Origin: Nitrosococcus oceani ATCC 19707 | GTDB taxonomy: Bacteria; Pseudomonadota; Gammaproteobacteria; Nitrosococcales; Nitrosococcaceae | DNA: 32,000 nt | Assembly: GCF_000012805.1 (NCBI RefSeq) | Contig: NC_007484.1 | Location: 2,370,001-2,402,000, forward strand | Direction: 5' to 3' | In this document: piece after piece, positions 1 through 32,000 of the stretch | Layout: each line of letters opens with the position of its first letter | Position numbering within the stretch: the first letter of the stretch is position 1 | Translations under genes and position numbers: made by a program | Notes under the pieces: model-generated | Databases searched by the model: none | Seen by the model: the letters and a program-made list of their open reading frames with translations, nothing else | Told to the model about the DNA's origin: nothing

Positions 1-1
1 G

Positions 2-1357
2 CAGGGCTTTAACGTGGCGGGCTATGATCGAAATCCCGAGAAAGGAGCCCGCCTGACTCAGATGGCCCAAAAACAGCTTGCAGAAGATGCACCGATGGAA
101 GCCTACCATGATATCCAGCCCTTTATAGCCAGCCTCCGCCAGCCACGGCTCATCCTCCTGCTCGTTCCCGCCGGCGATCCAGTGGACGGCGTTATCCAGG
201 ATCTCAGCCCCGACCTTGAGCAAGGCACTATCCTGATTGATGGAGGGAATTCTCATTTTCGGGATACTGATCGCCGTATTCAAACCCTCGCGCAACAAAA
301 TGTCCACTTTGTGGGAATGGGAGTCTCCGGTGGCGAGGCCGGCGCCCGTCACGGTCCAAGCATGATGCCTGGAGGCGATTCAACTGCTTGGGAAAGGCTG
401 CGCCCCATGCTGGAGGCCGCTGCGGCAAAAGTGGGGGAAGAGCCGTGTGTAGACTGGCTGGGACGGGGTTCAGCCGGTCATTACGTGAAGATGGTTCACA
501 ATGGTATTGAATATAGCTTGATGCAGCTCATCAGCGAAAGTTATGACTTGATGTACCGGGGACTGGGCCTTAGCCATGAAAAGATGCATCCGATTTATGA
601 AAGCTGGGCCCAGGGCCCCATGGGAGGATTTCTCCTGGAAATTACCGCCGATATCCTGCTGCAACGGGACCCTCTGGGGGAAGGTTATCTGCTAGATAAT
701 ATTCTCGACACCGCCCACCAAAAAGGCACGGGTCAATGGACTTCTCAGGAAAGCTTCACCCTTCAGACGCCGACGCCCCTCATTGATATCGCCGTTACCC
801 AGCGAGTACTTTCCGCTATAAAGGCGCAGCGCCAACAGGCCAGTCAACTGTTAAAGGGACCTAGCGAGATGATGCCGGTTCACCGGGAAGCTTTCCTGAC
901 CCAACTGGGTAACGCCCTCCAGATGGCAATGCAACTGACCTATGCCCAGGGCATGCATCTGTTGCAAGTCGCAAATCAGCATTATGATTACCATCTCTCC
1001 CTAGAAACGGTCACGCGCATCTGGCGCGGAGGGTGCATTATCCGTTCCCAATTACTGGAGCAGTTGCGCGCCGTTTACCAGCGCGATCCCAGCCTCATCA
1101 ACCCCATTCTTGATACTACCTATGCGGCCACCATCGCTCAAAACCATGCGGATCTCAGGGAAGTAGTCTGCGCGGCAAGCTACTGGGGAATCCCCGCCCC
1201 CGGACTTATGACCGCGCTTAGCTACTACGATAGTTATCGTGGTGCCTGGCTGCCCGCTAATTTACTCCAGGCCCAGCGGGATTATTTTGGCGGCCACACC
1301 TTCCAACGTACCGATCGGGAAGGTAACTTTCATGTGGAATGGAGCAAAAATAAATGA
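2..1357 (+). CDS. gnd: 6-phosphogluconate dehydrogenase (decarboxylating), 5'-truncated by the window edge
   Basis: The frame is open from nt 2 (QGFNVAGYDRNPEK...), so the N-terminal Rossmann segment lies upstream of the window. Family hallmarks are present: IDGGNSHF, GMGVSGGEAGARHGPSMMPGG, HYVKMVHNGIEY, C-terminal AQRDYFGGHTF. The stop overlaps the zwf start (ATGA at 1354-1357). Confidence 0.9.
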   Translation, partial: QGFNVAGYDRNPEKGARLTQMAQKQLAEDAPMEAYHDIQPFIASLRQPRLILLLVPAGDPVDGVIQDLSPDLEQGTILIDGGNSHFRDTDRRIQTLAQQNVHFVGMGVSGGEAGARHGPSMMPGGDSTAWERLRPMLEAAAAKVGEEPCVDWLGRGSAGHYVKMVHNGIEYSLMQLISESYDLMYRGLGLSHEKMHPIYESWAQGPMGGFLLEITADILLQRDPLGEGYLLDNILDTAHQKGTGQWTSQESFTLQTPTPLIDIAVTQRVLSAIKAQRQQASQLLKGPSEMMPVHREAFLTQLGNALQMAMQLTYAQGMHLLQVANQHYDYHLSLETVTRIWRGGCIIRSQLLEQLRAVYQRDPSLINPILDTTYAATIAQNHADLREVVCAASYWGIPAPGLMTALSYYDSYRGAWLPANLLQAQRDYFGGHTFQRTDREGNFHVEWSKNK

Positions 1358-2877
1358 TGGAATCGCACTCTTCCCAGCAACCGCCTACCGTCTTTGTCCT
1401 TTTTGGCGCCGGAGGTGATCTTGCCTGGCGCCTCATTCTACCGGCCTTGTTTAACCTCTACCTGGATAAATCCCTTCCCCAGCAATGGATGCTAATGGGT
1501 ATTGATCGCCAGGATTATGATCAGCACTCCCTGGCCCAACATTACCGGAAAGGTATCCAACAGCATTCCCGCCGGCCTATCCCTGATGAGAAAACCTGGC
1601 AATCCTTTGCCCAATTGCTCCGCTATCACCAGGCTGACATTACGGACCCGGGCAGTTATACCCAACTAGCGAAAGCGCTGGCAGAGCAGGATAAAGCCTG
1701 GCATGGGAAGGCTGAACGGGTGTTTTACCTGGCCACGCCACCCTTTCTCTTTGCTGACCTAGCTAATGGCTTGGGCGAAGCGGGTCTCGCCAAGGAACGG
1801 CAACACGCCAGAGTTGTCGTGGAAAAACCCCTGGGCCATAACTTGGAATCCTTTTGTGAAATTAACCAAGCTTTGAACCATCACTTTGAGGAATCCCAAA
1901 TTTATCGCATGGATCATTTTTTGGGCAAGGAAACTGTGCAAAACATCCTTGCGCTGCGCTTTGCCAATCCTATTTTCGAACCTATCTGGAATCGCCGTTA
2001 TATTGACCATATCGCCATTACCGCAGCTGAAACCTTGGGTGTGGAGCATCGGGCCGGCTATTACGAACGAGCCGGGGCACTACGGGACATGGTTCAAAAC
2101 CACCTCCTGCAACTATTATGCTTAGTGGCCATGGAGCCCCCGATCGCCTTTAATGCCTATGATTTACGGGACCGCCGGATGGATCTCATGCATGCTATAC
2201 GGCCCATAACGGAAGAAGAAGTAGGACGCTATGCTGCCCGGGGCCAGTATGGGGCAGGTTGGATAAGGGGGACTCAAGTGCCCGCTTACCGGGAGGAAGA
2301 CGAAGTCGCCCCTGATTCCAATACTGAGACTTATTGCGCCTTGGAGTTACACATAGACAATTGGCGCTGGCAAGGGGTGCCCTTTTATTTGCGTACTGGC
2401 AAGCGCTTGCCAGTAGACGCCTCGGAGATTTCCATTCGCTTTCAGGAAGTACCCCATCAGGCTTTTCCGGCCTCAGCTGGACTTAACGCCCAGCCAGCGC
2501 AATTGGTCATTCGGCTGCAGCCCGAGGAAGGGATCGTACTCAGGTTTATGGCTAAACAGCCCGGTCCGCAGCTAATCCTGCGTCCAGTAGAAATGCGTTT
2601 TAGCTACCAGGAGGCTTTCCAGACCGCTTCGCCTACCGCCTACGAGACCTTGCTTTGGGATATTATGCAAGGAGATGCCACCCTATTTACCCGAGCGGAT
2701 CAAGTAGAGGCCGCTTGGCGCCTGCTGATGCCCATACTCAACGTTTGGGAGACTAACCCCGCCATAGACTTCCCCAACTACCATGCCGGCACCTGGGGAC
2801 CGGAGACCGCCGAGGTTTTAATCGCCCATAGCGGCAGAAGCTGGCTCGCTCCTAGCCTGTCTGAGCGGGAAGGATAG
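1354..2877 (+). CDS. zwf: glucose-6-phosphate 1-dehydrogenase
   Basis: N-terminal FVLFGAGGDLAWR dinucleotide-binding motif; active-site signature RMDHFLGKE (RIDHYLGKE family); VQNHLLQLL motif; 507 aa, typical length. Translationally coupled to gnd. Confidence 0.93.
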   Translation: MMESHSSQQPPTVFVLFGAGGDLAWRLILPALFNLYLDKSLPQQWMLMGIDRQDYDQHSLAQHYRKGIQQHSRRPIPDEKTWQSFAQLLRYHQADITDPGSYTQLAKALAEQDKAWHGKAERVFYLATPPFLFADLANGLGEAGLAKERQHARVVVEKPLGHNLESFCEINQALNHHFEESQIYRMDHFLGKETVQNILALRFANPIFEPIWNRRYIDHIAITAAETLGVEHRAGYYERAGALRDMVQNHLLQLLCLVAMEPPIAFNAYDLRDRRMDLMHAIRPITEEEVGRYAARGQYGAGWIRGTQVPAYREEDEVAPDSNTETYCALELHIDNWRWQGVPFYLRTGKRLPVDASEISIRFQEVPHQAFPASAGLNAQPAQLVIRLQPEEGIVLRFMAKQPGPQLILRPVEMRFSYQEAFQTASPTAYETLLWDIMQGDATLFTRADQVEAAWRLLMPILNVWETNPAIDFPNYHAGTWGPETAEVLIAHSGRSWLAPSLSEREG

Positions 2878-3332
2878 CTTGAGCCCCCATGGAATCAGCG
2901 TCTTTTTCAATTGGGCAAGCGATAAAGCGTCGAAAAAAATTTCAACTCGGGGCTTTATTTATTACCAAACTCAAAGAAATAGGAACATAAGCGCTTAGCT
3001 ATTCTCTCATCCACCTACCAACGAGTTTGCTCTCTGCCCTGATCGATGACACTTAATCAGGACAAAAATTCTCTCTTAACTTTCGTTTTCTTTCCGATCA
3101 ACCGTTATACCATCGGCATTTAACTTATACCGAACTGCCTCAAAAAAGGTGAAACGATAAGTTTTTAGTCTTTTGCCGTATTAAATGATGTGAAATCCCG
3201 CACTTTAAATTACCTACCAGGACAGGTTTTTTACAACCCTTTGTTATTTCTATAAAACTTAATCTGGCATGGATTGTGAAAGGCTTTATAGCAGCCAATG
3301 GTGGGAAATAGGCTAAAGGAGGCACATTAGTA

Positions 3333-3548
3333 ATGAGGAAACAAACTCGTTTTCGCTGTGCGGCGCAAAGGGGATGGTATTTTGTCACGGGGGAAGGTGA
3401 GGTGGGATTTTTTGATACACGGCGAGAAGCAGAACGGGTGTATCTGCGCTATGCATCTGAAAAAGCCATGACCTATAAGAGAGAGCAAAAACCAGAGTGC
3501 AAAGAAACGAAACCCATTACCAACTCTATTAAATTACAGGCTATATAG
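3333..3548 (+). CDS. small hypothetical protein (71 aa)
   Basis: Strong SD AAAGGAGG at 3316-3323, 9 nt before the ATG, and a rho-independent terminator about 70 nt downstream. The motif RGWYFVTGEGEVGFFDTRREAERVYLRY resembles, from memory, a small gammaproteobacterial protein family (WYF.TREG..GPF...EA; possibly DUF6316). That assignment is unverified. Confidence 0.5.
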   Translation: MRKQTRFRCAAQRGWYFVTGEGEVGFFDTRREAERVYLRYASEKAMTYKREQKPECKETKPITNSIKLQAI

Positions 3549-3619
3549 CAAAATTTTACTCTTTGATTGACCCTCCTCTCCCTTAACTTGTTAGGGATAA
3601 CAATTTTAATTTATGACTG

Positions 3620-3648
3620 CGGCACAAGGAAGTGCCGTTTATTTTTTT
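3620..3648 (+). terminator. rho-independent terminator
   Basis: Stem CGGCAC (3620-3625) / GTGCCG (3632-3637), 6-nt loop, then TTTATTTTTTT (3638-3648). Confidence 0.6.
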
Positions 3649-3764
3649 ACGGGAATACTCAAAATAATTAAATCTTATTCAAAAACTAACGCAACGAAAC
3701 CTGAAATATTGCATATAGGCCATCCCGTTGCTTTTCATTGGTATACCTAATTACAGCGAAGGGC

Positions 3765-4208
3765 TTATTGTCGCTTGAGCCAAGAAATAAGAGCCTCTTT
3801 GTCTTCCTCGGGAAGTTCCGAACCATAGTAATGGCCTCGATTTTCAACAATATCATCGCAGAGAAGTACATTGGTCTCCGGGTCGCGGCTAAAGACAAAA
3901 GTCAATGGCGTGCCAGCCGGGAAAGGTCCAGCCGATACCGGCAAAACGTTGATTTTGGACACACGAAATGGTGAGAGCAGCTCACGCATTGCGACTTCAT
4001 AGGCATCTGCTCGGTCCTTATAGACCTGGGAAGAGAAGGTCGCCCACAAATGGTCCGCCTCCCATTGGGAAGTGAGGGCGCGGCAGGCGTTGGTAGCGTT
4101 TGCTGGATCTTGAACAAGCGGATTTACCTCATTGTTGGAGAGAACATGTCTGGCCTTACCCTTAAGCGTGTGACAGGAGGCGCAGGATAGACCCAAGATC
4201 TTAAGCAC
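3765..4208 (-). CDS. hypothetical protein with N-terminal CxxCH motif (possible degraded c-type cytochrome)
   Basis: 147-aa ORF with a GTG start. CASCH at residues 9-13 and a C-terminal helix (LPEEDKEALISWLK) are reminiscent of class I cytochrome c. There is no signal peptide. An in-frame TGA lies 2 codons upstream of the GTG, and the only good SD (AAGGAG, 4245-4250) is too far away. Confidence 0.4.
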   Translation of the reverse strand: MLKILGLSCASCHTLKGKARHVLSNNEVNPLVQDPANATNACRALTSQWEADHLWATFSSQVYKDRADAYEVAMRELLSPFRVSKINVLPVSAGPFPAGTPLTFVFSRDPETNVLLCDDIVENRGHYYGSELPEEDKEALISWLKRQ

Positions 4209-4289
4209 CTTTCACAACTCTCTTCCCTGAAGTAAGATCTCTATCTCCTTAAATAAAGGTAGCATTTCCATTTTGCTTTTCAAGAAAAA

Positions 4290-4565
4290 CTAAGAACTAA
4301 CATTGGAGTTCTCCATGGATGGTGAACGACCCCCCAGCGAGCGTGCGAGAGCCAGGTTACTTGCGTTTTTCCATGAATTCGCGCTATGATTTTCCCGTTG
4401 CCAGTAGCGCGACCTACCCTCGGTAGGAGGGGAAGTGATGCGCGTGGAGGGTGATACCCAACCGAGGGCCTTGCGCGCTAAGTCGTGGCCAGCCCGAGGC
4501 ACCCATTGAAGCGCGAACTCTCCAGGCTGATGAGGTTTTGTAGGAACAAAATCGACATCAGTCAT
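4290..4565 (-). CDS. hypothetical protein (91 aa from the MTDVDF start)
   Basis: GGAG lies 7 nt upstream of the ATG at 4565. The gene is divergent from the GDSL gene. The C-terminal stretch NSWKNASNLALARSLGGRSPSMENSNV faintly resembles the C-terminus of FGE/SUMF1-family proteins (GGSWNNNA.N.R.A.R....P..R.NN.GFR), so it may be a gene remnant. Confidence 0.3.
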   Translation of the reverse strand: MTDVDFVPTKPHQPGEFALQWVPRAGHDLARKALGWVSPSTRITSPPTEGRSRYWQRENHSANSWKNASNLALARSLGGRSPSMENSNVSS

Positions 4566-4658
4566 GGCGAAACTCCAAAGGCCGATTTCCACAATAGGTA
4601 CGTTATATAGATTTGGAATTCCGGAAGCGGCCGAAATTTATAGGATGTTTGATTCCCA

Positions 4659-5861
4659 ATGAGAAACTTCTCCCTTCACATTTCTCATATTTGTCTCATT
4701 TTACTCATCTTACTTAGTCCGAGCAGCGTTATCGCTTCGCCGATCCCCATGATCATTTTTGGCGATAGCCTGTCTGACACCGGAAATATGTTTAGCCTGA
4801 GCGGTGGCGCGCTTCCACCCAGCCCTCCCTATGCGGAAAAATTTTCAAACGGCCTCAATTGGGTGGATCAAATTGCCGCTGACTATGGTCTCGGAGCGCC
4901 TAACAATGTCTATTCAAGCGGCGTACTGGCCGGAGAAATCGACAACTTCGCCATAGGCGGGGCCTATACGGGACCTTGGCCGTTTGATTTCTCTAGTCTG
5001 GGGACACTACCGAGTCGCAACAGTAATGACGGCCTTGTGGGCGCACCAATACTTCCTGGTTTACAAGGCGAGGTAGCGCTGCCGGGCGCCGCACTGTCCC
5101 AAGTCGAACTCTTTAGTCTAGTGAGCGGTGGCACGGCACCAAGCAATGCAAGGTATACGATTTGGGCAGGGGCAAACGACTTGATATTCGCTCCTGAGTT
5201 CAGCCCCGCTGGTACTTTGGCTTCCGCAGACGTGGCAGCATCCGGGGTGACCAATATTCGTATGACTATTGAGGATCTTGCGGCGATGGGGGCTGAAAAA
5301 TTCCTTGTTCTAAACTTACCCGATCTCGGGAGTACCCCATTGGGGATTCTATCAGGACGGGAAGCCGAGCTGACTGCGGGGACGGAGCTCTTTAATATTG
5401 GGCTAGAGAGAATGATCACAGAGGTTTCCGCCACCCTTGGAATTGAGATCACGCTGCTCGATATCCACACGATATTTGATAACTTACTAGCGGCGGCCCT
5501 AGCAGATCCCGCAGCCACAGGCTTTCCCGACGTAGCGGCATTGACCTCATTGGGCGTCCCACCCGGCTTTGCATTTTGCATCGACCAGAGGGCATTGACC
5601 AATTTCTGTGCGCCTGGGTTTGAGCCGAATGATCGTATTTTCTGGGACCTGCTCCATCCGACCGCACGAACCTACAGTCTGATTGCTGATGCCGTGGTAA
5701 GAACCGAGATCCCCGAACCCACCACACTAGTACTGATTGGGCTCGGTCTAGCAGGATTAGGGTTCACAAGACAAGGCAGATTTAAACTCGGGCTTTGGGG
5801 TCTCGGTGGAATTCGAGCACAATCTCATTCAGAAACGAACGCCAAGCCGATCTTGCTATAG
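4659..5861 (+). CDS. secreted SGNH/GDSL-family esterase/lipase with PEP-CTERM sorting domain
   Basis: Signal peptide (LILLILLSPSSVIASP); block I IIFGDSLSDTGN with the catalytic Ser; C-terminal block WDLLHPT. PEP-CTERM signature IPEPTTLVLIGLGLAGLGFTRQGR is encoded at about 5711-5785, followed by an unusual 26-aa tail. Confidence 0.85.
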   Translation: MRNFSLHISHICLILLILLSPSSVIASPIPMIIFGDSLSDTGNMFSLSGGALPPSPPYAEKFSNGLNWVDQIAADYGLGAPNNVYSSGVLAGEIDNFAIGGAYTGPWPFDFSSLGTLPSRNSNDGLVGAPILPGLQGEVALPGAALSQVELFSLVSGGTAPSNARYTIWAGANDLIFAPEFSPAGTLASADVAASGVTNIRMTIEDLAAMGAEKFLVLNLPDLGSTPLGILSGREAELTAGTELFNIGLERMITEVSATLGIEITLLDIHTIFDNLLAAALADPAATGFPDVAALTSLGVPPGFAFCIDQRALTNFCAPGFEPNDRIFWDLLHPTARTYSLIADAVVRTEIPEPTTLVLIGLGLAGLGFTRQGRFKLGLWGLGGIRAQSHSETNAKPILL

Positions 5862-6950
5862 CTCGGCCAGTTTACCATTCCGGCAATACCAGCATCGGTC
5901 GCAGCGACTTGCTAACAACACCGCCTACTACCCGGCGGCAGTGATCCAACTACACGAGCGCCAACATTTGAACCAGAAAGCTTGAGCTCATGGTCGCCCT
6001 GAAGAAAGGTAGGCTAGAGCACGGCCCAAGTTAAGATAGTAGGAGAAGCGCGTCTGATAGAGAGCGCTCTTGGATCGGGGTGGCAATACAGCGGTCAAAT
6101 GTATAAATTATCCAACAGGAGATAGGTCGGCGCTTCGTGGCCTTGCTTCCTGCTTGCGATGCGCTCATCCTAAGCGCCCGCTCCGCGCGGGGTGCCGCTT
6201 AACTTTGGCCCGATAGCTGCCTACTGCTGATCCATGGCGATGACAATAAACCCGGTTACTCCACGCTAAAGATTAGAAGATTTATGAACTTTACCGCTTA
6301 TCCATGATCTAATTTTGAGTTAGCCAAAAATCTGAATATGGAGGGCGATTTTCTTATTTTTCAGTTGGATATTTCTTTAAACATCGAAAAAAATACTGAA
6401 TGAAAAGCCGAAATAACATAATAATGGCGGGGCACCGCATACCCTATCCCCTACAAAAACCCATAGTCTTCTCACAGGCAGAGGAAAGCGGTTCTATTAC
6501 TTATTACAATCTGGTGCTATCTCTCAAGAACACCTTAAGGCAATATAACGGATTAAATTCAAGAGACACGGGGGGGAAGGACAACCCTTGGCCATAAAGG
6601 CGCTTTGAGGGCATAGGCAGTATTCTATAAATTCAAGCCTCTATATTTTCATTGAGATCCCTTCGGGATCGTCACCAAAAACGGAATATATCCTAGCAGA
6701 TGCCAGAGCGGCCCAAATTAATCCTACATTTCTAACTCCTAACGGTGAATGGAGAGTCCATGCCACTCCAAGGAGAAAAAATGTAACGATGGCGTGCCGC
6801 ATCAACCCCACAACGGCAGAAATATCACTGCCTTCACGACGAAAGGCTGGCTATGGGGGGCAGAAGCCTCGGATCTCAATTTACTTAACCATACCATAGT
6901 AAATGGTTTTTAAAAAACATCGTATATTAGCAATACAGGAGAATAGGTCC

Positions 6951-8690
6951 ATGGATTTTGAAATGAGACAAGAGGAGCTGAAAAGGCTTATTCTCAAAGG
7001 CAAGGCGCAAGGTTTGCTGACTGAGGAAGAGTTACAAGACTACATTATACAGGAAGTGGAGGACAGTGATGAGGCTGAAACCATGGCCCATCTCTTTCAT
7101 CATCACCAGGGTCTCGATGAATTTAACGAAGCCCTAGATTCCACACTATTGCTTAAAAATAGCTCGGAGGAGGAAATAGCTGAAACACTTCCGACTTTAG
7201 AAGGAGAAAGCACGGGAGCAGTTAGTGATATGGTCTATGCCTACATGCGGGAGATGGGCGCCCATGCACTCCTTACCCGCGAGGAAGAAATCACCTTAGC
7301 CAAGGCGATTGAGACAGGATTAAGCCAAAGCACCGAAGCCTTAGGTAACTGTCCCGCAGCCGTGGCTGAGCTGGTACGTTGGGCCGAAGAAGTGGCCACA
7401 GGCAAGGGCCGTTTGAAAGACTGGCTAACTGGCTTTACTGAACCAGAAATAGAAGAAACTGAGATAAAGGACGGGAAAGAATCAAGTTTGGAAGCAACGA
7501 GCAAGCATCTATCCCGAGTCCGCACTCTTTATGGCAACCTAGAGGCAACTTTAGCCCAAGAAGGGGTAGCAAGCCCCCGAGCACGAGAGCTGCGAAGGAA
7601 ACTTGCTCGGGAATTTCAGTTCCTGCGCCTAATTCCGTCCAGAATTAATCAGCTGACTCAATTGGTGCAAGGCTGGATAAGCAAAGCCCAAACCCAGGAA
7701 CAAATCATAAGGTCCTGCTGTATCCATCAAGGTGAGATGTCCCAAGAGGACTTTTGGCACAATTTTTCCAGCGGTACCACTCATCCCCAGTGGTTGGATG
7801 ACCTTCTAGCCCACAGTCGGATAGACCGGCAAGGGCTGCAGACCCAAGCCAAAACGCTTCGAGCAGCCCAAGCAGTACTGCTTCAGGTGGAAGTCGAGGC
7901 GGGACTCCCTCTGGACGAGCTCAAGGCAATTCACCAACGCCTGGTCCGAAGCCAATTTCAAGCGCAGCGGGCTAAAGCACAAATGGTGGAGGCCAATCTG
8001 CGCCTGGTGGTCTCGGTAGCGAAGAAGTATCGCAATCGGGGATTGACCTTTCTGGATTTGATCCAAGAGGGGAATATCGGCTTGATGAAAGCGGTGGACA
8101 AATTCGATTACCACCGGGGCTATAAATTCTCTACCTATGCCCATTGGTGGATCCGGCAGGCAATTACGCGAGCTATTGACGATCAGTCCCGAACTATCCG
8201 TATTCCGGTCCATGTGATGGAGAAACTCAGCAAACTCAACCGGGCCTCCTACCAGCTCCGACAGGAAAAAGGCCGCGAAGGCCGTCCTGAGGAATTGGCC
8301 GAACGTCTCGCCCTGTCCGAGCAACAGATTCATCGTATGCACGAGATCGCTAAACAACCCATCTCCTTGGAAACCCCCCTAGGTAAAGATGAGGACTCGC
8401 AATTAGGTGAACTCATGGAAGACGAGCAAGTCCCAAATCCCATGGAGGTTGCTATCACAGCCGGACTGCAGACCGGGGCCCAGCAGTTGCTCGCAGCACT
8501 TTCTCCCCGAGAGGCCCAGGTGGTTGCCATGCGCTTTGGGATCGGTATGGACACTGACCATACCTTGGGAGAAGTGGCCCAGCAATTTGATTTGAGCCGG
8601 GAACGAATCCGGCAAATCGAGGCTCAAGCCTTGGGTAAACTGCGTCGCTTGGGCCACTCCAAGGCCCTGCGCAACTTTCTCGAAGACTAG
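6951..8690 (+). CDS. rpoD: RNA polymerase sigma-70 family factor, RpoD-like (group 1/2)
   Basis: Region 1.1-like acidic N-terminus; region 1.2 ([24 protein letters not shown]); region 2 ([41 protein letters not shown]); region 3 ([16 protein letters not shown]); region 4.2 HTH ([28 protein letters not shown]). The ATG at 6951 has an AGGAG SD 9 nt upstream. The longer ORF start at 6903 has none. Confidence 0.88.
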   Translation: [579 protein letters not shown]

Positions 8691-8773
8691 GCCACCATTT
8701 AAAAATGGCTATCCTCTATAGGAAAGGGTTTATAGGAACAAAAAAGCCTGCAAAGATTACCCCCAACCCTTCA

Positions 8774-8822
8774 GGCGCACCGGAACAAGGAATAAGTTCC
8801 GGGCGCCTCTTTATTTCGTTTG
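8774..8822 (+). terminator. rho-independent terminator of the sigma factor gene
   Basis: GGCGCACCGGAAC (8774-8786) pairs with GTTCCGGGCGCC (8796-8807) with one bulge, followed by TCTTTATTTCGTTT. Confidence 0.55.
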
Positions 8823-8824
8823 GT

Positions 8825-9169
8825 TTATCTACCGGTGCTCTCACCAACGGCGAAAGCAATAGCTTCGGGAATAAAATCGGAAAGCATGGCAACTAGCTGA
8901 CCGGCTGAGCTTTTTAGTTGATTCAAAAGCATATCGAGGAGGTAGAAGAAAACTCCTCCTGCTCCGAGACATAAGGCTGCGGTTAAAGGTGATAGTTTAC
9001 TAACCCCATCAGACACTAAGACCAGTGCCACAGCAGATATAAGCGCACCACCGCCGAAAGCAACCATAAACTGCCGAGATCTTTGCCTCAAAAATGCGGG
9101 ATGCATAAAATCAAGGCGGGCAGGCCCAGCGAAAAGCGATAACAACATGATGTAGACGTATTCAGGCAT
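8825..9169 (-). CDS. small integral membrane protein; possibly a truncated ZIP-family metal transporter fragment or a fourth integron cassette ORF
   Basis: 114 aa with about 3 hydrophobic helices. The C-terminal DFIPEAIAFAVG loosely resembles the mid-protein (N/D)xPE(G/A) motif of ZIP permeases, which are normally about 250 aa. There is no obvious SD. The ORF starts 10 nt after the attC-like GTTATAC box. Confidence 0.35.
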   Translation of the reverse strand: MPEYVYIMLLSLFAGPARLDFMHPAFLRQRSRQFMVAFGGGALISAVALVLVSDGVSKLSPLTAALCLGAGGVFFYLLDMLLNQLKSSAGQLVAMLSDFIPEAIAFAVGESTGR

Positions 9170-9178
9170 ATCTATTAG

Positions 9179-9223
9179 GTATAACGCCGCATTCAGCGGC
9201 TTGTCCGCCGCAACGCCTTGTTA
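9179..9223 (-). other. attC-like site 3, distal part (R' box GTTATAC); the proximal part is at 10127-10138 on the other side of the IS
   Basis: Read on the minus strand with the IS removed: GGCTAG[TA]ACAAGGCGTTGCGGCGGACAAGCCGCTGAATGCGGCGTTATAC. It contains TAAC-AA...GGAC, an internal GCGGC/GCCGC stem and GC-GTTATAC. The GGCTAgtAAC box nearly complements GTTAGCC, which opens this cassette. Confidence 0.45.
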
Positions 9224-10128
9224 TAGTAGTTCGCATTAATAAGGTTACATGCTATGTTTACGGATGAGGTATTCAATAGACCTGAGAGAAGCCGTAATCT
9301 CGTACGTAAATAATGGCGGTAGCAAGAGCGACGCTGCTCGAATATTCAATATTTCGCGCCATACGCTGTATAGATGGCTTGGAATGGATGATTTGCGTCC
9401 TTAAAAGCCTGGTTTTCGCCGTAGGAAGATCGATAAAATGGCTCTCAAGGCACATGCTCAGCAATTCCCTGATCTGTATCTTCATGAACGGGCTGCTATC
9501 TTTGATGTTCACACCAGCTCAATGGGGCGGATGTTGAAGAAGTTGGGGATCGTAAAAAAAGAACGTCAGTATAAAGAGCGTTGCCTTATGAAAAGGCAAG
9601 AGTTTTGTAAGAAACTCAAAGCCGAGCATCGAATGTTTGGATTCAAGAACCTGATTGACGTTGATGAGACTGGCTTTGATGCCCCTACACCCAGGCCATC
9701 TAGCTGGGCGGTGAAGGGCTGTAGAATCTTTGGCGAAATCACAGGACAGCGCAAACGTAGAACAAATCTGCTCATGGCACAGCGCCACGGCGCAAAAGGC
9801 CGGGAGAAAGAATGGCTAGCGCCGATGCTGTTTAAAGGATCGTGCAATGCACAGCTTTTTGAAATGTGGGTTGAACAATGCCTAATGAAAGAACTGCATG
9901 AACCCACCATCGTGGTCATGGACAATTCCTCATTTCACAACCATAAACGCGTTCAAGATATTCTGGCCAAGGGCTATCTCACTATTTGATCCCGCTACCG
10001 CCCTACTCACCCGACTTAAATCCCATCGAAAGAACATTTGGCGCACTCAAAAAACGAAGGCAAGGTATCCCGCAAGACACAACAATCGATCAACTCATAT
10101 TGTCCTATTATTAATGCGAACTACTATA
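9222..10128 (+). mobile_element. IS630 (Tc1/mariner)-family insertion sequence, about 0.9 kb, flanked by a TA duplication
   Basis: Perfect 21-bp terminal inverted repeats: TATAGTAGTTCGCATTAATAA at 9222-9242 and its reverse complement at 10108-10128. The outermost TA on each side is the expected TA target duplication. The interior encodes an IS630-type DDE transposase. Confidence 0.85.
9264..10114 (+). pseudogene. IS630-family transposase, inactivated (in-frame TAA plus frameshift)
   Basis: MRYSIDLREAVISYVNNGGSKSDAARIFNISRHTLYRWL (HTH) runs into an in-frame TAA at 9402-9404. It continues in the same frame as KPGFRRRKIDK...DVDETGF...VVMDNSSFH to a TGA at 9987-9989. The conserved LIPLPPYSPDLNPIERTFGALKK segment then follows in another frame (9986-10114). 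The DDE triad is recognisable (DETG, MDNS, NPIE). Confidence 0.85.
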
Positions 10129-10138
10129 CTAGCCAGCG

Positions 10139-10850
10139 CTACGTGTATCTTGGAGTTCCGAGCAAGCTTGAGACCCTAACGCGATCCCCTAAGCTCGCCA
10201 TTTCTGCGCTCTTTCGTGTGAGCTGTACATCCTGGGGCTCAAGAGATGGATCTAGAAAAATGCGATCCACAAGCATGTCAAAGTCGAAAGGAGCCCGAAT
10301 TCTTTGCTCTGGCACAGTTACGCCAAACTCTTCAGCAAAGCTAAGTGAAATTCTGAGGCGAAACTCCCGCTTCGACGAGAATGCCATGTGCTTGTGCCAG
10401 AATTTTCCAATTGCATTGATGCGAAGTCTTTCATGAAGTAAGCCAACATACTTCACATTGCCGCCCCAAAACTCTTCGCCCTTATGCTGGGCTTCCAATC
10501 GGAAGGTTGCAGCTGATGCTGACAACCTCCCAAGGCTTGTACAGGCGCCTGCGTAGAGTTGCCACAGTGCATCGCTCTCATACGAAGAACGATGCCAGCA
10601 ACTGATTTCTGTCAGTCGGCGAAGCTGCTCAAACACGCGCTCGCCAAGATCACCTTCCAAGCGAGTAGCGAGGGTCAATGGAGGCATCGGGAGGCAGTAC
10701 AGCAGTTGCACCTTCGAACGGATCTTGAAACTGACGGGCAGCAACGAAGTAAAGCTCCCCTGTCTGTAGAAGATCTACGAATCGCTCTGTCTTTAAATAG
10801 CGCCACAGGTGCTCGTTTTCATCAATATCTTGATCGGTTGCGTTACGCAA
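10139..10850 (-). pseudogene. DUF2971-family protein, frameshifted (cassette 3)
   Basis: The N-terminal piece (10850-10650; TTG start with an AGGAG SD 6 nt upstream) carries HLWRYLKTERFVDLLQTGELYFVAARQFQDPFEG, the DUF2971 N-terminal signature. The remainder (ISCWHRSSYESDALWQLYAG...) is in a different frame (10744-10139). The two ORFs overlap at 10650-10744. Confidence 0.6.
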
Positions 10851-10864
10851 GTCGGGCTCCTACT

Positions 10865-10931
10865 GGCTAACGCTAAAGCTGTGTGTGGGGCGCGCAGCGA
10901 AGCAAGCGTCCTACACGAGCGTCTTGTCAGC
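10865..10931 (-). other. attC-like site 2
   Basis: Minus strand: AGCTGACAAGACGCTCGTGTAGGACGC...GCGCCCCACACACAGCTTTAGCGTTAGCC. The 3' end CTTTAGC-GTTAGCC fits the attC L'-R' consensus. The 5' box is GAC rather than AAC, so it is degenerate. The stop codon of the upstream ORF lies inside the 5' box. Confidence 0.45.
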
Positions 10932-11508
10932 TGTGAGTAAACGAATTCGATTTATTTGACTCATGCACTTCGAAACAAAAGGCAATAGTCACTGAATTAG
11001 CCGAAGTAACAATCTCCAGTGTCCAATTATTTTCTGGCCACTCCCAAAAGCCATCCATATATCGTTCTGTACAGATACGGTCGATTACACTCACTAGCTT
11101 GCTTTCTTTGTTTTCAAGCTTAGCATTAACAATGTTAAATGAGTTTTTATATAGCTCTTTAGCTTTGCTTATAAAGTGCTCTGCACCAGAGTTCAGCGAG
11201 CAATAGCCGGGATAGCTAACCGCCTTATAAACGGTTCTTTTATTGATGCCTTTTCCTGGATTAAAAATTGGCGTTTGGTGTATAAAATAGATTTCCTTCA
11301 AATACACATTGCCGCCACGGGAACTAAGTTCAAGATTAAGCTGGATATCATATGTTCCATCTTCTATAGCACGAATATTAGCACCATGAAGGCTTGCTCT
11401 AAATGTTGGTTTCCTAAAATACTCTTTATGAGCAAGTATTCCCAAGTTGATAATTCCGAGCCCTAGCCCCCCAAAGGCTGCAATTGTGCGAGCCATTTCT
11501 AAATCCAT
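10927..11508 (-). CDS. hypothetical single-pass membrane protein (193 aa), cassette 2
   Basis: The ATG at 11508 is preceded by AAGGA 6 nt upstream. N-terminal TM helix (ARTIAAFGGLGLGIINLGILA) followed by a soluble domain with no motif I recognise. The coding sequence is visibly AT-rich relative to its flanks. The longer ORF-track start (11598) would run through attC-like site 1 and the toxin gene. Confidence 0.6.
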   Translation of the reverse strand: MDLEMARTIAAFGGLGLGIINLGILAHKEYFRKPTFRASLHGANIRAIEDGTYDIQLNLELSSRGGNVYLKEIYFIHQTPIFNPGKGINKRTVYKAVSYPGYCSLNSGAEHFISKAKELYKNSFNIVNAKLENKESKLVSVIDRICTERYMDGFWEWPENNWTLEIVTSANSVTIAFCFEVHESNKSNSFTHS

Positions 11509-11521
11509 ATCTGTTCCTTTT

Positions 11522-11585
11522 TTACAACTTCGGGGAGTTGACTGCGCCGACGAAGGAGGCGTCCGAGTTGAGCACCGAGTTAGGT
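11522..11585 (-). other. attC-like site 1
   Basis: Minus strand: ACCTAAC-TCGGTGCTCAACTCGGACGCC...GTCGGCGCAGTCAACTCCCCGAA-GTTGTAA (64 nt). CTAACTCGG pairs with CCGA(A)GTTG leaving one extrahelical base. The R'' box ACCTAAC contains the toxin stop codon and is the exact complement of GTTAGGT at 12156-12162. Confidence 0.5.
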
Positions 11586-11873
11586 GCGTGATTTCCAATA
11601 ACCCGGCCGCTGCCTAAGATGCATGACCGCGATGATCTCTATGCGCTCATTACTAACGCGGTATATGACACCATAGGGAAAGCGCAGTATCCGACACTTC
11701 CTTGCTTCCCCTTCGATGCGACGATAGATCAATGGATTTCTCCTTATTCGGGAAATCGTGTCGTTCAACGCTTCCAGAAAGCGTACCTCAAGATTAGACT
11801 GCTGCTCTTTATAAAATGCAGCCGCCTCATCGGCCTCTGCAAACGCTTCCGGATGAAACCAACAGGGTTTCAT
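11580..11873 (-). CDS. type II toxin, RelE/ParE family
   Basis: 97 aa with the ParE-like pattern F.PEA..E..EA..FY......L..RF...L...I..I..NP......EG..R...L.RFPYGVIYRV....IEIIAVMH.R.RP. The start overlaps the antitoxin stop (ATGA at 11870-11873). Confidence 0.85.
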   Translation of the reverse strand: MKPCWFHPEAFAEADEAAAFYKEQQSNLEVRFLEALNDTISRIRRNPLIYRRIEGEARKCRILRFPYGVIYRVSNERIEIIAVMHLRQRPGYWKSRT

Positions 11874-12100
11874 GAATATTTTTTCTGAAGCTGGACCAAG
11901 GCGTTTTCTGCTGATATGAGCTGTACTTTTCCTTCATCTATTTCACGACAGCGTTTCTGAATTTCCTTCATCCACTCATCTGAAATCAGAAAGTCCTCTT
12001 CATAATCTAGACTTTCCAACAGTAGCTCCGCTAGGGACGCTCTAGCGGTTGATGGGAGCTTGAGGGCTTTTTCGGCGATTTCTTCGATATCAGACTTCAT
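11870..12100 (-). CDS. type II antitoxin, putative addiction-module component (Unstab_antitox/TIGR02574-like)
   Basis: MKSDIEEIAEKALKLPSTARASLAELLLESLDYEED...SDEWMKEIQKRCREIDEGKVQLISAE matches that family's pattern. The ATG at 12100 has GAGG 8 nt upstream. The gene is coupled to the toxin gene. Confidence 0.8.
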   Translation of the reverse strand: MKSDIEEIAEKALKLPSTARASLAELLLESLDYEEDFLISDEWMKEIQKRCREIDEGKVQLISAENALVQLQKKYS

Positions 12101-12155
12101 AACAAAACCTCGCATAGTCAACTTATTACGTGTATCTCGGCCCTGCTGCTGCCGC

Positions 12156-12300
12156 ACCTAACAATTTATTCTCAAGTAAATACGCCCTGATAAGTTGATA
12201 TTACCCAATAAATTAGGGGTTTTTGCCAGGATAAGTTCCTATTTAGGTAAATTTGCCCTAATAACTTGATATTAATTTAAAAATAGGGCAAATACGCCTG
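12156..12300 (-). other. candidate attI region with core site GTTAGGT and flanking direct repeats
   Basis: A perfect GTTRRRY core (GTTAGGT on the minus strand, 12162-12156) lies at the boundary of the first cassette. On the intI side are two 28-nt direct repeats (12176-12203 and 12247-12274) plus a third partial copy at 12285-12298. Confidence 0.4.
12176..12274. repeat. two 28-nt imperfect direct repeats, 71 bp apart
   Basis: GTAAATACGCCCTGATAAGTTGATATTA (12176-12203) versus GTAAATTTGCCCTAATAACTTGATATTA (12247-12274), 24/28 identical. AGGGCAAATACGCC at 12285-12298 repeats the AAATACGCC core and is an inverted copy of ATTTGCCCT. Confidence 0.7.
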
Positions 12301-12338
12301 CATATTTTTTAGAAATTATCATAAATGCTAGCTAAAAG

Positions 12339-12580
12339 ATGTCAAGGGAAAACACCCCTACTTGGCTGGAAGAAGTTCGCCGGATTATGCGCTTAAAACA
12401 TGACTCCCTTCATACGGAGAGAACTTACAGCAGATGGATTAAATAGTTTATTAGGTTTCATCGGCTGGCAGAGAAAGATGAGTTGTTTGTTGAAAGCCGA
12501 GGCAAAGGTTGAGTCTTTTTTAAGCGGGTTGGCAGTAGAGTGGAATGTAGCGGTTGCCACGCAAAACCAGGCGATGAACG
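12339..12580 (+). pseudogene. intI: integron-integrase-like tyrosine recombinase, N-terminal remnant only
   Basis: MSRENTPTWLEEVRRIMRLKHDSLHTERTYSRWIK*(TAG 12444)FIRFH..., then a TGA at 12510. A frame change leads to AEAKVESFLSGLAVEWNVAVATQNQAMN. For comparison, the IntI1 N-terminus is [32 protein letters not shown]...SSEVEAFLSWLA. Homology ends at about 12580, so the catalytic domain is absent. Confidence 0.7.
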
Positions 12581-12745
12581 ACGATGATTTACAGCCATAT
12601 TTTAAATTAGGGCGGCCATGGGGTGACAAGCCCATTGGAGAACTTGGAGGGGTAATCCCCCTCCCTCCCTTTCTCCTACCCCATAGCGACCACCTCACAA
12701 ACCCTTCCTCTGCATCTCATTCCTCAATCATCGAACCTCTCTCCT

Positions 12746-12901
12746 CTAACTTTTATGCCTTCGGTTTCTAAGTTGACCCACCCTCATGATTAGCAAGGCC
12801 GTCAAGATCAACCATCCAACAGGATAGTGGATTAAACCCATAAAAAAGGCTCCCAACGTTAATACTAGTAAAACACTCAATAGCAAGAGATACCCATCCA
12901 T
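12746..12901 (-). CDS. possible small hydrophobic peptide (51 aa), not in the ORF track
   Basis: ATG at 12901 with GGAG 8 nt upstream. Translation: MDGYLLLLSVLLVLTLGAFFMGLIHYPVGWLILTALLIMRVGQLRNRRHKS, i.e. two predicted TM helices and a basic tail. No homology is recognised. Confidence 0.3.
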   Translation of the reverse strand: MDGYLLLLSVLLVLTLGAFFMGLIHYPVGWLILTALLIMRVGQLRNRRHKS

Positions 12902-12913
12902 ATTTTCAACTCC

Positions 12914-12942
12914 TTGATAATTATAAATAAATTTTATATAAT
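12914..12942 (+). promoter_or_regulatory. candidate sigma-70 promoter for hslO
   Basis: TTGATA (12914-12919), 17-nt spacer, TATAAT (12937-12942), about 100 nt upstream of the hslO ATG. Caveat: this is an AT-rich region where chance matches occur. Confidence 0.45.
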
Positions 12943-13041
12943 CGTATAAGCGCCATTGAACTCCGCCCTAAAAGGGTGTCTAATGACGTTTCCTATATTG
13001 TATGTATATAACCTATATTAAATCTCGGTAAGTTTCCTTTA

Positions 13042-13911
13042 ATGAATAATCGGGATAACCTACATCGCTTCTTATTTGAAGAAGCTAAAATCAGGGGCGA
13101 ACTGGTACAGCTCGACGCTAGCTGGCGGGCCGTGCTTGCCTGCCATGATTACCCCGCCGTTGTACAGTCCCAACTCGGTCAGGCGTTAGCGGCTACGATT
13201 TTGCTCTCGGCTACCATTAAATTTAAAGGCTCCCTCATCCTCCAGACGCAAAGTGAAGGCCCTCTGCAAACCCTAGTAGCACAAGCTACTCATCATAGAA
13301 CTTTGCGTGGATTAGCCCGCTGGGATGGCGATGTTCCTCATGGATCACTATCGGAAACTTATGGTTCTGGCCGACTGGCACTTACTATCCAAACAGAAGG
13401 AAAAAACCCCTATCAAGGCATTGTTTCCCTAGAGGGTGTGAATTTGGCGGAAGCACTGCAAACTTATTTTTCCCGCTCGGAACAACTTCGAACTCGCCTT
13501 TGGCTGGTTGCGGATGAGCAGCAGGCAGTGGGATTGTTCCTCCAGGAACTCCCCTCTCAACAAGGGCACAAGACTGACTGGGAGCGTATCGCGCTGCTAG
13601 CAAGTACGGTCACGACACAAGAAATGCTATCGTTGCCCAGCACGGAGCTGCTCTACCGCCTATTCAATGAAGAGCAAGTTCGTTTGTTTGAGCCAGAGCC
13701 GGTCTCTTTTCGCTGTGGTTGTTCCCGGGGGCGGATCGAACAAACCCTAGCAGCTTTAGGACGAGAGGAGATGGAATCTATCTTGAAAGAACAAGGCATA
13801 ATTGAAGTAGACTGTGAGTTTTGCAACCGCCATTATAATTTTGACCGAGTGGACATGGAGCAACTATTTACTGAACAAGTGAAAGCTCCAGTGACCTCTA
13901 CACGACATTAA
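13042..13911 (+). CDS. hslO: redox-regulated chaperone Hsp33
   Basis: 289 aa. N-terminal LHRFLFEEAKIRGELV; C-terminal zinc/redox switch CGCS...(30 aa)...CEFC (FRCGCSRGRIE...VDCEFCNRHYNF). Confidence 0.93.
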   Translation: MNNRDNLHRFLFEEAKIRGELVQLDASWRAVLACHDYPAVVQSQLGQALAATILLSATIKFKGSLILQTQSEGPLQTLVAQATHHRTLRGLARWDGDVPHGSLSETYGSGRLALTIQTEGKNPYQGIVSLEGVNLAEALQTYFSRSEQLRTRLWLVADEQQAVGLFLQELPSQQGHKTDWERIALLASTVTTQEMLSLPSTELLYRLFNEEQVRLFEPEPVSFRCGCSRGRIEQTLAALGREEMESILKEQGIIEVDCEFCNRHYNFDRVDMEQLFTEQVKAPVTSTRH

Positions 13912-13914
13912 GCC

Positions 13915-14685
13915 ATGGCGATATCACAACCGGCTTCCCTGCCTCCTTGCGAATCACAATCTGTTTCCAATTTAGCCCTTATTACCCTCGATCTAGATGA
14001 AACCGTCTGGCCTAGCAAAGCTGTATTGAGAAAAGCTGAAGAAACCCAATTTAAGTGGCTTCAACAGCAAGCCCCATACCTGACAGCCAAGCACGATCTG
14101 GAGAGCCTGCGGAGCCATAGACGATTTATTCGAGAACGGTATACCGAGATTGCGTACGATCTGACAGCCGTGCGCACCGCTTCCCTGCGCTTGCTGCTCG
14201 AGGAATTTGGCTATTCACCAGGCTTAGCGGAAGAGGCCATTGCTATTTTTCTCGAAGCCAGGAACTGGGTAACCCCCTACACGGATGTCCCGCCCGTCCT
14301 TGAAAAACTAGCCCGTACTTACCGCCTTGCCTCGCTCACGAATGGCAATGCCGATGTTCAATACACACCGTTAAAAGCTCATTTCCATTTTTCCCTGACC
14401 CCTGCTATAGCGGGGGCCGCCAAACCCGCGCCGGACATGTTTTATCGAGCGTTGGAACAGGCAGGTGCTGAGCCCCATCAGGCCGTCCATGTAGGCGATC
14501 ATCCAGAATGCGACATTATTGCCGCCCAGCAAGTAGGCATGCGCGCAGTCTGGATTAACCGGCTAGAAACCCCCTGGCCAGCGGATTTGCCACCCCCAGA
14601 GGCCACCATCAAAAACTTTCACGAATTTGAACAGTGGCTTTTACAGGAAACTAAAACCCAGAAGCCATCCGCAAACTTGTTTTAA
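13915..14685 (+). CDS. HAD-superfamily hydrolase (subfamily IA-like)
   Basis: Motif I ITLDLDETVW (DxDxT); motif II SLTNGN; motif III KP.PDMF; motif IV HVGDHPECDI. The start lies 4 nt after the hslO stop. Confidence 0.85.
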   Translation: MAISQPASLPPCESQSVSNLALITLDLDETVWPSKAVLRKAEETQFKWLQQQAPYLTAKHDLESLRSHRRFIRERYTEIAYDLTAVRTASLRLLLEEFGYSPGLAEEAIAIFLEARNWVTPYTDVPPVLEKLARTYRLASLTNGNADVQYTPLKAHFHFSLTPAIAGAAKPAPDMFYRALEQAGAEPHQAVHVGDHPECDIIAAQQVGMRAVWINRLETPWPADLPPPEATIKNFHEFEQWLLQETKTQKPSANLF

Positions 14686-14752
14686 TTTTAACCTCCAGGA
14701 GAGGCACTTTCCTCCCCTGGCTTCAGCCAAGAGGGGAAAGTGCAAAGAGACT

Positions 14753-17704
14753 ATGAATAATACCGCCATCATCAATCCCAAAACACGTTCTTCAACCCAT
14801 CCGGCATTTGACAGGATACGCAGTCAACCGATTGATTCTCTTAACCTTACTGTTGAGGAATACCGCCACCGAAAGACCGGCGCGAAACATTTCCATCTCG
14901 CCACGGATAACCCAGAAAATGTATTCTTGGTGGCTTTTCCCACAGTCCCCACGGATTCCACAGGGGTAGCTCATATTCTGGAGCATACTGTCCTGTGCGG
15001 GAGCAGAAATTATCCGGTGCGCGACCCTTTCTTTATGATGCTGCGGCGCTCCCTCAATACTTTCATGAATGCCTTTACCAGCGCCGACTGGACGGCCTAT
15101 CCCTTTGCCAGCAAAAATAAAAAAGATTTCAGCAACCTTCTAAAAATCTACCTGGACGCCGCCTTTTTCGCCCGCCTCCATCCCCTAGACTTTGCCCAGG
15201 AGGGGCACCGGGTGGAGTTCGAAAACCCCACTGATCCCGAGACCGATTTAGTATTTAAAGGCGTGGTATTCAATGAAATGAAGGGGGCCATGAGTTCGCC
15301 GGTGGCGACCCTTTGGCAAACCCTCTCCAGTCATCTGTTCCCTACGACGACCTATCACTATAACAGTGGGGGCGATCCAGAACGCATTCCCGACCTCAGC
15401 CATGAACAACTCAAGAGTTTCTACCAAACCCATTACCATCCCTCCAATGCGGTGTTCATGACTTTTGGCGACATCCCAGCTCAGGAACACCACCAAGCGT
15501 TCGAATCCCAAGCTCTCTCCGAGTTTGATCGGCTTGAGATGAAGCTTAACGTGGGGGATGAAAAACGCTACTCCGCGCCGCTGCGAGTAGAAGAAAGCTA
15601 TGCCCTGGAAACCGAGGACGCGGCCAATAAAACCCACATTGTACTGGGCTGGTTGCTCGGCCGAAGCACCGACCTAGAGGAGCAACTCAAGGCCCATCTG
15701 CTTTCCGGCGTATTACTGGATAATAGCGCCTCCCCCTTGCGCCATGCCCTGGAGACTTGCGGCCTGGGCGCCGCCCCTTCTCCCCTGTGCGGCCTGGAGG
15801 ATAACAACCGTGAAATGAGTTTTATCTGCGGCCTTGAGGGGACTCAGCCGGAGCATGCCGAGGCGCTGGAACAACGGGTGCTAGAAGTCCTGCGAGAAGT
15901 GGCCGAACAAGGCGTTCCCCAGGAACAAGTTGAAGCCGTGCTGCACCAATTGGAACTGCATCAACGGGAGATCGGTGGCGATGGAATGCCCTATGGCCTT
16001 CAGCTGATACTCGAAGGGCTATCGAGCGCTATTCACAATGGCGACCCCGTAGCTCTACTCAATCTCGATCCGGTGCTGGAAAAACTGCGCCAGGAGATCA
16101 AAGACCCTGGTTTCATTAAGAGTTTGGTACAGGAGAATCTTCTTGGCAACCTTCACCGGGTACGCTTGACCCTCAAGCCTGATCCTAGCCTCGGCGCCCG
16201 CCGCGCTAAAGCGGAAAAAGCCCGCCTCGCGGCCTTGAAGGCAGCCATGGACGAGGAGCAAAAAGCAGCCGTGGTAAAACTGGCTGCCGAGCTTGCGGCC
16301 CGCCAACAACAGCCAGATGACCCGGATTTTCTGCCCAAGGTGGGGATCGAAGACATTCCCGCTACCCTTTCCATTCCCCAGGGTATTCCGGAAACGGCTG
16401 GTAACCTACCGGCCACCTTTTTTGCTCAGGGCACGAATGGCTTGGCATATCAACAGATCGTCATTGACATGCCCCACCTGGAAGATGAACTGCTGGAGGT
16501 ATTACCCCATTATACCGCCTGTCTCACGGAATTGGGGGTCGGCAACCGGGATTACCGTCAAACCCAAGCTTGGCAAGATAGCATCAGTGGTGGCATCAAC
16601 GCCAGCACCACCTTGCGGGGCCAAATAGACAATGTCCAACAGGTAAATGGCCATTTTGTCCTGTCCAGTAAAGCCCTCGCTGCTAACCATGCGCAACTCA
16701 CCGAGCTCCTGCAAACCACACTGGGGGAGGTGCGATTTGATGAACTGGACCACCTCCGGGAAGTGATTGCCCAGCGCCGGGCCGAGTGGGAAGATCAGAT
16801 CACCGGCAGTGGCCATGCCCTCGCCATGGCAGCGGCGGCCAGCGGGATGAGTCCAACCGCCGCCCTGACCCATCGCCTGACCGGGCTGGCGGGAATTTCC
16901 TTGCTGCAACAACTGGATGAAAGTCTCGACAGTAAAGCCGCCCGCCAAGCGCTAGCCGATAAATTCCGCCATATCCACGATCGCCTCCTCGCCGCTCCCC
17001 GTCAGTGGTTACTCATCGGCGAACAAGAATATCGCTCAGAATTTTTAGCGGCCTTGAGTCAGCGCGGATCTTCCAATTCAGAAACCGGAACGAAGTTTAC
17101 CCCTTTGCGCCTGCCAGAAGTGCGCGCTTCCGTGGGCCAAGCCTGGACCACGAGCACGCAAGTTAATTTCTGTGCTAAGGCTTATCCTACCGTGCCTGTC
17201 GGCCATTCCGATGCGGCAGCCCTTACGGTACTGGGAGGATTCCTCCGCAATAACTACCTTCACCGGGCCATTCGCGAACAGGGTGGCGCCTATGGCGGCG
17301 GCGCCGGGCAAGATTCGGACAGCGCGGCTTTTCGATTCTTTTCCTATCGGGACCCACGTCTCGCCGAGACCTTGGAGGATTTTGACCGATCAGTACAATG
17401 GTTGCTGGAAAACGACCATGAATGGCGCCTTGTGGAAGAAGCGATTCTCGGAGTCATCAGCGCCATCGACAAACCCAAATCACCTTCTGGTGACGCCAAG
17501 AGCGCCTTCTATAACAGCCTTTACGGCCGCACCCCTGAGCAGCGCCGCCGCTTCCGGAGCCAAATACTGGAGGTGCGTCTTGAAGATCTTAAACGGGTTG
17601 CTGAAAACTACCTCAAGCCGGAGAATGCCAGCATTGCCGTGCTTACCAATGCTACCCAGCTTGAACAGCTGGCTGGGCTGGAGTTGGTCACCTATAAAGT
17701 ATGA
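14753..17704 (+). CDS. M16-family zinc metalloprotease, PreP/M16C-like (about 983 aa)
   Basis: Inverted zinc-binding motif HILEHTVLCGS (HxxEH), downstream NAFTSADWTAYPF and FNEMKG, and a four-domain length typical of presequence-protease-like enzymes. The ATG at 14753 is chosen because the ORF-track start (14627) lies inside the HAD gene. Confidence 0.9.
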   Translation: MNNTAIINPKTRSSTHPAFDRIRSQPIDSLNLTVEEYRHRKTGAKHFHLATDNPENVFLVAFPTVPTDSTGVAHILEHTVLCGSRNYPVRDPFFMMLRRSLNTFMNAFTSADWTAYPFASKNKKDFSNLLKIYLDAAFFARLHPLDFAQEGHRVEFENPTDPETDLVFKGVVFNEMKGAMSSPVATLWQTLSSHLFPTTTYHYNSGGDPERIPDLSHEQLKSFYQTHYHPSNAVFMTFGDIPAQEHHQAFESQALSEFDRLEMKLNVGDEKRYSAPLRVEESYALETEDAANKTHIVLGWLLGRSTDLEEQLKAHLLSGVLLDNSASPLRHALETCGLGAAPSPLCGLEDNNREMSFICGLEGTQPEHAEALEQRVLEVLREVAEQGVPQEQVEAVLHQLELHQREIGGDGMPYGLQLILEGLSSAIHNGDPVALLNLDPVLEKLRQEIKDPGFIKSLVQENLLGNLHRVRLTLKPDPSLGARRAKAEKARLAALKAAMDEEQKAAVVKLAAELAARQQQPDDPDFLPKVGIEDIPATLSIPQGIPETAGNLPATFFAQGTNGLAYQQIVIDMPHLEDELLEVLPHYTACLTELGVGNRDYRQTQAWQDSISGGINASTTLRGQIDNVQQVNGHFVLSSKALAANHAQLTELLQTTLGEVRFDELDHLREVIAQRRAEWEDQITGSGHALAMAAAASGMSPTAALTHRLTGLAGISLLQQLDESLDSKAARQALADKFRHIHDRLLAAPRQWLLIGEQEYRSEFLAALSQRGSSNSETGTKFTPLRLPEVRASVGQAWTTSTQVNFCAKAYPTVPVGHSDAAALTVLGGFLRNNYLHRAIREQGGAYGGGAGQDSDSAAFRFFSYRDPRLAETLEDFDRSVQWLLENDHEWRLVEEAILGVISAIDKPKSPSGDAKSAFYNSLYGRTPEQRRRFRSQILEVRLEDLKRVAENYLKPENASIAVLTNATQLEQLAGLELVTYKV

Positions 17705-17726
17705 CGAGAACTGCAACTGAGCGACC

Positions 17727-18584
17727 ATGCAGGTAGGCTTTATTGGCTTGGGCGCCATGGGCCTTCCCATGGCCCGAAACCTGGCAGAAGGAGGCTTTCT
17801 TAAGGCTGTCTGGAACAGAACCCAGGCAACAGCAGAAACGCTGGCTCAAGAATTAAAGATAACCCATGCACGCGAACCGGCGGAATTGGCCGGGGCGGTG
17901 GAGGCAATATTCATGTGCGTCTCCACGGACAAAGACGTGCTCACCCTGCTGGAAGCCCTCCTCCCCGGTCTTGCCCCCGGCAAAATAATAGTAGATTTCT
18001 CCACGGTGAGCCGGGAAACCGCCCGCCGCGCCGCAACTATCGTCCGCAGCGAAGGCGCTGATTTTTTAGACTCTCCGGTCTCGGGCGGCGTGGAGGGCGC
18101 CCGCAACGGCACCTTGGCGATGATGGTGGGAGGCCGTGGAGCAACCTTGGCAAAAGTCCAGCTAGCGCTCAAAACCCTAGCTAGCCGCATCGTGCATATG
18201 GGCGAAGCCGGTACCGGCCAGGCCACCAAGGCGGTGAATCAGATCATGGCGGCGGGAATCAACGAGGCGGTCACCGAGGCTCTGGCCTTTGGCAAAGCCC
18301 AGGGTTTAGACATGGAAAAAGTGATTGATGTCGTCTCCAGCGGCGCCGCTGGCAACTGGTTTCTAGAAAAACGCGGCAAGACCATGACCCAGGGCATATT
18401 TACTCCTGGTTTTAAAATTTCCCTGCACCATAAGGATCTTCGCATTTGCCGGGCAATGGCGAAGCGGCTTGGCTTTCCCCTGCCCATTACCGAAATAACT
18501 CTTGCCGATTATCAGCGCCTGCTGGAAAAAGGATTGGGCGATGAAGACATCTCCGCTTTGTACCGTCTTAAGCGACCTGATTAA
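17727..18584 (+). CDS. NAD(P)-dependent oxidoreductase, 3-hydroxyisobutyrate dehydrogenase / 2-hydroxy-3-oxopropionate reductase family
   Basis: N-terminal VGFIGLGAMGLPMARNL Rossmann motif; DSPVSGG; catalytic-region KAVNQIM; 285 aa. Confidence 0.88.
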   Translation: MQVGFIGLGAMGLPMARNLAEGGFLKAVWNRTQATAETLAQELKITHAREPAELAGAVEAIFMCVSTDKDVLTLLEALLPGLAPGKIIVDFSTVSRETARRAATIVRSEGADFLDSPVSGGVEGARNGTLAMMVGGRGATLAKVQLALKTLASRIVHMGEAGTGQATKAVNQIMAAGINEAVTEALAFGKAQGLDMEKVIDVVSSGAAGNWFLEKRGKTMTQGIFTPGFKISLHHKDLRICRAMAKRLGFPLPITEITLADYQRLLEKGLGDEDISALYRLKRPD

Positions 18585-18631
18585 GCCCCAGGGGAAAATT
18601 TTTTGAAGCCTCTCCTGGGGGAGACCAACCG

Positions 18632-19303
18632 ATGAGGCTAATTAGGAGGCATGTTGATCTCGTCCTCATGCTTATTCTGGGTTTAATCTTCCTCCTCTTT
18701 CCCACCCTGGACTTAACAGTCAGCGGCTGGTTCTATCAACCATCACTCGGCTTTTTCCTGGCGAAAGAAACACTATTCGTTTTTCTCTACGAACTTGTTC
18801 CCGCCATGGTCCACCTGCTTGAAATTGCCCTCCCCCTTATTATCTTGCTCAGCTTCAATCCATTGCAACGTTATCTCGTAGCTCATAGAAAACCCGCGGT
18901 CTATCTTGCCTTGGTACTGCTGCTTGGGCCTGGATTGCTGGTCAACGAGGTATTCAAAAACCACTGGGATCGGGCGCGCCCCAAGCAGATCGTCGAGTTT
19001 GGCGGGGATAAAATTTTTACCGCGGCAGGCGTACCAAGCGATCAATGTGAACGTAATTGCTCCTTCGTCTGCGGTCATGCCTCCATGGGTTTTTATTTCT
19101 TAAGCTTTGGCTATCTCTTTCCAAGGCAACGCCGGAGATGGCTGGGAATCGGGATCGGTTTGGGCGGTCTCATCGGGTTAGCGCGCATTGCCCAGGGCGC
19201 CCACTTTATGAGTGATGTGGTGTTCTCTTTCTTTGCCGTCTATTTCACCGCCAAACTGGTATATGCCTTGATTGAAAATAAAGAAAGAGGTATCCAGAGC
19301 TAA
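18632..19303 (+). CDS. PAP2-family membrane phosphatase
   Basis: Acid-phosphatase motifs KNHWDRARP (KxxxxxxRP), CGHAS (SGH-like) and ARIAQGAHFMSDV (SRxxxxxHxxxD), with multiple TM helices. SD GGGGGAG upstream. Confidence 0.85.
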   Translation: MRLIRRHVDLVLMLILGLIFLLFPTLDLTVSGWFYQPSLGFFLAKETLFVFLYELVPAMVHLLEIALPLIILLSFNPLQRYLVAHRKPAVYLALVLLLGPGLLVNEVFKNHWDRARPKQIVEFGGDKIFTAAGVPSDQCERNCSFVCGHASMGFYFLSFGYLFPRQRRRWLGIGIGLGGLIGLARIAQGAHFMSDVVFSFFAVYFTAKLVYALIENKERGIQS

Positions 19304-19305
19304 AG

Positions 19306-19326
19306 ACAAAGGCGCCGCCTTTTGTT
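19306..19326 (+). terminator. weak stem-loop after the PAP2 gene
   Basis: ACAAAGG-CGCCG-CCTTTTGT followed by TAAA. The stem is short, so this is at most a weak terminator. Confidence 0.3.
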
Positions 19327-19361
19327 AAACTCCCATCCCCTTAAAGGCAGTATAAAAGCGC

Positions 19362-19778
19362 ATGGCTGCCTTAAAAATTCTCTTGGGAAGGACAACAATC
19401 ATCGTGGCTAAATTTCTTATCAGCACAGGCGCCTTCATCGCTGCCTTGGGTATCGCTTTCGGCGCTTTCGGCGCCCATGGACTGCGGGCCAAACTTGAGC
19501 CCCGCATGCTGGAAGTCTGGCAAACCGGTGTTGAATACCACATGTATCATGCTTTGGGCCTCATTTTAATTGGCATGATTTCCCATTGGCTAGGAAGCAG
19601 CGCCTTAATCAAATGGTCGGGAGGCTTGATGCTTGCGGGTATCCTCCTGTTCTCTGGCAGTCTCTATGTATTGGCGCTCACGGGAGCAGGCTGGCTAGGC
19701 GCTATTGCCCCTTTAGGGGGAAGCAGCTTTATTATTGCCTGGATATTGCTTGCGGTGGCCCTGTTGCGCACCAGTTAA
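19362..19778 (+). CDS. DUF423-domain membrane protein (YgdD/TMEM256 family)
   Basis: AFGAFGAHGL...W.TGVEYHMYHALGL and four TM helices. An alternative GTG start at 19404 (GGAAGGA upstream) would give the more typical length of about 124 aa. Confidence 0.8.
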   Translation: MAALKILLGRTTIIVAKFLISTGAFIAALGIAFGAFGAHGLRAKLEPRMLEVWQTGVEYHMYHALGLILIGMISHWLGSSALIKWSGGLMLAGILLFSGSLYVLALTGAGWLGAIAPLGGSSFIIAWILLAVALLRTS

Positions 19779-19934
19779 GGTGCCAGGAGTCAACTAACCA
19801 GTATTAGCCATTCCCTTTTATCTCTATACCGAAACTCTTTTACGAATAGTCTCGTATTTATAATCTCTTGTTGAACTAGCTACGGAACAGCGCTGTCCGA
19901 AAGCACAGAAATACAGCAAGGAGGGATGCTTTTC

Positions 19935-20594
19935 ATGTTTAAAATTCACCCAAAAATAGAAATACCGGCTGCCGAAGAGGCGCTGCCAGGCCGAGCGGAA
20001 AAAATGCCAGTCCCACAACAGCATTATGTCAATGGTCACCCCCTCACCCCCCCTTTCCCCGAGGGCATGGAACAAGCCCTCTTCGGGATGGGCTGCTTTT
20101 GGGGCGCGGAACGCAAATTCTGGCAAACGGAAGGCGTTTACACCAGCGCGGTAGGGTATGCGGGCGGCCATACGCCCAATCCTACTTATGAACAAGTCTG
20201 CACGGGCATGACCGGCCATACCGAGGCAGTGCGGGTGGTGTACGATCCCAAAATCATCAGTTATCCGTCTCTGCTCAAGATTTTTTGGGAGTCCCATGAT
20301 CCGACCCAGGGCATGCGCCAGGGAAATGATGTGGGCACCCAATATCGCTCCGCCATCTATACTTATAACAACGCCCAAAAAACGGCGGCCGAAGCCTCAA
20401 GAAAAAACTACGAGAAAAATCTTCAGGAAGCAGGTTACGCCCCGATCACAACGGAAATTGGCCCAGCGCCGGAGTTTTACTACGCGGAATCCTATCATCA
20501 GCAGTATTTAGCCAAAAATCCAGGGGGATACTGCGGACTCGGCGGAACTGGAGTCGTCTGCCCAACCCAGATAGAGAGAAATTTAAGCGAATAA
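19935..20594 (+). CDS. msrA: peptide-methionine (S)-S-oxide reductase
   Basis: Active-site [13 protein letters not shown] and YHQQYL near the C-terminus. The ATG at 19935 lies 9 nt after the AAGGAGGG SD. The ATG at 19926 abuts the SD and is less likely. Confidence 0.92.
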
Positions 20595-20620
20595 GCAAAG
20601 TAGCTCTGCTTTGCTTGTGC
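20594..20620. terminator. possible stem-loop between the convergent msrA and V-ATPase D genes
   Basis: AGCAAAG (20594-20600) pairs with CTTTGCT (20609-20615) around an 8-nt loop. There is no clear U-tract on either side. Confidence 0.3.
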
Positions 20621-20679
20621 TATCAAGACAGCATTTTTTCTCTCTAAGAAGACACCGTTTCACCCAGTAAGTACAATTC

Positions 20680-21297
20680 CTAACGTCCTTTCTTGCCCTG
20701 CTCCTGTAGCACCTTAATCTGAAATAAAGCGTTCCGCTCCTCTTCCTCTAAAGCCGACTGAATATAGCGAACAGCGGCTTGATAGCGAGGAATGACATTG
20801 TACTTGAGGGCATTAACCCGCTTCTGAGTCTTACGCTGTTCGGCCACCATACGGCGCAAAGAAGTTTCTGCTTCACCCAGCCGGGCTAGCACCATCGCCA
20901 GTTCCACTAGCTTGGACCGGGTCTCATCCAAACTCGCATCGGTCCAGAGCAAGCTGATGGGTTGCAGGGGCTGGCGTTCCACGGTGACCGCAGGGTATTC
21001 TACTCCCAAGCTGGAACGGGGGAGGATCTTCACGGAAAGGCCAGGATGTATGCCTTGGGCAGCCTGGCGTAACTGGCGGCTACTCATTCGCATGTGGGTA
21101 ATGGACAACCAGTAATAAGAATCATCCAGGGCGGCATGGGCTTCACGCCGTAATTGGCGGTAATGGGTTAAATGCTCATAAACCAACCGCGTCAACAGCT
21201 CCCGCTTGCGCTCCAATAAATCATGCCCCTCCTGCAAAAAGGCGACCTGACGCTTAAGATTAAGCAAGGCGCTCTTGGTGGGCGGCTGCTGGGCCAC
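20680..21297 (-). CDS. atpD: V/A-type ATPase subunit D
   Basis: PTKSALLNLKRQVAFLQEGHDLLERKRELL, the N-terminal coiled coil typical of subunit D. 205 aa. The GTG start overlaps the subunit B stop (TAGTG). Confidence 0.85.
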   Translation of the reverse strand: MAQQPPTKSALLNLKRQVAFLQEGHDLLERKRELLTRLVYEHLTHYRQLRREAHAALDDSYYWLSITHMRMSSRQLRQAAQGIHPGLSVKILPRSSLGVEYPAVTVERQPLQPISLLWTDASLDETRSKLVELAMVLARLGEAETSLRRMVAEQRKTQKRVNALKYNVIPRYQAAVRYIQSALEEEERNALFQIKVLQEQGKKGR

Positions 21298-22736
21298 TAG
21301 CTTTTCTCGGAAATTTCTTCGTGGGGAGAGTCCATCTTCGGGGCCTCACGCTCCGAGTCGCCTTCCCACTTATGATATTTTGCCAGATCCGCTTCCGTTA
21401 CCCGAGTAAGGGCAAACTGCGGGAGCAAGGAAAGCAAATCCCACGCCAAATCCAAAGTCTCAATAATAGAGCGATCTTCCTCCTCCCCTTGCTTGACGAA
21501 TCGCTGTTCAAATTGGCCGGCGAAATCAAGGAATTGCCGGTCCGACGGAGAAAGCTCCTCCGCACCGATAATAGAGGCTAAATTTCTTACTTCCAGCGCC
21601 TTGGCATAAGCGGCATAAAGCTGGCTCGCAACCCGGGGATGGTCTTCCCGGGTAGAATTCTTGCCAATCCCATCTTTCATCAAACGGGATAAGGAAGGGG
21701 GAATATTGACGGGAGGATAGATACCCTGATGGTGGAGTTCCCTGGAAAGCACGATTTGCCCTTCCGTAATATAGCCCGTCAAATCGGGAATGGGGTGGGT
21801 AATATCATCCGAGGGCATGGAAACTACCGGCACCATGGTGATAGAACCGCGTCGGTTCTTAATCCGCCCAGCACGCTCGTAAATCTCGGCGAGATCGGAA
21901 TAGAGATACCCTGGATAACCCTTACGGGAAGGCACATCACCCTTTGCCGTGGCCACCTCCCGCAGGGCTTCGGCGTAATGGGTCATGTCGGTCATCACCA
22001 CCAATACATGCAAGTCCTGCTCAAAAGCCAGGTACTCGGCGCAAGCCAGCGCGGTACGCGGCAAAAGCAAGCGTTTGATGGGGGGATCATCCGCCAAATT
22101 AAGATACATCACCACCTTGCCCAACACGCCGCTGTTCTCGAATTCTTCCTGAAAAAACCGGGCATCACTATAGGTCACCCCCATGGCGGCAAAAACCATG
22201 ACAAAGCGGGTCTCTTCACCCAACAGCTTGGCTTGGCGCACGATCTGAGCCGCCAAACGGTTGTGAGGAAGACCCGAGCCCGAGAAGATAGGTAGTTTTT
22301 GGCCCCGCACCAGGGAATTGAGGCCGTCAATCGCGGCAATTCCCGTCTGGATAAATTCTTGCGGATAAGCCCGGGCGACAGGATTAACGGGGGCGCCATT
22401 CACATTGCGTTTGAGGGGGGCAATCATAGGGGGGCGGTCATCCCGCGGGGCTCCCACGCCGTCGAAAATACGTCCCAAGACATCAGGCGATAAAGGAATC
22501 TCGAAAGGTTCTTCCAGAAATCGAACCCAAGTGCGCTCTAAATCCAGATCATCGGTGCCCTCAAAAACTTGGACCAACACCACTTCGCCGGAAGTAAAAA
22601 TCACCTGCCCATTGCGCCTCCGCCCCCGGTGATCCTTGACGATCACTCGCTCTCCAAAAGCACCGCCGGGAATATCCCGCATAAACAATAATCCCCCCCG
22701 GGCCGCGGAGGCGGTACGGTACTCTTTCTCTTTCAT
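21297..22736 (-). CDS. atpB: V/A-type ATPase subunit B (non-catalytic)
   Basis: KEYRT...GGLLFM...VQVFEGTDDLD, RGQKLPIFSGSGLPHN in the degenerate P-loop position, and PSLSRLM. 479 aa with an acidic C-terminal tail of about 25 aa. Confidence 0.92.
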   Translation of the reverse strand: MKEKEYRTASAARGGLLFMRDIPGGAFGERVIVKDHRGRRRNGQVIFTSGEVVLVQVFEGTDDLDLERTWVRFLEEPFEIPLSPDVLGRIFDGVGAPRDDRPPMIAPLKRNVNGAPVNPVARAYPQEFIQTGIAAIDGLNSLVRGQKLPIFSGSGLPHNRLAAQIVRQAKLLGEETRFVMVFAAMGVTYSDARFFQEEFENSGVLGKVVMYLNLADDPPIKRLLLPRTALACAEYLAFEQDLHVLVVMTDMTHYAEALREVATAKGDVPSRKGYPGYLYSDLAEIYERAGRIKNRRGSITMVPVVSMPSDDITHPIPDLTGYITEGQIVLSRELHHQGIYPPVNIPPSLSRLMKDGIGKNSTREDHPRVASQLYAAYAKALEVRNLASIIGAEELSPSDRQFLDFAGQFEQRFVKQGEEEDRSIIETLDLAWDLLSLLPQFALTRVTEADLAKYHKWEGDSEREAPKMDSPHEEISEKS

Positions 22737-22738
22737 CC

Positions 22739-24514
22739 CTAGATTTTTCCCGCCTCGGCATGTTCCCTGCCAAGCCGCCCGAAAGCTTCTTTTATTTCCT
22801 TAGTAAAATCCTGAAGTGTTTCCACTTGGGTATTTTTATAATCACTCTTGCAGCGCCTAGCGCGGGCCAGCACGGGAAGGCCCAAAAGCTCTTGCACCGG
22901 CACGCCTTGCTCTAGTAATTCGACGCCTTGATGATAAATTTGGAGCATCAAGTCCAGGAGGACAAACTGCTTCTCGGGGGCGCAAAAACTATCCACTGGG
23001 TCCAGGGCGCTTTGTTGCAACAGTCCTTCCTTAATCAGCGTTGCCCCTTCTAGAATCCAGCGCTGAGTTCCCGACAAAGCCTCGGGGCCTACCAGATTGA
23101 CAATCCGGGACAGTTCTTCCGCCTGGGTCAGCAAAGTCATGGCCTCGGCGCGTCCTGCCTGCCAATGTTTATCAATGTGTTCAGCCCACCAGCGGGCGGC
23201 CACGGGAATATCATCGGAAAAACTTTCTCGCCAGGACACGGCCGGGTAATGGCGGGCGTCCGCTAGGTCTTTTGAGAGCGCCCAAAAGGTCCGCACGATT
23301 TCCTTGGTATGACTAGTTACGGGTTCGGAAAAATCCCCCCCTGGCGGGGAGACCGCGCCAATGAGAGTCACCGAGCCTACGCTTCCCCCCAGGGTTTGAA
23401 CCCGCCCGGCACGCTCATAGAAGGCGGCCAGCCGGGAAGCTAAATAAGCCGGATAACCTTCCTCCACAGGCATCTGTCCGAGACGCCCCGCCACTTCCCG
23501 CAGGGCTTCGGCCCAGCGGCTGGTGGAATCGGCCACAATCACCACATCGTAGCCCTGGTCCCGGTAATACTCCCCCAGGGTTACACCGACATATAGGGAT
23601 GCCTCCCGGGCAACCACGGGCATATTCGAGGTATTGGCAACCAGCAAGGTCCGCTCCATCAAGGAGCGGCCGGTATGGGGATCAGTTAGCTCGGGAAAGG
23701 AATCCAGGACTTCAACCAACTCGTTGCCCCGCTCACCGCAACCCACATAAATGACGATATCGGCATTAGACCAGCGGGCAATTTGTTGCTGGACCATGGT
23801 TTTACCGGCGCCAAAAGGTCCAGGCACAGCCGCTTTGCCGCCTTTGAGCAGGGGGAAAAAAGTATCCAGTATCCGCTGACCGGTCATCAATGGCGACACC
23901 CCATGCTCCCGCTGCTGGTAGGGACGGGGGTTACGTACTGGCCAGCGATGGGAAAGCGTTAACGCCTGGGAGCGATGATCACCCATATCCAGGCGGGCAA
24001 TGACATCGCTCAATCGATACTCCCCTTCAGGGGCCAGCTCCAACAGTTCACCCGACAATCCAGGAGGAACCAGAATACGATGCTCAATAGTAGGGGTCTC
24101 CGGCACGGCGCCTAAACAAACGCCGCCGGTAACCGCCATGCCGGCAGCTAATTGGGGGTTGGGTTGAAAGCGCCAAACCCGCGCTTGCTCCAAACCCTGG
24201 ATCTGGATGCCACGGGAAATCCGATCCCCGCTGGCTTCCAGGAGACGGCCAAGGGGACGTTGTATCCCATCAAAAACTTGTCCCAGAAGGCCCGGTCCCA
24301 GTTCCACTGAGAGGGGATGGCCGAGCGCTTCGACTTCCTCCCCAGGGCGCACCGACTCAGTCCCCTCATAAACTTGAATCAGGGCCTCTTGGCCTTCCCT
24401 GCCAATGACTTCGCCCACCAAACCGAGAGTTCCAATTCGCACCTGCTCCCCATTGGGTACCTGGGGCAGACGCGCCCTCACCAGCGGACCATTGACTTCA
24501 AGCAGTTTTCCCAT
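22739..24514 (-). CDS. atpA: V/A-type ATPase catalytic subunit A
   Basis: Walker A GPFGAGKT, the non-homologous insert typical of V/A-type A subunits, SRWAEALRE and PPGGDFSEPVT. Confidence 0.93.
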   Translation of the reverse strand: MGKLLEVNGPLVRARLPQVPNGEQVRIGTLGLVGEVIGREGQEALIQVYEGTESVRPGEEVEALGHPLSVELGPGLLGQVFDGIQRPLGRLLEASGDRISRGIQIQGLEQARVWRFQPNPQLAAGMAVTGGVCLGAVPETPTIEHRILVPPGLSGELLELAPEGEYRLSDVIARLDMGDHRSQALTLSHRWPVRNPRPYQQREHGVSPLMTGQRILDTFFPLLKGGKAAVPGPFGAGKTMVQQQIARWSNADIVIYVGCGERGNELVEVLDSFPELTDPHTGRSLMERTLLVANTSNMPVVAREASLYVGVTLGEYYRDQGYDVVIVADSTSRWAEALREVAGRLGQMPVEEGYPAYLASRLAAFYERAGRVQTLGGSVGSVTLIGAVSPPGGDFSEPVTSHTKEIVRTFWALSKDLADARHYPAVSWRESFSDDIPVAARWWAEHIDKHWQAGRAEAMTLLTQAEELSRIVNLVGPEALSGTQRWILEGATLIKEGLLQQSALDPVDSFCAPEKQFVLLDLMLQIYHQGVELLEQGVPVQELLGLPVLARARRCKSDYKNTQVETLQDFTKEIKEAFGRLGREHAEAGKI

Positions 24515-24522
24515 GGAGTCCT

Positions 24523-25161
24523 CTATCCATGGAGACCGCTTGGAGGGACAAAAAGGCGCTCCATAATGCTTTGATGAAGTTCCTCCGCTAACCGCTCCAG
24601 GCGTCCTTCAAAAGTATTATCCACGCGGATGCGGCCATCTTTGCTCACCACCCGCACCCCACCACTGCAAGTGAGCGGTTCGGAGGATAAGACTACGCAC
24701 TTGTCCGATACCGCCTCCGCCGCAAAGGTTTTCCAGGTTTCTTGCAAACGCCCCAGGTCTTGCTGATTGATCTCGGCAATCAGCTCTTCCCGCTCGATAG
24801 CGGCGGCCCCCGCAGCTAGTAATCGCTGGAGCACAGGCAAATAACGGGACTTATCGGTGGCCAACACCTTACACTGGTGGCTAAGATTCTGAACTACCGC
24901 CTGTACCCATTCCCAACGGAGACGATCCAGTTTTCCCTGGAGCTTAAGCTCGCTTGCCTGCACCTGCCGCCGATAGACCCGCTCGGCCATCGCCTTGGCC
25001 GCCAGTATTTCCCGCTCTTCCCGAAGACGCAGACGTTCATTAGCCTCTTCAATAATGCGGTCACGGCTATGTTGCGCCCGGGATAAATATTCTTCGGCCA
25101 GGCGCTTGGCCCGGGCCAGGAGAGCGGCTTCCAAAGTTTCCACACTGGCCTCGGCAGTCAT
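24523..25161 (-). CDS. atpE: V/A-type ATPase subunit E (peripheral stalk)
   Basis: Long N-terminal helix (LLARAKRLAEEYLSRAQHSRDRIIEEANERLRLREEREI...) and a C-terminal globular part ending VDNTFEGRLERL. The ATG at 25161 overlaps the subunit F stop (ATGA). The ORF-track extension to 25314 lies inside the F gene. Confidence 0.8.
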   Translation of the reverse strand: MTAEASVETLEAALLARAKRLAEEYLSRAQHSRDRIIEEANERLRLREEREILAAKAMAERVYRRQVQASELKLQGKLDRLRWEWVQAVVQNLSHQCKVLATDKSRYLPVLQRLLAAGAAAIEREELIAEINQQDLGRLQETWKTFAAEAVSDKCVVLSSEPLTCSGGVRVVSKDGRIRVDNTFEGRLERLAEELHQSIMERLFVPPSGLHG

Positions 25162-25547
25162 GATTTTTCCTCTAAGGCGCTCTGGCCTAATACTTTCGCG
25201 ACTAGATCCTCCACCGCTGGATGATAATCCCCTGGCGCGTGCAAGGGCGGCACTTCTGTTACAAGGATATGGGAACTCTCGGCCCGCACTCGACTCAGTC
25301 GCCCTGACAAACAACGGGAAAGCCCAGGTTCTAATAAGAGTAATGCTTTTTTTTTCCCTTTCTCCAATTCCTCCAGCAGCCTGTCCACATCTTCCTCGGT
25401 CCCATTGGGCCAGGTCTCAAAACCGATCAGGGCAAAGCCTTCCGTAAGGGCTGGGCTCCCCATCACAATCAGACGGGTACCGGATACTCCTCCTCCCGGG
25501 GTTGCTAACCGGGACTGGGTGCTAAGACCTAGAATTTGCTTGGCCAT
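25158..25547 (-). CDS. atpF: V/A-type ATPase subunit F
   Basis: RLIVMGSPALTEGFALIGFE (the i.viGd...v.GF.L.G pattern) and LLLLEPGL. There is an N-terminal extension of about 25 aa relative to typical F subunits. Confidence 0.75.
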   Translation of the reverse strand: MAKQILGLSTQSRLATPGGGVSGTRLIVMGSPALTEGFALIGFETWPNGTEEDVDRLLEELEKGKKKALLLLEPGLSRCLSGRLSRVRAESSHILVTEVPPLHAPGDYHPAVEDLVAKVLGQSALEEKS

Positions 25548-25566
25548 AGATTAATGCAGAACCCTA

Positions 25567-26022
25567 TTAAATCTTACCTAGCATCAAAATAGTGACGACC
25601 ACGCCATAAATCGCTATCCCTTCCGCCAGCCCCAAATAAATGAGCGTGCGCCCAAATAGCTCTGGTTTTTCGGAGATAGCCGCCAGCGCGGAGGATCCCA
25701 CCGCCCCCACGGCCAAGCCCGCGGCCACCGTCGCCACCGCCGTAGGTAAGCCAATGGCCAAAAGCGCTAACCCCATGCCCAGGGAAATCTCCGGAGACGC
25801 GGCTCCCTCCCCCGTTGCTATCTCCTGGGCCATGGCATCCTGTGCAACTAAAAACAATAGGCCAACTTGGGCAACCACAAAAACAAGTACATTCACCCCT
25901 ACCACGCTGCTCCACCAGCGAGGCGCGGCAAAATCTGGATGGCGTGAGCGTATTTCATAAAACACTCCCCAACCTACCAAGCCCACCAAACTTAAGCCCA
26001 TCAAAATAATCAACCCATACAT
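25567..26022 (-). CDS. atpK: V/A-type ATPase proteolipid subunit K (c-ring)
   Basis: The C-terminal 85 aa form a single c-subunit hairpin: GLAVGAVGSSALAAISEKPELFGRTLIYLGLAEGIAIYGVVVTILML, with the conserved carboxylate in LAEGIAIYG. The N-terminal 65 aa add 1-2 further hydrophobic segments. The start is uncertain, with alternative GTG starts near 25905. Confidence 0.8.
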   Translation of the reverse strand: MYGLIILMGLSLVGLVGWGVFYEIRSRHPDFAAPRWWSSVVGVNVLVFVVAQVGLLFLVAQDAMAQEIATGEGAASPEISLGMGLALLAIGLPTAVATVAAGLAVGAVGSSALAAISEKPELFGRTLIYLGLAEGIAIYGVVVTILMLGKI

Positions 26023-26095
26023 GACGACTGATCCCCTGTTAGCAACGAAGCACGTCTCAATCTCAATCTCTTTTCATAGTAGCATTGATTAGAAA

Positions 26096-27982
26096 TTATT
26101 TTAGAGGCCCTAATATCAACGGCTCAAAGGCCCGACCATCGCCACTAAAGAAGCGGGAAAACCCCTCGTAATATTCCAGCCGTAATACCTGAATGGCCAC
26201 AATGGCCCCTTCTAAAATCAAAATAAAAAGATTGCCTACTACTACCGTGACCCAATGGCCAACCGCCTCCATTGTCCCAGCCAGGGCAAATACAGCCAAC
26301 GCCAGCGCCACATGATTCAAGCTAAAAGCGGCGACCCTAAGAAAAGAAAGGGTATTGGCAAAGTAACCCATGATTATTTCAAAACTCTCGATAAGCACGA
26401 CCACCCCCCGTCCAAAGCCGGGAACCTGGGACCGATGCCATTGATACCCCAGCAGAACCAGAAACGGCAAGACAATAGCCGCTGCCTCCATCGCCCCGAA
26501 TACGCCCTCTTCCATCCAGCGGAACGCACCATATACGGCGCCTAAATATAATAAACTCCCCGCCAGTCCCCGCCCTCCTAATAGAGCCTCGGCATAACAC
26601 CCCTCCGCTAAACGGTTGCGAATCCCCATAGCCGTCACTAGAAGAATAAACCCCACTCCCCAAAAAAGGGCGACCATAAGCATCCGTTGGGGATTGGACA
26701 AGGGCGATAGCCATAAGGGAGAAAGGATCTCTTCATAACCAAAAACGCTGCCATATAGAAAGCCAAAGCAGCAAGAAGAAACCCCCAGGGAGAGTACGAA
26801 AGGTGTATAGTGCCCCAACCAACGGCGGCACCCCCAGCCAACCGCCAGGATAGCTGCGCCATGACCCACATCGCCGAACATCATGCCGAACATGGCAATG
26901 AAGGTCAGAGCAAATAGCCAGGAAGGATCTAATTCACCATAACGGGGCACACCATAATTATGCGCTACATCGGTAAAAGGCTGGAGCCAGCGAGGAACCC
27001 GGATTAGGGAAGGCGTCATCAACCGCTCATCTAAGGTCGGATCTCGCGTTTCTAGCACAAAACGCTGCTCTAGTCGTCTTTGCAAGGTCTTCCGCAAACA
27101 ACTTATTTTTTCCGTTGGTACCCAGCCTTGTACCGTCGCCAGCCCGCCCTGGCTCCGTAGAGAAGCGCCTAGAAAAGCATAGGGAGCCGCTAGAATCATC
27201 CTCTGGGCTCCCTTATGCAACGCCTGTTCATGCTTTTTATGAAGCAACTCCCGCTCCTGAGCCAGCGCCAGGCGCTCCTCTTGGAAACGCAGGCGCTGAG
27301 CCGCGAGCTGTTGGCGAACCTGCTGGGGATGATGCTGAAATTCGGCGGGCAGTTGAAGTGGACGGTAGGCGGCCGCCCGAAGCACGCTTTGCACTTGCCG
27401 TTCATTTCCTTTCACCCCGGCAAGCACAACCAAGGCCGCGGAATCAGATTCAGCAAACGGTTTAAGAATATAGCCCGCCATGCCTACCGCCTCCTGGAGT
27501 TTGCCGAAATTACTTTGCGGGACCGCTCCAAGCTGAACATCTAAAAATTGCAATTGCCCCTGTAATAATCCTAAATTCACGTCCAATCGGGCATAGGTAT
27601 CCAAGGTCTTGTCTAATTGGCCAATGGATCGGATCTTCTCATCCAGTTCCCGCCCTTTTTCTTGCAACTGAGAACAACGCCGCCAGAGCCTCCCCAACCA
27701 CTTATTAAACGCCGCCAACTCTGACTCGCTGATGGCCCGCACCTTTTCTGGCGGGATGGCAGCCTGGACCCCCAGGTATTCGCTCACCTTTTGCAAACGC
27801 ATCTGGACATCATGAAATAACGCCTGGTAGCTGGCGGCGGGACACTCCGGCAAACTTTCCTCCCCGGCCGGAAGGGGTTCCGGACTAAACACCCCGCTTT
27901 CCGCTAAGCTAAGGGCAGCCTCCGGAGCCTCTTCCTTGACCATATGAAGGGTAACTCGCCGCATTGATAAGGATGTCAACAT
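26096..27982 (-). CDS. atpI: V/A-type ATPase subunit I (a-subunit, 116-kDa family)
   Basis: N-terminal cytoplasmic coiled-coil half and a C-terminal half with about 7-8 TM helices, including SFLRVAAFSLNHVAL (the conserved Arg helix) and VLRLEYYEGFSRFF. Confidence 0.88.
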   Translation of the reverse strand: MLTSLSMRRVTLHMVKEEAPEAALSLAESGVFSPEPLPAGEESLPECPAASYQALFHDVQMRLQKVSEYLGVQAAIPPEKVRAISESELAAFNKWLGRLWRRCSQLQEKGRELDEKIRSIGQLDKTLDTYARLDVNLGLLQGQLQFLDVQLGAVPQSNFGKLQEAVGMAGYILKPFAESDSAALVVLAGVKGNERQVQSVLRAAAYRPLQLPAEFQHHPQQVRQQLAAQRLRFQEERLALAQERELLHKKHEQALHKGAQRMILAAPYAFLGASLRSQGGLATVQGWVPTEKISCLRKTLQRRLEQRFVLETRDPTLDERLMTPSLIRVPRWLQPFTDVAHNYGVPRYGELDPSWLFALTFIAMFGMMFGDVGHGAAILAVGWGCRRWLGHYTPFVLSLGVSSCCFGFLYGSVFGYEEILSPLWLSPLSNPQRMLMVALFWGVGFILLVTAMGIRNRLAEGCYAEALLGGRGLAGSLLYLGAVYGAFRWMEEGVFGAMEAAAIVLPFLVLLGYQWHRSQVPGFGRGVVVLIESFEIIMGYFANTLSFLRVAAFSLNHVALALAVFALAGTMEAVGHWVTVVVGNLFILILEGAIVAIQVLRLEYYEGFSRFFSGDGRAFEPLILGPLK

Positions 27983-28024
27983 CCGTTATAAACCTCTTGG
28001 ACCGCTAGGCCCCTCCAGGGAGGG

Positions 28025-29152
28025 CTAAAAAGACTCATCCTCCTTGAAACCGGCACTTTCCAGTCCCATGGCCTGGTGAATAAGATGGGGGGCGAGCTGC
28101 AAAGTGCGGCCCTTGATGATCCCATGGATGCGTAATAATTCTTTTTCACGAAGAAATAGATAAGCGAAGGCCCGTCCCAAATTAAAAGTGGTGCGTTTCA
28201 GGATAAACTGCGCGACTTCGAGTAAGTGTTTTCCTAGCATCTCCTCCACCTCGGAAGTGGAAACTGCCCCTGCTACCAAAGGGGCTAAAGGAGCAGGTAG
28301 ATTGTGTAAAGTCTCCTCGAAGTTTTCCCCACGCGCGAGGGCCAGCAAGTGCTGACTACGCAAATGATACCCACCGGGGCATAAAAGAAAATAGGTCAGC
28401 GGTGGCCCAAGACGGTAAGCAAACCGGTAGCGCAATAACCAGACCAAGTTGGTTTGGTCGATGAGATAACCGATCAATATTCGCAAATAATGGCGGTCCC
28501 GTTCTTCCTGGATAGCATTTACTCGCCGCGCCAATCCACTATAGTATTCCCTATCTATTGTGGCTTCGATAAGAAACAATTCTCGACCCTCTCCTCCGAC
28601 ATGAGGCACATCATAATGCTCTCCTCCATAGACCGAACGGGCCTGGCGGGCAACACCAGCATAGGGTGTTCCCTCTAAACAATGGAGCACCTCCTGAGCA
28701 TCCTCGGCCTCCATCAACGAGTTCAAGGGCAAGGCCGCTATTCCATTAATCTTAATAAGATCGGCTTGGATGGCCTCCTTTGGACGTCCAGTCAACTTAC
28801 CCCGGAGCACAATTTTCAGGTTACCTATCTCAAAACGGCGTAGCCAATAGCTTGCGAGTTCCTGGGCTTCAGCGCTCAGAGGACGAATCAGCCGTTGGGC
28901 TTCCGCCCATAAGGTATCCACCAGCACTTGCTCTAAAGAACGATCCTCCATTGCTTGCAGAGAAATCCCCGTCAACCCGGCGGTACGAAGTAAAACCGAA
29001 ACATCCGAGGCCGATTGGTCCACCAGATTCCGGAGCTGTTCTGCTGACAGGAGACGCTTGGAGAGAGCCGAGACCAAGGTATTCAAATAAGCATAGCGGG
29101 TAACGGTGGCTATGGAAGGGCTCTTGGTGATAGTTAAAAAAGGACGATGCAT
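28025..29152 (-). CDS. atpC: V/A-type ATPase subunit C (eukaryotic d / AC39 family)
   Basis: RYAYLNTLVSALSKRLLSAEQLRNLV at the N-terminus and repeated helical halves; 375 aa. The position within the operon is consistent. Confidence 0.78.
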   Translation of the reverse strand: MHRPFLTITKSPSIATVTRYAYLNTLVSALSKRLLSAEQLRNLVDQSASDVSVLLRTAGLTGISLQAMEDRSLEQVLVDTLWAEAQRLIRPLSAEAQELASYWLRRFEIGNLKIVLRGKLTGRPKEAIQADLIKINGIAALPLNSLMEAEDAQEVLHCLEGTPYAGVARQARSVYGGEHYDVPHVGGEGRELFLIEATIDREYYSGLARRVNAIQEERDRHYLRILIGYLIDQTNLVWLLRYRFAYRLGPPLTYFLLCPGGYHLRSQHLLALARGENFEETLHNLPAPLAPLVAGAVSTSEVEEMLGKHLLEVAQFILKRTTFNLGRAFAYLFLREKELLRIHGIIKGRTLQLAPHLIHQAMGLESAGFKEDESF

Positions 29153-29157
29153 GTTTA

Positions 29158-29490
29158 TTATGGATAGGCAACAGGATCGAGAAGGCGGGTAAGGGCTGCC
29201 TCACTGGCCTCCTCCTGGCGTTTCCTCGCCAACGCCTTAATCTCTCCTTCCCGCTCCTCATAGCGCCGGCTTAACTCACTTGTGGTTTGCTCTGCCCGAC
29301 TTTCAGCCCTGCTCACAAAAGATTGCTGAATCTCCGGGATGCGGGAGGCAAAACGCTCCTCTGCCTGGCGAGCCTCAGCTAGGGCCTGGTGGATTATTTT
29401 ATCCCGCTCCTGACCGGCTTGATCTACTAACGCCTGAGCACGCAGCTCCGCTTCCAGCAGACGCTTTAAGGTTTCTTTCGCCTCGTTCAT
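29158..29490 (-). CDS. V/A-type ATPase peripheral-stalk subunit G/H-like
   Basis: 110-aa charged, Ala/Glu/Arg/Gln-rich protein that looks all-helical (LLEAELRAQALVDQAGQERDKIIHQALAEARQAEERF). It is the first gene of the operon, with a GGAGAA SD upstream. Confidence 0.6.
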   Translation of the reverse strand: MNEAKETLKRLLEAELRAQALVDQAGQERDKIIHQALAEARQAEERFASRIPEIQQSFVSRAESRAEQTTSELSRRYEEREGEIKALARKRQEEASEAALTRLLDPVAYP

Positions 29491-29622
29491 GAAGAATCAT
29501 TCTCCCCAATGCCAACCGTAACACCTCAAGAATTCTCAACGGGACCCACCAACAAAGCTGGGGCTGCTTCAATGAGTTAATTTTAAGTATATAGAAGCTA
29601 ACAGGAGGAGATATAAACTCCC

Positions 29623-29994
29623 TTAAGACGATAGTTTTTCTTCCAGATATTCCTTTAGAACCACCGCATTATTATGCTCGCTATCCTTGGCGCTAAAAAT
29701 CAGAGTGACTTGCCGCTGGTTTTTGGCTATTTCAGTCAATGGCTCCACTGCTTCCGGGTTCTTTTCCAGCTCCTGGAAATAACGTTTTCTGAATTCTGGC
29801 CATTTTTCCGAGTCATGCCCAAACCATTTCCGCAGCTCGTTGCTAGGTCCAATCTCTTTAAGCCACTCATCAATAGCCGCGTCTTCTTTTTTAATTCCCC
29901 GGGGCCAGAGGCGGTCCACTAAAATACGGCAGCCATCATCTTTATCCGCTTGCTCATACGCTCTTTTTAGGGCAATCTTACTCACGGAAGCCAC
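29623..29994 (-). CDS. DUF488-family protein (YeaO-like)
   Basis: LKRAYEQADKDDGCRILVDRLWPRGIKKEDAAIDEWLKEIGPSNELRKWFGHD...W.EFRKRY..EL...VTLIFSAKDSEHNNAVVLKEYL matches the DUF488 pattern. Confidence 0.85.
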   Translation of the reverse strand: MASVSKIALKRAYEQADKDDGCRILVDRLWPRGIKKEDAAIDEWLKEIGPSNELRKWFGHDSEKWPEFRKRYFQELEKNPEAVEPLTEIAKNQRQVTLIFSAKDSEHNNAVVLKEYLEEKLSS

Positions 29995-30012
29995 TCCTAT
30001 ATTAAGTTGCTT

Positions 30013-31059
30013 TTAATTAGCCGGCCCGGGGGCAACGCTGATCATCCGGCGGATCTCATCGCTCCGGAAGCCCAAGGCCATGGGGCGGTGCACGCCAGGG
30101 AGCACGGCGACATCGTAGAGTTCCTCGATTACCCCGCTGATGCGCAAGGTATGCACCCCATCGCCACGATTGATATCAATCACCTGTAGCCCGCAACGGG
30201 GCTCGGCGTGACGAGCCTGGAGGCGCTCATCAAGGGGGAGACCGGAGAAACTCTGGTCATGCCGGGGCAAGGACAGGCCCACCACCGCAAAATCACCGAT
30301 AAAGCTCAAGCCCCGGGCATAGCCAGGGCAGAAGGCCACCGGCTCGAAGCGGCCCCGTTCCAGATCGACATAACCAAACTCGCCACGGCCCGAGTCCAGC
30401 AGCCACAACTTACCCCGGTAGAGGCGCGGCGAGTGGGGCATGGACAGTCCTTCAAGCACCACTTCACCGCTTGCAACCTCAATCAGTACGCCGCCCTCGG
30501 TGCGGTGATCCCGCCAGCCGTCGGCCACATCGCTTTGGCTCACCGCGGTGACGAAACGCGGCTGGCCCTCATCCATGACCAGGCCATTTAGATGGCAGCG
30601 GTCCTCGGCGGCAAGCTTGGAGATGAACGGCGGTCGCCATAAAGGCGCAAAGCTGTAGCGCTCGCTCACCGTGGCCAGGCAGCTAAACAAGGCGCTGACG
30701 AACACCGGTCGGCCCGCGCCATCGGGGGCGATGTCATGGATGTCCAGATCCCCGGTCGTATAGGCCAACTGGGGAACAAACAGCCGGTCAAAGCCCTGGT
30801 AATTCTGCCCCGACTCCAGGGTGTTCTCGAACCGCCAGAGCTGGTAGAGACTGCTCATCCACAGCGTGCTGGGGGTAGCATACAGGCCCATGCAACGGGC
30901 AAAGGTGCGGTTGAATACCGACAACCTCCCGTCTGGGTTAAGGCCCAGCAGAAACAACTTCCCCGCCTGGTAAGTAGTCAAAGCCAGGCTCACCCGCTGC
31001 TCGGCGAGCCAGGCGGTAAATTGGCGCGAGGCCAGAAACTCGAAGGTGGGCGCGGTCAT
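30013..31059 (-). CDS. TIGR03032 / DUF4915-family conserved hypothetical protein
   Basis: FSCLATVSERYSFAPLWRPPFISKLAAEDRCHLNGLVMDEGQPRFVTA...GGVLIEVASGEVVLEGLSMPHSPRLYRGKLWLLDSGRGEF matches my recollection of the perfectly conserved motifs of that family. This is unverified. Confidence 0.75.
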   Translation of the reverse strand: MTAPTFEFLASRQFTAWLAEQRVSLALTTYQAGKLFLLGLNPDGRLSVFNRTFARCMGLYATPSTLWMSSLYQLWRFENTLESGQNYQGFDRLFVPQLAYTTGDLDIHDIAPDGAGRPVFVSALFSCLATVSERYSFAPLWRPPFISKLAAEDRCHLNGLVMDEGQPRFVTAVSQSDVADGWRDHRTEGGVLIEVASGEVVLEGLSMPHSPRLYRGKLWLLDSGRGEFGYVDLERGRFEPVAFCPGYARGLSFIGDFAVVGLSLPRHDQSFSGLPLDERLQARHAEPRCGLQVIDINRGDGVHTLRISGVIEELYDVAVLPGVHRPMALGFRSDEIRRMISVAPGPAN

Positions 31060-31222
31060 CCCCCGTCCCCTAGGTCAGACTAATTGGTACCCGCCGAGGA
31101 GAATCAGGACGGCGCGGAACGGAAGAAGAAATAAGGTTATCTTTGTCGTTCATTGGAAATCTCCTATGGAGGGGTGGAAAGGTCAGAAAGGAACGAGGCC
31201 AAGCCCGACACTCGTAGAGGCT

Positions 31223-32000
31223 TTAAAAACCCCCTGGTGGGGGCGGTGGCTTCGATCTCTGGAATGATCTTGAGCCGCTGCAAAGTCCTGACCTGTTGAA
31301 TACATCCCCGCACCTTCTGGCCAGCCAGCGCTCCAGCCCTGCCGGCAAACTCAAAGTGCCAACGTCGGTAAGCAGCCCATTGAACAAGGTCGCCGGGCCG
31401 CTGGCCGAAGATCGCCCGAATACCACGTAACTCTGGTGTTCCCCGCCCACCACAATATCATCGAACCCGTCCCCATTCACATCCCCCGCTCCGCTCACCG
31501 ACCGGCCCGAGCTGTCATCAGCTGCGCTGCCGTTGAGCGCAAATCCCTTGCTGCCATCCAGGGCGGAGAGCTCCAGCGCCGCAGGAAAGCCCGTATTCGT
31601 CCCAAACACCACGTAGCTCCGGCCCGAATAATTGCCGCCGAAGCCGGTAAAGGGCGCGCCAATCACCAGATCATCAAACCCGTCCCTGTTCACATCCCCC
31701 GCCCCACTCACTGAGTAGCCCGAGTGGCCACCAACCTCAAAGCTGTAAAGGCCAAGACCGTTGTTGAGCGTAAAAACGATGCCGTTGAGCACAAAACCGT
31801 TACTCCCATCCAGGGCGGACAGATCAAGCACTGGGGGAAAACCCCCGCTGCGCCCAAACACTACATAGCTCTGGCCCGCTCCGCTAACACCGTTGGGGCC
31901 AGCATCGGGTGCGCCAATCACCAGGTCATCAAACCCGTCCCCATTCACATCCCCCGCTCCGCTCACCGAAAAGCCTGAACGGCCACCAACCTCAGAGCTG
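31223..32000 (-). CDS. FG-GAP / integrin-alpha-like repeat protein, C-terminal part (N-terminus beyond the window)
   Basis: At least four repeats of SGxSVSGAGDVNGDGFDDLVIGAP...SYVVFG. The frame stays open to nt 32000 (..SEVGGRSGFSVSGAGDVNGDG). The M in the ORF track is an internal GTG. Confidence 0.85.
   Translation of the reverse strand, partial: SSEVGGRSGFSVSGAGDVNGDGFDDLVIGAPDAGPNGVSGAGQSYVVFGRSGGFPPVLDLSALDGSNGFVLNGIVFTLNNGLGLYSFEVGGHSGYSVSGAGDVNRDGFDDLVIGAPFTGFGGNYSGRSYVVFGTNTGFPAALELSALDGSKGFALNGSAADDSSGRSVSGAGDVNGDGFDDIVVGGEHQSYVVFGRSSASGPATLFNGLLTDVGTLSLPAGLERWLARRCGDVFNRSGLCSGSRSFQRSKPPPPPGGF
31457..31969. repeat. DNA-level repeats encoding the FG-GAP Ca-binding loops
   Basis: Near-identical 44-45-nt segments, ATCATC(G/A)AACCCGTCCC(CA/TG)TTCACATCCCCCGC(T/C)CC(G/A)CTCAC, at 31457-31501, 31670-31714 and 31926-31969 (spacing 213 and 256 bp). 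Confidence 0.8.

Follow-up and report, generated by a model that had tools for sequence, protein, structure and literature searches.

The locus between rpoD and hslO in Nitrosococcus oceani ATCC 19707, a marine nitrifier, is very probably a fossil sedentary chromosomal integron, and its integrase gene, intI, and all three of its cassette recombination sites are damaged. Coordinates below refer to the window, the 32,000-nucleotide stretch that was analysed as a whole (contig NC_007484.1, positions 2,370,001 to 2,402,000). A preliminary description of the same DNA had already read the locus as a decayed chromosomal integron; our analysis supports this reading and corrects several of its details. 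Integrons are gene-capture platforms, and decay of the integrase and the sites is a well-known end for such elements; the fossil described here is a fresh example of an already known kind.

Features of the locus are listed by coordinates, strand and the basis of the assignment (R1 is the attC covariance model described below):

12339..12646, plus: intI pseudogene (translations, tblastn, profile matches)
12318..12345, minus: candidate Pc-like promoter, TTGACA-16 nt-TATGAT (consensus scan, 11 of 12 positions matched)
12156..12317, minus: attI (alignment of related loci, repeats)
11528..12161, minus: cassette 1, toxin-antitoxin (TA) pair (Pfam, NCBIfam, sequence check)
11522..11585, minus: site 1, broken attC (R1 scores, N. 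watsonii alignment)
10871..11527, minus: cassette 2, intact ORF 11508-10927, 193 aa, Noc_2070
10865..10932, minus: site 2, attC of cassette 2 (full-length R1 match)
9185..10870, minus: cassette 3, DUF2971 pseudogene, Noc_2069 (a frameshift splits ORFs 10850-10650 and 10744-10139)
9222..10128 (IS proper 9224-10126), plus: IS630-family element (inverted repeat, pattern search, Pfam, ORF list)
9179..9226, minus: site 3, attC of cassette 3 (R1 match)
8825..9169, minus: 114-aa ORF, opening 10 nt past the R' box of site 3

The ORF list bears out the earlier statement that every ORF from 12100 down to 10139 lies on the minus strand. The AT-richness ascribed to the cassettes applies to most of 9000-12500 (G+C of 0.40-0.47 versus 0.50-0.59 in the flanks) but not to 10501-11000 (0.52). 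Some of the earlier coordinates were 1-4 nt off: the R'' box of site 2 lies at 10932-10926 and GGCTAGTA at 10134-10127.

The integrase gene has lost its central part

Residues 1-56 of an IntI protein are encoded at 12339-12506, interrupted by an in-frame TAG at 12444, and residues ~53-80 follow up to 12579 in the +1 frame, which is entered after one additional C near 12497; a TGA lies at 12510. The IntI-like N-terminal domain, both stop codons and the frame change that had been described for the plus strand at 12339-12579 are all present. The accompanying statement that homology stops at ~12580 and that the catalytic half is gone was wrong: 12578-12646 translates as TTMIYSHILN*GGHGVTSPLENL, which includes an in-frame stop and corresponds to IntI residues 304-326. 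Since residues 1-80 and 304-326 are both kept, the lesion is an internal deletion of ~223 codons (residues 81-303, the catalytic core and the IntI-specific insertion among them) and not the loss of the C-terminal half. The deletion was mapped by tblastn with the intact IntI of locus L021, which is 59-62% identical to the N-terminal remnant; in blastn the gap equals 669 bp of L100. The same remnant shares 70% identity with the intact 328-aa IntI of L100, a protein that scores 443 bits on TIGR02249 and heads a cassette array.

TIGR02249 (integron integrase) matches the fragment in two stretches (E 1e-20), and PF13495 also matches it (E 5e-17). Integron-integrase models (TIGR02249/PRK15417) were the only ones to match the intI fragments, and XerC/XerD models gave no match to the fragment at E<=0.1; the proposed grouping with integron integrases rather than Xer recombinases is thereby confirmed.

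Homology to related loci ends at the attI core

Within attI, the crossover core GTTAGGT is located at 12162-12156 and two conserved direct repeats, candidate IntI-binding sites, at 12274-12247 and 12203-12176 (TAATATCAAGTTATTAGGGCAAATTTAC / TAATATCAACTTATCAGGGCGTATTTAC). Six related loci, namely two other Nitrosococcus loci (that of N. watsonii among them) and four metagenome loci, two of which have an intact IntI, align with the window only up to ...AATWGTT (GTT at 12162-12160) and are unrelated directly beyond it; in blastn, matches to 6 metagenome loci start at 12154-12160. This GTT marks the point of cassette insertion. The sequence check also agreed with the preliminary description on the exact complementarity between the core and ACCTAAC at 11585-11579.

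Overlapping the intI start codon and directed into the array is TTGACA-16 nt-TATGAT, a candidate Pc-like cassette promoter, both hexamer positions of which are conserved in 7 aligned loci (TTGACA-16-TATNNT).

Two of the three cassette sites match an attC model

The covariance model R1 was built from 41 seed attC sites of unrelated integron arrays and contains compensatory changes in 12 of its 13 stem pairs. Applied to 18 loci of IntI relatives, it gave 48 matches at E<0.01, every one of them upstream of intI and on the strand of the cassettes. In the full window, searched on both strands with filters off, R1 returned exactly two matches at E<0.01, at sites 2 and 3 on the predicted strand, its E-values being rough. 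The three attC-type sites proposed earlier are therefore borne out for sites 2 and 3 but not for site 1, of which only the 5' half (11585-11544) fits the model.

Cassette 1 opens with TTAGGT and carries an intact pair, an antitoxin at 12100-11870 (PF09720) and a ParE-type toxin at 11873-11580 (PF05016). It closes with the R'' box ACCTAAC, which contains the TAA stop; stop codons inside R'' boxes, as described before, are found for cassettes 1 and 2. Site 1 as a whole scores 0.9 bits on R1, and its 5' half alone scores 11.2 bits as a 3'-truncated match. The N. watsonii orthologue (locus L007, 7510-7448) is an intact attC of 40.5 bits, relative to which site 1 has a gap of ~159 nt. Within the TA cassette attC, positions 11585-11544 correspond to R''-L''-loop and the opening bases of L'; 11543-11529 (AGTCAACTCCCCGAA) corresponds to the tail of the ORF-less element X, and 11528-11522 is GTTGTAA. 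By this alignment, site 1 is a deletion chimera: the TA cassette attC has kept its 5' half, and this half is fused to the tail of another element.

The product of cassette 2, Noc_2070, has a hydrophobic segment at its N-terminus and matched no known family among the family models. Its homologues show 47-65% identity, and the ones in L009, L010 and L011 are cassettes with flanking attC sites of 45-53 bits. Site 2 itself is a marginal match (19.8 bits, E 0.0085), with R' GTTAGCC and R'' AGCTGAC, the latter containing the TGA stop. The homologous cassette in L009 opens with GTTAGCT, and its R'' box, AGCTAAC, provides a TAA stop; the GAC of site 2 is a point change from AGCTAAC that preserved a stop (TAA to TGA).

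For cassette 3, a merged query of 236 aa could be aligned along its entire length (100%) with DUF2971 proteins of 241-242 aa, the highest identity being 71%. In L094, L095 and L097 the homologues are cassettes as well; they open with GTTAGCC or GTTATCC, and their R'' box, GGCTAAC, comes 4 nt past the stop. Arrays in which the genes of cassettes 2 and 3 have homologues contain attC sites of 40-53 bits, and homologues of all three cassette genes adjoin high-scoring attC sites in other organisms. Cassette 3 opens with GTTAGCC, like its L094 homologue, and closes with GGCTA(gta)AC versus GGCTAAC in the homologues. Site 3 is very short (~48-51 nt, R' GTTATAC at 9185-9179); its R1 score of 36 bits (E 1.1e-6) was obtained with a site shorter than the seed sites and an R'' box that, as scored, takes in IS-derived bases. 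A Rhodanobacter homologue has a 57-nt attC of 45.3 bits at the same position. In the reconstructed pre-insertion sequence the R'' box is GGCTAG-TA-AC, and the IS splits 10134-10127 from 9221-9220. The element has a TA target duplication (9222-9223 and 10127-10128), perfect terminal inverted repeats of 21 nt including the TA, a transposase broken into three ORFs (9249-9404, 9438-9989 and 9986-10114), and Pfam matches to HTH_Tnp_IS630 and DDE_3.

Only cassette 1 perfectly obeys the rule that a cassette starts with the reverse complement of its own R'' box; cassette 2 breaks the rule (GTTGTAA versus AGCTGAC), and cassette 3 conforms to it only if 3 extra nucleotides are ignored.

The 114-aa ORF at 8825..9169 is a possible fourth, terminal cassette, as had been suggested. 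It matched no family among the family models, and R1 found no significant attC between 8691, the rpoD stop, and 8825; the best score, near 8761-8824, was 8 bits (E 5.6) on the wrong strand, and thus the suggestion gains no attC support. The region of this ORF is absent from N. watsonii, in which homology ends at the rpoD stop.

The same platform in N. watsonii holds other cassettes

N. watsonii C-113 (L007) resembles the window in its flanks, rpoD and hslO, and in its TA cassette, and it shares the intI/attI platform at 88-92% DNA identity, as does a second remnant (L008, N. oceani GCA_000740735.1). The remaining cassettes are different ones (a 221-aa ORF, a SIMPL-domain protein, a TIR-domain protein and the ORF-less element X). 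In the comparison of related strains suggested earlier, the break in homology with this sister species falls exactly at the attI G|TT. Deletions in intI are independent in each copy, L007 keeping residues 1-~78 and 268-326 and L008 residues 1-107, and the TA attC is intact in L007 but broken in the window. The comparison brought neither within-species variation nor an intact intI at the orthologous position: the N. oceani assemblies are 100% identical at this locus and so give no within-species evidence of cassette movement, and no intact intI was found there in N. oceani or N. watsonii.

Proposed history and alternative readings

We propose that an ancestor carried an active IntI, of a clade whose present carriers are Methylococcales and related uncultured bacteria, that this IntI inserted circular cassettes at the attI G|TT (12162/12161), and that the resulting minus-strand array was read from the promoter at the intI/attI border. 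The decay that followed is seen in the sequence itself: a stop codon, a frameshift and loss of codons 81-303 in intI; a ~159 nt deletion that left the TA cassette attC with its 5' half, now joined to the end of the neighbouring ORF-less element; the change of the conserved AAC to GAC in the second attC; entry of IS630 at the TA within the third R'' box, followed by decay of the IS itself; and a frameshift in the DUF2971 cassette gene. As no site is intact, the locus would therefore be unable to recombine, even with an integrase supplied in trans. The intact ParE-type toxin-antitoxin pair and the 193-aa membrane-anchored protein are probably still expressed as ordinary genes, and the TA pair may also stabilise the region.

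It is very unlikely that the array is instead a still mobilisable CALIN (attC sites clustered without an integrase), with an IntI from elsewhere in the genome or from an incoming element excising or reshuffling its cassettes. Two sites do still score as attC, the attI core and repeats are well preserved, and for about half of CALINs the same genome encodes an IntI at another place (PMC4889954). In addition, the TA cassette is far closer to its N. watsonii copy (97.9% identity over 11544-12024) than are the flanks (82-89%), a contrast suggesting that the cassette was exchanged after the two species had separated. Against such mobility, every one of the three sites is lesioned where recombination needs it: site 1 has neither L' nor an R' of its own, the invariant AAC is replaced by GAC in site 2, and 905 bp of IS part the R'' of site 3 from the rest. 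The best 80 loci of a genome contig search included no Nitrosococcus IntI of this clade, which is weak evidence.

That the three sites do not stand out in a naive energy scan of all AAC...GTT pairs, that the attC model rejects site 1 and that the 8761-8824 hairpin is terminator-like would fit a genomic island with the remnant of a Xer- or phage-type tyrosine recombinase and no integron at all, its hairpins being terminators or chance palindromes. We regard this as extremely improbable, and the tests run already contradict it, given the exclusive matches of the fragments to integron-integrase models, two significant attC matches falling exactly on predicted sites and on the right strand in 64 kb searched, the G|TT core as the point where similarity to six related loci ends, and the high-scoring attC sites beside homologues of all three cassette genes.

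Comparison with known integrons

The fossil integron resembles sedentary integrons with TA cassettes, such as the Vibrio superintegrons (Richard et al. 2024, PMC13108822), in its fixed chromosomal position across sister species and the TA cassette in its array. It is tiny, however, with 3-4 cassettes versus tens to hundreds, its attC sites are dissimilar whereas theirs form a homogeneous family, its TA cassette is oriented as the other cassettes are, unlike theirs, and it is non-functional.

Integrons of Methylococcales and related uncultured bacteria (L016, L021, L099, L100, L103) belong to the same IntI clade. Like the window, they combine an AATWGTT core and two direct repeats in attI, place the promoter at the same position and carry their cassettes on the strand opposite intI. 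They have an intact 328-aa IntI and arrays of at least 8 high-scoring attC sites, where in the window intI is dead and the three sites are damaged. The intI ORF is truncated in 6 of the 10 Methylococcales copies of the genome collection, indicating that decay is common in the clade.

The locus qualifies as a CALIN with an intI remnant. Like the CALINs with a neighbouring intI pseudogene described by Cury et al. (2016, PMC4889954), it groups at least 2 attC sites within 4 kb and lacks a functional integrase; an intI pseudogene lies no more than 10 kb away, and the array contains an IS. In that study 15 of 279 CALINs lay near an intI pseudogene and 38% had a neighbouring IS. Their pseudogene screen, which needs >50% profile coverage, would probably miss the N. 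oceani remnant, from which the IntI-specific C-terminal domain used by IntegronFinder for finding pseudogenes is deleted. Unlike those CALINs, the window keeps attI and both ends of intI, and its origin by decay in place is therefore directly readable.

The integron region and its flanks

The integron region sits between rpoD and hslO, and its flanks are ordinary housekeeping genes; no tRNA gene was found at the region or its flanks. Across most of positions 9000–12500 the G+C content is 0.40–0.47, compared with 0.50–0.59 outside. Five N. oceani assemblies match the window at 100% identity over 8600–13100 or 9155–13100. In the literature, we found no account of an N. oceani integron, the sole matches concerning 'Nitrosococcus mobilis'. 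The features are as follows.

6903–8690: rpoD, left flank of the integron region
9169–8825, minus strand: fourth ORF, 114 aa, hydrophobic, starting 10 nt past the R' box GTTATAC; absent from N. watsonii
10870–9185, minus strand: cassette 3, DUF2971 gene Noc_2069, frameshifted into 66-aa and 201-aa ORFs
9224–10126: IS630-family element flanked by a duplicated TA target and bounded by perfect terminal inverted repeats of 21 nt (TA included)
11527–10871, minus strand: cassette 2, intact 193-aa protein Noc_2070
12161–11528, minus strand: cassette 1, starting TTAGGT and ending in ACCTAAC, which holds the toxin stop codon
13042–13911: Hsp33 gene, on the right side

The integrase gene is a pseudogene with an internal deletion

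The preliminary description had read the N-terminus of an integron integrase from position 12339, and this was borne out: frame 1 gives MSRENTPTWLEEVRRIMRLKHDSLHTERTYSRWIK, a stop, then FIRFH..., and the next frame gives AEAKVESFLSGLAVEWNVAVATQNQAMN. Its statement that homology ends at about 12580 was wrong: a third frame carries straight on, reading TTMIYSHILN, a stop, then GGHGVTSPLENL. With an intact Methylococcales IntI as the query, tblastn assigned the three pieces to residues 1–56, ~53–80 and 304–326. Codon 36 is thus a stop, the frame shifts by +1 near 12497, and ~223 codons (residues 81–303) are deleted internally, a loss that corresponds to 669 bp of the metagenome integron locus L100. 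The IntI of L100 has 328 aa, scores 443 bits on TIGR02249 (cutoff 265) and shares 70% identity with the N-terminal piece.

The joined fragments match TIGR02249, 'integron integrase' (E = 1.2e-20, 74 bits), and PF13495 (E = 4.7e-17); with 74 bits against a cutoff of 265, and with the lesions, this is not the functional intI of a complete integron. Scored singly, the two surviving fragments (N- and C-terminal) gave E-values of 6e-15 and 4e-5 and matched TIGR02249 and PRK15417 only, while XerC/XerD models matched neither at E ≤ 0.1, so that the remnant groups with integron integrases, as had been proposed. The IntI-specific insertion near patch III, retained in L100 and in a further integron (L021), falls within the stretch deleted from the window.

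A word-indexed protein search with the stop-containing fragment returned four candidates and no more. An exhaustive HMMER search with P0001 returned short fragments only, many of them frameshifted intI pieces, because the out-of-frame tail of the query selected them; these matches were used solely for building a locus-retrieval pattern. Many short predicted proteins in the databases (such as P0008, P0009, P0021, P0024 and P0154) join the IntI N-terminal domain to a common tail, ...HPEPGNEC..., which results from reading the conserved STQNQALNAL region in the +1 frame. They most likely represent pieces of frameshifted intI selected by the frameshifted query, and no real protein family.

The attI site is intact

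Beside intI, the homology of seven loci stops at GTT 12162–12160, as expected of an attI site with insertion at G/TT. The rpoD–hslO locus of N. watsonii C-113 (L007) and a second remnant in N. oceani GCA_000740735.1 (L008) carry the same intI/attI platform at 88–92% DNA identity. When these two are aligned with the window, the plus strand is homologous up to AAC/AATTT (12160) and unrelated leftward; on the cassette (minus) strand, the breakpoint reads ...AAATTG/TTAGGT in the window and ...AAATTG/TTCGCG in L007 and L008. Six metagenome loci also align, beginning at 12154–12160 (blastn). A seven-way alignment that includes four metagenome loci, two of them with an intact IntI, is conserved through ...AATWGTT and divergent at once afterwards.

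Two direct repeats of about 20–28 bp (AATATCAAGTTATC.GGCA), at 12274–12247 and 12203–12176, are conserved in the seven loci and are candidate IntI-binding repeats. On the cassette strand, TTGACA-16-TATGAT (12345–12318) overlaps the intI start and is conserved in the seven loci as TTGACA-16-TATNNT; it is a putative Pc-type promoter. Repeats and promoter-like site together make up a phylogenetic footprint of attI in the IntI clade of the window.

The second remnant (L008 1148–1777) is a dead intI/attI platform 88% identical to that of the window and lies elsewhere on the chromosome; it may be a paralogue or an orthologue that was rearranged. The first of its cassettes to bear an ORF codes for a TIR-domain protein and has an attC of 31.4 bits.

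A covariance model recovers two of three attC sites

Since Rfam gave no attC-like match on 8000–13500, returning four sub-threshold noise matches, we built our own attC covariance model, R1. A scan demanding R''/R' complementarity within one site found almost nothing; the filter was conceptually wrong because the outer 4 nt of R' come from the next cassette. Constrained folding energy over all AAC...GTT pairs left the candidate sites indistinguishable from the background of coding sequence, and single-site folds of the candidates gave weak z-scores. Free energy by itself is unusable as an attC detector at this locus.

R1 drew on the best 80 genome loci with a gene for a relative of the IntI N-terminal domain. 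Sites were harvested from their arrays if they passed a hairpin filter and if R' of one site was the reverse complement of R'' of the next cassette. The seed comprised 41 curated sites, four of them from metagenome contigs with cassette 2 homologues, and excluded Nitrosococcus sequences. RNAalifold on these 41 sites gave a bulged L''/L' stem with compensatory changes in 12 of 13 pairs, and the AAC:GTT pairs were added to this structure before R1 was built. On 18 IntI-relative loci, eight of which were fetched later than the model was built, R1 gave 48 matches at E < 0.01, each upstream of intI on the opposite strand.

Run over the whole 32 kb, on both strands with filters off, R1 gave two matches at E < 0.01 and all else at ≤8 bits. 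The matches are site 3 (9226–9179, minus strand; 36 bits, E = 1.1e-6) and site 2 (10932–10865, minus strand; 19.8 bits, E = 0.0085). Two of the three attC-like sites of the preliminary description were thus recovered, and the remaining one, site 1 (11585–11522), was not (0.9 bits). The R''-L''...L'-R' architecture with a paired stem is present at sites 2 and 3 and missing from site 1 taken whole. All three sites depart from the invariant AAC/GTT and so fail as intact substrates: site 2 reads GAC, site 1 is without its own R', and at site 3 the AAC is parted from GGCTAG by the IS.

The 5' part of site 1 (11585–11544) scores 11.2 bits as a 3'-truncated R1 match and is identical to the 5' half of the attC of the N. 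watsonii toxin–antitoxin (TA) cassette, which is intact (L007 7510–7448, 40.5 bits). Compared with N. watsonii (alignment A4), the window is without ~159 nt, namely the L' arm and R' of the TA attC and most of X, an ORF-less repeat of Nitrosococcus arrays. Of X, just a 15-nt tail remains (AGTCAACTCCCCGAA, 11543–11529), followed by GTTGTAA. This deletion accounts for a caveat raised previously, that GTTGTAA is not complementary to R'' of cassette 2.

Cassette genes and the IS630-family element

Cassette 1 encodes a 76-aa PF09720 antitoxin (E = 3.8e-15) and a 97-aa ParE-type toxin (PF05016, E = 5.5e-10), both intact, with a 4-nt ORF overlap. By the adjacent-domain criterion it is a type II toxin–antitoxin cassette, its activity being predicted. 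The first six nucleotides of a cassette are expected to be the reverse complement of its own R'', and cassette 1 follows this rule perfectly (TTAGGT/ACCTAA).

Cassette 2 fails the rule in the window. The three closest homologues of Noc_2070 (47–65% identity) lie on short metagenome contigs, and in L009, L010 and L011 the homologous gene is a typical cassette with flanking attC sites of 45–53 bits. The L009 cassette obeys the rule (GTTAGCT/AGCTAAC) and has a TAA stop, whereas in the window R'' is AGCTGAC and the stop is TGA. GAC thus arose by one A-to-G change, which preserved the stop.

In cassette 3, the DUF2971 gene is frameshifted; its homologues are 241–242 aa long, and the full merged Noc_2069 sequence aligns with them, with identities reaching 71%. 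Rhodanobacter (L095) and the metagenome contigs L094 and L097 carry the gene as a cassette that starts GTTAGCC or GTTATCC and has R'' GGCTAAC 4 nt past the stop. In L095 and L097 its own attC lies 3' of the gene (45.3 bits); in L094 the attC of the preceding cassette scores 40.4 bits and its own is cut by the contig end. The start in the window, GTTAGCC AGTAGGAG..., is homologous to L094.

The R'' of cassette 3 reads GGCTAG-TA-[IS]-TA-AC (10127–10134 with 9220–9221). In the inserted element, which carries domains of the IS630-type HTH and DDE_3 families, the transposase frame is broken into three ORFs. Without the IS and one TA, R'' becomes GGCTAGTAAC, three bases longer than the GGCTAAC of the homologues, and the start of the cassette matches it (TTAGCC/GGCTAgtaA) only when these three nucleotides are ignored. 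They fall exactly at the IS630 insertion point, and we speculate that the extra GTA may be the footprint of an earlier IS630 insertion and excision.

The possible fourth cassette (8825–9169) had to be dropped, as neither an attC (by R1) nor a protein family was found for it. The ORF holds an internal 18-nt direct repeat (8842–8859/9046–9063) and is followed by a G+C-rich hairpin (8761–8824) that resembles a bidirectional terminator shared with rpoD. The stretch 8761–9169 is specific to N. oceani.

Probable independent decay and cassette exchange in Nitrosococcus

A common left border of the intI deletion across the three Nitrosococcus remnants was considered and ruled out by tblastn, which revealed three different deletions: the residues kept are 1–80 and 304–326 in the window, 1–~78 and 268–326 in L007, and 1–107 in L008. 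The point lesions of the three copies also differ in part. Since the lesions differ, the ancestor shared by N. oceani and N. watsonii probably still had an undamaged intI, and the copies decayed independently.

The proposed comparison with related genomes was informative in that N. watsonii has the same platform with differing cassettes, the homology breaking at the attI G/TT. Its array contains a 221-aa ORF, a SIMPL-domain protein, IS fragments and two copies of X; the TA pair is the sole cassette common to N. oceani and N. watsonii. This cassette is 97.9% identical over 481 nt (window 11544–12024 versus L007 7469–7949), compared with 82–89% for the chromosomal flanks (binomial probability 3e-13 at a rate of 89.3%). 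Its common origin is thus more recent than that of the genomes, which fits movement of cassettes after the two species had separated. A different IS630-family element has cut off the 5' end of the antitoxin gene in N. watsonii.

Truncated intI frames (63–225 aa), next to arrays whose attC sites are good, were seen in 6 of the 10 closest Methylococcales homologues retrieved (L014, L015, L018, L020, L024 and L082). Integrase decay appears to be common in the IntI clade of the window.

An ORF-less repeat in Nitrosococcus arrays

X is ~150–160 nt long, and Nitrosococcus arrays contain at least four copies of it.

L007 7308–7455 and 9700–9820: copies in N. watsonii
L008 988–1150 and 1–60: copies in the second remnant
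Window 11529–11543: tail

Each copy begins directly after the G of attI or attC (G/TTCGCG...), and X ends CCAGTCAACTCCCCGA/TT (...CCCCGA/TT). CGCGAAT stands at the expected R'' position, and ATT takes the place of GTT. The fold of the bottom strand is exceptionally stable, at −62 kcal/mol (z = −12.7; second z, −6.4); X has no Rfam family, and R1 gives it 8–10 bits only. X resembles a multi-copy cassette devoid of ORFs and with an AAT/ATT core. One tentative reading, which we consider rather unlikely, is that it is a minimal cassette whose own recombination site is AAT/ATT (R'' CGCGAAT, R' A/TT) instead of the supposedly invariant AAC/GTT. If so, the integrase of this clade would have repeatedly recombined a non-GTT core, a noncoding, highly structured cassette would have multiplied inside arrays, and X would have supplied homology or structure for the attC–attC deletion in the window.

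Classification of the locus

The two attC matches, called with our own model and not with IntegronFinder, lie 1.6 kb apart (<4 kb), and intI is a pseudogene. Under IntegronFinder definitions, with attC sites called by R1, the locus is a CALIN (an attC cluster lacking an integrase) beside an intI pseudogene. Since all three attC sites are without a required part and intI is dead, we infer that it is an immobile fossil integron. Expression of Noc_2070 and of the intact TA pair may continue, with the promoter-like site at 12345–12318 as a possible source.

Most integrase-less attC clusters have no recognisable origin. At this locus every stage of decay is legible: an internally deleted integrase, an intact attI, an attC truncated by deletion, another with a point change in its invariant triplet, a third split by an IS, and a frameshifted cassette gene; for two of the parts, the look before the damage is visible in the sister species. 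The locus is a clean worked example of the death of an integron into a CALIN and adds the ammonia-oxidising Nitrosococcus lineage to those with integron remnants, leaving the accepted view of how integrons work unchanged.

TA cassettes, such as cassette 1, are characteristic of sedentary chromosomal integrons (PMC13108822). Among 279 CALINs surveyed by Cury et al. (PMC4889954), 15 had an intI pseudogene nearby and 38% had a neighbouring IS; as in those 15, the window pairs an attC cluster with a nearby intI pseudogene.
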